Shown here in pieces: positions 1 through 64,000 of a DNA stretch of 64,000 nt. The translations under genes were made by a program, and so were the position numbers. Under the pieces are notes generated by a model. It was not told where the DNA came from, searched no databases, and saw only the letters and a program-made list of their open reading frames with translations. The DNA is from an uncultured Myxococcales bacterium (GTDB lineage Bacteria; Myxococcota; UBA4151): contig CAXGWI010000005.1 of assembly GCA_964013405.1 (NCBI GenBank), positions 1-64,000 on the forward strand, in the 5' to 3' direction. The number at the start of each line of letters is the position of its first letter. Within the stretch, counting starts at the first letter, position 1.

Positions 1-2
1 CC

Positions 3-998
3 ATCGCCCTTGATGGTGATGGAGATCGCTGGTCTGAGTCCTGCTCAACAGCGACCCATGGCTTAAGTCATTGCAGCACTGAGCGCCCCGCGGAGGAGGG
101 TTGGCAGGGCGGCGAGGCCACGGTGGCGGCGTGGCCCGGGACCTTGGCGGCCCAGGTTCACTGGGGTGAGCGGGCCGGACTCATCGCCTTTCAGCGCCAC
201 GCCAACCGCATCGCATGGTACGATCTGCGCCGGCGCCTGGAGCCCTGCAGCCCCAGCGCTGAGGGGCCCGGCTGCCCCGAGCCGGTCTGCGGCGATGGCG
301 AATTGCAGCGGGAGGAAGTTTGCGAGCCCGGCGCCGGCTGCAGCGATGAGTGCACCCTGGCGGAGTTGCCTGCTGGCGCTCCAGCGGCCGGTTTGGCCAT
401 CCCCTTTGCGCCAGCCACCTTTGCCACCGACCAGGGCGAGGTGCGCTTTCTGCAGGGCATCACCGTGAACCCGATGGTGACCTTGAAGGAAGTCGAGCGG
501 ACAACGGGGAATCAGCACTATGATAATTATGGCACATGGTATCACGATCGTGCCCAGTGCCGCCGCTGGGGTGGCGATTTGCCCAGCGAGCGCCAGTACG
601 AGTGGATCGCCACCGGCGGTGCGGGGCCTTTGGTCCGCCGCTACCCCTGGGGCGACAGCCCCCCCCAGCCGGCGAGCGCCATGTATTTAGGCGCCGATCT
701 GCGCAGCAGCCGAGCGGGCAGCCACTGGTTAGGCACCAGCGTGGAAGGCCTCGCCGACTTGGCGGGGAGCTTTGAGACCAGAGGACACTGGGTGCTCGAC
801 GATAGCGGCAGCGCCCCTTCGGGGATCGCACCCCAGCGGGGGCCCCGGGCCTCGCAGAATTCCGCTCCCCCGAAGAAAGGGGGCTCGAAGACTCTGGGGA
901 TTGATCAACTGCCCTCCGGGGCTCGCTTCACGAGCTTCAACCGCGACACCAGCAACCACGGTGTGGGTCGTTGTGTGTGGTCTGTCGTTTCTCCCTGA
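3..998 (+). CDS. DGR target protein, 5'-partial: Myxococcus Cys-rich repeat plus FGE-sulfatase/C-type lectin-like C-terminal domain carrying the VR
   Basis: Frame is open from base 3, so the gene starts upstream of the window. It has a CGDGELQREEVCEPGAGCSDEC repeat and FGE-like motifs W..C...GGDLPSERQYEW, RRYPWG, GLADLAG, KKGGS and G.GRC. Confidence 0.9.
   Translation: MALDGDGDRWSESCSTATHGLSHCSTERPAEEGWQGGEATVAAWPGTLAAQVHWGERAGLIAFQRHANRIAWYDLRRRLEPCSPSAEGPGCPEPVCGDGELQREEVCEPGAGCSDECTLAELPAGAPAAGLAIPFAPATFATDQGEVRFLQGITVNPMVTLKEVERTTGNQHYDNYGTWYHDRAQCRRWGGDLPSERQYEWIATGGAGPLVRRYPWGDSPPQPASAMYLGADLRSSRAGSHWLGTSVEGLADLAGSFETRGHWVLDDSGSAPSGIAPQRGPRASQNSAPPKKGGSKTLGIDQLPSGARFTSFNRDTSNHGVGRCVWSVVSP
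909..995 (+). repeat. DGR variable region (VR)
   Basis: Matches the reverse complement of 2614-2700 at 77/87 nt and encodes the last 29 residues of the target, LPSGARFTSFNRDTSNHGVGRCVWSVVSP. Confidence 0.97.
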
Positions 999-1008
999 GC
1001 CTTGATGG

Positions 1009-1031
1009 GTCGTCCGCCGGGGGCGGACGAC
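1009..1031 (+). other. GC-rich hairpin/cruciform downstream of VR (DGR target-recognition element)
   Basis: Perfect 10-bp stem GTCGTCCGCC / GGCGGACGAC with a 3-nt GGG loop, 10 nt after the target stop codon. Confidence 0.85.
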
Positions 1032-1045
1032 GCCAAAAAAAAAGC

Positions 1046-2002
1046 TTAGCGGCAGCGCCCAAGGAGCCCCCGGCCTGCCGCCGCTCGGGAGCCCGATTGG
1101 GCCTTCAATTTGCCCCATCGCCGGCGCCGCTTGCTGTTGGCTCGCAGGGGCCGATCTCGCTGCACTAAATAACCAAGAAAGGCGATCGGCTCCGAACTGG
1201 GGCACAAAAAGGTCTTGTTCAAGTTCGGCCGGAGCCGAAGTTTAGCCAATTCCACTTCGATCTCACGATGCAGATTGATGAGGTCCGCTTTCGAACCGCC
1301 AATCAAGAGGTCGTCGACATAGCGAACCCAAGGGAGGCCAGCCGCCTCGATCCGCCGATCAACAGGCATCAGATACAGGTTGCCGAAATGCTGGCTGGTG
1401 AGGTTGCCGACGGGCAGGCCATGGGGCCGAAGGCAGTCAAACAGGCTGTCATCACCAAACCAATGTTGCACTCGCTCGGGGTTGCGACCGTGATCGATGA
1501 TGCAATCCATGACATCGAGATATTGACGATCTTTGATGAGGCGGCGGAGTTGCGCCTTCAGCAGTTCGTGGTCGAGACTACCAAAGTACTTTTTGATGTC
1601 GAGTCGCAACACCCATGGATGGCGCTGAACCAGGCGCCGCGCCCTGCGAAGACCGGCATCCACACCCAGACCCCGGCGATTGGCGACGCAGCCCGATAAA
1701 AGCCTACGCTCAAGTAAAGGCTCGAAAGCGCCACAGAGAATTTGGTGAACCACTCGGTCACGATATGGCGCCGCGCTGATCCAGCGGGGTTTGGGATCGA
1801 GAATGTGAAATTCATAGGGATCACTCGGGCACCAGATACCGGCCGCTAAATCTTCTCGGAGCCGAGCCAGTTCGTCACCCAAGCGGGTATGAAAGCGGAG
1901 CACGCCTTGCTGGTTTCGCTTGCCCCTCCGGGCCCGTTGAGCCGCTTTGAGGAGTTGGGGCCACTCCAAGGCCCACGACAATAAGCCCTGGACTCGCCTC
2001 AT
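1046..2002 (-). CDS. DGR reverse transcriptase (318 aa)
   Basis: RT motifs PKPRWI, YRDRVVH, LRLDIKKYF, GLPVGNLTSQ (the SQ variant typical of DGR RTs), RYVDD and FLGY. ATGA overlap with avd at 1999-2002. Confidence 0.96.
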   Translation of the reverse strand: MRRVQGLLSWALEWPQLLKAAQRARRGKRNQQGVLRFHTRLGDELARLREDLAAGIWCPSDPYEFHILDPKPRWISAAPYRDRVVHQILCGAFEPLLERRLLSGCVANRRGLGVDAGLRRARRLVQRHPWVLRLDIKKYFGSLDHELLKAQLRRLIKDRQYLDVMDCIIDHGRNPERVQHWFGDDSLFDCLRPHGLPVGNLTSQHFGNLYLMPVDRRIEAAGLPWVRYVDDLLIGGSKADLINLHREIEVELAKLRLRPNLNKTFLCPSSEPIAFLGYLVQRDRPLRANSKRRRRWGKLKAQSGSRAAAGRGLLGRCR

Positions 2003-2346
2003 GAACGAGATTGAATCGATCGGCGCCAGCCACCGAGTTGTCGACCGATTTCGGCAATCTCCGTCGCTGCGTAACCGTACTGCCGTTGCGATAATGCCCG
2101 CAGGTCCATGGCCATATGGAGGAGCAAGCGCAGTTCATCCAAGTGCTCATCCGCCTTCGCTAAAGGGCGGTCCAGTCGTTTGGCATGGCGACTGCGAACC
2201 AGGGCCAAACAGAGTTGAGTGCCGGCGGATTGCAGTCGCTCACCCAACTGAAACCGCAAGCAACGGTCGAACTGGACAGCGTGTCGAGTCAGCCAGAGGT
2301 TGAGCTGGTAGCTTCGATCGAGGATGGGAAGGGAAGGGTGCTGCAC
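1999..2346 (-). CDS. avd: DGR accessory variability determinant (Avd, four-helix bundle), about 115 aa
   Basis: LPILDRSYQL..WL, RFQLGERL, LSQRQY and EIGRQLGGW are Avd-like. GTG start at 2346 has AGGAG 7 nt upstream, so the ORF-track start at 2403 is probably too long. Confidence 0.92.
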   Translation of the reverse strand: MQHPSLPILDRSYQLNLWLTRHAVQFDRCLRFQLGERLQSAGTQLCLALVRSRHAKRLDRPLAKADEHLDELRLLLHMAMDLRALSQRQYGYAATEIAEIGRQLGGWRRSIQSRS

Positions 2347-2613
2347 GCGATGACTCCTGGGCGTTAAAAGAGACCGATAACCACAGGCAAATGGCCGAGC
2401 CACTCGCTCTGCTGTAAAACAAAAGACCCCCGGACAAGGGCGCTCGGCCGCGATTGCAGCCTACGAGCCCCGACGTCCGAGGAGACCCGCTAAAGCGAGC
2501 CTGATTTGCTCCGGTGCCGATGGGCACCGAACCTGCGAGAGCGAGCGCTGAACCTCGACTTGGATTCGCCCCACAGCCTTAACCATGGGACCTCGACCGA
2601 CTGTCGAGGGCCT

Positions 2614-2700
2614 GGGAGAAACGACAGACCACACACAACGACCCACACCGTTGTTGTTGTTGTTGCGGTTGTTGTTCGTGTTGCGAGCCCCGGAGGGCAT
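2614..2700 (-). repeat. DGR template repeat (TR), non-coding RNA template
   Basis: Minus strand reads ATG CCC TCC GGG GCT CGC AAC ACG AAC AAC AAC CGC (AAC)x5 GGT GTG GGT CGT TGT GTG TGG TCT GTC GTT TCT CCC. It is an AAC-rich copy of the VR. Confidence 0.97.
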
Positions 2701-2811
2701 ATTGTTTGCGTCCGCACCGCAAGGCGCCTATCGCCGAATCCAAGAGGCGACGCCAATTTTCTGGCTCGACCGCAAATATCCCTTGGTTCCTCGCGACCAC
2801 GGGGAAGAAGC

Positions 2812-4011
2812 CTAAGTCGTGTACTCGCTGTTTAAGGTCACGTAGTTGTGGCCCAGATCGCAGGTCCACAGGCGCCGGCCTTTGTCGCCGTTGTTGAGAT
2901 CGAGGACAAAGCCGTAGCGGCGCTTTTCCATGAGCGCCGAACAGTGAGCCCAATCGGCCGCCACGGGCATGCCCGCTTCGAAGAGCAAGATCGATTCGCC
3001 CTCGGCGGTGAGATGGAGCCGGGCTTTGTCCGGGTCGAACTGGGCTCGGCTGCGGCCCGCCGCCGCCAAAATCCGCCCCCAGTTGGGATCGGCGCCGTGA
3101 AAGGCCGTCTTGCACAACAAGCTGGTGGCCACCGCCCGGGCCGCATCGTCGGCCTGGTCTTTGGTGGCGGCCCCGCTCACTTGGATCTCCACCAAACAGC
3201 GAGCCCCCTCGCCGTCGGCTACCATCTGCTGGGCGACGCTGCGGCAACAGGCGAGCAGCGCCCGCTGAATCTCGGCCAGGGTGTTTTCGCTCAGCGCCTC
3301 GCCCCCATCGGGGCACAGCAGCAGGGCCGTGTCGTTGGTGCTGGTGTCCCCATCCACCACGATGGCATTAAAGCTTTTTCGCACCACCCGGTCCCAGAGA
3401 TCGGCCAGCAACAACTTGGGCAAAGGCGCATCGGTGATGGCAAAAGCCAACATGGTGGCCAGGTTGGGGGCGATCATCCCGGCCCCTTTGCCCACCACCG
3501 TCACCGTGTAGGAACCCACCGTGGCGCTCTGGATTTTGGGGCCTTGATCGGTGGTCATGATGGCCTGGGCAAAAGCCATCAAGCCTTCGTTGCCGTCATT
3601 TAACTGGGAAAAAGCCGCCGGCAGGCCGCCCAACAAAGCCTCGGCGTCGAGGGGGCGACCGATGACCCCGGTGCTCGCCACCTGGATCTCATAGGCCGGA
3701 CAACTTAACTGGCTCGCCACCTGCTGGGCTGTGGCCTCCGCCGCCGCCATCCCCGCCGGGCCCGTGCAGGCATTGGCGTTGCCCGAGTTCACCACCACGG
3801 CCCGGCACCGCTCGCCCGCGCCGTGGGCTCGGCTCAATTGAACCGGCGCAGCCACCACTTGGTTTTGGGTAAAGCGGGCCGCCAAAAGGCCGCTTTTTTC
3901 GGCCACGATGAGCCCTAAATCCAGTTGCCCTTCGCCCTTTAAGCCGCAGTGCACGCCGCTCAGGCGGAAGCCGGGGACAGCCTTCGCCCCCTCGAGCATC
4001 GAGATGGTCAT
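2812..4011 (-). CDS. argJ: Ornithine acetyltransferase / N-acetylglutamate synthase ArgJ
   Basis: NSGNANACTG, KGAGMIAPNLATML (autocleavage site), DGDTSTND, DGEGA, DPNWGRI. Confidence 0.97.
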   Translation of the reverse strand: MTISMLEGAKAVPGFRLSGVHCGLKGEGQLDLGLIVAEKSGLLAARFTQNQVVAAPVQLSRAHGAGERCRAVVVNSGNANACTGPAGMAAAEATAQQVASQLSCPAYEIQVASTGVIGRPLDAEALLGGLPAAFSQLNDGNEGLMAFAQAIMTTDQGPKIQSATVGSYTVTVVGKGAGMIAPNLATMLAFAITDAPLPKLLLADLWDRVVRKSFNAIVVDGDTSTNDTALLLCPDGGEALSENTLAEIQRALLACCRSVAQQMVADGEGARCLVEIQVSGAATKDQADDAARAVATSLLCKTAFHGADPNWGRILAAAGRSRAQFDPDKARLHLTAEGESILLFEAGMPVAADWAHCSALMEKRRYGFVLDLNNGDKGRRLWTCDLGHNYVTLNSEYTT

Positions 4012-4139
4012 GATCCCTCTCCGGCGCCTTCCTAGCCTGCTTCGCTGCGCTGGGAAACCGGTGCTGGCTTTTCGCGGCCATCGGACACTTGCCCGAAAAG
4101 GACCTGCGCCCTTAAAAAGGGCGTGCTACACCACGATGG

Positions 4140-5561
4140 GTGCCAGCCCTGAGGTTTCACGTGCTTGCTTTGTCGCTCCGCCTTGTTTCGGTTTGGGCGC
4201 TGATCGGTCTCAGCGCCGGTTCCGCGTGGGCGAGCCTGTGCTCCAACGACGCCCAATGCAGCCGAGCCTGGGAGCGTTGCCTTTCAGGCCACGGCATCTC
4301 CAGCCAATGCGGCCCCGAGCCCAAGCTGCTGAACTACAAATGGCAACTCATCGGTGAAAGCGGCAGCAACTGTGGCTTTACCGAGACCGTCCGCCTCACC
4401 GGCAATTATGGCGAATGCACCACCGACAGTGATTGCAGCGACGACCGAGTCTGCGCCCAGGGATTTTGCCGCCAAGAACGCTGCGTGGGCCGGGTCAGCT
4501 ATTATGTGGATCCGGCCGGCAGCGATGATTTTTCGTCGGCGGAGCGCAGCAAATCAACCCAAGCGGTGGAAGATGCCATGCGCAGTTGGAAGCTGGTGCC
4601 CTGTACCGTCTGGGACGCAGCCTCCCGAGACGTGCCCGACAACATGACCTGGAGCGCCGCCAACGATGGCCTCAACAAGTTCTTCTTCATGGAGGAGGGC
4701 TTTCGGGGCCTGGGCGGGCCCAGCACCCTGGGCATCACCGTCTCCCACTTCCAAGGGGGCGGCTCCCCCACCAGCGACGCCGACATCGTCTTTAACGGCC
4801 AAGATCACCGCTGGACCAGCCGGGACGCCGGCAGCGGCAGTACGGATATTTTTTCCGTCGCTCTGCACGAGATCGGTCACTTTTTGGGCCTGGGTCACCC
4901 CTGTGAACTGGCCCAAGGGGACTGCTCCGTGGACGCGGTCATGAACCCCACCTGGAGCGGCCAGCCCGAAGTGGGCCCCCGCCCCAGCGATGCTCTGGGC
5001 GTCTGCGAGCTCTATCCCGGCGTTCGCCCCCCGGTGGACGACGGCAGCATGCGCTTGGGCGAGCCCTGCACCACCGATTGCGAATGCGCTTCGGGGATCT
5101 GCCGCTACGGCCAATGCAGCCGTCGCTGCCGCATCGATGACCCCTGCCCCCAGGCCGGCGGCACCAAATGCGTGCTGGCCCGCAACGGGGAAGGCCTGTG
5201 CATGAGCCCGGTCTTCGTGGGCGAAGGCCAAGCCAAATACCCCCTGGGTGCCCAGTGCTCCCCCCGGGAGGAGCACAAGTGTGAAAGCGGTCGATGCACC
5301 TTTGTCGACATCCGTGGAGTTCGCTATGGTCTCTGCACCACCGCGTGCTCCGATGATGCCGACTGTTCCCCAGGTACGGTCTGTCGGGACGGCAGTTGTC
5401 TCTTAGACGACCAGGTGGCTGAGCCCTGCACCTCGGGACCCGATCCCGTGGATCCAGGCGAGGGCTGCTCCTGCCAAGGGAGCGGCTCGGGTCTGGCCTT
5501 ATTGATGATGGGCGGCGCGTTGTTTCTGCGACGACGCCGCGAGAGGAGTTCGTTCCCATGA
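4140..5561 (+). CDS. Matrixin (M10) zinc metalloprotease with Cys-rich repeats and MYXO-CTERM-like anchor
   Basis: Signal peptide, HEIGHFLGLGH, Met-turn AVMNP, and a C-terminal GCSC-hydrophobic-RRRR tail. Start is uncertain. Confidence 0.88.
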   Translation: MPALRFHVLALSLRLVSVWALIGLSAGSAWASLCSNDAQCSRAWERCLSGHGISSQCGPEPKLLNYKWQLIGESGSNCGFTETVRLTGNYGECTTDSDCSDDRVCAQGFCRQERCVGRVSYYVDPAGSDDFSSAERSKSTQAVEDAMRSWKLVPCTVWDAASRDVPDNMTWSAANDGLNKFFFMEEGFRGLGGPSTLGITVSHFQGGGSPTSDADIVFNGQDHRWTSRDAGSGSTDIFSVALHEIGHFLGLGHPCELAQGDCSVDAVMNPTWSGQPEVGPRPSDALGVCELYPGVRPPVDDGSMRLGEPCTTDCECASGICRYGQCSRRCRIDDPCPQAGGTKCVLARNGEGLCMSPVFVGEGQAKYPLGAQCSPREEHKCESGRCTFVDIRGVRYGLCTTACSDDADCSPGTVCRDGSCLLDDQVAEPCTSGPDPVDPGEGCSCQGSGSGLALLMMGGALFLRRRRERSSFP

Positions 5562-6109
5562 GAAGTCTTTTGCTGTTGAGCAGCCTTTGTGTGGCCAGCG
5601 CCGCCCAAGCCACCGTCGTCCTGAAAATGGACCGGGCCGAGATGACCCAGATGAGCGATGACGTGCTGATGGTTCGAGTCGGTGCCCAGCGGGTGGTGGA
5701 AGAACAACCCGGCGCCCTGGTGACCCTGACCGATCTGGAAGTCCTCGAAAGCTTCAAAGGCAAGTACGAGGCCGGCGACACCGTGCTCTTGCAGCAAGCC
5801 GGCGGGGTGAAGGGTGACTGGGTGATGCACATCCCCGGCAAGAACACCTACCGTTTCGGTGAAACTTTGGTGCTCTTTTTAAATCGTCACCGAGACCGGG
5901 TGGTGCCCGTGGGCGTCGGCATCGGCCGCATGGTGGTCGAGGGGGAAGGCGACAGTGCCCTGTTGAAGGAAGAGTACGGTGATGTGGCCTTCGCTGAGCG
6001 TAACCCCAAAGGGAAAATGCGCTTCATGCACGGACCCCCGCCGAGCAAGCCCGTGAAACTCAGCGTCTTTCGCCGCTGGATCAGCAGTCTCTTGGAGGGC
6101 TCGCGCTGA
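5558..6109 (+). CDS. Secreted hypothetical protein resembling the N-terminal domain found on or next to myxobacterial matrixins
   Basis: Signal peptide ending AQA, then the pattern TVV..M...EM...SD...V.V, LKG-like, Q.GG and GE.LVLFL. Overlaps both neighbouring genes. Confidence 0.7.
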   Translation: MRSLLLLSSLCVASAAQATVVLKMDRAEMTQMSDDVLMVRVGAQRVVEEQPGALVTLTDLEVLESFKGKYEAGDTVLLQQAGGVKGDWVMHIPGKNTYRFGETLVLFLNRHRDRVVPVGVGIGRMVVEGEGDSALLKEEYGDVAFAERNPKGKMRFMHGPPPSKPVKLSVFRRWISSLLEGSR

Positions 6110-8097
6110 TGCGTCTTCTCCTCGTCATGACCGCCTTAAGCCTCGCCACCCCGGCGGCGGCTTGGCAGGCGCAGATCGGCAAGTGGAGCCTCGATGGCTC
6201 GCCCAACATCGCCTACCGCGTGAACACCCGCGGGGCTCCCGGCATCGCCGGCGACTCGGATCTGCAAGCCATTCGAAACTCCTTCGACAGTTGGAGTGGT
6301 GTGAGTTGCTCCACCATCAACCTGGTGGAGTCTGGGACCACGAACAATTTACCCAACGCCCGCCGGGACAACGTGAACAATGTTTGGTTTGAAACCCGTG
6401 CCAATGCTTGGAGTTATGGCTCCGGCACCCTGGGCATCACCGGGACCTCCTTCTCGGGCTTTGGTTGTCGGGGCAATGGTCGGCCCGCTCGGGATTGCTG
6501 GATCGTCGATGCCGATGTGCAGTTCAATGCGGTGCAACACGCAGACGGCTGGAGCACCAACGGGCGCGGCGGCTTGGACGTGGAGTCCATCTCCGTCCAT
6601 GAGATCGGGCACAGTCTCGGCCTCGATCACCCCTGCGAAAACTGCACCGTCGATGCGGTGATGACCCCGTCGTATGTGGGCTATCCCTTTCGCTATCCCC
6701 GCCAGGATGACACCAACGCCGTTTGCAGTCTTTATCCCGGTGAGCGGGGCGGCCTCGGTTGGGGCTGCAACCGAGACTCCGACTGCAATTCCCGTATTTG
6801 CCTGGATGACGGTTCCAACGATTACTGCACCGTGACCTGTGGGAACTGCCCGGACGGCTACGAGTGTCGGGCCGACAATGGTCGCAATGTCTGCCAACGG
6901 GCGGCCGCTGGCAGTGGCGCGGCCCAGCAAGGCGAAAGCTGTGCTGGCGGTCGGGCCTGCGGACCGGGCCTGCTGTGCCTGGGCGATCAAAACGACGCCA
7001 CCTGCTATGCCGAGTGCGACCGGGGCAATTGCGAGGCCGGCTTTATTTGCGAAACCTTCTCATCCAATGGGCAAAACATCTCCATTTGCTTGCCCGGTGG
7101 CACCACTGCTGAAGGGGAGCCATGCGATTCGCTGTATGCCTGCGCGGCGGGCCTGGAATGCGCCCCTGTGGGTCGTAGCTATGTTTGTGCCAGAGGCTGC
7201 CGGAGCGACAGCGATTGCAACGAGCGCGAGAACTGTCAGGAGTTGACCCGGCCCGGCATCGACACGGTCCAGGTCTGTGTGGAGTCCAACACCGCCCTCG
7301 AAGGGGAGAGTTGTCAGCGTAAGCGTTGCGCCGATGGTCTGACCTGCTTGAGTGATGCGGGCGAACGGCTTTGCTTTCGCAACTGTCGCAGTCGGGCCGA
7401 CTGCAGCTCGGGCCTCGACTGCATCGAGATCAGCGATACGATCTCCATCTGCTATGCCAACAACTGCACCGAAGACCGGGACTGCGAGCGGGGTAAAATC
7501 TGCCTCGAAGGCAGTTGCGTGGACGAGACCGGTGGCTGCCGAGCCGATACCGAATGCCGCCGGGGTGAGCTCTGTGAAAACGGTGAATGCACGCCCTTCG
7601 AAAGCAATGGTGATCTGCCGGACAACGAACGCTGCGCCGACGATGGCGACTGCGTGTCGGGTCGCTGTGCAGCCATTGGCTCCACTCGGGTTTGTCGCCC
7701 CGGCTGCGATCGCCGCCTGGGGCACTTCGAATGCCCCGAGGGCTTTGGCTGCATCCCCGACGATGAAGGCAATGGCTATTGCGAGCGCGGCGCCGACGAA
7801 GGGGGCCAAAGCATCGGTAGCCCCTGCAGCAGCGCCATCGAATGCCGCCAAGGCATCTGTGGCAGCGACTGGGGCTTTGGTGGCGAATGTCTCACCTGGT
7901 GTGGCGAGAACTTCATCTGTCCCACGGGCTATCTCTGCGATTCGGCCAACAACCCCATGCCCGGGCTCTGTGTGCCCGAAGGGGGCGGTGTCGCCCCCGG
8001 TCTGGCCTGTGCCTGTGAGGGCACGACACCGGACTTCTGGTTCATGGGATTAGGACTGCTCGCAGTGCTCGGTTGGCGTCGCCGCCGCTCAGCCTAA
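6109..8097 (+). CDS. Matrixin (M10) zinc metalloprotease with long Cys-rich region and MYXO-CTERM-like anchor
   Basis: HEIGHSLGLDH, AVMTP Met-turn, many C..D.DC repeats, ACAC...LGLLAVLGWRRRR tail. Confidence 0.9.
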   Translation: MRLLLVMTALSLATPAAAWQAQIGKWSLDGSPNIAYRVNTRGAPGIAGDSDLQAIRNSFDSWSGVSCSTINLVESGTTNNLPNARRDNVNNVWFETRANAWSYGSGTLGITGTSFSGFGCRGNGRPARDCWIVDADVQFNAVQHADGWSTNGRGGLDVESISVHEIGHSLGLDHPCENCTVDAVMTPSYVGYPFRYPRQDDTNAVCSLYPGERGGLGWGCNRDSDCNSRICLDDGSNDYCTVTCGNCPDGYECRADNGRNVCQRAAAGSGAAQQGESCAGGRACGPGLLCLGDQNDATCYAECDRGNCEAGFICETFSSNGQNISICLPGGTTAEGEPCDSLYACAAGLECAPVGRSYVCARGCRSDSDCNERENCQELTRPGIDTVQVCVESNTALEGESCQRKRCADGLTCLSDAGERLCFRNCRSRADCSSGLDCIEISDTISICYANNCTEDRDCERGKICLEGSCVDETGGCRADTECRRGELCENGECTPFESNGDLPDNERCADDGDCVSGRCAAIGSTRVCRPGCDRRLGHFECPEGFGCIPDDEGNGYCERGADEGGQSIGSPCSSAIECRQGICGSDWGFGGECLTWCGENFICPTGYLCDSANNPMPGLCVPEGGGVAPGLACACEGTTPDFWFMGLGLLAVLGWRRRRSA

Positions 8098-9501
8098 GCG
8101 TTCACGAGCCCAAGCCGCCGCTCGCTTGCCGTGGAGTAAGGCGTCTTCCATGGCGCTGTACTCCCAGTTGCCGTAGCGCCCCGCGCTCAGGACCGACTGG
8201 GATTCCAGCCAGCCGACCAGAAGGTCCCGTGCGGCACCATGGTGGTCATCATTGAGCACATAGGCGTGGGCGATGGACTCACCCCAGCACTCGAGGATGG
8301 AGTCTGGACCGTCGATGAGGCCGGCCTCGGTGAGCCCCGTCGCCACGGCATCGAAGTGATCCATGGGGTCAAAGCCTCCCCGGTGGGCGAACTCCACATA
8401 GAAGTTGCGGGTGGCACCATCGGTCATGTTGGGCTCCACCGCGGAGAAACTGCCCACCCGGTAAAAGGGAAAGCGGGCTTCGGGGAAATAGGTCCAATGG
8501 GGCTGTCCGGCCCCGTCCCATGGACCCTTCTGGTCGTGATTGCTGCCTTTGGCCAAGACATCGAGATGGGCCACAAAGGTCGACTGCAGCCGTGATCTCG
8601 CCTCAGCCACCGCCTCGGGCAGCGGCGCGACCCGAGCGGCCAAATCGATGGCGACGGGCAGGGGGAGGCTGGTGAGCAGGGTTTGATAATGGGTCCAGAC
8701 CCCATCGGCTCGTTGTACCCGCTTGTTTTCGAGGTCGATGGCCGTGATCTCGACACCCAACTCGATGGGTGCATCCGTCGATCGCCGCACCGCATCGGCC
8801 AACTCTTGAATCCCCCGGCCCGAGGGGGGGTAGAGGAAGTGGGCATTGTAACCCAGGGCTTCCCGGGAGGCCCCCACCGCACCGGCGATCACATCCTCGA
8901 CTTTTGGCACCGGGATGTATCGGTCGCACCAGCCGGCGCTCAATTCTCGCGGGTGGGTGGTCCAGATTTTTTGATTGTAGGGCACCATGAAATGCTCGGC
9001 GATGCCGGCGCCGAATTTTTGCAGGATCCAGTCCTCAAAGGTCTCCGGCTCAGGGCGCGTCCGCGGGGCATCGCTTGATTCTAAATCGTGAAGACGGGCA
9101 TCGACGAAGCCTTGGAGGCACTCCCTCGCAACGGTCGGCGGCAAGCCGAAGGTGTTGGCCTGAAAAGGGTAGAGGGTGTAGACGCCATGGCTGAAAATCC
9201 GCGCCTTGCGGTCGTGTTTTTGCAAGGTGAGTCCCGGCAGTTTCGGCACCCATTCCAACATGTAGGGATCCCGCAAATGCAGCCAGTGGCCGGTGATGTC
9301 GAAGCGTGCCCCTTGCCGTTCTCGGGTCCGGGCTTTGCCCCCCACTTGGTTTAAGGATTCGAGGACACGGGCCCCTTCTCCGAAGTGGGCAGCCGCCGAC
9401 AGTCCGGTCAAGCCGGCACCTAAAATCAAAAAGGGCTGTTGATCCAAGGGTCGACCTTTGCTTGCTAAGCGGCCAGCGCCCTGTAGAACAAAGGCAAGCA
9501 T
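8089..9501 (-). CDS. FAD-dependent oxidoreductase (protoporphyrinogen oxidase / UDP-galactopyranose mutase-like superfamily)
   Basis: ILGAGLTGLSAA, VGG..RT, FDITGHWLH, YNQKIW, GRYGNWEY..ME. Start is uncertain. Confidence 0.82.
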   Translation of the reverse strand: MLAFVLQGAGRLASKGRPLDQQPFLILGAGLTGLSAAAHFGEGARVLESLNQVGGKARTRERQGARFDITGHWLHLRDPYMLEWVPKLPGLTLQKHDRKARIFSHGVYTLYPFQANTFGLPPTVARECLQGFVDARLHDLESSDAPRTRPEPETFEDWILQKFGAGIAEHFMVPYNQKIWTTHPRELSAGWCDRYIPVPKVEDVIAGAVGASREALGYNAHFLYPPSGRGIQELADAVRRSTDAPIELGVEITAIDLENKRVQRADGVWTHYQTLLTSLPLPVAIDLAARVAPLPEAVAEARSRLQSTFVAHLDVLAKGSNHDQKGPWDGAGQPHWTYFPEARFPFYRVGSFSAVEPNMTDGATRNFYVEFAHRGGFDPMDHFDAVATGLTEAGLIDGPDSILECWGESIAHAYVLNDDHHGAARDLLVGWLESQSVLSAGRYGNWEYSAMEDALLHGKRAAAWARERLG

Positions 9502-9526
9502 CCCGCCAAGCACCCGAGGACGTGAA

Positions 9527-10234
9527 GTGGATCTAAGCGTTGTCATTCCGGTCTATAACGAGGAGGCCATCCTCGAAGAGGCCCTCGTTGGCCTCTTTGA
9601 AGACCTCTCCGCCCATGCCGGTGACTATGAGGTGATTCTGTCCATGAATGGCTGCGTGGATCAAACCGAAGCCATCGCAGAGCGCTTGGCGAAGGCAGAG
9701 CCTCGGTTGCAACTTCATCGCTGTCCCACCCCCGACTACGGCCAGGCCTTGAAAGAGGGCATCGAACGAGCCCGGGGTGCGCTGGTGATCTGCGAAGAGA
9801 TCGATCTGTGTGATGACCGCTTTCATCGCACCGCCCTTGCGATGCTGTTGGCCGATCCGGAGTTGGACATGGTCGTGGGCTCCAAAGCCCTCCAGGGCGC
9901 CCGGGATCAGCGCCCTTGGACCCGCCGCATGGCCACCCGCATCCTCAATCGTATGCTCCGGGCCGCCACCGGTTGGCGGGGCACCGATACCCATGGCTTG
10001 AAGGCCCTGCGCCGAGAACGCCTGTTGCCCGTGATCTCCCGCTGTGAGCTTCGAGCGGATCTCTTCGCCAGCGAGATGGTCATTCGGGCCAACCTCGATG
10101 GCCTGCGTGTGGTGGAATATCCCATCGAGTTGATGGAAAAACGCCCCCCCAGCGTCGCGCTGGTGCGCCGGGTCCCGAAGGTCCTGACGGGCATGGTGAA
10201 ACTGGCCACGGCCGTGCGCCGACGGGGCGACTAG
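9527..10234 (+). CDS. Glycosyltransferase family 2 (polyprenol-phosphate glycosyltransferase-like)
   Basis: LSVVIPVYNEE, YGQALKEG, DTHGLK. GTG start with GAGGA RBS. Confidence 0.88.
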   Translation: MDLSVVIPVYNEEAILEEALVGLFEDLSAHAGDYEVILSMNGCVDQTEAIAERLAKAEPRLQLHRCPTPDYGQALKEGIERARGALVICEEIDLCDDRFHRTALAMLLADPELDMVVGSKALQGARDQRPWTRRMATRILNRMLRAATGWRGTDTHGLKALRRERLLPVISRCELRADLFASEMVIRANLDGLRVVEYPIELMEKRPPSVALVRRVPKVLTGMVKLATAVRRRGD

Positions 10235-11535
10235 TCGCTGTCTTTCAGGCGACGATAAATCGTCCGCACCCCAAGACCTAAGGCCTTCGCAGCCTGTTCC
10301 CGGTTGCCGTTGTAGCGATGGAGCGTCCATCGGATCACCTCGGACTCGATCCGCTTCATATCCCAGTCGGGCAGGATCTGGAGCCCGGCTTCGGCCCCCG
10401 GTGCACGGGGGCTGCCGAAGTCCTCGGGCAAGGCATCCAAGGCCTCGCCGGGATGGAGGGCACAAAGACGGGCACAATAATGACGCAGTTGGCGAATGTT
10501 GCCGGGCCAGGCCTGCTTTTGCAGGGACTCCAAAGCCTGGGGCCCCAGCTTCGGTGCGCTGGTACCCCCTTGCTGTTCGAGGAAATGGGCCACCAGCAAG
10601 GGGATGTCATCCCGCCGTTCGGCCAGCCGGGGGATGGTCAAGGTCGCGCCGGCGAGCCGGTAGTAGAGATCCTCCCGCAGGCGCTCACCCACCTCCCGGT
10701 TGGTGGCGCTGACAACCCGCACATCGACAGCGATGGGTTGATTGCTGCCCAGGGGCGTCACCTCACCGTTCTCAAGAATGCGCAGCAGTTTCGCCTGCAC
10801 GCTCATGGGCATCTCGCCGATCTCGTCGAGAAACAAGGTGCCGCCGTCGGCCTCCTGGAAGCGGCCGATTCGCTTGCGGTCGGCCCCCGTAAAGGCCCCC
10901 CGGGTGTGACCGAACAACTCGCTCTCAAGAAGGCTTTCGGGGATGGCCGCGCAATTGATGGCCACGAAGGGCTTGGTGCCCCGGGGGCCGCCGTAGTGCA
11001 GGGCCCGGGCTGCCAACTCTTTGCCGCTGCCACTGTCCCCTTGAATCAGGATCGGGAGATCGGAGGGGGCGAGGCGGTCCAATTGTTGTCGCAACTGGTC
11101 CACAGCCGCACTGGCACCGAGAATCTCACTGCCGCTCTTTTGCGCCACCTGGTGGCGCAGCCGCTCCACCTCGCTGCGCATTCGGACCCGCTCGCCGGCC
11201 CGGCGGACCGTCTCCACCATCAAGTCGGGATCGAGGGGTTTGGTCAGGAAGTGGAAGGCGCCATCGCCCATGGCCCGGGCCGCCACATCGGCCGTGCCGT
11301 AGGCGGTCATCAACACCAGCTCAGGGGCGGCCCGCTCGCTCTTCAAGGTGCTCAGCAAATCGAGGCCGTCCATGCCAGGCAGCATCAAATCGGTGAGCAC
11401 CACCTCGCAAGGAGGACGGGCGGCCAGATAGTCTTCGGCCCGTTCAAATGCGGTCACGTCGAAGCCGGCCCGGGCCAGGATGGCGGCGGCGACTCGACGC
11501 CCCCCCGGGTCGTCCTCTACCAGGCTGACGCGCAA
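10231..11535 (-). CDS. Sigma-54-dependent response regulator (NtrC family)
   Basis: Receiver domain (VEDD, TDL, TA, KP), GDSGSGKE, GAFTGA, LFLDEIGE, WPGNIRQL, Fis-type HTH. Confidence 0.95.
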   Translation of the reverse strand: MRVSLVEDDPGGRRVAAAILARAGFDVTAFERAEDYLAARPPCEVVLTDLMLPGMDGLDLLSTLKSERAAPELVLMTAYGTADVAARAMGDGAFHFLTKPLDPDLMVETVRRAGERVRMRSEVERLRHQVAQKSGSEILGASAAVDQLRQQLDRLAPSDLPILIQGDSGSGKELAARALHYGGPRGTKPFVAINCAAIPESLLESELFGHTRGAFTGADRKRIGRFQEADGGTLFLDEIGEMPMSVQAKLLRILENGEVTPLGSNQPIAVDVRVVSATNREVGERLREDLYYRLAGATLTIPRLAERRDDIPLLVAHFLEQQGGTSAPKLGPQALESLQKQAWPGNIRQLRHYCARLCALHPGEALDALPEDFGSPRAPGAEAGLQILPDWDMKRIESEVIRWTLHRYNGNREQAAKALGLGVRTIYRRLKDSD

Positions 11536-11592
11536 GGCTTGTTCTCCCCTCTAAAGCTGGTGCAGTCTTCGTACGAAAAGGGGACTTAGTCC

Positions 11593-13080
11593 ATGGGCAA
11601 ACTGCCCTTCGGTCCGGTGATTGCTGCGAGCCTTAGTGGGCCCGGATCTTCCCTACAGTTCGCAGATCACCAGCGCCGGGACCAACCGGAAGCGGGGAGC
11701 CTCGATGCTGCCCATTTCTTGCTGGTGGTGGCCGAGCGCGCCGTCCTGCATTCGGTGCAGCGGGCCGGCCATCGGCCCAGTCGCTGCGTTGTCCTTGCCG
11801 AGCAACAACAGTTGCTGGAGCGGGCCGGTGCCGATCCGGTCAAGCCCCCGGCCGCCAGCCTGCCCCCCGAGCAGATCCATGGGCTGCTGCAGCGCATCGC
11901 CCCGGATTTGGCCCGTTATGGACTCACCGGGGTGTCCCGCTTGGAGGCGGACTTTGCCCCGGTTCTGGAGGCCATGGAGGCCCGGGGCCTGCCCTTGGAC
12001 GTGCCCGCCTGGCGGCAGGTGCTCGCCGAGGCTGAGGGCCGGGCTGCGGCCGCCCGCACCCGACTCGGGGCCTCTGTGGGTACGGATTTAACCGGCAATC
12101 CGAACCTGGAGCCCGGCGAGCGAGGCCGTATTCTGGCCTGGTTTCAAGCCGAGGGTTACCCCATCCAGTCCACCTCGAAACACGCCCTCGGGGGCCTCGA
12201 TCATCCCGCGGCCAAGGCCCTGCTGGACTGGCGGGAGGCCGCCAAACTCACCAGCACCTACGAGGGCTATCTCGACCGCCTGGCCGGAGGGCGTATCTTT
12301 GGTCGCTTTCAAGGCCTGGGCGCGGCCAGTGGGCGCATGAGCTGCGGTCACCCTAATCTGCAAAACATCCCGGCCCGTCTCCGGCCCTGCGTCCGGGCCC
12401 CGGAGGGGCGGGTCTTGGTCAGCGCAGACTATTCGGGCTGCGAGCTGCGCATCGTCGCCGCCCTGTCCCGAGACGAGGCCCTCATCGAAGCCCTCCTCGA
12501 AGCCGACTTTCACTCGGCCGTGGCCCGCCGGCTTTTTAATCAGCCGGTCTCCAAAACCGAAAACCCCGAGCTTCGACACCAGGCGAAGGGCATCAACTTT
12601 GGCCTGCTCTACGGCATGGGGGCCAAGTCCTTGGGTCAGGATCTAGGCATCAGCACCTCCGAGGCCCGGGCTTTGATGGACCGTTATTTTGAGGGCTTTC
12701 CCCGCCTGGCCCAGTGGCGAAAAGAAGCCCTCGAAGCCCCCAAGCAGCAGGGCTTTTTGCGGACTCGACTCGGCCGTCGCCTCGCCGTGGATCGGCAACG
12801 GGACATCGGGCCCTTAGCCCTGAACTTTCCGGTTCAAGGAGGCGGGGCAGACTTGATCAAACGGGCGGCAGTCCGGGTGGAGCAGGGCCTCGCAAAAGCG
12901 GGTCTCGATGGCCAGTTGGTCAACATGATTCACGACGAACTTCTCCTCGAAGCCTCCGCGCCCGATGGGCAAGCGGTGGCCGAGTTGGTCAAGGGGGAGA
13001 TGATCACCGCCGGGGCCGAGTTGTTCAAGGAAGTCCCGATGGCCGTCGACGCCGCCGTCTCGGCGAACTGGGCCCACTAG
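11593..13080 (+). CDS. Family A DNA polymerase, polymerase domain only (495 aa)
   Basis: SGRMSC..PNLQNIP, motif A ADYSGCELR, motif B RHQAKGINFGLLYG, NFPVQG, motif C IHDEL. Confidence 0.92.
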   Translation: MGKLPFGPVIAASLSGPGSSLQFADHQRRDQPEAGSLDAAHFLLVVAERAVLHSVQRAGHRPSRCVVLAEQQQLLERAGADPVKPPAASLPPEQIHGLLQRIAPDLARYGLTGVSRLEADFAPVLEAMEARGLPLDVPAWRQVLAEAEGRAAAARTRLGASVGTDLTGNPNLEPGERGRILAWFQAEGYPIQSTSKHALGGLDHPAAKALLDWREAAKLTSTYEGYLDRLAGGRIFGRFQGLGAASGRMSCGHPNLQNIPARLRPCVRAPEGRVLVSADYSGCELRIVAALSRDEALIEALLEADFHSAVARRLFNQPVSKTENPELRHQAKGINFGLLYGMGAKSLGQDLGISTSEARALMDRYFEGFPRLAQWRKEALEAPKQQGFLRTRLGRRLAVDRQRDIGPLALNFPVQGGGADLIKRAAVRVEQGLAKAGLDGQLVNMIHDELLLEASAPDGQAVAELVKGEMITAGAELFKEVPMAVDAAVSANWAH

Positions 13081-13151
13081 TCGTTCTTTTCGTTTGAGCC
13101 TTCGGTCCCTTGTGTCGTTGGGGTCCGTAGGACCCTTTTTTGCAAAGGGTC

Positions 13152-15482
13152 ATGACAAGGAGCTCACCCCTGATGTCCCAACCCCAACCGACGCGAATTC
13201 TCCAGTCCATCTACGACGAGTCCCAGCGGCTCTGTGCGGAGGTGGGTCGGCGCCATGACCCCCACAGCTTTTATGTGCTCATGGCCTTGTTCACCGTGGA
13301 GAATCAGGCCGGTCATCTGCTGCGCTTGTCCGGCTTCTCCGAGGACATCCTGCTCGACAACTTCCCCAACGACTGGAGTGAGCAAGAAGGGGCCCTCGGG
13401 CGCCTGCAGGCCGATTGCACCGAGCTGGCCCACCGCATGGGCGATGATCGGGTGAACTCCCTCCATCTGCTCTTCGCCCTCGCCACCGACGAAGAGGGCC
13501 GGGCCCGGGAAGCCCTGCAGCGCAGCGGCCTCCAGATCGGTGTTAGCCTCGCCAAAGTCCTCGATCGCTGCGAACGGGTGCTGGTGCGGGCTCAAAGGGG
13601 CCAAAGTCGCATGGGCAGCGTCCCCGAAGCGAAGGTTGCCCACGGCGCCACAAGAACCCGCCCGCCGGTGGCCCGCACCCTGCCGCCGATGGTGGCGCCG
13701 GGCGAAGAGTATAAGACCCTCGCGCCCCAGTGGGTCGAGCCCGAACAGAGCCCGACACCCACTCTGGACAAGCTCTGCGAAGACATGACCGCCCTGGCCT
13801 TGACCGGGGCCATCAGCCCCATCGTTGGCCGGGGGCAGGAGTTAGAAAAAATCCTCGATATTCTCGGCAAGAGGCGCAGCAACAATCCGGTGATCGTCGG
13901 CCCCCCCGGGGTGGGGAAGACCGCCCTGGTCGAGGGCCTCGCCTACCGGCTTCAGGAGGCCGGCGATGAGCGGCGCATTCTGGGGCTCGACGTGGGGCGA
14001 CTGCTGGCCGGAACCGGTCTGCGGGGCTCCCTCTCCGATCGGCTCGGCCGCTTGCGCCAAGAGATCCAGGACAGCGATCAGGCCGTGGTGCTCTTCATCG
14101 ATGAGATTCACGGTCTGCTCGGTTCCGGCGAGGGGGTGAATCAGGAGATCGCCGGCGAGTTGAAGGCCGCCCTCGCCCGGGGGCAATTGCCCTGCATCGG
14201 CGCCACCACCGAGGACGAATACCGCATGGTCTTCGCCAAAGACCCGGCCTTGTCCCGCCGCTTCAGTCCCGTCTTCATCGCCGAGCCCAGCAAGGAGGAA
14301 GCCTTTCAGATGCTTCAGGGCTCGGCCTCGGCCTATGGCTGCCACCACGGCTTGGAATTGCCCGACGACGCCCTGCGGGCCGCTGTCGATCTCTCCCATC
14401 GTTATCTGGACGAGGGGCAGCTGCCGGCCAAGGCCTTCGACCTCCTCGACCTGGCGGCCAGTCGAGCTCAACGTACGGGGGCCACAGCCCTCAGCGTCGA
14501 AGCCGTCGCCGGGGTGGTGGCCGAGCGGGCCCGGATGCCCATCGAGCGGTTGCTGGGCGGCGACGAAGAAAAACTCCTGCAGTTCGAAGCCGAGTTGGCC
14601 CAGCGGGTCGTCGGTCACGATGAAGCGCTCCACAAGATCGCCACCACCCTGCGGCGCAATCGGGCCGGCTTCGGTGGCGACAAGCCCATCGGCTCCTTCT
14701 TACTTCTGGGGCCCACCGGCGTGGGCAAGACGGAGGTGGCCCGAGCCACGGCCGAGGCGCTCTTTGGTCGCCACGACGACATGCTGCGCTTCGACATGGG
14801 GGAGTTCACCGAAGCCCACAGCGTGGCTCGCTTGATCGGCGCACCCCCCGGCTACGTCGGCCACGAAGAAGGAGGCCAACTCACCGAAGGTATTCGCCGC
14901 CGCCCCTACCGAGTCCTGCTCTTCGACGAGATCGAAAAGGGCCACCCCGATGTTTTACAAGTCCTCCTCGCGCTCCTCGATGAAGGTCGAGTCAGCGACT
15001 CCCGGGGCTTTACGGTCGATGCCCGCCACTGCGTGGTCTTTCTCACCTCCAACTTGGGAGCCCGCCGGGCGACCCAGCGGAGCGTTGGTTTCGGCGGTGG
15101 CTCCCGGGATGTGGGAGGCGATGTCCTGGCGGAGGCGAAGCGCAAGTTGCCCCCCGAGTTCTTCAATCGCTTGGACGAAGTCCTCGCCTTTGAGCCCCTG
15201 ACGCCGGCCGAGGCCCGGGCCATCGCCGAGCGCCTGATGGAGGCCTCCCTTGACCGCTTCCACGAGCATCGTCGGATCACCGTCGACGTGGAAGAGCGCG
15301 TCTTCGATTGGTTGGTGGAGGAGGGCTATTCGGAGGCTGATGGGGCCCGACCCATGCGACGGACGGTGCAGAATGTCCTCGAGTCGGCCCTGGCAGAAGC
15401 GGTCTTAAAGGGCGACTTGGCCGACGGTGGCGAGGCCCAACTGGTGCTCGGCGCCACCGGGCCTGAGGTCCGATGCGCCTAG
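13152..15482 (+). CDS. Clp protease ATP-binding subunit (ClpA-like Hsp100)
   Basis: Clp-N repeats, two AAA+ modules (GPPGVGKT, GPTGVGKT), GAPPGYVG, VGF ClpP-docking-type loop, no middle coiled coil. Start is uncertain. Confidence 0.92.
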   Translation: MTRSSPLMSQPQPTRILQSIYDESQRLCAEVGRRHDPHSFYVLMALFTVENQAGHLLRLSGFSEDILLDNFPNDWSEQEGALGRLQADCTELAHRMGDDRVNSLHLLFALATDEEGRAREALQRSGLQIGVSLAKVLDRCERVLVRAQRGQSRMGSVPEAKVAHGATRTRPPVARTLPPMVAPGEEYKTLAPQWVEPEQSPTPTLDKLCEDMTALALTGAISPIVGRGQELEKILDILGKRRSNNPVIVGPPGVGKTALVEGLAYRLQEAGDERRILGLDVGRLLAGTGLRGSLSDRLGRLRQEIQDSDQAVVLFIDEIHGLLGSGEGVNQEIAGELKAALARGQLPCIGATTEDEYRMVFAKDPALSRRFSPVFIAEPSKEEAFQMLQGSASAYGCHHGLELPDDALRAAVDLSHRYLDEGQLPAKAFDLLDLAASRAQRTGATALSVEAVAGVVAERARMPIERLLGGDEEKLLQFEAELAQRVVGHDEALHKIATTLRRNRAGFGGDKPIGSFLLLGPTGVGKTEVARATAEALFGRHDDMLRFDMGEFTEAHSVARLIGAPPGYVGHEEGGQLTEGIRRRPYRVLLFDEIEKGHPDVLQVLLALLDEGRVSDSRGFTVDARHCVVFLTSNLGARRATQRSVGFGGGSRDVGGDVLAEAKRKLPPEFFNRLDEVLAFEPLTPAEARAIAERLMEASLDRFHEHRRITVDVEERVFDWLVEEGYSEADGARPMRRTVQNVLESALAEAVLKGDLADGGEAQLVLGATGPEVRCA

Positions 15483-16180
15483 GCGTCGTCGGCCGGGGGC
15501 CGGTCGGGCGCTATTTAGCAGCCCGCCTGGAGCCGGCTTTTTGGACCGGGCGAGAGCTGCTTTTGAGCGAGGGGCTCGACGGGGTCATCCTCGCGGTACC
15601 CGATGGGGCCATCGCCAGCACCGCAGAGCAGGTCGTGGCCCGCTACCGGCCCGGCGCGCTCATCCATTGCAGTGGCGCCACCGCCCTCGACGCCTTGGGC
15701 ACCGAGACCGAGCGGGCCGTCTGGCATCCCATGCGCCCCTTTCCCGTGGGCGAGCATATCGAGACCCTCGATTGTGTGGTGGGGCTGCGGGGTGACGCCC
15801 AATGGGTCGACCGCCTGACCACCTGGAGCCGAGCCTGGGGCGGCAGCCCGGTCTGTCTCAGCGAAGACCAGGCCCTGCGGGTCCACTTGGCCTGCTGCTA
15901 TGCGGCCGGCGCGACGGCCCTCATGACGACCCTGGCTCGCCAACATTTCCTCGCCGCAGGTTTGGCGCCTGAGGCCATGAAGCAGGCCATTCGTGGGCTC
16001 TCCGGGCCGGCCCTCGAAGCCGTGCTCGACCACGGCGCCCAGGCCATCACGGGCCCGGCAAGGCGGGCAGACCATGATGTGATGGCTGCCCACCGTCAGC
16101 TTCAGGATGGGGCTGAGGCGGCCCTTGCTGACGCCCTTTTTGGCCAACTCAAGGCCCTGGGATTGATCCCCCCAAGCTAA
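15473..16180 (+). CDS. Rossmann-like / DUF2520 oxidoreductase
   Basis: VVGRGPVG, LAVPDGAI, IHCSGA, WHPM, TGPARRAD. Confidence 0.85.
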   Translation: MRLGVVGRGPVGRYLAARLEPAFWTGRELLLSEGLDGVILAVPDGAIASTAEQVVARYRPGALIHCSGATALDALGTETERAVWHPMRPFPVGEHIETLDCVVGLRGDAQWVDRLTTWSRAWGGSPVCLSEDQALRVHLACCYAAGATALMTTLARQHFLAAGLAPEAMKQAIRGLSGPALEAVLDHGAQAITGPARRADHDVMAAHRQLQDGAEAALADALFGQLKALGLIPPS

Positions 16181-16205
16181 GGGAAATCCGGTAAGGGGCG
16201 GCGCC

Positions 16206-17480
16206 ATGAATGCCGCCACCGCCACCTTAGCGCCCCCCAGGGGGGAACTCAGCCGGAGTCCGGCGGCCCAATGGGTTGGCGAAGAAGCAGCCCGCCTCGG
16301 CCTGTTGGTCAGTCAGTTCGAAGCTTGGGAGCCCCCGCCGACGCCGGCCCATTGGTTGCCGGAAGGTCGCCCGGATCTGACCGTGGCGCCCCGTTGGCAG
16401 CGAGGGGTCTTGGTGGAGGGAAAATACCAGGCCCACACCCACGACCGCCGCATCGCCAGTTACCACCCAGGTTATCGGGCAAAATGGATGGCCCATGAGT
16501 ATCTCCATGGGATCGTCGGCTTTGCTTGGCATCCTGAGGGCTCGGATTTCTTCCACGCCCTCGCCGCTTGGCAGGCGGAGATTCTGCCCGTGGCGATCTG
16601 GTACTTCCACGACGAGTATGGCCTGCGGCGCTGTCCGGAGCATCAGGGCGGTGGACCGCTGTTTCGTGTCTTTTGTGCGGCCTGCGAAACGGTGGCTGGC
16701 GACGGGCCCCTGGCCCCATCGAACGACGATCGATGCCGGTGGTATGAAGCCGGTCGAGCCTTCGTTGAAGAACAGCTCGCCGGCGTTCGAGCCAGCGTCA
16801 AAGCAGGCGATTTTGAGGCCCGGCCTTGGGCGAGCCTCGATCTCGCCAGTGATGGCACGGCCTACGCCCAGGCCCAAAGTGGCCGGCTGGAGAGCGAGGC
16901 TTTCCGCCGCTTCATGGACCTTTTTCCGCCCCCAGCCGACAGCCTCGAAGCCTTCGAAGCCCGGATCCTCCAGGTGCTGGATGCCCTGGAGCAGGGACAT
17001 GCTCTCGACGAGCCAGGGAGCGATTGGCGGGCCCGGGACCTGTGTTGGCGCTTGTTGAGTTTGTGGAGCGATTGCGAGGGGGAAGTTCGTGAGCACATTC
17101 TCGATCTCGCCCAGCAGCAAGCCCAGGGCTTCGATCAGTTCCCGGCCGTGCTCGCTGCTTATCGCCAACTCCATGAGGACTGGTACCTGCCCGAGGCCGA
17201 CGGGCTTTTTGCGGTGGGCTATCCCCTTGGCTTCGACGGTTTGGGGCGCTCCATCCCCCGAGTGCGGGCCGGGCTCGCCAGCGTTTGTCCCCTCACCCTT
17301 GAGGCCGCTGATCCGAGCTTGATTCAGGCTTTTGCGAGTCAGGACGGTCTTGAGCGCAGCCCCCTCGTGCAGCGGTTTCAGCGCTTTCTAGAGCGGCAAG
17401 ATGTCGGCGCTGAGCTGGGGGAACTCATGGCCATGGAAGCTCGGGCTGCCCGCCTGGCAAGGGGGGGAGAAGCCCCATGA
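16206..17480 (+). CDS. Hypothetical protein with HExxH motif and Cys/His cluster
   Basis: Long ORF in operon context, AHEYLHG, C..H...C..C. Confidence 0.75.
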   Translation: MNAATATLAPPRGELSRSPAAQWVGEEAARLGLLVSQFEAWEPPPTPAHWLPEGRPDLTVAPRWQRGVLVEGKYQAHTHDRRIASYHPGYRAKWMAHEYLHGIVGFAWHPEGSDFFHALAAWQAEILPVAIWYFHDEYGLRRCPEHQGGGPLFRVFCAACETVAGDGPLAPSNDDRCRWYEAGRAFVEEQLAGVRASVKAGDFEARPWASLDLASDGTAYAQAQSGRLESEAFRRFMDLFPPPADSLEAFEARILQVLDALEQGHALDEPGSDWRARDLCWRLLSLWSDCEGEVREHILDLAQQQAQGFDQFPAVLAAYRQLHEDWYLPEADGLFAVGYPLGFDGLGRSIPRVRAGLASVCPLTLEAADPSLIQAFASQDGLERSPLVQRFQRFLERQDVGAELGELMAMEARAARLARGGEAP

Positions 17481-18676
17481 GCCCAGGCCAGCAACCCAGC
17501 TTCAAACTAATCTATCTGACGGCCTTTACCCACCTCTTTGGCTTCGGCTTGCTGTTGCCCCAGCTGCCCCAGTTGGTCTCGGGTCTGGGCGGCGCAGGAT
17601 TTTGGTATGGGCTCGTGGTCACCGTCTACGCCGGTGGGCAATTCGTCGGCGGGCCCCTCCTGGGGCGTCTCAGTGATCGGATCGGCCGCAAGCCGGTCCT
17701 TCTGCTCAGCTTAGGCGCAAGTGCAGCCGTCCTCTTCGCCACGGCCTATGTGGATAGCCTCCTCGCATTGACCTTGGCTCGACTGGCTGCCGGTCTGGCC
17801 GCTGGCGCCATTTTGACCTGCCAGGCCGTGATCGCCGATCACACCCAACCCGAGAAGCGGGCCGCCACCCTCGGCAGCCTCGGGGCCTCCATGGGCCTGG
17901 GTTTCGTCGTCGGCCCAGCCTTGGGCGCGGTGCTCTCCGATTTTGGATTTTCCGGTGCCTGCTTTACCGCCGCCATCGCCCTGGGTCTGAACCTGCTGGT
18001 GGTCCAGTTTGGTTTTGCGGAGCGGGCGCCCCTCCATTCGAGCCCAAGCAGTGCCGTGCCGCCGGGCCTGGGGCAGTTGGCCCAGTACCTCCAGCGGCCG
18101 ATCGTCGGTCGGGTCCTGGTGGCTTGTTTCCTTTCAGCCATCGCATTAACGGCCCTGCGGGGCAGCTTTCCCATGTACATGCAGGATCGTTTCCTCCTCG
18201 GGCCCCGCGGGCTCGGCATGGTCTTTACGTGGATCGGTCTCTTTGCTGTCTTCAGTCAGGGCGTGTTGGTGCGCATCCTCGTTCGTCGCTGGGATGAACA
18301 ACGGGTTGCCCGCCTGGGCATCGCTCTCCTGGCCGTCTGCCTGGGCTTGTTGCCACTGGTCCCCAGTCTGGGGGCCGCCCTTGCGGTGGTGGCAGGTCTC
18401 GCTCTGGGGCAGGGCCTCTTTATACCGACCCTGACCGCCGTGCTGAGTCGGGCCACGTCAGCCCATGAACAGGGGATCGTTTTGGGCCTGGGTCAATCGG
18501 CCACGGCCCTGGCCCGCAGTTTAGGCCCCGTCAGCGTCGGCATCCTCTACGACCAGAACATGGCGCTGCCCTATTATGCGGCCGCGGTGACGGCCGCGGT
18601 CGCCCTGTTGATCATGTACGGACTCGGCTCGCAGCGGGAGCGCCATCACCGTGCACCTGAAGTTGGAATGGGCTAG
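17477..18676 (+). CDS. MFS transporter (DHA1 / TetA-like)
   Basis: About 12 hydrophobic segments, GRLSDRIGRKP, GFVVGPALG. Confidence 0.93.
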   Translation: MSPGQQPSFKLIYLTAFTHLFGFGLLLPQLPQLVSGLGGAGFWYGLVVTVYAGGQFVGGPLLGRLSDRIGRKPVLLLSLGASAAVLFATAYVDSLLALTLARLAAGLAAGAILTCQAVIADHTQPEKRAATLGSLGASMGLGFVVGPALGAVLSDFGFSGACFTAAIALGLNLLVVQFGFAERAPLHSSPSSAVPPGLGQLAQYLQRPIVGRVLVACFLSAIALTALRGSFPMYMQDRFLLGPRGLGMVFTWIGLFAVFSQGVLVRILVRRWDEQRVARLGIALLAVCLGLLPLVPSLGAALAVVAGLALGQGLFIPTLTAVLSRATSAHEQGIVLGLGQSATALARSLGPVSVGILYDQNMALPYYAAAVTAAVALLIMYGLGSQRERHHRAPEVGMG

Positions 18677-18684
18677 AGAGAAAC

Positions 18685-21267
18685 ATGTCCAGCACCCTTC
18701 TTCTCCCCATGGCGGTTACGGTCATTCTGGCAACGCCAGGGGCCAAAGCGCCGGCCGGCGGCTTGGTCACCGCACCGGCCTTGTTGCCAGGAGAGCGGGT
18801 GCCTTACCCGGACCCCCCTGGCCTCGGCGGTCCCGAAGGGCGCTGTGATGCCCTCATCGACATCGACGACACGGGCCTAGTGCAACGGATCCAAATCCTG
18901 ACCTGTAGTGACCCTCGTTTTGCGGCCCAGTTGCTCGACCATGGTCCCAATTATCGTTTTTCACCGGGGGCCACGGCGGAGGGACCGGTCCCGGTCCGGA
19001 TCCGCTGGGAGGAGCTCTTTGTTCCCCCGGAGCCTCCCAAACCCGTGGTGAAGCCGGTCCGATTGTTGGGCCAGGTTCGGGAAGCCGGCACGGGCGTGGT
19101 GTTGCCGGGCATTGAGGTGACCGTGGCCAAGCAGCAAGTCGAGACGGACACGAAGGGGCGCTTCTCCTTTCGGGGTACCGGCGATGGGGAGCATATCCTG
19201 CGCTTCGTGGCCGATGGTTATCACCCAAAAACCCAGGGGGTCGTCCTGGCTCCCCAGGAGCAGGTGGAGCTCAACATTTACCTACGCCCAACCGCGGCCA
19301 ACCGCTTCGTGGCGGTGGTGAAGAAGCGGAAGGAAGAGGCCTCCATCGTCCGCCGGACCCTCCATGCGGAGGAATTGGCCCGGGTGCCTGGCACGATGGG
19401 CGATCCGATCCGGGCGGTGGAGCGATTACCGGGGGTCGCCCGAGCCCCCTTCTTCGGCGGGGCCTTGATCGTTCGAGGGGGGCAAACTCAAGACACGGGT
19501 GTGCATATCGACGCCTACCAAGTCCCCCTTTTGTTCCACTTTGGTGGCGGGCCCTCGATCATTCATCCGGACCTCGTCGAGCAGATCGACTTCCTCCCCG
19601 GCGGCTTCAGCTCGGAATATGGCCGGGCCATCGCCGGCATTATCGACGTGAAGACTCGGCGGGCCGACGGCAGTCGGTTCAGTGGGAAGATCGACATCGA
19701 CTTGCTGGACTCAGGGTTGCGGGTCGAAGGCCCCGTGGATCGGGAGGGGAACTGGGCCGCTGCCCTGACCGCTCGACGCTCGTACGTCGACCAGTTGTTG
19801 CCCATCGCCCTCGACGCCGTGGGGGCGGGCAGTGAGGTCCGGGTGCAGCCGGTCTACTGGGATTACCAGGCCCGGCTCGACTATGTGAAGAAGGGCAGCC
19901 CTCGAAAGGGCGGCCTGCGACTCTACGGTAGCGACGATGTTTTTCGCCTGGTCAGCGCCGATGAAGAGGCCGCTCGCCGGGAAGGCCGCCCCCCCGGCAT
20001 CGGCATTCATACCCGCTTTCATCATCTGGTCGCCGATGTGGAGCAGCGACTGGGCCCAGGAACTCGACTGCTGGCGGACATGAAGCTCGGCACCACCCGA
20101 ACCGGGGGTGATGTGGGCGATATTCGCTGGGATTTGGGCTACACCTCCGCGGCTCTGCGGGGTCAAGTTCGTCACCGAGTCCACCCGGGCCTTGAGTTGA
20201 GAACAGGCCTGGCCTTCGAGGACCAGTACTGGACGAGCGATGCGCGCATCCCGGTCAACTCGATCCTCGAGCGGAATTTTCCAGGCAGCGATTTGGGCGA
20301 CGACTTCACGCTGACGGAGATCTCCGAGAATGGCAACGGGATCGGGCTCGATGGCTTTCTCACCCTTCATTGGAAGCCGGACCGAGAACTGGATTTCTTT
20401 CCTGGCTTGCGCATCAGTACCAGCCATTGGGGGGATCAAAGCCGAGTGGCCTTCGAGCCACGCCTGAGCCTGCAGGTGAAGTTGGATCCGGAGGGTCGAC
20501 ACCGGCTTAAGTTCCAGAGCGGCCACTATACTCGCATGCCCCAGCCCCAGGAGGTGTCGAACACCTTGGGCGATCCCGGCCTCGAGTTGGTGAAAGCCTG
20601 GCAATACGGGATCGGCTACGAGATCGAGGTCGACCCCTACCTCACCACCGATCTGCAGATGTATTATCGCCGCATGTGGGACGGCATCACGAACAACCGG
20701 AATTACGTCAATGGGGGCAGTGAGCCCCGCATTCACAATGAAGGCTGGGGCCGGGCCTACGGCATCGAGTTGATGGTGCGGGCGAATCCCGGACCCAAGC
20801 CCTACTATGGCTGGATCGCCTACACCCTCAACCGCAGCGAGCTCTACGATGGGGATCGGCCCGAAGATGGCTGGACCTTGTTCAACCTCGACCAAACCCA
20901 CATCCTCAACACCGTGCTGGGCTACAAGTTTGGCTATGGCTGGGTCACAGGGCTGACCATTCGACTCGTCAGCGGGACGCCGACCACCACCCTGGAAGGG
21001 GCCCGCTTCGATGTGGATACGGGGGATTATCGAGCTTTTCGTAGCGAGAAGAACGACGCCCGCAAGCCTCCCTTCTTTCAGGTCGATTGGCGTATCGAGA
21101 AACGCATCGCCCGGGCGAGGACCGCCTGGGTCTGGTATGTGGATGTGATGAACCTAACCAATCACGAGAACACCGAGTTCTACATTTATCAGTATGACTT
21201 CCGGGCCCGGACCAGCTTGCCTGGCTTGCCCTTCTTCCCTTCCCTCGGTTTGGAGTACACGTGGTGA
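18685..21267 (+). CDS. TonB-dependent receptor with N-terminal TonB-C-like and carboxypeptidase-regulatory-like domains
   Basis: Plug motifs PGTMGDPIRAVERLPGV, LFHFGG, FLPGGFSSEYGR. Beta-barrel ending in an aromatic residue (LEYTW). Confidence 0.92.
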   Translation: MSSTLLLPMAVTVILATPGAKAPAGGLVTAPALLPGERVPYPDPPGLGGPEGRCDALIDIDDTGLVQRIQILTCSDPRFAAQLLDHGPNYRFSPGATAEGPVPVRIRWEELFVPPEPPKPVVKPVRLLGQVREAGTGVVLPGIEVTVAKQQVETDTKGRFSFRGTGDGEHILRFVADGYHPKTQGVVLAPQEQVELNIYLRPTAANRFVAVVKKRKEEASIVRRTLHAEELARVPGTMGDPIRAVERLPGVARAPFFGGALIVRGGQTQDTGVHIDAYQVPLLFHFGGGPSIIHPDLVEQIDFLPGGFSSEYGRAIAGIIDVKTRRADGSRFSGKIDIDLLDSGLRVEGPVDREGNWAAALTARRSYVDQLLPIALDAVGAGSEVRVQPVYWDYQARLDYVKKGSPRKGGLRLYGSDDVFRLVSADEEAARREGRPPGIGIHTRFHHLVADVEQRLGPGTRLLADMKLGTTRTGGDVGDIRWDLGYTSAALRGQVRHRVHPGLELRTGLAFEDQYWTSDARIPVNSILERNFPGSDLGDDFTLTEISENGNGIGLDGFLTLHWKPDRELDFFPGLRISTSHWGDQSRVAFEPRLSLQVKLDPEGRHRLKFQSGHYTRMPQPQEVSNTLGDPGLELVKAWQYGIGYEIEVDPYLTTDLQMYYRRMWDGITNNRNYVNGGSEPRIHNEGWGRAYGIELMVRANPGPKPYYGWIAYTLNRSELYDGDRPEDGWTLFNLDQTHILNTVLGYKFGYGWVTGLTIRLVSGTPTTTLEGARFDVDTGDYRAFRSEKNDARKPPFFQVDWRIEKRIARARTAWVWYVDVMNLTNHENTEFYIYQYDFRARTSLPGLPFFPSLGLEYTW

Positions 21268-22247
21268 GAATCGGGATCCTGCTCATCGCCGCGACGGCCA
21301 CGGCTTGCCTGGGGGAATTGGAGTCCTCCCAAAGGGTGAGTCGAACCCGGATTTTAGCCATTCAGGCCGAGCCACCCACGATGATGCTGGGGGCGACGAC
21401 CCGGTTGCGGGCCCTGGTGGCGACGCCGCCGGGGGAGGAGGTCGCGGAAACGGCCCTCCGGTGGCTCGACTGTGGTGGCGAAACCCGGCCCGATGAAAGC
21501 CGAGATCTGTGCCAGGAGAACCCGGAGCGCAGCTTGGGAACCGGCTTTGAGGTGGACTACCAGCTCCCCGAAAACCTGGACCCCAGCCTGGTGGCTGAAC
21601 AGTCCTTTACCGGCGGCTACTGGCAACGGGTGAGTTTGCAGGTCGCCGGGGCCGGGGAGAACTTTGACCGGGCTTTTAAACGGGTGGTGGTCCAGCTCCC
21701 CGCCCCGGGCCCGGTCCCGCCGGCCGAAGCCCCCAACCAGAACCCGAACATGGTGGAGCCCGTCGTCGAGATCCTCAAAAAGAACAGCGATGAAGTGGAG
21801 GCGGTTCTGGGGCCCGACGAAGCCCTGAAGCCGGATCTGCGCTACCGGTTCAGTTTCGACTTTCCCCTCGAAGACCACGAAGCCTTCATTCGGCGCTACG
21901 TGGATTTATCCGGCCTCGATTTGGCCAAGGTTGATGACCTCTCTGAGGAGGATTGGCTCCAACGACTCCGGCAGGAGGAGACCTTTGAGAGCCTACGCAT
22001 GCGGGCTTACAGTACCGATGGTCGCATCGGCGAGACCCAGTTAGGGACCACCAAAAACGAGGGCGTTGAGCCCGGTGAGCGGAGCTACTACCCCTTTCAT
22101 TGGCAATTCAGCATTCCCCTGACCGAGGGCTTTGAAGAGACGCCTCGAGCCGAGCCTTTGCCCGCGGAGATCCGGCTTTGGTTCATCGTCTATGATGGCC
22201 GCGGTGGCATCGACTGGTTGGCTTGGAGTCGAGCCCTCGAGCCTTAG
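21261..22247 (+). CDS. Lipoprotein partner of the TonB-dependent receptor
   Basis: Lipobox ATAC, RILAIQAEPP, C-terminal W.IVYDGRGG.DW, overlaps the receptor stop. Confidence 0.75.
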   Translation: MVRIGILLIAATATACLGELESSQRVSRTRILAIQAEPPTMMLGATTRLRALVATPPGEEVAETALRWLDCGGETRPDESRDLCQENPERSLGTGFEVDYQLPENLDPSLVAEQSFTGGYWQRVSLQVAGAGENFDRAFKRVVVQLPAPGPVPPAEAPNQNPNMVEPVVEILKKNSDEVEAVLGPDEALKPDLRYRFSFDFPLEDHEAFIRRYVDLSGLDLAKVDDLSEEDWLQRLRQEETFESLRMRAYSTDGRIGETQLGTTKNEGVEPGERSYYPFHWQFSIPLTEGFEETPRAEPLPAEIRLWFIVYDGRGGIDWLAWSRALEP

Positions 22248-22886
22248 TTAGCTGCGCTTTCGGATCAGATTGAGACCGTCCCGGACGCTCAGGATGACCT
22301 GTTCCACCCGGTCATCGGCCGCCACCTTTTCATTGAAGGCAGCGAGGGCATGGTCGCTGGGTGCCTGGGGGTTCAGTACATTGCCCGACCAGAGCACGTT
22401 GTCGGCCACCATGACGCCGCCAGGTCTGAGTTTGGGCAGCAGAAGATCGAAGTAGTTGGCGTAGTTTGCTTTGTCCGCGTCGATGAACACGAAATCGATG
22501 GGCTCGCTGAGATCGGCGAGGGTTTCGAGAGCCGGCCCTAGCCGCAATTCGATCTGCTGATCCTGACCCATCTTTTGCCAGGCCTCTTGGCCTAAGGCCG
22601 TGCACTCGGCGTCCACATCGCAGGTGATCAGTTTGCCGGACTCGGTGAGCCCCTCGGCGATCCAGCTGCTGGCGTAGCCCGTAAAGGTGCCCACCTCCAC
22701 GGCGAGGCGTCCACCGCTCAATGCGGTCAGGGTTTTGAGGGTCTGGCCCACCAAGGGACCACTGAGCATCTGGGGCACCTGCATGCGGGCATAGGTCGCT
22801 TCCCGCAGCCAAGTTCGGACGGGATGATCGGCCACCGAATGGCTGCGAGCATAATCTTCGATCGCATCGGGAACGAGGGTGAGCAT
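22248..22886 (-). CDS. SAM-dependent O-methyltransferase (caffeoyl-CoA OMT-like)
   Basis: EVGTFTGY, DFVFIDADK.NY, ADNVLWSG, RDGL. Confidence 0.93.
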   Translation of the reverse strand: MLTLVPDAIEDYARSHSVADHPVRTWLREATYARMQVPQMLSGPLVGQTLKTLTALSGGRLAVEVGTFTGYASSWIAEGLTESGKLITCDVDAECTALGQEAWQKMGQDQQIELRLGPALETLADLSEPIDFVFIDADKANYANYFDLLLPKLRPGGVMVADNVLWSGNVLNPQAPSDHALAAFNEKVAADDRVEQVILSVRDGLNLIRKRS

Positions 22887-22996
22887 GGTATGGACTCCTT
22901 CAAAAGGGCGTCAGCCTATAGGCCGAGCAAGGCGACTTGAAAACCGCGACCAGCCGGCGCTCGGCAGCTTGGTTTATTGACAGATGTCGCCGCGGA

Positions 22997-23893
22997 TCAC
23001 TCCTCGCAGGTCTGTCCCGATGGCTCACAGGTGACCCAGTCAACGCAGGCCCAGCAGCCATCACGAATAACGCTGACGGTGCCATGTTCGCAGACTGGGC
23101 GGGTGCAACGACAGGTCAGTCGGTCCTCGGTGGCACAACCATGGGGCGTGCAGGCCTGAACGCAGTCCTCGCAGCCATCACAGCTGGGGTGGGCGCAGTG
23201 ATTACAGCTGTGGCTTGCCGGACAGTCTGCGTCATTCTCGCAGGCGCCCTCGCCCCGGGGCATGCAGGTCTCGATGCGCACGCACTCCCAGCACCCCCCT
23301 TGGACCGCTGGGATGTCTGCACCACAATCCGGCATTCCAATTTCACACATGAGTTCCCCGCCGTCATCGCAGGATTCATCACGCCCGGGACCGCCTTCGG
23401 GCACGCAGGTTTCTTCGTCGACGCAAAGCCAGCAACCGTCGATAATCGCCGGGATGTAACCCATATCGCAAACGGGCTCGGCCATGCGGCAGGTGAGTTC
23501 ACTGCCATCATCACAGAAGGTCACCCGTCCCGCACCGGCCGGGCGGCACGTGCGGCTATCCACACAGACCCAACAACTGTCTTGAATCGCTAACATCTCG
23601 CCGGCGCCACAGGGGGGCTCCTGGGCCGGACAGGTTCGCCGCGTGCCATCATCGCAGCGTTCATCCCGGGCCGGAGCACCGGCGTCGGGGGGTGCGGAAC
23701 CCGCGTCGGCGGCCGGCGCTTGGCCCGTGTCAGTTCCTGCGCCGCTATCTTCAACGGGCTCGGGGCCGCTGTCGGTCACGGTGTTCCCCGAGTCCGCGGC
23801 TGCCGCCGGTCCGGCGTCGGCCTCCACATTGTCCTCCGCTGGACATGCGGCGATCAGGCTCAAGGTGAGGCAAGTGGCGATCGTATATCTCAT
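22997..23893 (-). CDS. Cys-rich repeat lipoprotein
   Basis: Lipobox LIAAC, DAG/DSG-rich linker, four six-Cys repeats. Confidence 0.8.
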   Translation of the reverse strand: MRYTIATCLTLSLIAACPAEDNVEADAGPAAAADSGNTVTDSGPEPVEDSGAGTDTGQAPAADAGSAPPDAGAPARDERCDDGTRRTCPAQEPPCGAGEMLAIQDSCWVCVDSRTCRPAGAGRVTFCDDGSELTCRMAEPVCDMGYIPAIIDGCWLCVDEETCVPEGGPGRDESCDDGGELMCEIGMPDCGADIPAVQGGCWECVRIETCMPRGEGACENDADCPASHSCNHCAHPSCDGCEDCVQACTPHGCATEDRLTCRCTRPVCEHGTVSVIRDGCWACVDWVTCEPSGQTCEE

Positions 23894-24001
23894 GACGAGC
23901 TCCCTAGGCAGCCTGCCAGCTTGCCCGCCCAAAGGGCAAGGTGGGACAATTGCGGCTGTCGCAGGCCTCGGCTATGACTCTCGCGCCTTCTAGGAGGATT
24001 C

Positions 24002-25162
24002 TTGCGTTACCCTGCCCTGCTTCTCTCGCTCTTTGTGCTCGCTTGTGCACCCGATGACAGCAATCTACCCGGCGAATTGGGGGGGGAGCCAGAGCCGCCC
24101 CCGCCCTACGACCCGATGCCTGCGTGGGCGGATTTGGAAGCCGAGGCTTGGACCGAGATCAACCCCGGTTGGAACACCCTCTGCTCTCGAGGTCAGCCTT
24201 GGGGCTTCTTCGTGCGTCCCGGGGACCCGAAGAAGGTGGTGGTTGAGTTTCAAGGCGGTGGCGCCTGTTGGAACTTTGGCACCTGTTCCGTCGCCGACGC
24301 CATCTTTAAGGACAACATCGATGATGTTCGCCAGGCCGTGATGGCGGGCACCTTTAGTGGGATCTATGACCAAAATAATGACGACAATCCGATCAAGGGG
24401 TGGACCCACGTGTTTGTGCCCTACTGTACCGGTGACATCCACTGGGGCGAGTCGGAGATGCTCTACGAACAAGAGGGTGTAGAGTCTTTCAATCTGCACC
24501 ACAAAGGGGCCAACAACAGCCGGGCGATGATGTACTGGCTGAGCCAGCAAGGGATCGTGGCGCCCGAAAAGATCTTTGTGACCGGCTGTAGCGCTGGGTC
24601 CTACGGCAGTGTGGGCTGGGCACCTTATTTGATGCAGCAGTACCCGGCAGCGAAGGTTGTTCAGATGGGGGACTGTGGAGCCGGTGTGATCACCGACAGC
24701 TTCCTCAGCGACTCCTTTCCGGTTTGGGAAGCCCGCAAAATGCTACCCGAATGGATTCCTGCCTTACACCCGGACACGGTCGACCTTTCAAACATGGCCC
24801 TCTACGACCTCTATCGGGAGATCGGCAATCACCACAGTGATCAGCGAGTCAGTCAATACAACACGATCTATGACAGCACGCAGGTGACTTACTTCCGCTA
24901 CATGGGCGCGGGCGGTGATGGTGACCCCAGGGAGAACTGGCGTGCCGGCATGCTCGATTCCATGAAGCGAATCGCCGACAGCACCGAGAACTTCCGCTAC
25001 TTCATCGCCGAGGGGGAAGATCACTGCATCCTCCACCGCGACAGTTTTTATACGGTCAGCGAAGACGGCACGAGCTTGGTGGATTGGATCAACAGCATGC
25101 TCGACGATGACACCGTCGAGAACCCGAGCTGTGAGAACTGCGAACCTGCGCTCCTTGAATAG
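24002..25162 (+). CDS. Pectinacetylesterase/Notum-family hydrolase lipoprotein
   Basis: Lipobox VLAC, FQGGGACW, PYCTGD, VTGCSAG, HC near C-terminus. Confidence 0.88.
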   Translation: MRYPALLLSLFVLACAPDDSNLPGELGGEPEPPPPYDPMPAWADLEAEAWTEINPGWNTLCSRGQPWGFFVRPGDPKKVVVEFQGGGACWNFGTCSVADAIFKDNIDDVRQAVMAGTFSGIYDQNNDDNPIKGWTHVFVPYCTGDIHWGESEMLYEQEGVESFNLHHKGANNSRAMMYWLSQQGIVAPEKIFVTGCSAGSYGSVGWAPYLMQQYPAAKVVQMGDCGAGVITDSFLSDSFPVWEARKMLPEWIPALHPDTVDLSNMALYDLYREIGNHHSDQRVSQYNTIYDSTQVTYFRYMGAGGDGDPRENWRAGMLDSMKRIADSTENFRYFIAEGEDHCILHRDSFYTVSEDGTSLVDWINSMLDDDTVENPSCENCEPALLE

Positions 25163-25228
25163 CACAGTGGTTTCAGGGAAAGGCTGGAGGGCTTCTTTTC
25201 CTGAGGACCGAAAGAGACTCGGTCGAGC

Positions 25229-28200
25229 CTAGTCGACGACGAGTCCGAGGGTGTAGTTGTAGTCGCCCACCGACCCTTGGCTCACCAGCGCATCGGCTTG
25301 AGGCGCAAGGCCGGTCTCGATCTCGTTGGCGAGGGTCTCTCCCGCAATCGATGCTGCGAACTGTTTGGCTGCTCTCAACAAAGGTTCGTCCCCCTGCAGG
25401 GTCAAGCGAATGCGGGCCACATAGTCGAGGTTTTGGTCTTTGCGCAGCGTCTGAATTCGGTTGATCAACTCCCGGGCATAGCCCTCGGTGATCAGGTCGT
25501 CGGTGAGCTCGGTGTCGAGGAGAACGGTGCCGACCGGACCGCCGGCCACGGCGAAGTTGCCTTCTGCCGTCACACTGACCGTGACGTGTTCCTGGGTCAG
25601 CCCAAAGCGCTCCCCATCATCGAGGGTGATCTCGTAGGCGCCGTCGCTGGCAAGCTGGGCCCGCACCTGGCCTGCATCGGCTGCGTCTAGGGCTTTGCGT
25701 ACCAGCGGCATCCGCTTGCCAAAGATCGGTCCGAGGGCCCGGTAGTTGGGCTTCACCTCAAATTGGACTCGGTCTCCTGCGTCCTGGCTAAAGCGCAGCT
25801 CCTTCACGTTGACCTCATTGAGGATGAGCCCCTCGTAGGGCTGCATCCGGGCGGCCAAACCGGTGGAGGCGGGAATGACTTCAGCGAGGGCGAGGGGCTG
25901 GCGAATCTTGAGCTTATGGTGGGTTCGGGTGCTGAGGGCGAGACTGCAGATCTCCCGGACAGCGGCCATGTCTTCGCTTAAGGGGCGGTCGATGAGCTCG
26001 GTCTGCACTTCGGGCCAATCGCAAAGGTGGACGCTCTGCTCGGCCCCATCGATCTGCCCGACCATCAGGTTCTGGTGCAGCTCTTCGGCCAGAAAAGGCA
26101 CGAAGGGCGCAATGAGCCGACTCATGGTCACCAGGACCTCGTGAAGGCTGTGGTAAGCGTCCCACTTGTCCTGGTTCTTCTCACCACTCCAGAAGCGCTC
26201 CCGGCTGCGCCGCAACCACCAATTGCTCAAGGCATCGGTGAGGTGGATGATCGCTGCCGCCGCCTCGTGAATGGCGTAGGCGTCCATCTTCGCCGTCACC
26301 GTCTCCACGGTGAGTTGAAGTTCGGAGAGAATCCAGCGGTCGAGAAGGCAGCGCTCGGTGCCCGGGCGCTGAGGCGAGGTGGCGGGCTCGAAGCCGTCGA
26401 TGTTGCCGTAGATGACGAAGAAGGCGTAGACGTTGTGGAGTTTTAGCAAGAACTCCTGCTGGGACTGACGGACCGCCTCTGGGCTGTAGCGGGTGTTGTT
26501 CCAGGGCGCGTTCGCCGCATAAAAGTACCAGCGCATCGCATCGGCACCGCTGCTGTCGAGGATGGCATCCGGAGGCGTGTAGTTGCCCTTCGATTTGGAT
26601 TCCTTCTTCCCCTTCTTGTCGCAGACATGACCCAGGACGATGCAGTTCTTGTAAGGGTGCGCACCCTCCTTGTCTTCGAACAACAAGGTGCTCACCATCA
26701 ACAAGGAGTAGAACCAGCCTCGGGTTTGGTCGATGGCTTCCGAGATGAAATCGGCGGGCCAGTTTTGCTCGAAAGCCTCGGTCCCTTGGTGGGGGTAGCC
26801 CCATTGGGCGAAGGGCATGCAGCCGGAATCAAACCAGCAATCGATGACCTCAGGCACCCGATGCATGGTGCCACCACAGGATTCGCAGGGGACCTCCACC
26901 TCGTCGATCCATGGTTTGTGGACGATGAGGTGCTCGCTTAGACTCGGATCTTCTTTCTGAGCCGCTTCGAAATGAGCAAAGGCCTTGGGGTTGAGGGCAC
27001 GGATTTCATCACAGCTGGAAAAGGCGCTGCGATCTTCACAAGTGGAGCATTCCCAGATGGGGAGTGGGGTGCCCCAGAAGCGCTCTCGGCTCAAAGCCCA
27101 GTCGACATTGTTGTCTAGGAAGTCGCCAAAGCGACCGTCTTTGATGTGGCCGGGAACCCAGTTGATGGCTTGATTGCTGGCCTTGGCCCGCTCGATCACC
27201 TCGGTGGTGCGGATGAACCAGGCCGGGCGGGCGTATTGGATGAGGGGGTCGTCGTCGGCCCGCCAGCAAAAGGGGTAGTCGTGCCGATAGGTTTTCTCTT
27301 CAAACAACAGACCACGGTGTTGCAGAGCCCGGATGATGGTCCGGTCCGCATCCTTGCAAAACAGCCCTTCCAGCTCACCCGTACCTGGCAAAAACTTACC
27401 GTCGGGGCCGATGAGCTGGAGGAGGCCCACGCCGTGTTTCATCGCCGCCCGGTTGTCATCTTCACCAAAGGCGGGGGCGGTGTGGACGATGCCCGTACCG
27501 GCGCTGGTGGTGACGAAGTCCGCATCGATGACCAAGTGATGATCACCGCCTTCGGGAACAGCGAAGTCGAAGAGGGGCTGGTAGCGTTGACCCAGCAGCT
27601 CCTCGCCGGACACGGTTTTGAGCACTTCGTAGCTGTCTTGACCCAGGACTTTATCCAGGAGGTCCTCGGCGAGAATCAGGACCTCGTCGTCCCGGCGAGC
27701 ATAGGCGTAGCGGAGGTTTTTGCGCACGGTGAGGGCGCAGTTGCTGGGCAGCGTCCAGGGGGTGGTCGTCCAGGCGAGGAAGAAGGTCTTGTCCTCCCCT
27801 TCGAGGGGAAAACGAACGGTGATGCTGGGGTCGTCTATGGGCCGGTAGCCCAGGCCAACTTCGGCGCTCGAGAGGGCGGTGCCACCTTGGGGCCACCACC
27901 AAACCACCTTTTTGCCCTGATAGAGCAGACCCCGGTCGAAGAGGGTCTTTAGGGCCCACCACACGCTCTCCACATAGGATTTGTGGTAGGTCACGTAGGC
28001 TTCTTCGAGGTTGACCCAAAAACCGATGCGCTCGGTGAGCTCCTGCCAGACGTCGGTGTAGGTAAAGACCGAGTCGATACAGCGGCGGGTGAAGGCCTCC
28101 AGACCGTAGTCAAGGATGGCTTCTTTGCCGTGAATTCCGAGGGATTTTTCCACCTCCACCTCGACGGGTAATCCGTGGGTGTCCCAGCCGGCTTTGCGGT

Positions 28201-28438
28201 TCACAAGATAGCCCCGCATGGTTTTGTAACGGGGCAGGAGGTCTTTGATGACCCGGGTGAGGACGTGCCCGTTGTGCGGGGTGCCATTGGCCGTCGGTGG
28301 GCCTTCGAAGAAGATATAGGGCTTGGCCCCTTGCCGGGCCGTTAGGCTCTTTTCGAAGATGCCGGCTTCTTTCCAGAATTTCAGGATCCGAGCTTCGAGT
28401 CCTGGGAAATCCTTCGTCTGCTCCACGGCCTTGAACAT
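25229..28438 (-). CDS. ileS: Isoleucine--tRNA ligase (type 2)
   Basis: EGPPTANGTPHNGH, GWDTHGLP, WTTTPWTLP, SRERFWGTP, DQTRGWF, and a type-2 C-terminus (EGYARELINRIQ..RK). ATG at 28438 has a GAGGAG RBS. Confidence 0.97.
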   Translation of the reverse strand: MFKAVEQTKDFPGLEARILKFWKEAGIFEKSLTARQGAKPYIFFEGPPTANGTPHNGHVLTRVIKDLLPRYKTMRGYLVNRKAGWDTHGLPVEVEVEKSLGIHGKEAILDYGLEAFTRRCIDSVFTYTDVWQELTERIGFWVNLEEAYVTYHKSYVESVWWALKTLFDRGLLYQGKKVVWWWPQGGTALSSAEVGLGYRPIDDPSITVRFPLEGEDKTFFLAWTTTPWTLPSNCALTVRKNLRYAYARRDDEVLILAEDLLDKVLGQDSYEVLKTVSGEELLGQRYQPLFDFAVPEGGDHHLVIDADFVTTSAGTGIVHTAPAFGEDDNRAAMKHGVGLLQLIGPDGKFLPGTGELEGLFCKDADRTIIRALQHRGLLFEEKTYRHDYPFCWRADDDPLIQYARPAWFIRTTEVIERAKASNQAINWVPGHIKDGRFGDFLDNNVDWALSRERFWGTPLPIWECSTCEDRSAFSSCDEIRALNPKAFAHFEAAQKEDPSLSEHLIVHKPWIDEVEVPCESCGGTMHRVPEVIDCWFDSGCMPFAQWGYPHQGTEAFEQNWPADFISEAIDQTRGWFYSLLMVSTLLFEDKEGAHPYKNCIVLGHVCDKKGKKESKSKGNYTPPDAILDSSGADAMRWYFYAANAPWNNTRYSPEAVRQSQQEFLLKLHNVYAFFVIYGNIDGFEPATSPQRPGTERCLLDRWILSELQLTVETVTAKMDAYAIHEAAAAIIHLTDALSNWWLRRSRERFWSGEKNQDKWDAYHSLHEVLVTMSRLIAPFVPFLAEELHQNLMVGQIDGAEQSVHLCDWPEVQTELIDRPLSEDMAAVREICSLALSTRTHHKLKIRQPLALAEVIPASTGLAARMQPYEGLILNEVNVKELRFSQDAGDRVQFEVKPNYRALGPIFGKRMPLVRKALDAADAGQVRAQLASDGAYEITLDDGERFGLTQEHVTVSVTAEGNFAVAGGPVGTVLLDTELTDDLITEGYARELINRIQTLRKDQNLDYVARIRLTLQGDEPLLRAAKQFAASIAGETLANEIETGLAPQADALVSQGSVGDYNYTLGLVVD

Positions 28439-28566
28439 GGCGACTCGCTCCTCGGGGCCCGCTTTCTTTGCGCTGGCCAAAAGAAAGAATCAACGGCTGT
28501 TCCCAGTGAATGCCAGGGCCTTCTCCCGGTCTAAGATTCTCGATACAAGGATCTTAGGAGCACGGA

Positions 28567-29094
28567 ATGACCCATGTGATCGGCCTCTTTGTCTTACTCG
28601 CTGGCCCCAGCAGTGTGCCTGCAAAGGGCTCCGCACCTTCGAAGGCCCCGGCGGTCAAGTTGCCGGCCGTCCCCAAGGTCAATGTTCCAAAGTTGCCCAG
28701 CCCAGGCCTGGCGAAACCGGCGAAGCCCTTAGCCACCAAGGGCAAGTTGAAGCCGATGCGCCCCCGGGCCTTCTACAAACTGCGTCGCCGCCTTCGCCAG
28801 GCTCAGGGCGCCCAGGCTCGCCTGCGAGTCCTCAAGCGTGGGCTGAAGAAATGGCATGTGGATCTCAACCAAAGCGAGTTGCTCATCAAAGGCTTCAAGG
28901 GGGAGCAGGTTCGCATCGCTGCCTTTAAGGTGATCCGGCCGAAAATGGTGTCGAAGCGGCAGGGGATGGTTGGTTGGTGGGCCGTCGACGGCGCCAACTT
29001 TCGACCGGCCCAAGTTCGCCGGTTTCAAGGGCTGTTTCACAGTAAGAACGGCAAGAGTATCGTCGATTTCGGCGGCAGTCAGCTCAAGCCCTAA
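28567..29094 (+). CDS. Hypothetical basic secreted protein
   Basis: Hydrophobic N-terminus, Pro/Lys-rich linker, fills the gap between neighbouring genes. Confidence 0.65.
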   Translation: MTHVIGLFVLLAGPSSVPAKGSAPSKAPAVKLPAVPKVNVPKLPSPGLAKPAKPLATKGKLKPMRPRAFYKLRRRLRQAQGAQARLRVLKRGLKKWHVDLNQSELLIKGFKGEQVRIAAFKVIRPKMVSKRQGMVGWWAVDGANFRPAQVRRFQGLFHSKNGKSIVDFGGSQLKP

Positions 29095-29923
29095 GGTAAC
29101 CTAGATCTTCTCGGCGCGTCGTGAAGACCAGGTGTAGGCAGGTCCAAACGTAAAAGGCATTTTGACCAAACCAACCGTCCAGGACGGGGGCGTAGCCGGC
29201 CCGCCACAAGAAGAAGCTGATGAGCATGATGCCATTGACCGTCAGCACATCCCGTACATAGGGCCCCATACGCTCCGGTTTGCCGGCGAAGCGCAAACCG
29301 TAGAACAGATACCAGTTGAGGTAGTGATACAGAATGATCGCACCCCAAAGGGTATCTGCGGGGATGCGCCGCCCGGCCAGATAGAAACCTGCGAGGATCA
29401 GCCAGGCGCCAGCAAAGTAGGCTGAGATCCCGTCGCTTCTCCATTGTCGCAGCGGTGCCAGCGCCAGTCGGGCAAGCCAAAGGGCGAGACTTAAAGCAAA
29501 GGCAAAGCCCAGACCTTCAAAAGCGTAGAGGTGTTCCAGTTCGTAGGCTGCGAGCATCAGCAGCGCAGGAAGGATCTCGAGGAGGCCTTGGAGCGTGGCC
29601 CGGCCGCCCATCAGATGCCGCTCATCACTGAGCATATGCCAGGCAAAATAGATGCTCGTGACCGCAGCCAGGAGCAGGGCGTCCTGGGTCAACCAGTAGC
29701 CGCCAGCAAAGACGAGGACCGCGAGACCGTAGCTGAGGAGGAGGGTGCGGCTGACCTTTTTTGCCTTGAAGCGATAGAGGTAGGCGATCACGAAATGGCC
29801 CTGGCCCACCACGATGAACAACAGGACCATGTCTTTTGGCGCAAGCAGCAGGGCACAGGCGACGGTGATCAGACCGCTGATCAACTTCTCGCTACTGCGG
29901 GGGTATTGGAGCAGCCAGGTCAT
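29084..29923 (-). CDS. Polytopic membrane protein with His motifs
   Basis: About 8 hydrophobic segments, GQGHF, WHMLSDE, YHYLNW, LHL. ATGA coupling to the acyltransferase. Confidence 0.78.
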   Translation of the reverse strand: MTWLLQYPRSSEKLISGLITVACALLLAPKDMVLLFIVVGQGHFVIAYLYRFKAKKVSRTLLLSYGLAVLVFAGGYWLTQDALLLAAVTSIYFAWHMLSDERHLMGGRATLQGLLEILPALLMLAAYELEHLYAFEGLGFAFALSLALWLARLALAPLRQWRSDGISAYFAGAWLILAGFYLAGRRIPADTLWGAIILYHYLNWYLFYGLRFAGKPERMGPYVRDVLTVNGIMLISFFLWRAGYAPVLDGWFGQNAFYVWTCLHLVFTTRREDLGYLRA

Positions 29924-31113
29924 CGGGGCTTTCTCCCTCGCTGCAAAATTGGGCGCTCAAGCCCGTACCAACTGGCCGCGCCGAGACCGATGGCGGCGAT
30001 AAACATCGCGGGGACCTGAACCCAAGGACTGCTGATGCCTTGTTCAAAGAGGAGGACGCTGACCACCATGAAACCGAGCATGTGCAACAGGTAGAGACCG
30101 TAGCTGATCCGTCCCAGCCAGACAGGGATGGGGTGACTCAGGAAGCTGTGGAGCCCTCTGGGTAGACCGGTGAGGGCGAGGCCAAGCCAGCCGCCAAAAC
30201 CCAAGGCCAGAAGGCTGAAGCCGCCCACAGCGAGCCCCGGTCGGTTGATGCCGAGAAGGGGAGCGACGGGGTCCTGCCAGGCCAGCAGGCCCAAGCCGAT
30301 GAAGGCCAGCGGGCTCAGGTAGCAGCTGAGCTGGCGGAGGCGGGCCGGCGAGCACCGCTCCGGGTGCCGTTGGGCCCAGGCGACAAAAGCGCCGGCCGCA
30401 AAGTCATCCAAGCGAAAGGGCGTGACGTGATAGATCAAGCCTTCGATGGGCATCTGCTGCAGCGCCAACAGTTTCAGCGCCGGTAGGCCCAGGACCAAGC
30501 CGGCGAAGACCTTACCTAGATGGCGGCGGGGGAGACGCAAGATGACGAGGGGCCACAGGAGGTAGAAGTGGGCTTCCACACCCAAGGACCAGCTGGGGGT
30601 CAGGATCCAACTCCAAAAGGGCTGGTCAGTGAAGTTGTGACTCAAGGTGGCGAATCGCCAAAGAGCCAGGCCTTCTGGGTCGTGCTGCAGCGGACCGGGC
30701 AAGTGCGGACCGAGCCCAAAGGCGATGAGTAAGGTCACAAAATACAGGGGGAGAATTCGCAGGGCTCGCCGGCGATAAAAGGTCCGGAGACTGGCCCCTT
30801 GCGGGAGTTCGAGGAGAATTCGACTGATCAGATAGCCGGAAAGAACAAAGAAAAGGTCCACACCGGCCCAGCCGACTTCCCAAAAACTTCTGGGGCTCTT
30901 CTCGGTGATGGCCGTCAGAAAAGACTGAGGATCACCATTGGCCCACAACACCCATTGGGCGTGCAGCACCATGACCATCAGGATGGCCAAGGCCCTAAGG
31001 CCGTCCAACTGGGGAAGATATCCGCCGCGCCAAGCGCCGGGCTGAGGCTGTTGGTTCACGGCACCAGCCTGCGTCAGCTTGAGGGCTCGATCAAGGTAGC
31101 GGCTTTGTGGCAT
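29920..31113 (-). CDS. Acyltransferase family 3 (OafA/OatA-like O-acyltransferase)
   Basis: LDGLRALAI...H, GVDLFFVLSGYLI, FYRRRALRILPLY, WSLGVE.HFY, LGRISYGLYLLH. Start at 31113 or 31059. Confidence 0.93.
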   Translation of the reverse strand: MPQSRYLDRALKLTQAGAVNQQPQPGAWRGGYLPQLDGLRALAILMVMVLHAQWVLWANGDPQSFLTAITEKSPRSFWEVGWAGVDLFFVLSGYLISRILLELPQGASLRTFYRRRALRILPLYFVTLLIAFGLGPHLPGPLQHDPEGLALWRFATLSHNFTDQPFWSWILTPSWSLGVEAHFYLLWPLVILRLPRRHLGKVFAGLVLGLPALKLLALQQMPIEGLIYHVTPFRLDDFAAGAFVAWAQRHPERCSPARLRQLSCYLSPLAFIGLGLLAWQDPVAPLLGINRPGLAVGGFSLLALGFGGWLGLALTGLPRGLHSFLSHPIPVWLGRISYGLYLLHMLGFMVVSVLLFEQGISSPWVQVPAMFIAAIGLGAASWYGLERPILQRGRKPR

Positions 31114-31138
31114 GGTCGCCGGGCCGAAGGAGTTTGGT

Positions 31139-32017
31139 ATGCGCGCTGTCTCAATGCTTGCTGTGGGGGTCCTGTTCTGTGCTTGTCCGAGCGAGACGCC
31201 GGATGGGGATGCGGGGGTCGCGCTCGATACGGGCCCAGGGGGCGGCGGTGCCATGGATGGGGGTGTTGATCCGGCCGACACGGGTGTTGCTCCCGACGGG
31301 GACGCCGGTGGTGGCGATGCCGTTGATGGGGGGGGTGATCCGGTCGATGGCGGCCTTGTTGAGGACGCCGGTGCTGTCGTTGTCGACGCGGGGCCCGTTG
31401 AGGGCACCCAAATGAGCGGCACCGTCCGCGACTTTCAGTCTCAGGTCGGCGTGCCCGGGGTTCGAGTTTGTGTCTACGAGCAGCCGGAGTTTCCCTGCAC
31501 GACCAGCGACCAGGACGGCGCCTATAGTCTCATCGTTCCCCCAGGCGAGTTGGTGATGATCTTCGACCAAGGCGAGAATCCTGTGATTCCGCAACTCATG
31601 CCGCTTATCATCGGTGAAGCGCCTTTCGGCTGGAACCAGATCGTGATCAATCAGCAGGCCAGCGGCATGATGTTCCAGCTTTGGGGCCAAGAAAACGACC
31701 CGACAAAGGGAAGCGTGGCGGTGACCAGTTTTGTGGCGCCGCGGGAGTCCGATGGCCTGCAGGGCGCGGTGGCTGCGATCGATCCGGTGCGTGGCGCTGG
31801 GCCCTTCTATACCGCCAATGGATTTCCCAGCGCCGGCGCTTCGGTGACCGACACTAATGGCCTTGCGGCTTTCCTGAACGTGGATCCGGGCGAAGGTTTC
31901 ACAGCCACCGTCACCAAGGAGGGCTGGACCTGTGAGGTGCCGAGCGACCGAGAGCCCAACAGCTTCCCGGTGGTAGCCGGTCACCTCACCAGCGTCACTC
32001 GCCGGTGCACCGAATAG
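31139..32017 (+). CDS. Lipoprotein with carboxypeptidase-regulatory-like (transthyretin-like) domains
   Basis: AAGGAG RBS, lipobox FCAC, DAG/DGG linker, GTVRDF...GVRVC..TSDQDGAY. Confidence 0.8.
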   Translation: MRAVSMLAVGVLFCACPSETPDGDAGVALDTGPGGGGAMDGGVDPADTGVAPDGDAGGGDAVDGGGDPVDGGLVEDAGAVVVDAGPVEGTQMSGTVRDFQSQVGVPGVRVCVYEQPEFPCTTSDQDGAYSLIVPPGELVMIFDQGENPVIPQLMPLIIGEAPFGWNQIVINQQASGMMFQLWGQENDPTKGSVAVTSFVAPRESDGLQGAVAAIDPVRGAGPFYTANGFPSAGASVTDTNGLAAFLNVDPGEGFTATVTKEGWTCEVPSDREPNSFPVVAGHLTSVTRRCTE

Positions 32018-32022
32018 CCGAC

Positions 32023-33546
32023 CTAATCGCGGTCTCGGTCTTTGAGTTTGGCGTGCAGGGCCTGGCGACTGATCCCAAGGCAGCGGGCCGCTTCTGATTT
32101 TTTGCCGCGGCAGTGTTTCAGGGTTGCGTCGACGATGCGCTGTTCGAAGGCGCGCATTTGATCCTTCAGGCTGACGCTGCCATCGGCGATGATGTCCAGG
32201 CTGCGGGGGGCGACTTCCTGTCGAAGTTCGGGTGAGCAGCGATTGAGCTCGATGGCCTCACCGGGCGGCGTAAGGGCCACGAGTCGCTCTGCCTCTCGGC
32301 GCAGCTGCCGCACATTACCCGGCCAGTGATAGGCCTCAAAGCGTTCCACCACTTCTGGGGCGATCCCCCGGATCGGCTTTTGCCACGCTTCGCTGGTCTG
32401 CGCGACAAAGCGTTCCAGCATCAAGGGAATGTCCAGCAGTCGCTCCCGCAGGGGGGGGACGGTGACTTGGACCGAGAAGAGTCGATAGTAGAGGTCTTCC
32501 CGAAAGCTACCGTCGGCCACCTTGGCTTCTAGATCTTGATTGGTCGCTGACAACAAGCGGAAGTGGTAGTGGACCAGCCGCTGACCACCCACTCGGCGCC
32601 CTTCTTTTTGCTCCAATGCGCGCAGGAGCTTTGCCTGCAGGGCCAAAGGCATTTCACCCACTTCATCGAGAAAGAGCGTGCCGCTCGCGGCCATCTCCAA
32701 AAATCCGGGTTTGCTTTTCTCTGCCCCCGTAAAAGCCCCCCGTTCATGGCCAAAGAACTCACTCTCGATGAGGTTTTCTGGGATGGCCGCGCAATTGACG
32801 GCCACGAAGGGGCGCCCTGGGTCGCCGGAGAGTTGGTGTAGTCGCCGGGCCACCAGCTCCTTGCCCGTGCCATTCTCGCCGGTGATCAAGACGGCCGCAG
32901 GGGTTGGTCCGAGGGCTTCGATCTCATCGAGGATCTGAATCATCTGTGGGTCACTGGCGATAAAGGAGCGGCTGCGATCGGGTAGGGACGCGAGCTCTCG
33001 ACTCAGTTCGGCGCCGAGCGCGACCAGGCGATCCTGGGCCCAGACGGACTCGATGGCGTGGGAAAGGCCGTCGGCTAGCCCTTCGAGGCGCTCTTGGTCC
33101 TGATCGCTAAAGCCGCCCTCCTTGTTGAGCACTTCGATAACCCCCACGACCTCAGAGCCCATGGCTCGGCTGCGGACGGGTACACAGAGGATGTTTTGGA
33201 GTTGGAAGCCGGTGGCCTTCTCAGCCTGCTGATGGGAGGGGGCTGCGGGGTTGGGCTCATTGTCGATCACTGCTTCGCCGCTGGTCGCCACTCGGCCGGC
33301 GATGCTTTTGGGGTCGCTGACCTCGATCTCTCCTTCGGAGATCCCCGTGCCATACTTGGCGCCCAAGGTGTCGTCTTCGGGGTCGGCTAGGAAGATGGAG
33401 CAACGCTCACAGTGAAAGAGCTTGGGGAGCAGCTCCACGAAGACTCGAATCAGTCGATCATGGGTTTCCTCCCGACCGAGATCGGCGAGAGATTGCACCC
33501 GGTGCTGGACGTGTTGGAGCCGTTCGCCAAAACCAAGAGTGTCCAT
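32023..33546 (-). CDS. GAF-domain sigma-54-dependent transcriptional activator
   Basis: GAF (ILCVPV, GVIEVLNK), GENGTGKE, GAFTGA, WPGNVRQL, HTH. Confidence 0.95.
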   Translation of the reverse strand: MDTLGFGERLQHVQHRVQSLADLGREETHDRLIRVFVELLPKLFHCERCSIFLADPEDDTLGAKYGTGISEGEIEVSDPKSIAGRVATSGEAVIDNEPNPAAPSHQQAEKATGFQLQNILCVPVRSRAMGSEVVGVIEVLNKEGGFSDQDQERLEGLADGLSHAIESVWAQDRLVALGAELSRELASLPDRSRSFIASDPQMIQILDEIEALGPTPAAVLITGENGTGKELVARRLHQLSGDPGRPFVAVNCAAIPENLIESEFFGHERGAFTGAEKSKPGFLEMAASGTLFLDEVGEMPLALQAKLLRALEQKEGRRVGGQRLVHYHFRLLSATNQDLEAKVADGSFREDLYYRLFSVQVTVPPLRERLLDIPLMLERFVAQTSEAWQKPIRGIAPEVVERFEAYHWPGNVRQLRREAERLVALTPPGEAIELNRCSPELRQEVAPRSLDIIADGSVSLKDQMRAFEQRIVDATLKHCRGKKSEAARCLGISRQALHAKLKDRDRD

Positions 33547-33666
33547 GCTTCTTTCCTTTTGACCTGATTCCTTGACTGGTGCTTACCATTTTTAACAACG
33601 ACAAGTTAACTTGTCCTTCTTGACCCCCGAGGCAGGGCTTCCTAGTTCAGGGAGAGGAGAGACGAG

Positions 33667-34662
33667 ATGGCAGTTCGAGCGAAGGTGTTGGGCACTGGGA
33701 GTTATCTGCCGCCTAAGGTGGTCACGAATGACGACCTCGCACAGATCATGGATACCTCTGACGAGTGGATCCAACAGCGCTCCGGGATCAAGGCCCGCCG
33801 TTTCGTCGATGAAGGGGTTGTGACGAGTGATTTAGCTTTCGAAGCCTCAAAGGCCGCCCTCGCTTCGGCCGGGCTCGAAGCCAGCGATCTGGACATGATC
33901 ATCGTCGCGACCTTTACGCCGGATCACTTCTTTCCCGGTCTCTCCAGCTTCCTGCAGCGCAAACTCGGGCTCGATGCCACCCCCGCGATGGACCTGCGTT
34001 GCCAATGTACCGGCTTCGTTTATGCCCTGCAGACAGCGCGGGCCTTCGTGGAGTCTGGTATTTATCAACGGGTTCTTGTTTGTGGCGCTGAACTTCATTC
34101 CCGAGGCTTGGAGTTCACGGACCGGGGGCGGGATACGGCCGTTTTGTTTGGTGATGGGGCGGGAGCGCTCATTCTCGGGCCGAGCGAGGCCGGTGACGGG
34201 ATTCTCAATTGTCGTGTGTATGCCCAAGGTGAGCACGCTGAACGGCTCTGGATGGATGCGCCGGGACTGGCCTATCAGGGGCTGACCAACGCCCAGATGA
34301 TTGCCGAGGGTCGGCAGGTGCCCTCGATGGACGGTCGTTTCGTCTTTAAGAATGCCGTGGCTCGCATGCCGGAAGTACTTCTGGAGACGCTAGGGGAATG
34401 CAGCCTAGGTCTTGATGACGTGGACCACTTCCTCTTTCATCAAGCGAATCTACGCATCAATGAGATGGTTGCCCGCAAGTTAGGCGCCGATCCCAGCAAA
34501 GTGCACAACAACATCCAAGTGACCGGGAACACCAGTGCGGCCACTCTGCCGATCCTCTTCGACCAGATCATCCGGGAGGGTTTGGTTGCGCGGGGTCAAT
34601 TGGTGACCATGACGGGATTCGGCAGCGGGTTTACTTGGGGCAGCTGCGTCATGCGCTACTAG
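33667..34662 (+). CDS. fabH: 3-oxoacyl-ACP synthase III
   Basis: DTSDEWI, QCTGF, FGDGAGA, HQAN, GNTS, FGSGFTW. Confidence 0.95.
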   Translation: MAVRAKVLGTGSYLPPKVVTNDDLAQIMDTSDEWIQQRSGIKARRFVDEGVVTSDLAFEASKAALASAGLEASDLDMIIVATFTPDHFFPGLSSFLQRKLGLDATPAMDLRCQCTGFVYALQTARAFVESGIYQRVLVCGAELHSRGLEFTDRGRDTAVLFGDGAGALILGPSEAGDGILNCRVYAQGEHAERLWMDAPGLAYQGLTNAQMIAEGRQVPSMDGRFVFKNAVARMPEVLLETLGECSLGLDDVDHFLFHQANLRINEMVARKLGADPSKVHNNIQVTGNTSAATLPILFDQIIREGLVARGQLVTMTGFGSGFTWGSCVMRY

Positions 34663-34970
34663 GCGCCGAGACCGACCAGGCGCAGGACAGCCCAGACGAG
34701 CCAAGACGCGAGCAGTGCCGGCTCAACCGCAGACCACAGCATGCGAGCTTGTGGGCCCGCCACCAAGCGACGGTGGTTTTGGGGAATCAAGCTCAAGAGG
34801 ACGCAGGCCGTTAGGATGGCGAAGAGGAAGGGGCCAAAGAGGTGTGCGTCGAAGGCCTGGCTCCATTGAAGATGACCCATATGAACGAAGGCTCGGGTGA
34901 GGCCGCACCCAGGGCAGTTCAGGTCGGTCCAGCGACGAAAGATACAGATGATGGGGCCGCTGTGGACCAC
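34659..34970 (-). CDS. DUF2752-family membrane protein (true start probably further upstream)
   Basis: C.FR..T.L.CPGCGLTRAF motif. Frame stays open to about 35123. Confidence 0.78.
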   Translation of the reverse strand: MVHSGPIICIFRRWTDLNCPGCGLTRAFVHMGHLQWSQAFDAHLFGPFLFAILTACVLLSLIPQNHRRLVAGPQARMLWSAVEPALLASWLVWAVLRLVGLGA

Positions 34971-35118
34971 CGTTGTTGGGACGAGGGCCGATACCAGGAG
35001 GATGAGGGCGCTGACGGTCCGGCCGGTCCGGCTGAAGAGACCGTCGACCCATAGTGCTGGGCTCTGTTCTCGGGGGGCAGGGGGGGCGTCATGGGTCGTC
35101 GTCGATTCGATGGCCGCC

Positions 35119-35346
35119 TCACTTCACCAAAGGGCGACCCAGAACATCGGGCAGCTGATTGGTCGCGATCAGGACGATGTCGTAGAGGGCCCAAAGTCCA
35201 CAGCCACCGAAGGTCAGGAGCTTCAAGGTACCCAAGAGACGGTAGCCGAGATAAAAGCGATCCAGACCGAGAAAGCCGGTCAGGACCGCGAGGATCAGGG
35301 CCAGGATCCAGTGACATGGCTCCATCGGTTCGGCGTCTTCGCCCAC
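35119..35346 (-). CDS. TM2-domain protein
   Basis: ALIL...GFLGLDRFYLG....G.LKLLTFGGCGLW.LYD. Confidence 0.92.
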   Translation of the reverse strand: MGEDAEPMEPCHWILALILAVLTGFLGLDRFYLGYRLLGTLKLLTFGGCGLWALYDIVLIATNQLPDVLGRPLVK

Positions 35347-35464
35347 AGTACCCCCTTCACTTCTGTTAAGTGTGGGAGTGGAACCGCCGGGTCAAGACCT
35401 TGGGAGCGGGCTCCCCCGGCAGTGTACATTTGTGCCCGGGCCCGGTGAGGTCTAGTCTGTTGCC

Positions 35465-36835
35465 ATGATTCGTGTCGTCTGTTTCGGGCTTGCCATGGTC
35501 TTCGTGATGGCTTGCGAAGACCCCGAGCCGCTCCCCCCCACGCCGGAGGAGTTGGCCCGCCTCATGGATCCCCAGACCTGTGGGGAGTGTCATCCGGCTC
35601 ACCTCAGCGAATGGGCTGGCTCGATGCACGCCTACGCCAGCGAGGACCCGGTATTTTTGGCCATGAACGCCAAGGGGCAGCGGGAAACCGGCGGGCAGCT
35701 CGGTTCTTTCTGTGTTCAATGCCATGCGCCTGTAGCCGTTCGCACGGGGGCCACGACGGATGGATTGAACCTGGCCGAGCTCCCGGCCGCTATGAAAGGG
35801 GTCACCTGTTACGCCTGTCATGCCGTGTCTGCGGTGGAAGGAAGTCACAACAACCCACTGGTCTTTAGTGACGATGGTGTGATGCGAGGGGGCTTTGCCG
35901 ACGCGGCTGAGAATCCGGTGCACGCCTCGAGCTACAGCAACCTCCACGACCGAGATCACCTCGCCAGTGCCGATCTCTGTGGCAGTTGCCATGATATCGT
36001 GAACCCTCTGGGTGTTCACCTCGAACAGACCTACAAAGAGTGGAAAGACAGCCTGTTCAGCGATCCGACCAACCCGGACCGCTCCACTTGTAATCGCTGC
36101 CATATGCCCGGTCGCACCGATGTGATCGCGGACTACGAGGGGGTGTCTTTGCGTCGCCACCATGATCACCGCATGCCTGGTGTGGATGTGGCCCTGACCC
36201 CGTTCCCAGATCGGGAAGGCCAGCGGGCCGCAGTCCAGTTGAGCTTAGACACCACGCTGTCAGCCAGACTTTGTGTGGGTTGGGATGGGGAAAACACCCG
36301 TTTGTTGGTGCAGATGGAGAACATGGGCGCCGGGCACGCATGGCCCAGCGGTGCGGTTCAGGATCGGCGGGCATGGATCGAGATCATTGGTCACGAGGGG
36401 GATACCCTGCGTTTCTCCACAGGTCAGGTCGCCGATGGTGAGCCGATGACGAATCTCAAGGCTGAGGACCCCCAGATGATCACCTTTGGCGCCACGGGAT
36501 ACGATGCTGAGGGCAATGTGACCCATGACTTCTGGGATATGGTGCGCACCGAGTCCGATTTGATGCCTTCGCCTATCCCCCACCTTCGCGGGATCGATAC
36601 GGGGGAAAACCACCGCAACTACAACCTGTCCTTTCCGGGCGCCGTCGATCGGGTGGAGATGCGGGTGCGGTTGCGACCCATGGGCCTGGAGATCCTCCAG
36701 GAACTCATCGATCATGAGGGCTTAGATCCGGCTGTGAAGGCGGCCATGCCGACTTTTGATTTGGGCTCAACGCGCCTGGTCTGGACCCCTGAAGCGGCCG
36801 ACCAGAGCGGCTGCGTGCCAGCCCTTTCCCGCTAA
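35465..36835 (+). CDS. Multiheme (5 CxxCH) c-type cytochrome lipoprotein
   Basis: Lipobox VMAC, CGECH, CVQCH, CYACH, CGSCH, CNRCH, W.GSMHA. Confidence 0.9.
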   Translation: MIRVVCFGLAMVFVMACEDPEPLPPTPEELARLMDPQTCGECHPAHLSEWAGSMHAYASEDPVFLAMNAKGQRETGGQLGSFCVQCHAPVAVRTGATTDGLNLAELPAAMKGVTCYACHAVSAVEGSHNNPLVFSDDGVMRGGFADAAENPVHASSYSNLHDRDHLASADLCGSCHDIVNPLGVHLEQTYKEWKDSLFSDPTNPDRSTCNRCHMPGRTDVIADYEGVSLRRHHDHRMPGVDVALTPFPDREGQRAAVQLSLDTTLSARLCVGWDGENTRLLVQMENMGAGHAWPSGAVQDRRAWIEIIGHEGDTLRFSTGQVADGEPMTNLKAEDPQMITFGATGYDAEGNVTHDFWDMVRTESDLMPSPIPHLRGIDTGENHRNYNLSFPGAVDRVEMRVRLRPMGLEILQELIDHEGLDPAVKAAMPTFDLGSTRLVWTPEAADQSGCVPALSR

Positions 36836-36882
36836 AGTCTCGAAGCCCTTTTCCTTCGGCTCATTCAGCGCGAACAGCCCCC

Positions 36883-38828
<1,946 letters not shown>

Positions 38829-38832
<4 letters not shown>

Positions 38833-39752
38833 ACCCGCTCGGCAAACCAGGCCACGGTTTGCTGAAGGCCTGTTTGGAGGTCCATGCGGGGTGTCCAGCC
38901 TAAGCGCTCGGTCGCCAACTGATGACTGATCACGCTGCGACGCTGTTCCCCCGGCTTGCCCGGCGCGTAGGCGGGCTCGCCGTCATACTTGGCCGCATCG
39001 CCGATCACGCGGGCAAGTTCATTCACATCGGTTTCAATGCCCGTCCCGATATTCATCGATCCGGAGGCCTCGGGATGGTCGAGTAAACTCAGATAGCCGG
39101 CCACCACGTCGCCCACATAGACATAGTCTCTTGTTTGTCCCCCATCACCGAAGATGGTGGGCTGCTCGCCAGCGAGCATCTTTTGGCTAAAGATCGCGAC
39201 CACGCCAGCCTCCCCATGGGGATCTTGGCGAGGACCATAAACATTCGCCAAGCGAAGGGCAGCGGTTCGCATGCCGCTGGTTCGCCCGAAGTAGTCTAGG
39301 TACTGTTCGCCGGCGAGCTTGGACAGCCCGTAGGGGCTTTCACTGCGACAGGGGTGGGACTCGGAGGCAGGATACTCGGACTGCTCGCCGTAAATGGCCC
39401 CCCCGGTACTCGCCATGGCAAAGAGTTGGCAGCCGCTCTCGGCGGCAGCCCGTGCAAGGGCAATGGTCCCCAGGACATTGACTTGGGCATCGAAAATTGG
39501 ATCGGCGACACTATGGCGCACGTCCATCTGGGCGGCGAAGTGAAAGACCGCATCGGGGGCAAAGTCCCGCAGGGCGTCGATCGCTTCCGGTTGGGTGATA
39601 TCCAGTTGAAGAAATCGAGCTTGCTCCGGCAGGTTTGCCCTGCTGCCACGACTCAAGTCGTCGATGATGAGGACCTCATGCCCTCGGGCACAAGCGCCGT
39701 CTGCAAGGTGTGAGCCGATAAAACCGGCGCCGCCGGTAACGAGGGTGCGCAT
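38829..39752 (-). CDS. NAD-dependent epimerase/dehydratase (UDP-glucose 4-epimerase-like)
   Basis: TGGAGFIGSH, STGGAIYG, YGLSK, NVYGPRQ, GEAGVV. Confidence 0.94.
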
Positions 39753-39776
39753 TTGAGATCTCCTCAAGCCAATGGT

Positions 39777-40883
39777 CTAGTCGAGGGCCGCGACGAGGGC
39801 ATCTGTGACCCGTTGTTGCCAAGCAGCGACCGAGTAGATTTCCTGGGCTTGCTTGCGCGCTTTCCTGCGAATTCTTTGTAGTTTGGATCGATTCCGATCC
39901 CAGTCCTTGAGTGTGGCGACCAGTGCATCCACGTCCCGCCGTTCCACCACGCTGTCTTTGGCAACCGAGCCGAGGACGCCGCGGGCGCAACCCACATCGA
40001 AGCTGGCCACCGCTTTGCCTCGGGCCATGGCCTCCAGCCAAACCAGCGGCAGGCCTTCTTGGATATGGGAAGGGAAGATGAGCACCTGGCTATCCTCCAG
40101 GGGCTCCCATGCGGTTTCAGGGGGGCGCCGGCCGTGGAAATGAACCCGGTCCTTTAGTCCGAGGCTCTCGATCTTCCTGTGGATTTCCTGTGCATAGGTT
40201 TCCGATGAAAAGTTGCCGACCACATCCAAATGAACGCCGGGCAGTTGGGCCATGGCATCGACGGCATAGGTAAACCCTTTGATATGATGAATGTTGCCGA
40301 TGTAGCACAGGCGAAACGGCCCCGTGTGTTTGAGGGGCTGCGGCGCGGGGATCGGCACCCCGTTAAAAACGGCCCTCCAGGGCACATGGGCTTCGATGAG
40401 CCCGCCAAAAGGGTGAAAGGACTCGTGTAAGAGGATGTTCATCCGCGCGTTGTTGAGCATGCGCCGATGGAGTTTGCGGATCACTGGGTGATCGGGCTGC
40501 CCCTCGTAGTTGTGGCCGATGCGTTCGTTGTGAATGTGGAGGCAATAGGGGACTCCACGTGCCTGGCACACTTGCATCAGTAAGGCATCGCGCAACACGG
40601 CCAGGCCAAAGAGACCGGGGGTATAATAGACCAGATCGACCCCCTTTAAGCGGCGCGCTAAGCGGGGGAACAACTGGACTGCTCTTTTGGCTTTGTTCAA
40701 AGCGAGCTTTCCGGTCGTTTCGATCTCCTTCATCGACTCAATGCTTTGAATTGGCAGGATATCGACATCAAAGGCCTCGTGTAGCGGGCCGCCGTCGAGC
40801 AGGCGCTGATTCGAGACGCTGACACCGTGCGCTGGGGGCGGCAGGTGGCCGACAAACAGGAGCTTGGGTCGGGCTTTTGTCAT
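39777..40883 (-). CDS. Glycosyltransferase family 4
   Basis: LPPPAHG, NGV, KG, FPS..EGLPLVWLEAMA.G. Confidence 0.92.
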   Translation of the reverse strand: MTKARPKLLFVGHLPPPAHGVSVSNQRLLDGGPLHEAFDVDILPIQSIESMKEIETTGKLALNKAKRAVQLFPRLARRLKGVDLVYYTPGLFGLAVLRDALLMQVCQARGVPYCLHIHNERIGHNYEGQPDHPVIRKLHRRMLNNARMNILLHESFHPFGGLIEAHVPWRAVFNGVPIPAPQPLKHTGPFRLCYIGNIHHIKGFTYAVDAMAQLPGVHLDVVGNFSSETYAQEIHRKIESLGLKDRVHFHGRRPPETAWEPLEDSQVLIFPSHIQEGLPLVWLEAMARGKAVASFDVGCARGVLGSVAKDSVVERRDVDALVATLKDWDRNRSKLQRIRRKARKQAQEIYSVAAWQQRVTDALVAALD

Positions 40884-41096
40884 GGGGTAGCTAGGCCTTT
40901 AGCGGTGAGATTGAGTCAAGGAGGTGAGAAGCACCAGATCCCGTTCAGAGCCTCTTCGCGGGGCAGGTACTTGACTCTCGGGGTCGGATCAAGGCTTGCG
41001 TGCCCTGTCTTTGGCCAAGGATTTGAAGCTTGTGTGCGAAAGCGGAGCCTAGGCGAATGGGCTGAGTCTTGGTTCACCGGGGCCGTCGCGCATCGC

Positions 41097-43460
41097 TTAC
41101 GGCGCTGTTAGGCGAGCATCAAAACGCCAATCAGCATCATAAAATCCCGTCGCGACCAAGCCTCGGTCGCTCCAGGCGAGAAAGTCGGGGAAGCCGCTGC
41201 GACTGGAGTAGGGCAGGATCTCAAAGAGCAGGTCTTCTTTGCCGGTCGGCGCAGCGAGCACCGCCGAGAGCCGGCCGTCTTCCTCAAAGAGGGAGAAAAA
41301 GGCGCCGTCCCGTTGGCGCTGATCTCGATAGTAGATGCCCTCGTCATCCCAACGAAAAGGGAAGTCATCGGGGAGGTTGAGTTGGTCCTGGGGGACCGCC
41401 ACGTAGATCGTGTTCCTGCCTGCATCGATGGCCTCTTGGCGCCGACTCATGGGCAGGGTGCATGCTTGTCCGTTGCCGATCACATTCCATTGACCCGCAT
41501 GGTGGGCGGCCACAGCCGCGGCAGGCCCTCGGTCGTCATCACTGACGATGAAGCAGAAGGGGCGGCGATAGACTTCGTTGTAGGGGCCATGGACCCCAGG
41601 GCGCTTGCCGGTTTGGGGGCCATATTCGATGTCGCCCGTGGTCACTGGGATGACTTCACCGTCCACCTCAATCTCGGCGATACCCTTCGCCGTGAGGCCA
41701 TCACCATCGAGGATCATGCTGCGGACGTTGACCGTCTCGAGGATGACCCGGTCAGCCTCCTGTCGGCTACGTAGTTCCAGGTCTGCCTCGGGGCTTAGCG
41801 CTGAGCGCAAGCGAACGTAGGCGTGATGTTCGGCGTAAGCAGCGTTCGGGCTGATGAAATCGAAGTCGAGTTCGAAGGGATCCAGGCTGCGGGCCTCCAT
41901 GAAGTCGAAGAGGGGCTGCCAGTCGACGCAGTCGACGCCTTCGGAGACATCGCCGTTCCACCAATGCCCTTTGCCGGGCTCCTCATGGTAGGCAACATCA
42001 TCCGTATGCTGGCGAGCCGCCTCCACGAGGTTGCGACCCTCTCGGACGGGCACATTGTCATCGGCGTCCGCATGGATCACGTAGACGCCACGCCGGGCGA
42101 TGTTGGAGAGGTAATTCAGGGTGTCGGAGTGGGCCCGGGAGCGAGCAAAAAGCCCGCTGGGCCGCTGGGAGCCACCATAGGAATAAAAGCTCTCCCAGCC
42201 GGCGCTGGGGCCCAGCGTCGCAAAGCGGCCCGGCATCATGACGCCATTGTGCCAGGTGCCGTGTCCGCCCATGGAGTGACCGGTGACATAAACACGAGTG
42301 TCATCGATGTTGAAGCGGTCCATGGCGTTGTCGAGCGAGTGAAGGGCGTTGAAATGACCCCACTCCTCCCAGTCGAAGCCGAAGGGACGGCGGTTGGTCG
42401 CGGCGACGACATAGTTCCAATCCCGCTGAGAGTAACTGCGGGCCTGACCGATAGCTTCGACACTGGCCCCATGAAGGCTCAGAACCAGCGCATAGTCCCG
42501 CTCGGCGTCGAAGTTTTTAGGCGGTTGAACCCCGTAGTACTGCACCGAGCCATCTTGAGGGCTGATGAAGCTACGGCGATAATGTTTGGTGCTCTCAATG
42601 ACGGTGTAATCTTGTGTGTGCTGGTAGCGGTAGATGAGCCCATCTGCTTCCACCTCAATGGTGATGGGGATGACCGACTCTGGCCCGGTCCACGGCGCCT
42701 TCGGCCGGATCTCAAAGGCCAGTTGCGTGAGGGTGTAGGAGCCCATGCCGGGAAACACCGTCGTGGTGGCTTCGACGTGGTCACTTTCAAGAACTCGGCA
42801 GCGAACATTCCCAAGCAACTGGGGCGTGATGTTGAGGACCGGCATGCCCAGATAGAGGGGGCTGCCATCCCCTTCCCGCAGGTCGCTGAAGGTGCGGTCT
42901 CGAGGATTGAAGATCAGTTCGTGGCCCGTGATAAAAAGTTGAATCTTGGCGTTGCCCCGGCCGCCCGTGAGTTGAGCGGCGATCAGGTGTTCGCCCGGTT
43001 CGTCAGCCAGGGGGATTCGGTGTTTGCCGCTGCCGTAAATATCCGCCGGTTGGGCCCGGCCGTTCACGTAGACCGTGTAGCCCCGATCCACCCGAGCAAA
43101 CAGGCGTTCTCCTTCGCTTAGGTCGATTTTTGCGACCGCCCAATAGAGAGTCCGTTGGGAGGTGGGTAAATCCCCCTCTTCCGTCGCCCGAATCCGCTCC
43201 CAGTCGACGGCGTAGCGGCGATCGGAGCCAACCTCGGGGTACTCCAGGCGGTTCCAGCGCACATCCCGCTCTAAGGCCTGATTATCCGTGTTGCCGATAC
43301 GTCCCAGCATCCACTCATCGGGCAGGACCTGAATCACCTCTTCTTCGGGAGCCAGCTCAGGCCCCTTTGGCACGACGGGGCCGGCATCTTGCGCTGGTGT
43401 GGGCTCCTCGGCTGGACAGGCAGTGAGGAGGAGAAAGCAAAGGGGGATCAGGCGTAGCAT
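41097..43460 (-). CDS. Alpha/beta-hydrolase (esterase / S9 peptidase-like) lipoprotein
   Basis: Lipobox LTAC, LHGA, TGHSMGGHG, H...DDNVP, GHWW. Confidence 0.85.
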   Translation of the reverse strand: MLRLIPLCFLLLTACPAEEPTPAQDAGPVVPKGPELAPEEEVIQVLPDEWMLGRIGNTDNQALERDVRWNRLEYPEVGSDRRYAVDWERIRATEEGDLPTSQRTLYWAVAKIDLSEGERLFARVDRGYTVYVNGRAQPADIYGSGKHRIPLADEPGEHLIAAQLTGGRGNAKIQLFITGHELIFNPRDRTFSDLREGDGSPLYLGMPVLNITPQLLGNVRCRVLESDHVEATTTVFPGMGSYTLTQLAFEIRPKAPWTGPESVIPITIEVEADGLIYRYQHTQDYTVIESTKHYRRSFISPQDGSVQYYGVQPPKNFDAERDYALVLSLHGASVEAIGQARSYSQRDWNYVVAATNRRPFGFDWEEWGHFNALHSLDNAMDRFNIDDTRVYVTGHSMGGHGTWHNGVMMPGRFATLGPSAGWESFYSYGGSQRPSGLFARSRAHSDTLNYLSNIARRGVYVIHADADDNVPVREGRNLVEAARQHTDDVAYHEEPGKGHWWNGDVSEGVDCVDWQPLFDFMEARSLDPFELDFDFISPNAAYAEHHAYVRLRSALSPEADLELRSRQEADRVILETVNVRSMILDGDGLTAKGIAEIEVDGEVIPVTTGDIEYGPQTGKRPGVHGPYNEVYRRPFCFIVSDDDRGPAAAVAAHHAGQWNVIGNGQACTLPMSRRQEAIDAGRNTIYVAVPQDQLNLPDDFPFRWDDEGIYYRDQRQRDGAFFSLFEEDGRLSAVLAAPTGKEDLLFEILPYSSRSGFPDFLAWSDRGLVATGFYDADWRFDARLTAP

Positions 43461-43570
43461 AGGGGACTCCCGGGGAGGGGAAGGTAGCCCCAAGCCGGGG
43501 GCTTTTCCACATCTCCTTGACCCCCGCGTCCCCGCGGGGCAGGCGCAGACCAAAGGGAGTGAGGAAGCCC

Positions 43571-43807
43571 ATGGGTCTTGTCGGTATTCGTTTGGACGCC
43601 TTGAAAGCCCTGCTCGCTGCCGTTCACAATGAACAGTTGCCCTGCCCGCTCAGCCCCGATGCGCTTGCTTGTCAGGGCTTTCAGGACCTCAGCGAACAGA
43701 TTCTTGCCAGTCTACGAGGCCTCGAAGAAGAGGCCGTTCGAGCGGTTCTTGTGGCGGTGATTGCCGAGCGTCTCTCCGTACTCGATCAGACCATCGGGTC
43801 CGCGTGA
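43571..43807 (+). CDS. Small hypothetical protein (78 aa)
   Basis: ATG with GAGG RBS, GTGA overlap with the sirtuin gene. Confidence 0.7.
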   Translation: MGLVGIRLDALKALLAAVHNEQLPCPLSPDALACQGFQDLSEQILASLRGLEEEAVRAVLVAVIAERLSVLDQTIGSA

Positions 43808-44553
43808 GCCCAGCGGAGCACGTGGCTGCCTGGCTGCGTCAGGCGAATCGAGTTCTCTTCATCACCGGCGCAGGTTTGTCTGCCGAGAGTGGCTTGCCCA
43901 CTTATCGGGGGGTGGGTGGTCTCTATGAGGACGCAGAGACCCCTGAGGGCCTGAGCATTGAGCAGGCGCTTTCTGGGGGCATGCTGCGCCGTGACCCGGC
44001 GCTGTGTTGGAAATACATCGCGCAGATCGAGAATGCCTGCCGTGGTGCGATGCCCAATCGGGCGCACGAGTTGATCGCCGCCTTTCAGGAACGGGTCGAG
44101 ACCTGGGTCCTCACCCAGAATGTCGACGGGTTTCATGGTCAGGCTGGCAGCGATCACGTGATTCCCATTCATGGCGATATCCATGAACTCTACTGCCCAT
44201 CATGTGGTTGGGAGGATTGGGTTCATGACTATGCAGAGCTCCCCATGCCGCCCCATTGCCCTCGCTGCCGAGCCATCATTCGGCCACGGGTGGTGCTTTT
44301 TGGGGAGATGCTGCCGCCGGCCGCCGTTGGATGCCTTAATCAGCAACTTCAACAGGGCTTTGATCTCGTCTTTAGCGTGGGCACGACCAGCGGCTTTTCT
44401 TATATCGCCCAGCCCGTGCTGATGGCCGCAGCACAGGGGGTGCCGACGGTGGAGATCAACCCAGGAGAGACGCCGGTGTCACCCCATGTCAGGCAGCGCT
44501 TTTCCTGCGGTGCTGTGGAGGCCTTGGAGGCGATTTGGGCGGCCTGGCGGTGA
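43804..44553 (+). CDS. cobB: NAD-dependent protein deacylase (sirtuin)
   Basis: TGAGLSAESG, TQNVDG, HG, CxxC...CxxC, RP.VVLFGE, VGT, EINP. Confidence 0.93.
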   Translation: MSPAEHVAAWLRQANRVLFITGAGLSAESGLPTYRGVGGLYEDAETPEGLSIEQALSGGMLRRDPALCWKYIAQIENACRGAMPNRAHELIAAFQERVETWVLTQNVDGFHGQAGSDHVIPIHGDIHELYCPSCGWEDWVHDYAELPMPPHCPRCRAIIRPRVVLFGEMLPPAAVGCLNQQLQQGFDLVFSVGTTSGFSYIAQPVLMAAAQGVPTVEINPGETPVSPHVRQRFSCGAVEALEAIWAAWR

Positions 44554-44610
44554 TCCTTCTCAAGCCGCGCTAGGCTGACTCCTCACCAAGCTCCGACCCG
44601 ACCCAACCCT

Positions 44611-46578
44611 TTAGGGACAGACGCCCATCCCGGGCGGCATGGGCATGCACCCACCCGCCATGCAGCAGGGGGTCTCTTCGGGGCATGGAGGGAGGCCATC
44701 GCCGCATTGCTCAAGGGGGCCAGGTGTGCAGACACCATCGATGCAAGTTCCGCCATCTTGGCAGGGGTTCTCCTCGGAGCATTCGTTCGGCGGTGCGCAG
44801 GCTCCAGTCATGCAGACGAGGCCGTCGGGACACTCGGGCAAGCCATCGCCGCATTCCTCAAGAGGTCCGGGTGCGCAGATGCCGTCGATGCAGGTTCCGC
44901 CATCTTGGCAGGGGTTTTCATCAGAACATTCGGTCGGCGGTGTGCAGGCTCCAGCCATGCAGATTTCACCCTCCGCGCAATCGTCATCGGCTTCGCAGGG
45001 CACAGGGTCACAGTTGGTCTCGTCGTAAATACAGCCACAAGCCATCATGTCGCAGCGGTCGATGGTACAGGCTCGTCCATCGTCGCAATCCAGATCACTC
45101 TTGCAAGCGGTACGGAGGTCTTGGGGAAAGACGGGGGGATCTACCTCTTCCGGGAATTCCACCCGGCGATTGATGGGGGAGCCACAGGTCACTTTGACCG
45201 TTGAAGATGGGTTCAATTCCGGGCCGACGATGCGTACATTTTGTGGGTTTTCGAGCACATGCGCTCTCGATAACTCGAGTGTCACCTGCCCAAAAGCCCG
45301 GGTTCGAGCGGTGCCGAGACCGTTATTGTCTGCTCGTTCTGTGTAGACGCTGTGCTCGGTTTTGACCTCGGGGGTCCCTAGGTTGTGCAGGGGTTGTCCG
45401 ATGGTGAAGGTTTGAAAGGTTGCGACCGTGTTGTAATGACCCGCAAAGCGGCTATGTGCGACGCCGTCACTCCAGAAGCGGCCACTGTCGAGTTCGCAAG
45501 CAAGGCCAAGGCCAATACTGCAGCCTGGGAGTTCGAGGCCGCCCATGTTGACGCCGAAGGTGAGGTTGCAACTGACGGTGGGGGCTTGGGTACTGCAACT
45601 GATCGCACTGCCGCCGATCGCCGCCTTGCTTTTATCTTCCTGGGAGTAGTTCGTGCCACCAGAGAAGTCAGGGAGTCGAAGGGTGACCTTCGATTGTGCA
45701 TTGGCATTTTGATTGCCTAAGAGGGGCAGGGTGGTGCTGTAAGCACGACTTTGCAAAAGGGAATTCGCATGAGATGTGCCACCGACTTGTACGGAGACCT
45801 GGCCGCAGGCACCGGCTCCATCTTCGGCGAAAGCGCAGCGAAGGGCTGGGCTGACCGACCGGCGACAACTGTTGCCTGCTATGGCCGAAACAGAGCCATT
45901 TCGCGCGACGCCCATGCCACCACATCCCGCTGTCGATCGTTGCTCATTGCTATAGGCGTATCCCGTGCCTGTGCATGCCTCACCGACGCGGGCAAAACCT
46001 GCCGTAGGCCGATCCTCGGTGATGCTTTGCGGCGAGACGACAAAGCTGCAGGAGACGAGGCATTGATGGCATCGACCGACGGTGGCTTCGTTGGCGAGGA
46101 CGGTTAGCGCCTGTGTTCCCAGAAGTTCCCGGTCTCTAAGGTAGGCACCGTAAAGAAAGGCATGGACTCGATTCGTTGGGTCGTAGGCGCGAAAATACAC
46201 GAGGGCCTCGAACCAGCGCAATTGGCGGTCCATTCCCTGCTCCTCGAACTGGTCTGCGTAGGCCTCGATATTTTCATTCACACCCGGCGGCATCACGACC
46301 AGATGTTGATGAACTCGGACCGGGCGGCTCACGCTTTCACCCAGGATGGAAATATCGCCTTGAGCAAGGGAGGCCATCATCGATTCGCTCAAGTCTGTGA
46401 GTCCTTGTCGTTCAAGGTACTCTTTCGCTGAGATGATCTCGCCAGCATCGAGCTGACTCGCCGTCTCATAAAGTGCCCCTTGGCTGCGACGTTCCCAGGC
46501 TGCAGGGGCAGTGGGCTCCTGAGGCAGCTGCTCAATGCAGCCTGTCAGCGTGATGGAAAAGACAATGAGCATCCTCAT
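44611..46578 (-). CDS. Hypothetical Cys-rich lipoprotein with C-terminal tandem repeats
   Basis: Lipobox LTGC, 655 aa, Cys-rich C-terminus. Confidence 0.8.
   Translation of the reverse strand: MRMLIVFSITLTGCIEQLPQEPTAPAAWERRSQGALYETASQLDAGEIISAKEYLERQGLTDLSESMMASLAQGDISILGESVSRPVRVHQHLVVMPPGVNENIEAYADQFEEQGMDRQLRWFEALVYFRAYDPTNRVHAFLYGAYLRDRELLGTQALTVLANEATVGRCHQCLVSCSFVVSPQSITEDRPTAGFARVGEACTGTGYAYSNEQRSTAGCGGMGVARNGSVSAIAGNSCRRSVSPALRCAFAEDGAGACGQVSVQVGGTSHANSLLQSRAYSTTLPLLGNQNANAQSKVTLRLPDFSGGTNYSQEDKSKAAIGGSAISCSTQAPTVSCNLTFGVNMGGLELPGCSIGLGLACELDSGRFWSDGVAHSRFAGHYNTVATFQTFTIGQPLHNLGTPEVKTEHSVYTERADNNGLGTARTRAFGQVTLELSRAHVLENPQNVRIVGPELNPSSTVKVTCGSPINRRVEFPEEVDPPVFPQDLRTACKSDLDCDDGRACTIDRCDMMACGCIYDETNCDPVPCEADDDCAEGEICMAGACTPPTECSDENPCQDGGTCIDGICAPGPLEECGDGLPECPDGLVCMTGACAPPNECSEENPCQDGGTCIDGVCTPGPLEQCGDGLPPCPEETPCCMAGGCMPMPPGMGVCP
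44680..44965. repeat. 147-bp tandem duplication within the lipoprotein gene
   Basis: GCCATCGCCGCATT starts at 44695 and 44842, and GTTCCGCCATCTTGGCAGGGGTT occurs in both copies. Ends are approximate. Confidence 0.88.
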
Positions 46579-47363
46579 GGCAAGGCTCCGCAGTCGCCCA
46601 GATCAACGCAGCTTGAGCCTCTGACACAGGCGACGACCTCGGGCGTCCATTGCCCTCGGCACTGCTCAAGACAGTCGCCGATGTCGGCACCGTCGATCAC
46701 CGCACAGGCATTCATGATGCCACAGGACTGCTCGCAGAGGTCGACGGGATCGAAACAAGGCTCAAGGGCATCACATGAGGCGGCCTCCACGCACGTTCGC
46801 AGGTCGGAATCCCCCTGATCAGCGCAGTCCAAAATGCAGGTCTCACGGGTCACGGCGTCCCCCAAGCAACTCACGAGTTTATCGCAATAGCTTACGCAGG
46901 TCGTTTGCTCGGCCTCAAGGCATGCCGCAGCGTCCTCACAGGAAGCAGCCTCCAGGCAGTCGAGCGCGTTTTCGCTAAGGGCATCGCAGTGAAAGTTTGC
47001 TCCAAAGACACTTTCATCGCCGCAGTTGTCACGACGGTTGCTGAGTGCGTGGCAGCGGTCCGCTTGGTTTTGGCGAAAGCAACTGCCCATTTGGTCGCAG
47101 GTTCTCTCTTTGAGACAGGTCAACTGCTCTGCAGGCACGGACGCGGTGCATTGACTCATACATTGCTCGTACATGGGGCCGGGGTCACCGCTGGTTTCAC
47201 AGTCCGCCATCCGAGCGCAGGCATCACCACAAGGACTGCCGTCGCTGAGAGGGACAGGCTCCACGGGAGGCGGCGGCTCGGCGGGACAGGCACTCCACAC
47301 GATGAGCAGCGCAAAATGACAAGTGAGTCGTCGCAAAATACAGGTCTCCCGTCTTCTACCCAT
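46575..47363 (-). CDS. Cys-rich putative lipoprotein
   Basis: WSAC lipobox-like site, repeated C...C......C / C...C / C.....C units, ATGA coupling to the downstream gene. Confidence 0.75.
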   Translation of the reverse strand: MGRRRETCILRRLTCHFALLIVWSACPAEPPPPVEPVPLSDGSPCGDACARMADCETSGDPGPMYEQCMSQCTASVPAEQLTCLKERTCDQMGSCFRQNQADRCHALSNRRDNCGDESVFGANFHCDALSENALDCLEAASCEDAAACLEAEQTTCVSYCDKLVSCLGDAVTRETCILDCADQGDSDLRTCVEAASCDALEPCFDPVDLCEQSCGIMNACAVIDGADIGDCLEQCRGQWTPEVVACVRGSSCVDLGDCGALP

Positions 47364-47413
47364 ACCAGGCAGCTTCCAAAGTGACCAGATAAGGGTGAAT
47401 TGCCCCCGAAGGA

Positions 47414-48532
47414 TCAGGGCTGTTCAGGCTGAGGTGGACCGCTGCCGACCACGGGGCCCGACCGCTTTGCATTGAGTTCAATGATGGGCGGAAACCGGCG
47501 GGATGCGCCCGGCGGTAGGGGGGCGAAACGATCCGCTGGGATGCCCCGGATTTTGAGGGCTGCGGCCACCTCTTCAAGGGGCTGGTCTTGTCCCTCCATC
47601 CCAAGCTTGAAGGTTCCATAGTGGACTGGGATCGCTGCGGCTGCGCCACACTCCACAAAGCCTTCGACGGCCTCATCCGGATTCACGTGGACCGAGCGCA
47701 TCATGCCGTTGGGGAGATAAGCGCCGATGGGCATGACGGCTAAACGGGGTGGTCCGAGGCGCTCGAGGACTTGACGGAAGTGAGGGCCGCTGGCGGTATC
47801 GCCGGCGTAATACATAAGGCCGCTGGGGGTCTGCAGGGCCCAGCCCATCCAAAGGGTTCGGTCTCGGTCGAAAAGCCCTCGGGAGGAGAAGTGCTGGGCT
47901 GGAATGCCATGGAGGATGCGTCCCTCGCCGAGATCGAAGACCTGCCACCAGTCGGAAGCTTCGACCCGTTCAATCCCTGCATCTCGAACCAGGTGTTCCA
48001 CGCCGAGGGGGACGAAGAGCCGGGCCGGGTGCTCATCCATCAGACGCTTGAGGGTGGGCAGATCCGTGTGGTCGTAATGGTTGTGACTGATCACGATGGC
48101 ATCGATGGGTGGTAAATCCTCAAAGTCGATGCCCGGCGGATGAAACCGATGGGGGCCCGCAAAGGAAAATGGGCTCGCTCGATCAGACCAATGGGGATCG
48201 GTGAGCAGATTGATTCCCTCGGTTTGAATGAGCACCGTCGAGTGGCCCACAAAGGTGGCCACCATCTCGGCGCCGTCGACTCGGTCTTGGGGCTTCGCCT
48301 TTGTCTCGATCGCTCGGGGCGACCAGGTGCTGTTCTTCGTCTCCCAGGCCGTCTTCATCGCCCGGAGGGGATCCCGCAGGCGGGGTACTTGATTGATGAA
48401 CTTTTTGCCGTCGAAGTTACGCTGCGTCGGGCCGTTGTGGCCCTCCGCACTTAAATGCCAGCCCACCAAAGCGGTCGTGAGCCCCAGGAGAACCAGACCC
48501 AGGCCGAGGAACTTCAGAATGACTCGGATCAT
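47414..48532 (-). CDS. MBL-fold metallo-hydrolase (NAPE-PLD/RomA-like)
   Basis: GHST, LTDP.WS.R, SHNHYDH, PAQHFS, AGDT, PIGAY, HYGTF. Confidence 0.92.
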   Translation of the reverse strand: MIRVILKFLGLGLVLLGLTTALVGWHLSAEGHNGPTQRNFDGKKFINQVPRLRDPLRAMKTAWETKNSTWSPRAIETKAKPQDRVDGAEMVATFVGHSTVLIQTEGINLLTDPHWSDRASPFSFAGPHRFHPPGIDFEDLPPIDAIVISHNHYDHTDLPTLKRLMDEHPARLFVPLGVEHLVRDAGIERVEASDWWQVFDLGEGRILHGIPAQHFSSRGLFDRDRTLWMGWALQTPSGLMYYAGDTASGPHFRQVLERLGPPRLAVMPIGAYLPNGMMRSVHVNPDEAVEGFVECGAAAAIPVHYGTFKLGMEGQDQPLEEVAAALKIRGIPADRFAPLPPGASRRFPPIIELNAKRSGPVVGSGPPQPEQP

Positions 48533-49203
48533 ACCGACCACTGGCTCCGAAAGCGTTGCTCGATTTCTGCCACATTGGGAATGACCCCGCGGCACCAATG
48601 GAGAAAAATATCTATTTTTTCTTCCTCGCTGAGCCCCCAGTCGAGGCCGCTGACCTGGAGTCGAGTGCGTAGGTCATAGAGACCGAGGGCCACGCTGACC
48701 GAGAGATTAAAGCTCTCCGCAAAGCCATACATGGGCAGCCGGACCACGTGATCTGCCATCTCCAAAACCGTCTGGCTTAAGCCTGGCTTTTCTTCGCCGA
48801 AGCAAAGGGCCAGCGGTCGGTCGATGGGCAGATCGGCCAGGGTTTGATCGGTGTGCGGTGTGGTGGCGACCAGTTGATAGCCTTTGGCTCGCAGGGCCTC
48901 AAAGCAGTCCACAGCGTTCGGGTAGCGAAAGGTACTCACCCAACGCTGACTTCCCATGGCGATGTCTTTATTGGGCTGAAAGCGGTTGTTCAACTCGATG
49001 AGGTGAAGATCCTGGAGCCCAAAGGCATCGCAGGAGCGAATCACAGCGCTGGCGTTATGGGGTTGGAAGATGTTTTCGAGGACCACGGTCAGGTGGCGAG
49101 TGCGTTGATCGAGAACGTCTCGGAAGCGAGTCACTTTGTGCTCGCTGAGCCACTGGCCGCTCAGATGGGCCATCAGTGCCGCGTCGTAGTGTCGCTCCAT
49201 CAC
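48529..49203 (-). CDS. trmH: SpoU/TrmH-family RNA 2'-O-methyltransferase
   Basis: HNASAVIRSCDAFG, FGEEKPGLS, LPMYGFAESFNLSV. Confidence 0.88.
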   Translation of the reverse strand: MMERHYDAALMAHLSGQWLSEHKVTRFRDVLDQRTRHLTVVLENIFQPHNASAVIRSCDAFGLQDLHLIELNNRFQPNKDIAMGSQRWVSTFRYPNAVDCFEALRAKGYQLVATTPHTDQTLADLPIDRPLALCFGEEKPGLSQTVLEMADHVVRLPMYGFAESFNLSVSVALGLYDLRTRLQVSGLDWGLSEEEKIDIFLHWCRGVIPNVAEIEQRFRSQWSV

Positions 49204-49282
49204 GCTTTCGTTGCCCCCTGGGTCGACTTACCGTTGAGGCCAGGGCCTAGTCATGGTCAAGGCCTGCGCTCAGGAGATCATC

Positions 49283-50200
49283 ATGTCCATACGAAGCAAA
49301 GTGATCTGGATGAACGGGGAACTCGTTCCTTACGACGAAGCCAACGTTCATATCCTCTCCCACACCCTGCATTATGGCTTGGGCTTGTTTGAAGGAATTC
49401 GCAGTTATGCCCAAGAGGGTGGTGGCGGCGGCGTCTTTCATTTGGATGCCCACTTGGATCGCCTCTACGACAGTGCCAAGATGTGCCACATCCAAGTGCC
49501 GGTTGCCAAAGAGGCGTTGCGCCAAGCCTGTCTGGAGACCCTGCGGGCCAACGACTTCGATGAAGCCTATATTCGACCCCTCATCCACTTAGGCCACGGG
49601 GCCATGGGCCTTGGAGCTCGTAGCAATCCCGTCCACGTGAGCGTGGCCACTTGGGAGTGGGGGGCCTATCTCGGCGCCGAAGGTCTAGAAAAAGGGATCA
49701 GCGTGGGGACCTCCTCCTTTGCTCGCCACGCGGTGGGTTCGACCCTGCAGCGAGCCAAGGTCGTCGGCCACTACGTGAACTCGATCCTCGCTCGCTATGA
49801 AGCCAACGATAATGGCTTCGACGAGGCGGTGATGCTCGACGCCACCGGCCTGGTGGCCGAGGGCACCGGCGAAAACATCTTCGCCATCAAAAACGGTGTG
49901 GTGAAGACCCCATCCGTTACCAATATTCTCGCCGGGATCACCCGCCGGACCGCGATCCAGATGTTGGAGCACCTCGGTTACACGGTGCAAGAGACCTTGT
50001 TTGGTCGGGACGCCCTTTATGTGGCCGATGAGGTCTTCATGACCGGGACCGCTGCTGAGATCACGCCGGTGCGGGAAGTGGACCGGCGCCCGGTCGGTGC
50101 GGGGCAGCGGGGCCCGATCACCGAGGCCTTGCAGTCTCTCTATGCCGAGGGTGTTCGGGGTCGGGTCGACTGGATGCGGCCCATGATTACGACCTACTGA
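49283..50200 (+). CDS. ilvE: Branched-chain amino acid aminotransferase
   Basis: LHYG...FEGIR, YIRP, AKVVGHYVNS, EGTGENIF, GITR, TGTAAEITP. Confidence 0.96.
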   Translation: MSIRSKVIWMNGELVPYDEANVHILSHTLHYGLGLFEGIRSYAQEGGGGGVFHLDAHLDRLYDSAKMCHIQVPVAKEALRQACLETLRANDFDEAYIRPLIHLGHGAMGLGARSNPVHVSVATWEWGAYLGAEGLEKGISVGTSSFARHAVGSTLQRAKVVGHYVNSILARYEANDNGFDEAVMLDATGLVAEGTGENIFAIKNGVVKTPSVTNILAGITRRTAIQMLEHLGYTVQETLFGRDALYVADEVFMTGTAAEITPVREVDRRPVGAGQRGPITEALQSLYAEGVRGRVDWMRPMITTY

Positions 50201-52776
50201 TGGCTCGCTGGACGCTGATCGCCTGGCTCCTGTGTGGTGCGTGCGCTGCCTGTGAAGAAGAGCCGGTTCAAAATTCGATTGAGTTGAGCCAGGGCTCAAC
50301 ACGAGTGGTGGCGACATTCTCACCCTTTTCGCTCCAGGTTTTCGAGGGCGATCGCTTGGTGGGGCGGACCGCCGAGCGCGGTTGTCCAGCCCTTAGCTTG
50401 GCCTTGAAAGAGGGGACTTCTGCCGAACGTTTCCATGCCCCGGAAGAGCCAACGGATGACCTGACTTGGCTTGAGAGCGTCGATGCGGAGCGACAAGAAG
50501 ACGGCAGTCTCCTCATCCCACTCAAGGGCGAACTCGAAGGGGAGAGCGCCCGACTCAGCCTCGCCCCGGGCCCAGAGGGCTTTGTCGACATCGACATTCA
50601 ATTCACAGCGCCTCCCGAACAAATCGCCATGAATCGAATCTGCTGGCAGTTACGGGAGGGCGAGCACGTGGTCGGTGCCGGTGAACGCTTCGACGGTGTG
50701 GATCTCTTGGGCCGAGTGGTGCCCTTATATTTTGCCGCACCTCGAAACTACGCGTCCTCCACCAACGAGTCCCATGCACCGGTCCCGTTCTTCGCCACCA
50801 CGGGGGGAATGGCCGTGCTGACGGAGACCGAGCGGGTGGGCGCCTATGATGTGGGCGCCACCGATGCCGATCACCTGCGGGCCCTCTTCCATGGCGACCA
50901 GTTGCCCTTGCGCATCCGGGCCGGTCACATCCTCGATAATGCCGCGGCCCATGCTCGACGGATGGGCCTGCCCCCCAAACCACCCCGCTGGGTCCTTGCT
51001 CCCCAACAGTGGCGTAACGAACATGCGGTGACGGTGCGTAACGGTGAGGTCGTCTCCACCGGTCAGGATCGGGTTTTGGCCGATGCCCGTAAGCTTCGGG
51101 AGTTGGAGATTCCCGGCAGCCTCATTTGGATCGATGCGCCTTGGTCGACGGGTCACAATACCTTTGAGTGGAATCGGGTTCAGTTCCCCGATCCCGATGC
51201 CATGTTGGCCGAACTGGAAGCATTGGGTTTCAACGCCATCGTCTGGGCTACAGAGCATATTAATACCTCTGACGATTCGGACCAGCAGGTTGGTATGCCC
51301 ATCGAGGGAAGCCGGGAACTTTACGACCGCTTTGCTGAGGAGGGCTGGTTGGTCGAGGCACCGGATGGCCAGCCATTTCGCTTTCAATGGGGTCGGGGCT
51401 TTGGTGGTCATGTAGACTTCTCCAATCCCGATGCGGTGGCTGCTTATCAGGACCTTGTTCGCCCTGTGCTTGAGCAGGGGATTCGAGGATTTAAGTTGGA
51501 TTATGGCGAGACCATGCGGGCGGACCTGCTCGGCATGGACAACCGAGCTGTCACCTTTCACGATGGGGCGGGCTCAGAGATTCACCACACTCGGTACAGT
51601 CGACTCTTTCATGAGGCGATGATCGGGGTTTTGAAAGAGGTTCACCCGGACGATTGGTATGTAATCACTCGGACCGGGGGGATTTACGACACAAAGAATG
51701 GAATTACGCTCTGGCCTGGTGACTTAGACAATGACTTCCGGCGAGCCGGTGAGGTGGAAGAGGATGGACGCTTGAGCGTCGGCGGACTGCCGGCTGCAGT
51801 CAGTGCTCATTTGAGCGCCTCCATGAGTGGCTATCCCCTCTATGGCAGCGACATCGGTGGTTACCGAGGGGGGCCCTCCAACACAGAGGTTCTCCTGCGA
51901 TGGTCTCAGTTCGGCGCCCTCTCTACAGTGATGCAGTTGGGCGGCGGCGGCCGGGGCGACACGACCCATAATCCTTGGGATGAGAATCTCTATGATACCG
52001 AGATCGCCGTGCCGATCTACCGGACCTATTCTCAACTGCACATGCGACTGATGCCCACCATCGAAGGCCTGATCGACCGGGCGGTCACCGATGGAAGCCC
52101 ACCGCTGGTGCCAGTGGGTGTTGCCGCCGGAGAAGTGGAGGCTGCTTGGGCGGACCAAGAGAGTTATCTCTTTGGGCCGGACCTTCTGGTGGCACCGGTG
52201 GTGGAAGCAAGCACCGAGCGCCGGCTGTTTGCGCCCAGTGGGCAATGGTTCAGTTGGTGGGATGACAGCGTGATTGAGGGCGGTCGGGCCTATGTGGTGG
52301 CAACACCTCTGGAGACGATGCCGATCTATCAGCGGGGAGGCAGCCTGCTGGCGATGACCGATCCCCGTCTCCGCACCGTTCTGCCCTATGCTGACGAAGA
52401 TCTAGACCGTTATGGGAAGACCCTGTGGTTACGGGTGGTCCCCGGCCTCGCCGGCAACAAAAGTTGGCGCTTCGATGGAGCCTGGGGAGCCAGCGCTGGG
52501 CAGGGCAGCGTGACTGCCAGCCAGGTCACGACGGGGGCTCAGACAAGCATCAGCGTGAATCGATCCCAGCGGGGACGGACCGTCGTCGAACTGCGACTGC
52601 GTCCAGACACCGGACCTGATGCCGGGGCCCAGGTGACCGCGGCGGGGGCGACGGTTCCCGAGGTGGCGGAAGACGACTTTTTGGACTGCGTCGCGCCCTG
52701 CATCGCTCGGGGCGATAACCACCTGTTGATCGCCGTCGATGGGGAGCGTCCACAGATTCAGGTGGGTCGTCCCTAG
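50200..52776 (+). CDS. Glycoside hydrolase family 31, putative lipoprotein
   Basis: WID, GFKLDYGE, WPGD, GSDIGG, YLFG.DLLVAPV. Cys-containing signal peptide. Confidence 0.9.
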   Translation: MARWTLIAWLLCGACAACEEEPVQNSIELSQGSTRVVATFSPFSLQVFEGDRLVGRTAERGCPALSLALKEGTSAERFHAPEEPTDDLTWLESVDAERQEDGSLLIPLKGELEGESARLSLAPGPEGFVDIDIQFTAPPEQIAMNRICWQLREGEHVVGAGERFDGVDLLGRVVPLYFAAPRNYASSTNESHAPVPFFATTGGMAVLTETERVGAYDVGATDADHLRALFHGDQLPLRIRAGHILDNAAAHARRMGLPPKPPRWVLAPQQWRNEHAVTVRNGEVVSTGQDRVLADARKLRELEIPGSLIWIDAPWSTGHNTFEWNRVQFPDPDAMLAELEALGFNAIVWATEHINTSDDSDQQVGMPIEGSRELYDRFAEEGWLVEAPDGQPFRFQWGRGFGGHVDFSNPDAVAAYQDLVRPVLEQGIRGFKLDYGETMRADLLGMDNRAVTFHDGAGSEIHHTRYSRLFHEAMIGVLKEVHPDDWYVITRTGGIYDTKNGITLWPGDLDNDFRRAGEVEEDGRLSVGGLPAAVSAHLSASMSGYPLYGSDIGGYRGGPSNTEVLLRWSQFGALSTVMQLGGGGRGDTTHNPWDENLYDTEIAVPIYRTYSQLHMRLMPTIEGLIDRAVTDGSPPLVPVGVAAGEVEAAWADQESYLFGPDLLVAPVVEASTERRLFAPSGQWFSWWDDSVIEGGRAYVVATPLETMPIYQRGGSLLAMTDPRLRTVLPYADEDLDRYGKTLWLRVVPGLAGNKSWRFDGAWGASAGQGSVTASQVTTGAQTSISVNRSQRGRTVVELRLRPDTGPDAGAQVTAAGATVPEVAEDDFLDCVAPCIARGDNHLLIAVDGERPQIQVGRP

Positions 52777-52788
52777 GCCACCACTGCC

Positions 52789-54192
52789 GTGCTCTTCAAC
52801 TCGCTTATCTTTCTTCTCTTTGCGGCGGTATTTTACGCCCTCTGGCTCGGTCCATTTCGCCACCGTTCGCCCCTGTTTCGTCAGGGCGTCTTGGTGGTCT
52901 TTTCTCTGGTTTTTTACGGCTGGTGGAAATGGGCCTACATCGGCTTGATTCTGGCCAGTGGGCTTATCGATTACACTGCGGCCCTGGCGATGAAACGCTG
53001 GCCGGCTAGCCGGCGCTGGGCCCTTTTCGCCTCGATTCTGGGCAACCTGGGCATTCTTGCAGCCTTCAAATACGCGGGCTTCCTGGCTGAGAATCTCGAT
53101 CTGTTGGGCAAAAGCATCGGCCAGGACTGGGGGGTTCAAGGGGCCTTGCCCAGTTTGCTGGACACCCTGCCGGTCGGCATTAGCTTTTATACCTTTCAGT
53201 CCATGAGTTACACCATTGATGTTTACCGTGGTCGCTTAGAACCCACGAGAAATATCGTTGGTTTCTTTGCTTATCTTAGCCTTTTCCCCCAGCTCGTGGC
53301 CGGGCCCATCGTTCGGGCTAGCAACCTCCTGCCACAAGTCCTGTTGCTGCCAAGCCCCCGACCGGAACAAGTGCGTGAGGGCTTCATTTTGGTCCTGTCG
53401 GGCTTCGTTAAAAAGGTCGTTCTAGCAGACCAACTTGCCCCTTATGTGGAGACGGCATTTGCCGGCGGTTCAACCACCGGGTCCCCCTTATATTGGTGGC
53501 TGGTCACTATGATGTTTGCCGTGCAGATTTACGGTGATTTCAGTGGCTATACAGACATCGCTCGAGGCCTGGGCAAATGGATGGGTTTCGACTTTGATGT
53601 GAACTTCAACCACCCCTATCTGGCCCGTAGCTTGAGGGACTTCTGGCGCCGCTGGCACATCAGCCTTTCCACCTGGTTTAGAGACTACGTCTACATTCCA
53701 TTGGGGGGATCCCGGCGGGGCGTCCTTTGGGGGATTGGTGCCATGGCGATCACCATGGTGGTCAGCGGTCTTTGGCACGGGGCCGCTTGGACCTTCGTGG
53801 CTTGGGGAGCGATTCATGCGCTGGTGCTCGCGGTGGAGCGCCTCGGTGCCCTCGAACGGCGACTGCCGCCGGTGCTCGTTCGCAGCTACACCCTGCTCGC
53901 GGTGCTGTTCGCTTGGGTGATGTTTCGAGCCGAGTCGATGGCCCAGGCTCAAGGCATCTGCGCCCGCATGCTCGGCTTGGGGGCGGAGCAGACGCCTTGG
54001 GGTCATCCGATTTTTGGTCTCTTTCCCCTCAGCGTCCTCTTGGTTTTTGTCGCCTGGGAAGTAGCCGTGGCCCGACAGTGGCATCGCCCGCTGTTTCGCG
54101 ACCGGCTCCTGCCCTGGACCCTGGCTGTCTTCGCCTTGATGGCCGTCTTTCTTCGTGGGCCGTCCGCCCAGTTTATCTACTTTCAGTTCTAG
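52789..54192 (+). CDS. MBOAT-family O-acyltransferase (AlgI/DltB-like)
   Basis: MLFNS, LPVGISFYTFQ, FPQLVAGPI, DFSGY.DIA, FWRRWHISLS.W, GLWHGA, FIYFQF. Confidence 0.96.
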   Translation: MLFNSLIFLLFAAVFYALWLGPFRHRSPLFRQGVLVVFSLVFYGWWKWAYIGLILASGLIDYTAALAMKRWPASRRWALFASILGNLGILAAFKYAGFLAENLDLLGKSIGQDWGVQGALPSLLDTLPVGISFYTFQSMSYTIDVYRGRLEPTRNIVGFFAYLSLFPQLVAGPIVRASNLLPQVLLLPSPRPEQVREGFILVLSGFVKKVVLADQLAPYVETAFAGGSTTGSPLYWWLVTMMFAVQIYGDFSGYTDIARGLGKWMGFDFDVNFNHPYLARSLRDFWRRWHISLSTWFRDYVYIPLGGSRRGVLWGIGAMAITMVVSGLWHGAAWTFVAWGAIHALVLAVERLGALERRLPPVLVRSYTLLAVLFAWVMFRAESMAQAQGICARMLGLGAEQTPWGHPIFGLFPLSVLLVFVAWEVAVARQWHRPLFRDRLLPWTLAVFALMAVFLRGPSAQFIYFQF

Positions 54193-54205
54193 GCAGGGGG
54201 AGTTG

Positions 54206-55147
54206 ATGAAGCGCTTGGTATGGCCGGTGGTGTTGAGCTTGGTTGTGGCCGGTGGGCTGCGGACACTCACCGGCGCTATGGGCGACAGTCGAACGGTGGA
54301 TAGCAGGACTTTTTGGCGATTAAAAACCCACCCGGGGCAGCAGTTTGATGGCCTGCTGGTGGGGGATTCGAGGACCTACCGGGGCTTGTCACCGACGGTC
54401 ATGGAGCCCTTTTTATCGGGCCGGCGCGTGCATAACTTGGGCTATTCCTCGGGGCGCCTTTCCCGGGATCTCTTCGACCATGCTGAGGGCTTGTTGAATC
54501 CGGAGGCGCAGCCACCATTCATCGTCCTGGGGCTCAGTGCCCATGCATTATCGAAGGCGAAGCAGGGGCCGGAAAACCCCCAGTTGGCTCGCTATCTTGA
54601 TCTGGGTGATTGGGAGCAGCGCCTCGACTTATGGGCCCGACCGCTCACCCAGCACGTTTTTAGACCGCTGGTCGCCGACCCTACCGTCGCGCTGCAAATG
54701 GCCCGGCAGGGGGAAGGCCGGGTTCGCTATCACCAGCGCTTTGACGAGCGGGGCTTTGTCGCCTCAATCACCGAGCCTGTGGATCCGCAGCGTGCTTTGA
54801 AGAGCTACGGCAAAACCCTTCGGGAGCACCCTGTGGATCCAGGGGTGGTTCGAGTCCTTATCGACCGGGTGGCCCGTTGGCATAAAGCGGGGGTGAGCGT
54901 CTATATTCTGCGTTTGCCGGTGCCCGCGGCGATGGATGACCTTGAGCGGGGCTTAGGTGGCTTTGATGAGCGGCAGCTGCGAATGGATTTAGCCCGGGCC
55001 GGTGGCCATTGGCTGGGGCTCGAGACGAAGGATCTGAGCACCTACGATGGGAGTCATTTGGATCCGGAATCCGCCCGCCGGCTCTCTCAGCGGGTGGCCG
55101 AGGCCATCGCCACCGACCTGTCCTTGGATCCGGCCCCCAAGCCCTAG
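54206..55147 (+). CDS. SGNH-like periplasmic partner of the MBOAT (AlgJ/DltD-like)
   Basis: N-terminal transmembrane segment, VGDSR, NLG, DGSHL. Directly downstream of the MBOAT gene. Confidence 0.75.
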   Translation: MKRLVWPVVLSLVVAGGLRTLTGAMGDSRTVDSRTFWRLKTHPGQQFDGLLVGDSRTYRGLSPTVMEPFLSGRRVHNLGYSSGRLSRDLFDHAEGLLNPEAQPPFIVLGLSAHALSKAKQGPENPQLARYLDLGDWEQRLDLWARPLTQHVFRPLVADPTVALQMARQGEGRVRYHQRFDERGFVASITEPVDPQRALKSYGKTLREHPVDPGVVRVLIDRVARWHKAGVSVYILRLPVPAAMDDLERGLGGFDERQLRMDLARAGGHWLGLETKDLSTYDGSHLDPESARRLSQRVAEAIATDLSLDPAPKP

Positions 55148-55190
55148 CGCCGGTTGGCTTGCAACGGCGGCCTTAACCCTTCATCGAGGC

Positions 55191-57614
55191 TCATTCGCCA
55201 TGGGCCGAACGGGTCTCAGCGCTAATCGCATGATCCCAAAGAAGCACCGCGTCGAGATCGCCGGTAAAGGCTCGCTCTAAGCAGGCTTCATCGGCGCCAC
55301 AGCCACCCATGCGTAGAGGTGCTACATTGTTCCTGAGGGTGCCTGTTGCTGGGGCAAAGCCCGCATTCTGGCCCCGCACAAACAAGCTGAGACCCTGGCC
55401 GTCATAGACCGTGCAGAGTTGATTCCACTGGCCGAAGGAGACCGGCATGGTGCCATCGACACGGACCTGACCTTCAAGGGTGGCGATGCTCACCCAGGGG
55501 CGTTGATTACTGGGTTCGATGGCCAGGCGATAGGAGCCCCCCTTCTCGACCACGATAAAGCGCTCTCGCTCCTGCTGGGCCAAGGGGCGCACCCAAGCGC
55601 AAAGGGAGAAGGTATCAAAGCCATCGAGTCGGTCATGATCGGCGATCTCCACATAAGCTCCATCTTGGAAAGCCAAGGCGCCGGCAGGCACTTGGCGCCG
55701 ATCCGCCACCATGGCCGCACCCTGGTTGATGCCGTGGTGCTCATTGCCAGAGGAATCGAGAATATCACCGTCCATGGGATAGCAGGCCATGCTGCCGAGA
55801 CAGGCGGCCCCTGAACGGCAGGTGTTCGAACAAAAGTCATTGTCCTCGTCGTTACCATCATCGCAGTCCTCAACACCGAACCAGATGATCCCATCGCCAC
55901 AGGTCGCCCTTAGACAAGCATCGGTGCAGGCGTCTTCGTCGCCGTCCTGGCCGTCATCACATTCCTCGCCGGCGAAATCATCGAGGATATTGTCGCCACA
56001 GACCGGCTCGCTGCAGTCTCGGCGGCAGGCATCTCGACCTTCTAGGTTGCCATCGTCGCAGGCTTCGTCGTGGTCGACGACGCCATCGCCACACGCCGGG
56101 CGTCGGCAATCGGGACGACAGCCGTCTGTAGGATCTTCGTTACCATCATCGCATTCTTCATCGTGATCGACGCGACCGTTGCCACAGGCTGCTAACTGAC
56201 AGGAGTTGCGACAGCCATCGCTGTCCACGTCATTGCCATCGTCACAGCCCTCGTAGCCGAGTTCACCAGCGCCCCGATTGGTGCGAAGAATTCCATCGCC
56301 ACACCGGGCCCGTCGACAGTCTCGGGTGCAGTCATCGCCATCTTCGTCATTGCCATCATCGCATTCTTCGATCCCGGCCCGCACGATGTTGTCGCCGCAG
56401 CGGGCGGCGACGCAGTCAGTGGTGCAGCCATCGCCGTCGACGCCGTTGCCATCGTCGCATTCTTCGACGCCGGCCCGGACATGGCCGTCGCCGCAGCGGG
56501 GCAACTCGCAGCGAGGCGTACATTCATCGCCGCCTTCCCGGTTGCCGTCATCGCAGAACTCCCGGCCCGGGTGGAGAATTCCATCGCCACATTCGGCTTC
56601 TGCACACTGGTTGGTGCAGTCATCGGTGTTGACTCGATTGCCATCATCACAGGCTTCGTAGCCGATCTCGTTGTCGTTCAGGTCCTGCCGCACGAGCCCA
56701 TCGCCACAGCGGGCAGAGATGCAGTTGTTGAGGCAGCCGTCGAAGGGGTCATCGTTGCCATCATCGCATTCTTCCCCTGGTCCTCGTAGACCGTCGCCAC
56801 AGGCCTCGAGTCGGCAGGTGAATGAGCAGCCATCGCCGCTAAAGGTGTTGCCGTCGTCGCATTCCTCGAAGCCCCGTTCACCGGCCTCGATGTCCGTCCG
56901 TAGAAAGCCATCGCCACATCGGGCCGGGCTGCAATCGTTCAAGCAGCCATCCACATTGGTTAAGTTGCCATCATCACAGCGTTCACCTTCGTCGATCACC
57001 CCGTCACCGCAGGGGGGCAATTGACAGGCCTCATTGCAGTCCTCGCCCCCGTCACATCCTTCACCGGGTTGCACCGTGCCATCGCCGCAGCGGGCCCGCT
57101 GGCACTGACCGTTGCAAAGGTCTTCCTCGATGAGATTTCCGTCATCGCATTGTTCGCTGCCCGGGCTGCCCTCGTCCAAATCCAGTCGCTGGATCCCGTC
57201 GCCGCAGCGGGCCACAAGGCATCGATGGGTGCAGGCGTCGTGGGCCTCCGCATTGCCATCGTCGCAGGCCTCGTAATCTGGCTCGCCTTCAACCCGGTCC
57301 AGCCGCAGGACACCATCCCCGCAACGGGCGATGTGGCAACTGTTCAGGCAGTCGTCCGCGTCGTTGCTGTTGCCATCGTCGCAGGCTTCAAAGCCTTCAT
57401 CGCCCTCGAGAAGGTCGCCTCGGCGAATCCCATCGCCACAGCGAGCCCGCTGGCACTGGTCCGTGCAAGCATCGTCGGCCACCGTGTTGTCGTCGTCACA
57501 TTCTTCGCCGGAATCCAGCAGTCCATCACCACAGACGGGGTCGGGGTCGAGGACGGCGGGAGCCACCTCACAGCCCATGGCGATGAAACCCAAAATCAGA
57601 GAGATACGAGCCAT
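55191..57614 (-). CDS. Lipoprotein with 17 Myxococcus Cys-rich repeats (DUF4215-like) and C-terminal LamG-like domain
   Basis: Lipobox AMGC, 17 CG[DN][GN]...E.CDD...C...C units, then D.SGN.HHG, F...AWVRP, W......YDG, F.G.LD. Confidence 0.9.
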
Positions 57615-57617
57615 CGA

Positions 57618-60239
57618 TTACACCTCCTCCGTTGCTGCGAGGAGCGATTCGATGGCGGCGCTGAGTTCTTCCGCCCGGTAGGGCTTTGAAATATAGCCAT
57701 CCATGCCTGCATTTAAGCAGGCTTCTCGGTCCTCCGCTTCTGTCCTTGCGGTGACGGCTAGAATCGGCAGGCGTCGTGTAGCGCCGGCCTCCGCTTCCCA
57801 GCGGCGGATGTCACGGCTGAGGTCCAGGCCGCTCTCACGGGCCAACATGACGTCCATAAGCACCAAGTTCACGTCGGTGCCCTCGCCCTTTTGCAGGGCC
57901 CCCAGACGGTCGTTAACCTCGGCACCGGTGGCGACCAACTCCACCGTGAGGCCAAGTTTTTCCAACATGGCTTGGGCGACCAGCTGATTCACAGGGTCGT
58001 CTTCAACCACCAAGACGAGGGCCGAGAGTGCCGCTTGTGGGTCGGCCTCTTCGTCGCTGAGGACAGGCGGTGCTTCCGTTTCAATGCCGGCCTCGTCCAC
58101 GACGACGGAGAAGCCAAAGCGAGTAATACCTGCACCTTGATCGGAGAAGAAAGCCTCTCCACCCATACGCTCCGCCAAGAGTTTGAGGGCCAACAGGTCA
58201 ATGCCGCACCAGCGGGCAGCCCCGGGATCGGAACGAGACCCCAGCACACCAAAGACGTTCTCTTGTTGATCGGGGGGGATGGCTGGACCCGCGTCTGATA
58301 CCTCGATCCGGACAGTCCACTGACCACCCGCCCTGTGGGCCTCTCCCCGGACCGCAATGGTCCCGGTCTCGGTGTAATGGAGACTGCGACGAAGGAGACA
58401 GTTGATCATCTGGCGCAGCCGCAGGTCGTCAACGATCCCCTGCAGTTCGTGTGGGATCATGAGATCGAGAGCGAGATCGAGCCCTTTGGTCTTGGCCTCG
58501 TTGTGATGGAGTTCGACCACCGCAGAAAGGAGTTCGGCAAGGCGCACCGTGCGCTGGTTAAACTCCAGTGCGTCCGCCTCTAGATGAACCAAGTCCTGAA
58601 CATCGTAGATGGTCTCCATGATGCGTTGGGCTTGGCTCTGCAACTGCTGGGCCGAGGCCCTCAATTGGATGGGCTGGCCTCCCTGGTCAGCCACCAATTG
58701 ACTCAAGCCGATCACCGAATGAAGAGGGCCTCGAACCTCTTGGTTAAGTCCGACCATGAGTTGGTTGCGGGCCTCGGCCTGCCGGCGCAGGTCATCATTT
58801 CGTGCCCGAGATGCTGTCAGTTGAGCTTCGGTGGCTAACAACTGGTCTTCGATGGTCTTCAGTTCGCTGTTGAGGCTGTCTTTGGCCTGGACCGTCGACG
58901 TAACGTCATGGGCGATAAAGATGGCCCCCTGACCATCGCCGAGGGAGATGAGTGTCGCTTGCAGTGTCCGTTCGCCGTCGCAGTGGAGCAGTCCCGTCCA
59001 GTTGAGCGACTTCCCCGCTGCCGACGGCCCTGGCAGTTCATGGTCTTTGGCCTCTACGACCTCGCTCAGGGGCACACCGACCAAGGCATCGGGCGACGCT
59101 CTACCTACGAGTTCGGCCAGTGGTGTGCCGGTGATGAGAATTTGAAGTTGGTCGTCGACAATGGCGGAAGGAAGGGCTCGAACGACCGCCTTCTGCCGCT
59201 CTTTCAGGGTGGTGAAACCGCTGGCATCAATGCAGTTGATCAGGCTGATCTCATCGTTGATGCTCTGCCGGCTGAGGATGAGATGGTGACCATCATGCTC
59301 CCACTGCAGAGGCTCGGCACCTTCGAGGAAGCCATCGACGACCTCGGCGCCAAGACCTCGCTGGTCTAAGACTTCGTGCAGGGATTGACCGCTCTCCATC
59401 GGGCCGAGCAACCGTGTCGCCTCCGGATTGGTGGCGACGATGTAGTTGCGCTCAAGAAGGATGCAGCCTTCCCCCAGGCTCTCTAGAAGGCTTTGGACGA
59501 TCGGGAGGCGGTGGGCGCCGCCGGCGAGGGTGCGGCTGGCCTGCTGGAGTGAATCCGTCGCTTCCGCGTCCTCACCAAGAAGGGTGGAAAGACCATCTGA
59601 AACCCAGAGCAGGCGTCCGCCTACCTTCCGTCCTGTCCGCCAGGCGATGAACAGGGTCAGCAGGACACAGATGCCCACAACCAGGGCGACTCGGTCCCGA
59701 TACATTTCAATTTGATCGGCGGTGAGTTGATGCCGCTTTTGCGTGTCACTACGGTAGCTTTGGATCAATCCGAGCAGATCTTGGTACAGCAAGATTTGGG
59801 TTGGCTCCCAGCGCTTCGTTAGGTCCGATCGAGCCCGGTCGAACTGCTGCTCTCTGGCCAGTTCCACGATGGCGTAGCTCGCCTTTTCAAGGGCGCCAAA
59901 ATGGGTCTCTGCGGCTTGCAGATGGAGTTTGTGCGCTTCGGATTCCGCCAGGGTCTTTAGACATTCTAGCAAGCCAGTTCGTTGGCTTTGCATGCCTTCC
60001 AAGCGACTGGCGAACTGCTTGGGTTCCAGGGGGACGACCAGGCGCCGAAGGGAGTGGTCCCAATCCACAAGTCGGCGCTCACATTTAAGGATCTGCAGCG
60101 CTTGGTCCCAGTCTTCTGGCGCTTCGCCTTTGTGAATGTTTTGGGTCTTATGAAAGGCGTAGAGAGAGAAACCCCCGGCGGCGAGGACCAAGACCACGAG
60201 AAAGGTAAAGCCCAGTTGCAGGTGTGAACGCAGTTTCAT
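57618..60239 (-). CDS. Membrane hybrid sensor with degenerate kinase core (pseudokinase) and intact receiver
   Basis: Two TM segments, periplasmic helical sensor, H-box LNQEVRGPL (His replaced by Gln), altered N and G boxes, receiver VEDD..MD..TA..KP. Confidence 0.85.
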   Translation of the reverse strand: MKLRSHLQLGFTFLVVLVLAAGGFSLYAFHKTQNIHKGEAPEDWDQALQILKCERRLVDWDHSLRRLVVPLEPKQFASRLEGMQSQRTGLLECLKTLAESEAHKLHLQAAETHFGALEKASYAIVELAREQQFDRARSDLTKRWEPTQILLYQDLLGLIQSYRSDTQKRHQLTADQIEMYRDRVALVVGICVLLTLFIAWRTGRKVGGRLLWVSDGLSTLLGEDAEATDSLQQASRTLAGGAHRLPIVQSLLESLGEGCILLERNYIVATNPEATRLLGPMESGQSLHEVLDQRGLGAEVVDGFLEGAEPLQWEHDGHHLILSRQSINDEISLINCIDASGFTTLKERQKAVVRALPSAIVDDQLQILITGTPLAELVGRASPDALVGVPLSEVVEAKDHELPGPSAAGKSLNWTGLLHCDGERTLQATLISLGDGQGAIFIAHDVTSTVQAKDSLNSELKTIEDQLLATEAQLTASRARNDDLRRQAEARNQLMVGLNQEVRGPLHSVIGLSQLVADQGGQPIQLRASAQQLQSQAQRIMETIYDVQDLVHLEADALEFNQRTVRLAELLSAVVELHHNEAKTKGLDLALDLMIPHELQGIVDDLRLRQMINCLLRRSLHYTETGTIAVRGEAHRAGGQWTVRIEVSDAGPAIPPDQQENVFGVLGSRSDPGAARWCGIDLLALKLLAERMGGEAFFSDQGAGITRFGFSVVVDEAGIETEAPPVLSDEEADPQAALSALVLVVEDDPVNQLVAQAMLEKLGLTVELVATGAEVNDRLGALQKGEGTDVNLVLMDVMLARESGLDLSRDIRRWEAEAGATRRLPILAVTARTEAEDREACLNAGMDGYISKPYRAEELSAAIESLLAATEEV

Positions 60240-60274
60240 GGCCAGCCCGCTTGATTCTGCCTCAGGTCGCCGCT

Positions 60275-62629
60275 CTAGACCAGATTCTGCGTTGTTTGGG
60301 TTAACACTTTGAGTTTCGGTTCCAGCTGGGCGTAGACTTGATGGATCTGGTGGATTTCCCCGTGCACATCGACTCGGCCCGCTCTCCCCGCTTGCTCAAG
60401 GAGTTTCGCAAGTTCCGAGAATCGAAGGGCGCCGACCTGGGCAGAAGAGCTCTTGAGGCGGTGGGCCAGGCCCCAGAGTTGCTCTGCGTCTTCTTCTGAA
60501 ACCGCTTCGTCAAGTTCCGCAAGGAGACCTGGTGTTTGGGCCAGATAGGTTTCGATGAGGGTGGAGAAGACATGGCCTAGCGTGTCCCGTTGGTAAGCCA
60601 GTTGCTCCTCGTCGAGCTCACTTTCCAGCGCATTTGGAACGGCCGGTGAGCTGGGATCTCCAAGGGGCGCTTTGCCGGTGATCCCTTGGATGATTTGGTG
60701 CAGGTCAGCTTGTCTCACAGGCTTGGCGAGGTAGTCATCCATTCCGGCTGCGAGGCAGTCGGACTTTGTGCCGGGCATGACGTTGGCCGTCAGGGCAATG
60801 ATTGGGCAGGCGCCCCGCCCGCTGTCCCGTTCCCATTGGCGAATCTCTTCGGTGGCGTGGAGGCCGTCCAAGATGGGCATATGGAGATCCATCAGGACGA
60901 GGTCGTAGGTTTCCGACTTCAGCGCGCGGACCGCTTGTTCCCCGTCGGAAAGAACGCTGCAACGCTCGCCAAGGTTCTCGATCATGGCTTGGACGACCAC
61001 CTGATTGACCGGGTCGTCTTCGACCACAAGAACATGGATGCCCAACGGTGCAGAGTCAGCCTCGGGAGGGACCGTTTGCGACGTCGGTGGTGAGCTTTCG
61101 AGATCGCTGACTTGAAAGGGAAGTTCGACCCAGAAGAGCGAGCCCCTCGTCTCTGGGCTGTCCAGGCCGATCGTACCGCCCATGAGTTCACAGATCTCCT
61201 TCGAGATCGCAAGGCCCAGCCCTGTGCCGCCGAAGGCTCGAGTGTTGGAGTCGTCGACCTGGGAAAATCGCTCGAAGAGATGATGAGCCCTTTCCGGCCC
61301 AATGCCGATGCCTGTGTCCTCCACTTCAAAGCGAATCGTCCGTGTGGCTCCGGAGCGTTCATGGGCTTGGCAGCGTAGGACGATTCGGCCCGCTTCCGTA
61401 AACTTGATGGCATTGCCCAGGAGATTGACGAGAATCTGACGAACCCGGTCGGCGTCGGCCCGTAGCCAGGTGGCCCCCCTGAGATTTGAGTCCAATGAGA
61501 ACTCGAGCCCTTTGCTGCGGGCCGTATGTCCATAGAGGTCCATGAGATCGCTGAGGAGTTCGCTGAGATCGAAACGTTCTTGCCGCAGGCGAACCGCGCC
61601 CGCTTCCACCTGACTGATGTCGAGAACATCGTCCACCAGACGCAGGAGTCGCTCGCCAGAGCGGCTGAGGAGTTGAAGGTGCTCCATCTGGCTTGGCAAC
61701 AGGTGATGATTGCCGATCAACTCAGCGAGGCCAAGAATACCATTGAGAGGTGTCCTAAACTCATGGCTCATGTTGGCCAAGAATTGACTCTTGGCTCGAT
61801 TCGCCGCCTGGGCCTCTGTCATCGACTTCGCCAGTTGTTGTTCGATGAGCTTTTGCTCGGTGACGTTGCTGATCACGATCAAGATTTTATCGTCGAAGGG
61901 GATGCCGTCCACTTGGATGATCAACTTGAGGGAGCCCGAGCCAACCTGCTCCACCTCCAACTCGTGGCGAGAGAAGGCTTCACGCCGGCGGATCTTCTCC
62001 TGGAGGGTGGTCGGGAGGGAGAGGCGCTCAAGAATCTCACTCACCGGGCGCCCCCGCTCCGTCTCGAACAGCCCCTCGAACATGCGACGGAAGCCATCAT
62101 TGACGAGGACGATCCGATCCGCTTGGACCACGACGAGTCCTTGGGGAACCGCACTGAGGATGCGTTGGTTCAAAGCCTCCGAGTCGGCGAGCTCATCGGA
62201 GGTCGCAGACAGGTTGGCTTCGAGGGCTCGTTGCTTTTGCCGCTCCTGGTCAATGGCCCGGAAGTAGCCTTTGAGTTTGTTGATGAGTTGGCGCTCGTCC
62301 ACCGGCTTGAAGAGGTAATCGACCGCACCGAGACCGAAACCTTCCGCCACATCTTCTTCTCGCTTTGCTGCGGCGGTGAGAAAGATGATCGGTACATTGG
62401 CGTCTCGTTTGCGCTGTTTGATCATGTTGGCGGTTTCAAAGCCGTCTAGGCCCGGCATTTGAACATCGAGAATGATCACATCGACCGGCCGCTCGAGTAG
62501 GACAGCGAGGCCGGCCATGCCACTGGAGGCCTGAACGACTTCGACGCCGAGGTGCTCATCAAGCAAGGCTTCCAGGGTGAACAGGTTGTTCGGGTTATCG
62601 TCGACAATCAATACCGAGAATTGGGTCAT
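60275..62629 (-). CDS. Cytoplasmic hybrid histidine kinase (REC-PAS-HisKA-HATPase-REC-HPt)
   Basis: MSHEFRTPL, NLLGNAIKFT, DTGIG, GTGLGL, two receivers, HPt AHRLKSSS. Confidence 0.95.
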   Translation of the reverse strand: MTQFSVLIVDDNPNNLFTLEALLDEHLGVEVVQASSGMAGLAVLLERPVDVIILDVQMPGLDGFETANMIKQRKRDANVPIIFLTAAAKREEDVAEGFGLGAVDYLFKPVDERQLINKLKGYFRAIDQERQKQRALEANLSATSDELADSEALNQRILSAVPQGLVVVQADRIVLVNDGFRRMFEGLFETERGRPVSEILERLSLPTTLQEKIRRREAFSRHELEVEQVGSGSLKLIIQVDGIPFDDKILIVISNVTEQKLIEQQLAKSMTEAQAANRAKSQFLANMSHEFRTPLNGILGLAELIGNHHLLPSQMEHLQLLSRSGERLLRLVDDVLDISQVEAGAVRLRQERFDLSELLSDLMDLYGHTARSKGLEFSLDSNLRGATWLRADADRVRQILVNLLGNAIKFTEAGRIVLRCQAHERSGATRTIRFEVEDTGIGIGPERAHHLFERFSQVDDSNTRAFGGTGLGLAISKEICELMGGTIGLDSPETRGSLFWVELPFQVSDLESSPPTSQTVPPEADSAPLGIHVLVVEDDPVNQVVVQAMIENLGERCSVLSDGEQAVRALKSETYDLVLMDLHMPILDGLHATEEIRQWERDSGRGACPIIALTANVMPGTKSDCLAAGMDDYLAKPVRQADLHQIIQGITGKAPLGDPSSPAVPNALESELDEEQLAYQRDTLGHVFSTLIETYLAQTPGLLAELDEAVSEEDAEQLWGLAHRLKSSSAQVGALRFSELAKLLEQAGRAGRVDVHGEIHQIHQVYAQLEPKLKVLTQTTQNLV

Positions 62630-62702
62630 ATCGAGTTCGGTCAACGGGATCTCCTCTGTACAAACCAACGGTCTAGAGCGGGGCCCTTCACCGGCATCGA
62701 GA

Positions 62703-64000
62703 TCATTTCAGCCACCAACCCAGTGTGACAAGGCCCGCAAGCCCGAGAAGGCCGATGAGACTCCGCAGCGTCGCCGTCTGCCGCTGCGCTCGGTCCACGG
62801 CCTGTTGATAGGGGATATTGGAGAAGCTCACCATGCCATAGAGGGGGTGAAAGCCTGGCAGGATACGTTCCAGGGCCTGCTCGATCTTCTTTTGCATCAG
62901 GAACAGGGGCGAGGCCACTGCCGCCCGCATTTCGTGGTAGTGGTCGAGGGCGAGCTGCCGGATGGCAAAGCCATGGGGACAGCGCTCGGCACTGAAACGA
63001 CTCAAGGCCTCAGCTTGGGGATGTTGGGTCAACAAATCGTCCAGGAGGTTGGCGCTCTCAAAGGCTGCGTTCATGCCTTGGCCATAAAAAGGCACCACTG
63101 CGTGGGCCGCATCGCCGATGAGAACCACCCGTTCACCATAGTGGTAAGGGCTGCATTTGATCGTGGCGAGACCGCTATGGGGGTTGCTGAAAAAGTCGTC
63201 GATCAGCGTTGGCATGAGGGGGACGGCATCGGCGAACTGCTCATCGAAAAATCGCTGCACATCAGCGGGCTCTTTGAGCCGCTCGAAACACCAGTCGGTC
63301 TCGGACTTGAACGGTAAAAACAGGGTCACAGTGAAGCTCTTGTCCAGATTGGGCAGGGCGATGAGCATGTAGTCTTGGCGGGGCCAGATGTGGAGCCCTT
63401 TGGGGTCGATGGCGAAGTTGCCATCCGCGGCCGGCGGGATGGACAGTTCCACGTAACCTGAGTCGATCCACGTTTGGTCGTAGTTCAATTGACTCTGTTT
63501 CATCACCTGGTCGCGAACCGCAGAAAAGGCGCCATCGGCGCCAATCACCAAACTGGAATCATGGCTCTTCCGGTCACCAGAAGGGTCTTGAAAGGTCACC
63601 CTTCCCGTCTCTGCTTCGAGGGCAACGCAGGCTTGATCGAAGTGAAATGGAACGCCCGCAGCCTCCGCTTCGTTCATGAGGAGTGCGTTGAGATCTCGAC
63701 GGCTAACGCTGCGTATCGCTTGGTGCGCTTGACCGTAGGCTTGGAAGTTGAGCGCGCCCCCACGGTCATGGAGAATTCGGCCGGGCATCGGCAGGCTTTG
63801 CTCCAAGACGGTCTCTTGCAGACCCACTTTCTCAAGAGCCGTCAGCCCGCGGGTTGAAATAGCCAGATTGATGGATCGTCCGGCTGGAATATCCACTCGC
63901 CGTAGATCCGGGCGCCGCTCCCAAACCTCGACCCGCTGGCCTCGACGGGCCAAGTAGAGGGCCATTAATGATCCGGCCAGGCCGGCACCGACGATGTGAA
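62703..64000 (-). CDS. kmo: Kynurenine 3-monooxygenase, 5'-partial
   Basis: HIVGAGLAG at the window edge, GRSINLAISTRG, HIWPR, GDAAHAVVPFYGQGMN. Confidence 0.92.
   Translation of the reverse strand, partial: HIVGAGLAGSLMALYLARRGQRVEVWERRPDLRRVDIPAGRSINLAISTRGLTALEKVGLQETVLEQSLPMPGRILHDRGGALNFQAYGQAHQAIRSVSRRDLNALLMNEAEAAGVPFHFDQACVALEAETGRVTFQDPSGDRKSHDSSLVIGADGAFSAVRDQVMKQSQLNYDQTWIDSGYVELSIPPAADGNFAIDPKGLHIWPRQDYMLIALPNLDKSFTVTLFLPFKSETDWCFERLKEPADVQRFFDEQFADAVPLMPTLIDDFFSNPHSGLATIKCSPYHYGERVVLIGDAAHAVVPFYGQGMNAAFESANLLDDLLTQHPQAEALSRFSAERCPHGFAIRQLALDHYHEMRAAVASPLFLMQKKIEQALERILPGFHPLYGMVSFSNIPYQQAVDRAQRQTATLRSLIGLLGLAGLVTLGWWLK

Follow-up and report, generated by a model that had tools for sequence, protein, structure and literature searches.

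A chromosomal diversity-generating retroelement with a shortened reverse transcriptase and signs of recent activity in an uncultured Myxococcota bacterium

A stretch of 64,000 nucleotides from an uncultured marine Myxococcales bacterium (hereafter, the window) begins with genes typical of a diversity-generating retroelement (DGR). This raises the questions of whether the element still rewrites a protein, which protein that is, and whether the element belongs to the cell or to a phage. The reading preferred here, with a probability of about 0.8, is a chromosomal DGR with a target tip that differs between natural populations at the adenines of the template, and that likely alters a large surface lipoprotein at its ligand-binding end.

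Layout of the locus and variation of the target tip

Contig C5 of the source genome G000 (94%-complete) begins at position 1 of the window, and the target gene is therefore incomplete, its 5′ part being absent (Table 1). The target gene (plus strand) and TR-avd-RT (minus strand) run head-on, and owing to this convergent arrangement the template repeat (TR) is inverted relative to the variable repeat (VR). The junction is real, since contigs of runs X1 and X8 span the VR, the hairpin and the end of the reverse transcriptase (RT) gene. The TR-avd-RT cassette forms a 1.8-kb module devoid of mobility genes and contains the only DGR RT of the source genome. As had been noted from the sequence, it is adjoined by argJ, whose end lies 112 nt before the TR. 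The original prediction of a complete, apparently intact DGR holds for the cassette, with intact Avd and RT, and fails for the target, cut at the contig start. Its assignment to the BPP-1 type is correct as to the components, while the order TR-avd-RT, the convergent target and the short RT thumb depart from the plain BPP-1 layout.

Table 1. Features of the DGR locus (positions in the window).
Feature	Position	Strand	Basis or remark
Target gene, 3′ part	3..998	+	331 codons; 5′ part cut by contig start
Cys-rich repeat, myxobacterial-type (CxxPVCGDG...C...C)	273..356	+	Alignment with DUF4215 repeats of homolog G004:C175
FGE-sulfatase-type C-type lectin (CLec), approximate bounds	510..995	+	Pfam FGE, family profile, fold match of model
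Variable repeat (VR)	910..997	+	TR comparison and alleles in runs X2 and X8
IMH-like element	959..1005	+	Sequence; putative role by analogy with BPP-1
Post-VR hairpin/cruciform	1009..1031	+	10-bp GC-rich stem, 3-nt loop
DGR reverse transcriptase	1046..2002	-	318 aa; distal thumb missing
avd accessory gene	1999..2346	-	115 aa; profile matches; ATGA coupling to RT
Spacer (Sp) RNA	2347..2602	-	Two conserved blocks: 2549-2559 (predicted primer strand) and 2457-2468
Template repeat (TR) with IMH* end	2603..2699 (TR proper 2612-2699)	-	2603-2612 predicted to pair with Sp 2550-2559
argJ, housekeeping	2812..4011	-	Above both ArgJ cut-offs; directly upstream of TR, same strand

Comparison of the TR with the VR revealed 10 mismatches, all of them at TR adenines. 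The span 910–996 (87 nt) contains 20 positions at which the TR has A, and all 10 mismatches fall among these (hypergeometric P = 4.6e-8), in agreement with the predicted 87-bp TR and matching VR at the 3′ end of the target. The VR forms the 3′ end of the open target frame, with the AAC codons in frame. The varied codons are located within 927–959, nine being templated by AAC and one by ACG; together these 10 codons allow up to 1.5e11 amino-acid variants.

Additional VR alleles come from two marine runs. The VR contig of run X2 carries 13 differences in all, and 10 of the 11 listed are at TR adenines (P = 8e-5); the remaining listed change, 943 G>A, falls where the template has a base other than A. 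In run X8, from another study, 4/4 differences are at TR adenines, a weak comparison because it covers 12 letters, 8 of which are A sites. Both alleles are single Logan contigs with a depth of 2.5–2.7, unlinked to cassette pieces. RT and Sp pieces of run X2 match the window over 491 nt with no difference, and its piece 966–1057 contains the early RT stop unchanged. Such adenine-biased VR alleles between samples, albeit on low-depth contigs, are signs of recent activity of the DGR. In the sister genus, the VR proteins P0121 and P0122 each deviate from the TR of locus L048 in 6 of 11 codons, and A-to-N change could produce every one of these; in G004:C16, C is the last base of each of the 13 variable codons.

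BLAST searches of the source genome with the TR and VR found no second TR/VR match beyond the pair in the window, and the hairpin-core pattern had five matches in this genome, with no second VR-linked site. FGE paralogs on contigs C173, C30 and C10 were rejected as remote targets, as a TR match is absent. Cut paralogs in the source genome could conceal VRs within assembly gaps.

Reverse transcriptase, Avd and RNA elements

The RT contains the GNLTSQ and YVDD motifs reported earlier (Pfam RVT_1, E = 2.5e-14), and the structure closest to its model is BPP-1 bRT (8UB7; TM 0.86, rmsd 1.8). Both the fold and a quick tree of 57 rows place it with DGR RTs, apart from group II intron and retron RTs. 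The group II intron profile TIGR04416 scored 82.7 bits versus a cut-off of 300, and the retron and DRT defence RT families scored 35 versus 235 and 42 versus 390. The avd gene, starting with GTG after AGGAG, is coupled to the RT start by an ATGA overlap, as expected. Its product matches NCBIfam DivGenRetAVD (E = 1e-20; 73.9 bits, cut-off 80) and Pfam bAvd (39, cut-off 40), slightly below both curated cut-offs.

The RT has 87 residues after YVDD, 25 fewer than the 112 of BPP-1, and its thumb ends about 30 residues below the length of relatives. None of four family proteins (82–90 aa after YxDD) has the W-x-G-H thumb segment, which 109 of the 115 remaining homologs (median 121 aa) retain, as do 45 of the 52 viral RTs that are complete; the stretch after YxDD is at least 112 aa in all of these viral RTs. 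Six sequences from two genera share the truncation, at 51–53% identity and each with an open frame. In the tree, the family RTs make up a separate group on a long stem (six rows, SH-aLRT 100). An RT tail hidden in another frame was sought in the window, in L048 and in G002, and none was found. Loss of the conserved thumb segment could lower RT activity.

Positions 959–995 are A-free and invariant between TR and VR, while the VR-side tail differs from the TR end (IMH*) at 996, 998, 999 and 1003. By analogy with BPP-1 (in part of PMC5758913), this IMH-like element may function as the IMH. The post-VR hairpin described in the original prediction was recovered with a perfect stem; alone it is unremarkable relative to shuffles (z = -1.8), and across four family sequences 39 of 40 cells are paired, with compensatory change in four pairs. 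It is not an intrinsic terminator, because the run behind it on the plus strand consists of A and the T run of the minus strand precedes it.

The two Sp blocks are conserved across both genera, the first ending in A at 2549. The predicted duplex between the TR end and Sp comprises 9 of 10 pairs and, being identical in both genera, lacks covariation; single-sequence folds came out without it. Region 2400–2770 folds at z = -5.6, and the L048 equivalent at only z = -1.5. A promoter scan of 900–3000 yielded no sites, and the terminator-like site at 2426–2441 is within chance (four found, 2.8 expected).

By analogy with BPP-1, a transcript from the argJ side would comprise TR-Sp followed by avd and RT. 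Pairing of the Sp block ending at A 2549 with the TR end would lead to cis-primed cDNA synthesis from about TR 2613, and this predicted start coincides with the end of TR/VR identity. Adenines would be misread by the Avd-RT complex, and the cDNA would then replace the VR at the IMH and hairpin. Inversion of the target is harmless in BPP-1, according to part of PMC3240598.

Instead of being active, the DGR could be dead or dying, its RT crippled by the loss of the thumb and the VR alleles being old variants reshuffled by recombination. The thumb and the Thumb Ring RNA matter to catalysis in BPP-1 (parts of bioRxiv 2023.10.23.563531), the RT is found in only two of six genomes of the class, one contig lacks the cassette and the locus is subject to heavy recombination. 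This reading is nevertheless improbable: the truncation is common to open frames of two genera, conservation extends to the RNA duplex and to the hairpin, the latter with covariation, and run X2, with cassette pieces equal to those of the window, shows at least 11 VR differences. If the DGR is indeed active, a naturally shortened RT offers a test of which thumb and RNA-ring parts are needed for cis-primed mutagenic reverse transcription, and the 318-aa RT with the 115-aa Avd would be a compact start for DGR-based mutagenesis tools.

Target protein and genomic setting

The lectin-like character attributed to the target is weak on the protein alone (Pfam FGE, E = 0.015) and gains support through homologs, the family profile and a fold search. 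The profile gives matches at E = 2e-32 to FGE structures and to TvpA of Treponema (2Y3C), and the target model, although poor (pLDDT 52), gives FGE-fold matches at E = 4e-6. ESM Atlas matches are all below 0.9 and serve only as leads. The Cys-rich repeat has no Pfam match on the window protein itself. Homologs, among them those on G002:C12 (1724 aa, 40% over the shared part) and G004:C16 (42%), carry Big_1 (E = 7e-11), FG-GAP-like and Cys-rich repeats, and four of the five homolog N-termini checked fit the lipobox pattern. The part of the target in the window is probably the C-terminal part of a lipoprotein of about 1,700 aa with Big_1, Cys-repeat and FGE-type CLec regions; this protein would be exposed on the outer surface, where an invasin-like stalk of Big_1 domains would end in a lectin of the FGE type.

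The N-terminus of the target is probably located on contig C56 of the source genome, a link suggested by synteny, although the C56 start did not fit the lipobox pattern. Contigs C23, C97 and C178 likewise carry cut N-termini of the target family. The assembly lacks about 1,250 codons of the target. A weak search among longer proteins found no full-length target, and an HMM search gave only fragments at contig ends; a 145-kb contig bearing the window RT is on record. The protein on G002:C12 was ruled out as the target of the G002 TR and is a paralog, since both a TR match and the hairpin are absent.

Given all this, the likeliest use of the target is gripping prey cells or particles, at roughly even odds, with self or kin recognition, escape from phages that use it as a receptor and a sensor role sharing the remainder. 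The target protein offers a plausible way into how an uncultured class of Myxococcota recognises prey, particles or kin. A sensor role would imply an active cellular DGR with a target that senses invaders, as in conflict systems of clade 5, in place of a surface adhesin. The nearest named RT relatives include Haliscomenobacteraceae, with H. hydrossis in the published clade-5 set, and a Ser/Thr kinase gene is located directly upstream of the probable N-terminus on C56. This reading is even less probable than a dead DGR, considering the signal-peptide/lipobox starts and extracellular repeats of the homologs; moreover, MoxR, vWA, TIR and CHAT families were not reported among the flanking proteins scanned.

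Consistent with the reported lack of phage or plasmid genes, no phage structural gene was found among the 37 window proteins or among 18 flanking proteins, Terminase_6N was not found in the 94%-complete source genome, and both of its integrases are encoded on other contigs. The flanks of the locus are argJ on one side and, probably, rseP and the Ser/Thr kinase gene on the other. The window lies at a contig end with much of the target unassembled, and a cassette-less allele exists, yet a prophage or integrated mobile element with its genes in the upstream gap, and a phage or island protein as target, is very unlikely, given that full-length homologs are lipoproteins of the cell encoded amid metabolic genes, the candidate upstream contigs C56 and C23 hold cellular genes only, the sister species' assembly breaks at the same two places, the family repeat pattern has no matches in viral contigs, and viral RTs are at most 43% identical to the window RT.

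The cellular DGR preferred here thus agrees with the setting first proposed, whereas the term "resident" may go too far, as one contig of low depth has this site but no cassette. Homologous recombination in its flanks probably carries the cassette from strain to strain. In G001, of the same genus, the RT, argJ and target tip were not found, which is uninformative because an assembly gap falls exactly at this site. A broader picture may be sketched tentatively, its chances being somewhat below even: a class-specific DGR lineage in a deep-branching marine myxobacterial group, in which an RT without distal thumb helices still hypermutates, the thumb segment being dispensable or replaced by RNA, and in which homologous recombination, both within and between species, swaps the mobility-gene-free module in and out next to an adhesin gene that stays in place, toggling that gene between hypervariable and frozen states. 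The locus bears on how a chromosomal DGR free of integrases and transposases may spread through a population and disappear from it.

The window ArgJ is 98%-identical to one labelled Myxococcota, which supports an origin in Myxococcota. The lineage, described in the original prediction as not known as a DGR model, is not unprecedented: 10 of 12 other genomes of the phylum with RT loci examined contain TR/VR DGRs, and one Myxococcota (Bradymonadia) clade-5 RT is present in a published dataset (Dore et al., 2024). A DGR in a new host is one of many. Literature searches pairing DGRs with Myxococcota or Myxococcales found no paper, one pairing them with myxobacteria listed seven, and the string "Myxococc" is absent from the part of Roux et al. 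(2021) contained in 13 supplement files.

Relation to known DGRs

Overall, the locus is well supported as a variant of a known system. It shares with the BPP-1 DGR (mtd-avd-TR-brt) the RT fold, Avd, an AAC-rich TR, adenine-only TR/VR differences, IMH/IMH* and a GC-rich post-VR stem. The BPP-1 pairing TR117-129:Sp47-56, with priming at SpA56 (parts of bioRxiv 2023.10.23.563531), is mirrored by the predicted duplex of the window, and the primer A, predicted in the window, is about 54 nt past the TR end in both. Unlike BPP-1, the window DGR is cellular, with the order TR-avd-RT and a target that faces the RT from the other strand; the hairpin loop has 3 nt (GGG or CGG) in the window family versus the 4-nt GRNA of BPP-1 (in part of PMC3240598), and the RT, 29% identical to that of BPP-1, lacks the SWxGH thumb segment.

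Treponema denticola TvpA and Legionella LdtA likewise represent chromosomal DGRs diversifying the C-terminal FGE-type CLec of a lipoprotein. The order TR-avd-RT occurs in four rows of the 372-DGR table of Wu et al. (2018), whose architecture B, "TG-TR-AVD-RT", includes Pseudanabaena biceps and Clostridium CAG:575. All four have a same-strand upstream target, in contrast to the downstream, convergent target of the window; the sister-genus locus L048 also differs from the window in its co-directional TG-TR-AVD-RT layout. Compared with DGRs having FGE/CLec1 targets, the window is distinguished by a target stalk of about 1,400 aa with Big_1 and Cys-rich repeats and by the absence of an HRDC gene.

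The window RT may belong to clade 5 (Roux et al., 2021; Dore et al., 2024), as its nearest homologs come from taxa of that clade, namely Haliscomenobacteraceae, Laspinema, Gemmataceae and Ca. Venteria. Its target, however, resembles a surface adhesin rather than the ternary conflict-system sensors of clade-5 DGRs, and no transposon adjoins it. The clade-5 DGR of Thiohalocapsa shows population-level presence and absence of RT and TR, as at the window site.

Arrangement of the element and its occurrence in the phylum

The host genome G000 comprises 3.9 Mb in 244 contigs (94% complete), and the window covers the first 64 kb of its contig C5. The element is a genuine and probably active cellular diversity-generating retroelement (DGR): the predicted parts are all present, namely the reverse transcriptase (RT) motifs, Avd linked to the RT by an ATGA overlap, the template and variable repeats (TR and VR) and the hairpin. 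Over 87 nt, TR and VR differ at ten positions, every one of them among the 20 adenines of TR (P = 4.6e-8), and nine AAC codons plus one ACG codon allow 1.5e11 protein variants. The minus strand carries argJ, TR, spacer, avd and RT in this order; since the target lies on the plus strand, TR and VR are inverted relative to each other and the target runs towards the RT. The original prediction of a complete element holds for the cassette and fails for the target, whose frame starts at the contig edge and lacks about 1,400 residues.

Features of the DGR locus (window positions)
Feature	Position	Strand	Remark
argJ	2812-4011	minus	adjoins TR across 112 nt
TR	2699-2612	minus	between argJ and spacer
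avd	2346-1999	minus	115 aa, downstream of spacer
RT	2002-1046	minus	318 aa, GNLTSQ and YVDD motifs
Target open frame	contig start to 998	plus	VR at its end
VR	910-997	plus	3' end of target frame
Post-VR hairpin	1009-1031		perfect 10-bp stem, GGG loop

The TR-avd-RT order is rare yet already known. It occupies four of the 372 rows of Wu et al., each with the target listed upstream (PMC5758913), and occurs in two of the 80 TR-bearing loci among 94 scored, both with a same-strand VR. Other loci of the phylum include a three-target avd-RT-TR locus (L097, G027:C2), a two-target locus (L101, G097:C19), an RT facing avd-TR (L099, G120:C6) and an inverted TR/VR pair (L084, G073:C82).

An ArgJ relative with 98% identity is labelled Myxococcota. 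The RT profile matched 15 of 401 sampled genomes of the phylum, and two of the six genomes in the window's class encode an RT of this family. Loci were examined from 12 of the 13 RT-profile genomes outside the family, and adenine-biased TR/VR pairs were found in ten (12 of 17 loci); the dataset of Dore, as far as its rows were covered, includes one Bradymonadia RT (PMC10907252). A Myxococcota host is by itself no surprise.

Variation of VR and RNA signals

Parts of the locus were found in 19 marine metagenome runs, five of which were examined, all as contigs. Run X2 differs from the window at 13 positions within 909-995, and of the 11 differences listed, 10 coincide with adenines of TR (P = 8e-5 within 939-965), position 943 being the sole listed exception; its RT and spacer pieces (491 nt) show no difference. 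In run X8, from another study, all four differences within 946-957 are at TR adenines, which make up 8 of the 12 sites there. The convergent junction is confirmed by contigs of X1 and X8 that reach from VR across the hairpin to the RT end. Because the contigs carrying VR alleles have depths of 2-3 and their pieces are unlinked, the alleles point to recent activity between populations and not to a rate. Two sister-genus sequences, P0121 and P0122, depart from the L048 TR at 6 of 11 codons apiece, and A-to-N changes can account for all of them. P0122 runs through VR into TR-spacer sequence and is probably a VR/TR assembly chimera, and contig C129 of G002 (L041, 1-60) begins inside TR; the repeat is where assemblies of this family are interrupted or collapsed. 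No second DGR RT was found in G000.

Two spacer blocks are identical between the two genera, and one is predicted to pair with the final 10 nt of TR (9 of 10 pairs), the distance from the TR end to its terminal A being 54 nt in the window and 69 nt in L048. The predicted duplex resembles the template:primer duplex of the Bordetella phage BPP-1, primed at SpA56, and cDNA initiation would then occur at about TR 2613, where TR/VR identity stops. These blocks lack covariation, and single-sequence folds favoured other pairings. The hairpin does show covariation: 39 of 40 cells are paired in four family sequences and four pairs changed on both sides, a count that kinship may inflate. Its loop has 3 nt, in contrast to the GRNA loop reported for phage DGRs in the part of the source covered, which also describes BPP-1 homing as unimpaired by target inversion (PMC3240598). 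A terminator-like stem with a U run in the spacer-avd interval (2426-2441, minus strand) could end a separate TR-Sp RNA; such a site is no more than expected by chance.

Target protein and genomic setting

Homologs of the target (G002:C12, 1724 aa; G004:C16; G004:C175; P0127, 1684 aa) contain Big_1 (E = 7e-11), repeats of the Cys-rich DUF4215 type, a weak FG-GAP match and, at the end, an FGE domain, and four of five N-termini checked match the lipobox pattern. The lectin-like assignment is supported: the family profile matches FGE structures and Treponema TvpA, and the target model, though poor (pLDDT 52), nonetheless matches FGE folds. In invasin and intimin a lectin-like domain sits at the end of a Big_1 stalk. 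The target may be an adhesin whose ligand would be prey or a particle.

The missing N-terminus probably lies at the start of contig C56, downstream of rseP and a Ser/Thr kinase; the gene after argJ in the sister genus is rseP. The C56-C5 join is inferred, because cut N-termini are present on C23, C97 and C178 as well. In the sister species G001 the assembly is interrupted at both of these places. Across 114 fragments of 1 kb the two genomes have a median identity of 75%; the highest values are 96% at the C56 gene start (1-347) and 92-91% beside argJ (C5 4311-6810), so that both flanks of the gap around the putative adhesin gene are likely an interspecies recombination hotspot. G000 further encodes an expanded family of 1,700-2,200-aa Big_1-like lipoproteins (C49, C50, C60, C97, C221, C23, C178) with a shared N-terminus and differing C-terminal ends, several cut at contig ends. 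L043 (G004:C175, 196-3285) and P0123 represent a further type of target, which shares the hairpin but has a different VR sequence; they are identical at 324 of 367 positions upstream, 21 of 33 in the putative VR and 12 of 12 at the end, hinting at a second TR absent from the G004 assembly.

The cellular setting is upheld by the lack of phage structural proteins among 37 window proteins (NCBIfam) and 18 flanking proteins (PHROGs). Terminase_6N has no match in G000, and its two integrases are on C175 and C58. No viral contig contains the family repeat pattern, and viral RTs are at most 43% identical to the window RT.

In run X3, a contig of depth 3 with a short side of 48 nt joins the hairpin loop (1021) to the argJ stop (2812) via 10 other letters, and the 1,790-nt cassette is left out. 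This cassette-less allele may derive from a related organism. The reverse complement of the inserted letters differs from the left hairpin arm of the window at six positions, as many as the differences reported for the piece, so the allele may carry a fully re-paired hairpin, chance being the alternative. In study P1 (three runs, a few short pieces left out), differences from the window number 2/1,560 bases in the cassette, 75/2,138 in argJ and 58/848 in the target. The cassettes of X4 (14/709) and X8 (41/750) are more divergent, which argues against a single sweep. In the sister genus (L048, G002) the cassette lies elsewhere, co-directional and directly behind the hairpin, and G004 (85% complete) has two hairpin-tailed targets with no RT found in its assembly. 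Movement of the cassette by homologous recombination would be the simplest reading.

Two tandem matrixin-type metalloproteases (4140-5561 and 6109-8097) carry MYXO-CTERM sorting tails, the second conserved in the family together with its place near argJ. A flavin monooxygenase (62703-63965; best match the VioC family, below cut-off) heads genes continuing past 64000 (L187), which we take to resemble a tryptophan/kynurenine catabolic cluster.

Placement of the reverse transcriptase and its shortened thumb

The window RT matches Pfam RVT_1 and scores far below the cut-offs of all group II, retron and DRT models. Its closest solved structure by sequence is the BPP-1 enzyme bRT (E = 4e-26, vs 2e-10 for a group II RT), and the AlphaFold model (pLDDT 92) has bRT (8UB7) as top structural match (TM 0.86, rmsd 1.8). 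A quick tree of 57 rows places the window RT with five relatives (51-53% identity) in one group on a long stem (SH-aLRT 100), among RTs with verified TR/VR pairs; eight of the retained non-DGR rows form a separate group. The RT would belong to clade 5, since Haliscomenobacteraceae are among the nearest named homologs (with Laspinema, Gemmataceae and Ca. Venteria) and H. hydrossis is listed in the supplement rows covered of the published clade-5 dataset (PMC10907252).

Past YxDD, the four family RT proteins extend for 82-90 residues, and the W-x-G-H segment of the thumb is missing, unlike in bRT, which has the motif and a 112-residue tail. The motif is kept in 109 of 115 other homologs scored (1 of 116 lacked a recognisable YxDD), with a median tail of 121 and a minimum of 92; among viral RTs with a complete C-terminus (52 of 80 loci) every tail has at least 112 residues and 45 carry the motif. 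No other frame supplies the missing tail. Three features make this a variant meriting a bench test: the distal thumb is missing throughout the family, target and RT converge, and there are hints that the cassette can be present or absent.

In BPP-1 the thumb is mobile, with a resting and an active state, and Sp RNA forms a ring around it, according to the part of the preprint covered (bioRxiv 10.1101/2023.10.23.563531). About 20% of DGR RTs are extended at the C-terminus according to the part of Wu et al. covered, which makes no mention of a thumb-less lineage (PMC5758913); a narrow literature search, a weak test, found no prior description of one. In the RT model the thumb is predicted as a single confident helix (290-304) followed by a low-confidence end.

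Follow-up and report, generated by a model that had tools for sequence, protein, structure and literature searches.

A repeat pair that differs only at template adenines

Two imperfect copies of a sequence, one at the end of a gene and the other in non-coding DNA nearby, raise the question of whether this locus of a marine myxobacterium holds a complete diversity-generating retroelement (DGR), which protein such an element would diversify, and whether it can operate with a reverse transcriptase (RT) that lacks part of its thumb. From our analysis of the window (the whole 64,000-nt stretch of DNA), a complete chromosomal DGR in all likelihood generates variants of a large surface protein at its tip, for which a lectin fold is predicted, using an RT without the SWxGH segment. 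The parts directly seen are the repeats, the adenine-only pattern, the RT, an Avd-like gene, a hairpin, the gene order and the short tail of the RT.

The variable repeat (VR; 909..995, plus strand) and the template repeat (TR; 2614..2700, minus strand), which is non-coding and AAC-rich, form the longest inverted repeat of the window. Recomputing the alignment of the VR with the reverse complement of 2614-2700 gave exactly what the first-pass annotation had claimed, 87 nt with 10 mismatches and no indels. The reported restriction of the mismatches to TR adenines was likewise confirmed for 10/10 of them (A>T 4, A>G 3, A>C 3), at window positions 909, 927, 928, 934, 936, 937, 945, 949, 952 and 957, and 0/67 non-A positions are changed between TR and VR. 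The TR indeed contains the 20 adenines described, distributed in nine AAC codons, one ACG and one ATG. The identical adenine-free 3' end is also present, although it comprises 37 nt (959-995), with the last C counted, instead of 36; the calculated diversity of 4^20 = 1.1e12 DNA variants and 4.6e11 peptides can be reproduced, albeit only as theoretical ceilings. Position 909 is weak evidence, because it lies at the 5' edge and homology breaks at the next upstream base; without it, the peptide ceiling becomes 15^9 x 4, about 1.5e11. The chance of all mismatches falling on A is 4.6e-8 (10 in 87 nt), or 2.0e-7 without position 909, and the strictest calculation, limited to the adenine-bearing first 50 nt, gives 1.8e-5 and 4.5e-5, the latter for 49 informative bases. 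An extra A mismatch occurs at 996 (A in the TR, and T, belonging to the stop codon, in the VR), where the divergence between IMH and IMH* begins.

The genome that contains the window (G000) has 3.9 Mb in 244 contigs and is 94% complete. An adenine-aware scan and blastn comparison of all 244 contigs with the TR retrieved the VR only, and a scan of G000 for the IMH motif found no site besides this VR. FGE paralogues of G000, in contigs C173, C30 and C10, were considered as remote targets and rejected, because they have no match to the TR.

The pattern had been interpreted as a direct footprint of mutagenic retrohoming. Past retrohoming at this locus does appear well supported, by the adenine-only pattern within a full DGR and because related target proteins hold other residues in their variable region, but present activity is not implied. 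The adenine-only footprint as such is a textbook DGR hallmark, and hence routine and not new; only A-to-N differences occur in 65% of 372 curated DGRs (PMC5758913), and the A-bias was found across all clades of a global DGR survey (PMC8144416).

The repeats are part of a convergent cassette

The order on the minus strand is argJ (2812..4011), a leader of 111 nt (2701..2811), the TR, a spacer, avd and the RT gene, whose 3' end faces the hairpin of the target gene in a convergent arrangement. The argJ gene is a housekeeping neighbour, co-directional with TR-avd-RT and not part of the DGR, and no sigma-70-like promoter was found in the leader. Among five other genomes of the family, an RT and an avd gene were found in G002 only (52% and 58% identical, respectively, to those of G000). 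The stop codon of the Avd-like accessory gene (1999..2346, minus strand) overlaps the start of the RT gene (ATGA); its own start could be as early as 2403, and was placed at GTG 2346 by comparison with G002. The Avd product matches NF033474 over 103/104 positions (E 1.6e-20), with 73 bits for a cut-off of 80, and scores 39 with Pfam bAvd, for a cut-off of 40.

The spacer RNA downstream of the TR (2347..2613, minus strand) is about 270 nt long, contains blocks conserved in G002 and has no match in Rfam. It is strongly folded in G000 (z -5.5 for 2390-2662), and the fold of the G002 spacer is not significant (z -1.7). Directly 3' of the TR there is an IMH*-like segment (2603..2613, minus strand), identical in G002 and different from the copy at the VR side. 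The spacer of the Bordetella phage RT (bRT) primes cDNA synthesis in cis, via a duplex with the 3' end of the TR (10.1101/2023.10.23.563531), and by analogy we predict that 2559-2553 would be a cis primer pairing with IMH*. The predicted primer segment (2549..2559, minus strand) is invariant in G000 and G002; within it, 2559-2553 can pair with 2609-2603, which lies just behind the TR, about 45 nt upstream, and is also invariant in G002, and in the extended register of this duplex the conserved adenine 2549 adjoins the boundary of TR/VR identity, at 2614. The predicted duplex consists of invariant pairs only, from two sequences and with no covariation, and the minimum-energy folds of G000 prefer other pairings.

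The IMH-like region at the VR side (959..1006, plus strand) comprises the 37-nt A-free stretch identical to the TR, followed by the stop codon and by an imperfect copy of IMH*. Next to it there is a GC-rich hairpin or cruciform (1009..1031, plus strand), with a 10-bp stem and a 3-nt GGG loop, which occupies the same position as in known DGRs. This GC-rich inverted repeat is present behind the VR only, and not behind the TR; its fold strength is within that of shuffled sequences (z -1.8). The ending stop-N-CCTYGAY recurs behind two targets from genome G004 (there as stop-N-CCTCGAC), each with a hairpin. The loops of these hairpins (GGG in G000, CGG in G004:C16 and GGG in G004:C175) match neither of the consensus sequences described, GRNA (PMC3240598) and GRA (PMC4372165); the Bordetella system depends critically on the sequence of this loop, and a GRNA/GRA loop is not a universal criterion for DGRs. 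Behind the hairpin there is a run of nine adenines (A9; 1035-1043, plus strand), which is one base shorter in contigs of the marine runs X1 and X2.

By analogy with the Bordetella phage, a minus-strand RNA containing leader, TR and spacer would be made, and the RT and Avd would copy the TR from the primer supplied by the spacer (2559-2553 with 2609-2603), misreading adenines. The cDNA would then replace the VR on the opposite strand, with IMH and hairpin marking the recipient; the strand of the target would not need to be that of the TR.

The variable repeat would end a lectin-fold domain

Only the 3' part of the target gene is available (3..998, plus strand), because the window, and contig C5 with it, begins within the gene; its 5' part was not found in G000 using as query P0001, a relative of 572 aa that is 83% identical to the window target and is itself partial. 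The deduced product contains a Cys-rich motif and then a C-terminal domain of the FGE type of C-type lectins, at whose coding end the VR would be situated according to the predicted structure. The Pfam FGE-sulfatase match is weak (E 0.015, under the cut-off), and the predicted model (mean pLDDT 71, TM about 0.5) matches the FGE family and the Treponema DGR target TvpA (2y3c, E 2.8e-4). FGE-type CLec1 domains are the largest category of DGR targets, with 71/372 (Wu et al., PMC5758913).

The comparison with P0001 shows differences in 8/12 columns of the variable stretch, plus one extra residue, vs. 4/67 columns in the core of the domain, and the flanks LPSGAR and GVGRCVW are identical. Length changes adjoining AAC runs are known in DGRs (PMC5758913). 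Outside the VR, there are also strong differences from P0001 in two patches, 483-566 (residues 161-188 of the target, 15/28 different) and 888-908 (residues 296-302, 4/7 different), possibly loops close to the binding site that are under diversifying selection by ordinary means.

Residues E, K, Q, M and W are absent from VR-equivalent positions of eight family targets (0/96) and amount to 129/1,224 (10.5%) in 102 control FGE proteins; this count omitted P0005 and P0006, whose ends could not be aligned, as well as two FGE paralogues lacking the RCVW motif. Since the eight proteins are kin and a non-NNC paralogue, G002:C12, also shows 0/12, this test is weak and non-specific. At the DNA level, the presence of NNC codons at VR positions separates targets from paralogues better than the residue test, with 11/14 in G000 and 14/14 and 11/14 in two G004 genes, compared to 1/14, 4/14, 7/14 and 5/14 in four further paralogues.

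The G002:C12 paralogue (L043:887-6049) is a full-length protein of 1,721 aa with NNC codons in 1/14 positions and no hairpin, and is likely a former or never-targeted copy. Its N-terminus, inspected by eye, resembles that of a lipoprotein, and it also contains a Big_1 (Ig-like) domain and a weak Cys-rich repeat. From the size, lipoprotein-like N-terminus and Ig-like domain of this family paralogue we infer that the G000 target would also be a large, membrane-anchored surface protein. Elsewhere in the window, at 55830-57512, there is a long array of Cys-rich repeat units of 93-117 nt each.

Gene order in related bacteria

The G002 contig begins in the TR end and continues with a homologous spacer, avd and the RT gene, and therefore the order TR-spacer-avd-RT is common to G000 and G002. 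Behind the G002 RT gene there is a peroxiredoxin-like gene (recognised by eye from a motif), and no VR was found in G002 with a pattern derived from its TR end. In the sister genus, the deduced protein P0002 continues from the target VR across the TR spacer without interruption, until a stop codon that overlaps the avd start, and its last 82 aa correspond to the translation of the start of G002:C129 (L021:1-250). In the species of P0002 the target is probably located upstream on the same strand, and VR and TR would be either collapsed in the assembly or truly merged; relative to this same-strand layout, the G000 layout would be an inversion of the TR-avd-RT block. The P0002 fusion also prompted us to consider an invertible switch between inverted repeats, which was rejected because the RT gene of G002 is followed by the peroxiredoxin-like gene, and not by a hairpin and a TR, and because no such joint occurs among the contigs of the marine runs compared.

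Neither RT nor avd was found in G004, which is 85% complete. This genome contains two target-like genes, L025 (G004:C16:1-1029) and L027 (G004:C175:196-3285), with NNC-rich ends, an IMH-like motif and a hairpin, one of the hairpin stems being only 5 bp long. They would be orphaned targets, or else remote ones served by a DGR that is missing from the assembly.

Avd matches were found in 24 of 301 genomes of the phylum, seven of them over the cut-off, and we do not claim the first DGR in Myxococcota; in full-text literature, no paper was found joining DGR with 'Myxococcota' or 'Myxococcales', and there are some with 'myxobacteria'. Thirty Avd loci were scanned with flanks of 1.5 kb, and 17 of them showed an AAC-rich run near avd, downstream of the gene in 16 and upstream in one, that of G000; the 13 loci without such a run include that of G002, whose TR is cut. 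A TR upstream of a co-directional avd is, therefore, a rare order, present in 1/17 loci of the phylum with a detectable TR. A further DGR from the phylum, in G027:C2 (L022:1593-10737), contains three FGE-ended genes around avd-RT, whose N-termini are TIR-like by eye, and has its TR downstream. Searches for RTs were positive in 0/99 candidate stretches of metagenome contigs and in 1/63 of genome contigs, the latter being a distant RT.

A DGR reverse transcriptase without the SWxGH segment

The RT gene (1046..2002, minus strand) encodes a DGR reverse transcriptase of 318 aa without the SWxGH thumb segment. Its motifs are VGNLTSQ, which fits [ILV]GxxxSQ, and YVDD. By sequence, its best solved relative is bRT (E 3.9e-26), on which the RT model can be superimposed with Z 32.1 and an rmsd of 1.6 over 277 residues. 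Judging from [ILV]GxxxSQ, YxDD and this best solved relative, the enzyme belongs to the DGR class. A group II intron RT/maturase was rejected, with 82.7 bits for TIGR04416 vs. a cut-off of 300 and the motif VGNLTSQ instead of QGxxxSP. The window RT conserves R74 of bRT and has, in place of I181, a valine within the [ILV]GxxxSQ signature; residues equivalent to R74 and I181 promote adenine mutagenesis (PMC7826257).

The motif W-x-[GAS]-[HY] occurs near the C-terminus in 108 of the best 120 RT homologues, a set that represents the nearest neighbours of the RT and not all DGR clades, such that short thumbs are possible elsewhere; the 12 homologues without it include the window RT and its three closest relatives. 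Likewise, a thumb profile built from 76 non-lineage alignment rows matches 39/39 held-out homologues (31-102 bits) and 0/5 RTs of the lineage (E up to 10). These five RTs, from the window and four relatives, are 51-53% identical and have in common a short basic tail ending in GxGLLxR. The model of the window RT is confident through one thumb helix (290-303), the tail (304-318) having a pLDDT under 50. Its confident part aligns to residues 2-284 of the 328 of bRT and, if no trimming is applied, the tail can be loosely matched up to 309 in one structure; this tail may partly stand in for the missing thumb segment.

The segment missing from the lineage corresponds to ASWSGH in bRT (301-306). The bRT thumb gates the active site, contacts the primer duplex and is wrapped by an essential RNA ring, and S301, in a numbering that is one off from our residue count, is close to a base of the primer strand (10.1101/2023.10.23.563531). 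The loss of the segment could impair the enzyme, because its place in bRT is approximately that of the residue reported to contact the primer strand. A thumb encoded as a separate piece or in a shifted frame was looked for and not found (best E in six frames, 0.37); there was no SWxGH-like motif behind the RT gene in G000 or G002 and no second RT in G000 (94% complete), and a literature search on DGR thumb truncation retrieved no paper on this by title. Among the related proteins, P0208 is an RT of 400 aa whose frame continues into a TR-like, AAC-rich peptide with a Pfam FGE match, and is probably a read-through into the TR.

A DGR silenced recently, with a real footprint, a defunct short-thumbed RT and a VR that is its frozen product, would agree with the presence of the absent segment in 108 of the other 116 top homologues, with the non-canonical hairpin loop and with the occurrence in G004 of target-like genes, one of them with the 5-bp stem, where RT and avd were not found. 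We consider this unlikely, although deserving attention, for several reasons. The five RTs share the GxGLLxR tail at 51-53% identity, and therefore the shortening of the thumb predates the split of the two genera. The constant ends of TR and VR have since diverged between genera and match within each of them, with GVGRCVW in G000 and GSSRCVW in the G002 TR and in P0003. Additionally, all reading frames are intact and the non-A sites of the repeats are without any difference. That the TR/VR ends are still matched within each genus after the shortening of the thumb suggests that the short-thumbed RT likely works.

The layout in other marine samples

Contigs from 4/19 marine runs were compared with the window, and no contig spans the whole cassette. 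Record 2 from run X1 covers 959-1128, including the constant region, the hairpin and the RT end, with no other letters. Record 32 from run X5 covers 2586-2786, including the spacer end, the whole TR and the leader, although it extends for only 28 letters into the spacer. The joint between leader and argJ is bridged by X1 record 6 and X2 record 16. These records bear on whether the convergent layout could be an assembly artefact, with the 87-nt inverted repeats mis-resolved and a true cassette that is co-directional. The fragmentation of G000 in 244 contigs is in line with this, as is P0002, which joins target and TR spacer in the sister genus and denotes there a same-strand layout or a collapse of VR and TR. 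Nevertheless, X1 record 2 and X5 record 32 bridge their junctions as in the window, and a flip between the repeats would place a hairpin behind the TR, where none is seen, making such an artefact very improbable. X2 record 11, the sole record over the VR, has 13 other letters (positions unlisted), which is about the number for an independent allele, and one record over the TR and its flanks has three other letters.

Lastly, that VR and TR are an ordinary duplication diverged by chance is hardly credible, since it has in its favour only the small number of mismatches and is opposed by probabilities of 5e-8 to 4e-5 and by an AAC-rich, non-coding TR beside a DGR-type RT and Avd.

Comparison with known systems and significance

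The locus shares with the DGR of Bordetella phage BPP-1 (mtd-avd-TR-brt; 8UB7-8UBF) the adenine-only differences between VR and TR, the AAC-rich TR, the fold and signature of the RT, R74 and Avd, as well as IMH/IMH*, a GC hairpin after the stop codon and a structured spacer 3' of the TR. Unlike that of BPP-1, however, the G000 DGR is chromosomal and next to argJ, and its target is on the opposite strand. Its TR lies upstream of avd, and its spacer runs into avd, so that the end of avd cannot be the 5' RNA partner. Moreover, its loop is a 3-nt GGG instead of GRNA, and the confident part of its RT model stops short of the last bRT residues.

Targets of the TvpA type from Treponema denticola (category 'b', PMC5758913) also have a C-terminal VR in an FGE-type C-type-lectin fold and belong to a chromosomal, cellular DGR. 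In contrast to these, the accessory gene in G000 is Avd and not HRDC, one target was found in G000, the terminal motif is GVGRCVW instead of GFRC, and members of the family carry Myxococcus Cys-rich repeats and Ig-like domains. Architecture B3, TR-(avd)-RT, of CPR bacteria (Wu et al., PMC5758913) shares the order of TR first, avd in the middle and RT last, but its avd is on the reverse strand; in G000 and G002 avd is co-directional, the G000 gene overlaps the start of the RT gene, and its host does not belong to the CPR. The location of TR and VR on opposite strands is rare but known (myDGR, PMC6602519; Wu et al.), and G000 shares this layout as one more case. Surveys distinguish 122 (PMC6642488) and 38 (PMC11661182) patterns of DGR cassettes. 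The short thumb of the RT, the position of the TR before avd and the hairpin loops of three bases would together make this lineage a variant among DGRs that merits modest further attention.

If true, a natural RT without SWxGH that still carries out retrohoming would show which contacts of the thumb are dispensable, and would constitute a natural minimal DGR enzyme testing the need for the thumb and for the 'thumb ring' RNA. Very large myxobacterial surface proteins would also be added to the list of DGR targets. More tentatively, and with somewhat less than even confidence, we envisage a marine Myxococcota family with a still-active DGR in which the RT thumb, used by other DGR enzymes for holding the primer, has been mostly lost, with the long, folded spacer RNA before avd or the new basic tail substituting for it. 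Such an element would be rewriting the lectin tips of giant, membrane-anchored proteins of the cell surface, which might act as receptors for prey or particles.

Follow-up and report, generated by a model that had tools for sequence, protein, structure and literature searches.

A DGR with a predicted lectin-fold target, likely the tip of a stalked surface lipoprotein, in a marine Myxococcota lineage

In a DGR, a reverse transcriptase (RT) and Avd copy the RNA of a template repeat (TR) with errors at adenines, and the cDNA then replaces the variable repeat (VR) of a target gene. The closest described counterparts of the locus reported here are the category b targets, in which a CLec1 VR lies in an FGE-sulfatase-like domain, as in Treponema denticola TvpA (PMC5758913). 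The same survey describes architecture B, with the TR-avd-RT order as in Pseudanabaena (4 occurrences in its supplementary table), differences in VR length next to AAC runs, and Ig-stalked category d targets, among them a DUF1566-Big_1-DUF1566 protein of Photobacterium angustum and another with six Ig domains (PMC5758913).

The window analyzed here is a stretch of 64,000 nucleotides at the start of contig C5 of genome G000, a 3.9-Mb assembly of 244 contigs that is 94% complete and whose nearest named relatives carry the title Myxococcota bacterium; the class comprises six genomes in one family. Its first bases resemble category b and TvpA in a C-terminal VR within a predicted FGE-type CLec domain, an AAC-rich TR, an invariant 3' segment, a GC hairpin and avd. 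The locus differs in several respects. Its target and cassette lie on opposite strands and face each other, its TR is short, with 19 adenines, and its domain has diverged too far to reach the Pfam cut-off and closes with GxxRCVW in place of GFRC. The tip would also stand on an Ig stalk of ~1,100 aa, which is not found among the category-b compositions examined (PMC5758913).

Several other systems resemble the locus in part. Legionella LdtA and the category d targets are surface lipoproteins or Ig-stalked proteins with a DGR-varied CLec tip; those tips are of the CLec2/DUF1566 type and their cassettes of other types, whereas the tip of the window target is FGE-type and its paralogues bear different ones. 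In invasin and intimin a CLec-like domain caps a chain of Big_1-type Ig domains, an arrangement found in homologues of the window gene and likely for the gene itself. Its tip, in contrast, is FGE-type and DGR-varied, and it would resemble these adhesins in working rather than belong to them. The MAT fibres of Bdellovibrio form a family of large surface proteins that have a body in common but differ in their tips; one tip (Bd2740) adopts a C-type lectin fold like that of Mtd and takes part in prey entry (PMC10769870). They are trimeric beta-prism fibres, whereas the stalk of the window family models as Ig-like sandwiches; the likeness is offered as an analogy, not as homology, and the MAT paper names DGRs only in the title of a reference (PMC10769870). 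In Bacteroides, a cellular DGR varies the ligand-binding residues of adhesive surface structures, the Type V pilus adhesins (bioRxiv 10.1101/2024.11.15.621889); these are gut pilus subunits, whereas the present case would be a single-chain stalked lipoprotein of a free marine Myxococcota lineage.

DGRs have been reported as rare in free-living marine lineages (PMC8144416). The string 'Myxococc' has no match in the supplementary table of Wu 2018 (PMC5758913) and is absent from the main text of Dore 2024, the dataset of which holds one Myxococcota (Bradymonadia) RT (PMC10907252). A literature search, which left subscription literature mostly uncovered, returned no paper on the stalked-lipoprotein family or on a DGR-varied adhesin in Myxococcota, and none describing a DGR that tunes prey range in a bacterial predator. 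The DGR mechanism is thus known, and the target architecture is a set of known parts combined in a new way.

Cassette and variable repeat

A complete DGR is contained within bases 1-2706. Its elements are as follows.

910..995 (+): variable repeat (VR), identified by its repeat match to the TR, with 19 mutable positions in codons 309-319
960..995 (+): invariant 3' 36-mer, IMH-type, encoding the last strand; identical in the TR, with no listed differences in the run contigs
1009..1031 (+): GC-rich 10-bp hairpin with a G loop, 3' of the VR and of the target stop (z = -4.0; 0 of 200 shuffles as stable)
1046..2002 (-): DGR reverse transcriptase, 318 aa, YVDD; RVT_1 E 2.5e-14 (above cut-off), with homologues
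1999..2346 (-): avd; NF033474 E 1.6e-20, bAvd E 1.2e-9, 57% to the Avd of G002
2347..2613 (-): IMH* end and TR-avd spacer, containing short blocks also kept in G002
2614..2699 (-): AAC-rich template repeat (TR), the 86-base repeat of the VR, with the same nine adenines in contigs of runs X5 and X7

Because TR, avd and RT are read on the minus strand, in the order TR, spacer, avd, RT, the cassette points toward the target. The layout is IMH-type: the invariant 36-mer is common to VR and TR, the sequences diverge past the stop, and the hairpin follows the VR and not the TR. The RT shows 51% identity to that of the sister-genus genome G002, and the family RTs formed a clade of their own, with a support of 100/100, in a tree of 20 RTs, 18 of which were chosen from 120 listed matches. 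The nearest named RTs among the matches listed (40–46%) belong to Saprospiraceae, Thiotrichales, Acidobacteria, Laspinema and Gemmataceae. The avd product scored 73 bits against the NF033474 cut-off of 80, and its bAvd match also fell just below the curated cut-off. Its likely start is a GTG at 2346 after AGGAG, while the listed reading frame begins at 2403. At its other end, the avd stop overlaps with the start of the RT.

Of the five family relatives searched, one (G002) has an orthologous TR-avd-RT cassette. Short blocks are kept in the TR-avd spacers of both cassettes (2347-2613 and L032:1-270) and are candidate TR RNA elements on account of this conservation. A search of 900-2900 gave no sigma-70-like promoter, a metagenome scan with the RT found no relative, and a viral scan found no viral relative; ESM Atlas matches were all below 0.9 and serve as leads only. 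An RT identical to that of the window is on record on another contig of 145,795 bases. A second, unrelated reverse transcriptase with a YTDD motif is encoded elsewhere in G000 (C131:4961-5566, minus strand, 440-aa frame), and further DGR-like RT and avd pairs occur in the phylum sample (L003 in G027:C2 and L005 in G033:C1).

Comparison of the VR with the TR (910-995 against 2699-2614) revealed nine mismatches in 86 bases, all opposite TR adenines; given 19 adenines among the 86 bases, the hypergeometric P is 2e-7. A reading made earlier from sequence alone had held that the target ends in a VR, and this pairing confirmed it. It had also counted 11 variable residues, of which ten stood: the codons with TR adenines are 309-313 and 315-319. 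The eleventh, codon 303, was dropped: it has a TR adenine but is unchanged in all three of the additional alleles that reach it. With nine AAC codons and one of ACG, ~1.5e11 protein variants are possible (15^9 x 4, from the codon table). Differences at 902-908 in the run contigs fit a short 5' extension of the TR, the end of which may reach ~2706; codons 301-302 are possibly a 5' fringe beginning at 903.

Natural variation was followed in sequencing runs. Of the 19 listed for the stretch, 18 bear a marine or seawater label, all but one contain a small share only, and none is an RNA dataset. Seven runs were compared with the window (X1-X5, X7 and X9 are cited here), four of them across 850-1060. 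Contigs covering most of the TR came from only two of the four, X5 and X7; these carried exactly the nine TR adenines and continued into the TR flanks, and the TR is therefore unchanged there. Three more VR alleles were obtained, one contig each from X2, X7 and X9. Within 910-995, 12 of the 13 differences of the X2 allele fell at TR adenines (P 4e-9), as did 11 of 11 listed for X7 (P 3e-9; 15 of the 17 differences of this contig are shown) and 13 of 13 for X9 (P 3e-11). Together this amounts to 36 of 37 listed differences, the sole exception being position 943 in run X2. When the four VR alleles were compared by hand, no pair shared more than four of the ten variable residues. Strains and paralogues are indistinguishable in these data since each allele is a single contig (depth 2.5–3.9) from a different sample. 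The TR is fixed while the VR differs at TR adenines across marine runs; the element has thus been diversifying in nature, as seen between samples rather than within one population, which bears out the earlier proposal of a diversified protein. The VR of the homologous protein P0001 is one codon longer.

A search of the genome with the invariant 36-mer, which the sequence-only reading had proposed, located it only in the VR and TR of the assembly. No remote target was found in G000 by blastn, by the 36-mer with up to eight mismatches or by a scan for NNC runs, and in an adenine-masked scan the next best site had 27 non-A mismatches. The lack of remote targets is unproven because the assembly is 94% complete and the tail of one lipoprotein head (on contig C23 or C56, see below) is missing from it.

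The lectin-fold tip

The target frame is open at its 5' end because the window begins at base 1 of contig C5. The following features were assigned to it.

3..998 (+): 3' part of the DGR target gene, 331 aa; an open frame with homologues
273..359 (+): single degenerate Cys-rich repeat (TIGR02232/DUF4215-like), residues ~91-119, assigned from sequence and from canonical copies at the same place in G004:C175
378..992 (+): predicted FGE-type C-type-lectin domain, residues ~126-330, with conserved C186 and C324; AlphaFold, Foldseek and phmmer
468..560 (+): second variable patch, residues 156-186, low GC, from comparison with P0001

The motifs LPSERQYEW, YPWG, DLAGS and KKGGS, from which a divergent FGE/C-type-lectin domain had been proposed, are present in the frame. 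The proposed fold was supported by structure prediction, whereas Pfam FGE-sulfatase remained below its cut-off (E 0.015); phmmer matched the domain to ToxD (E 1.6e-7). An AlphaFold model of the tip from an 81-row alignment had a mean pLDDT of 68, with 80–90 over most of the core and values below 50 at the Cys-rich repeat and at residues 150-174. In a wide structural search of 48,161 chains, the top match was the DGR protein TvpA (Z 14.7, rmsd 3.2, 180 residues aligned), statistically tied with PorKN (Z 14.5); further down the ranking were other FGE-fold proteins, Mtd (10.4) and TaqVP (9.2). The C-terminal domain of the target is accordingly modeled as an FGE-type CLec with the VR at its C-terminus. 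GFRC is the usual FGE end motif and is present in most FGE rows of the alignment. In the model the variable codons fall in a loop before the final strands (pLDDT ~73), a segment that forms the exposed binding site in solved DGR proteins (PMC6328139). The catalytic triad of human FGE is S333, C336 and C341 (PMC6328139); no such Ser-Cys-Cys triad is found in the target, which has no Cys between residue 187 and C324. The AAC codons are mutable to Ser or Cys, and some variant could regain catalytic residues.

For the Cys-rich repeat, the type named earlier was upheld by the canonical copies in G004:C175, while the copy in the window is single and degenerate, with no Pfam DUF4215 or TIGR02232 match. 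Its best pairwise match to the protein at 55191-57614 was E 0.003, and a six-frame scan of the genome counted the motif 1271 times. In that protein, 15 CG[DN]G repeats were counted and two CGDN copies bring the number to the 17 reported before. The assignment stands because two canonical DUF4215 copies occupy the matching place in the homologue G004:C175; a TIGR02232 match was also found in the paralogue on C60. The repeat is a minor linker.

Residues 156-186 form a second variable patch, with 18 differences from P0001 in 31 positions, a GC content of 0.52 against 0.69–0.71 for the rest, and an insertion in run X2. No template for the patch was found in the assembly; the best candidate match was a run of lysine codons and was rejected, as was an equivalence with insert 1' of TaqVP, which sits between the two helices. 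The patch has possibly been swapped by recombination.

The target is also the more variable part of the element outside the VR: in runs X1-X3, two comparisons over 151 bases gave 13 and 9 differences, where each RT or avd piece gave 0–1. Run X4, whose RT and avd pieces differ at 5 and 9 positions, represents a strain that is further removed. Both this excess and the untemplated patch 156-186 would fit an arms race, in which the tip would be a phage receptor or decoy whose DGR variation lets the cell escape or trap phages. Such a role has been raised for membrane-bound cellular targets, with the added argument that random binding may be costly in the open ocean (PMC8144416). We consider it unlikely, since the variation is concentrated in the CLec ligand-binding segment, a displayed site in solved DGR proteins (PMC6328139), and since paralogues bear other binding-type tips on the same stalk. 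Diversified binding by the tip is the reading we prefer.

Stalk, lipoprotein head and paralogues

P0001, 83% identical to the target and itself partial, extends ~240 aa further upstream. Two full-length homologues, G002:C12 (a frame of 1724 aa) and P0127 (1684 aa), are 37% identical to P0001 across 520 aligned aa, contain Big_1 matches (E 7e-11 and 9e-11) and match a lipobox pattern at their start. From these homologues the full target gene would be ~1,700 aa long. A rival possibility is that the frame encodes a short stand-alone protein, starting at the in-frame GTG at 123, or is a fragment of a broken gene, in either case without a stalk; in its favor, the start of C5 shows no 55-base overlap with any contig end. 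The frame is, in contrast, open to base 3, P0001 continues upstream of it, and the homology to full-length proteins covers that upstream part, which leaves a stalkless protein scarcely credible.

A model of the stalk, the first 1170 mature residues of G002:C12, was built from 22 rows and had a mean pLDDT of 77 and a pTM of 0.38. It is nearly all beta and consists of a chain of beta-sandwiches, about eight by eye. Among Ig chains it matched intimin (Z 11.8) and invasin (Z 10.6), with InvE and FdeC within 10.6–11.8; these are generic Ig matches, intimin being equaled in score by a phage neck protein and by domains of beta-galactosidase. Whole-chain TM values from Foldseek were uninformative for the long stalk model. 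No Pfam match to a beta-barrel translocator was found in G002:C12 or P0127, which have a lipobox instead. We infer that the window gene shares the ~1,100-residue Ig-like stalk of its homologues, which would be its main feature and was out of sight for the sequence-only reading.

G000 encodes about seven giant lipoproteins of 1,700–2,200 aa that are built on a common Ig stalk but differ in their tips. Three of the genes are whole (C49, C50 and C60), and the rest of the family is in pieces (C97+C233, C178, C221, C56 and C23). The tips are propeller-like in C49, RCC1 in C60 and CLec in the window gene. A stalk profile gave 5–14 matches in each of the six class genomes; these are pieces rather than copy numbers, and the profile was built from the same genomes. 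None of the six members scanned received an NCBIfam family name. Among the best 150 of 1.84 billion representatives, a profile search returned seven close members (P0122-P0127 and P0156) and two short fragments. By these sequence searches the family is small and lineage-bound.

Lipoprotein heads were scored at the conserved Cys with a PROSITE-type lipobox pattern, which matched 10 of 13 family heads and missed C56, C60 and C178. The C56 head is one residue off the strict lipobox (Cys at -3), while its G001 orthologue and the C23 head match. Within G000, C97 pairs with C233 (98% overlap) and C178 groups with the type of C221; with these accounted for, the heads on C56 and C23 remain for the window tail. 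Both are lipoprotein-type and both fall in the CLec-tipped clade, with rough support. Before the C56 head lie RseP, which adjoins argJ and matrixins in three of three sister-genus argJ regions, and an M16 peptidase, found in one of these three regions; gene order around argJ is locally rearranged between genera. In the window, a Pfam scan placed argJ and matrixins past the cassette, near where C5 begins. At 4140-8097 a small gene is flanked by two matrixin-like proteases that have MYXO-CTERM-type tails, and such genes adjoin argJ in three sister-genus genomes. The window tail would thus belong to the C56 head or else to that on C23, synteny favoring C56. As its own N-terminus is unassembled, lipidation of the window protein leans on homologues, elimination and synteny. 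The earlier suggestion of a secreted or surface protein agrees with the lipobox at the start of the full-length homologues and with the lipoprotein type of both candidate heads.

These data also bear on whether the target might be a cytoplasmic or periplasmic antigen sensor of a conflict system, a role that has been put forward for clade-5 DGRs in multicellular bacteria (PMC10907252). The nearest named RTs resemble cellular aquatic clade 5, and a Ser/Thr kinase gene lies upstream of the C56 head. The homologues have a lipobox and an Ig stalk instead, neither they nor the scanned genes beside the cassette contain NACHT/STAND, vWA-MoxR or TIR/peptidase effector domains, and the downstream neighbors are argJ and matrixins. 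We regard a sensor as very improbable.

The sister genus offers separate evidence on the nature of the target. In G002, a lipoprotein head on C98 follows an RCC1 gene, the 48%-identical counterpart of which lies directly before carA in G003. A VR-bearing tail, L058, also lies directly before carA, has no cassette in its 3.6 kb, and matches the TR end of G002 at 45 of 46 bases, the single difference being at an adenine. The carA/RCC1 context shared by this head and tail identifies the sister-genus target as a lipoprotein, and the target is probably remote from its cassette, as judged from the contigs. Another protein, P0123, in which a target runs in frame into sequence after the G002 TR, is most readily explained by a join made in assembly across the shared segment, not by a real fusion.

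TraA is a myxobacterial kin/self recognition protein, and the tip might likewise be a kin or self tag, with VR alleles that define recognition groups. A Myxococcota host, the surface location, the Cys-rich linker and the high allelic diversity would suit such a tag, whereas rewriting among ~1e11 variants would be expected to break matches between siblings. Moreover, neither the surroundings of the cassette nor the end of the C56 head region revealed a gene for a TraB-like partner, and the target gene seems dispensable at the carA locus, where G003 has no counterpart between the RCC1 gene and carA. On balance a kin tag appears rather improbable.

Among the CLec-tipped tails of the family, runs of NNC codons end L058 (13), L059 (17), G004:C16 (14) and the start of G003:C80 (8), and G004:C175 ends in a broken run. 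A hairpin accompanies each of these five tails, with z from -1.7 to -3.7 and two of the five weak. The tail of G002:C12 has neither NNC run nor hairpin; paralogues have therefore gained or lost targeting. The genome of G004, which is 85% complete, yielded no RT.

Some further observations were made at these loci. G004:C175 is a second CLec-tipped paralogue of G004, with a canonical GFRC end and a weak hairpin (L034:145-300), and P0124 is a close variant of it that differs in that segment. Direct repeats of 70–130 bases bound G002:C12 and the next gene (L031:425-509, 6179-6321 and 9380-9511). By eye they resemble a tRNA or tmRNA 3' end and are possibly tandem, att-like integration sites, a reading left unconfirmed by ARAGORN, which found no tRNA or tmRNA beside five loci. 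L059:1-1390 is AT-rich, foreign-looking DNA that switches to the target gene near 1400, and the contig is probably chimeric.

Function of the varied tip

Taken together, we think it likely that the DGR rewrites ten codons of a CLec-fold tip carried by a surface lipoprotein of ~1,700 residues with an Ig stalk, and that it would thereby vary what the protein binds. RT and Avd would make a cDNA of the TR RNA, with errors falling at adenines, and this copy would replace the VR of the target. The protein would consist, in order, of a lipid-anchored head, about eight Ig-like modules, a middle module, one Cys-rich repeat and the tip, which would be displayed on the outer surface. A varied tip would let the cell change which cells or surfaces are bound. 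As the family shares the stalk and differs in its tips, the DGR would add fast variation onto slower tip swapping.

For the ligand, prey or other cells are our best guess, a plausible one that falls somewhat short of an even chance; particles or glycans are the more doubtful candidates. Prey is favored only by the phylum, by analogy with the MAT fibres of Bdellovibrio and by Tad genes. Tad secretin and TadE genes are present in G000; they are also found in non-predators, and no tested feature marks the organism as a predator. A broader proposal, which we offer tentatively and hold to be less probable than prey or other cells as such, is that this marine Myxococcota class hunts with a set of giant Ig-stalk lipoproteins whose tips can be swapped. 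A DGR would have been taken up to hypermutate the lectin tip in one subfamily and would serve as a prey-tropism switch, a cellular counterpart of Mtd in the Bordetella phage, while paralogues gained and lost targeting.

The role of DGR-varied cellular proteins is largely open, and the present case offers a concrete architecture of lipid anchor, Ig stalk and variable lectin tip, along with natural alleles, a fixed template and a sister paralogue without targeting signals. If the ligand is prey, the DGR would tune prey range in a bacterial predator.
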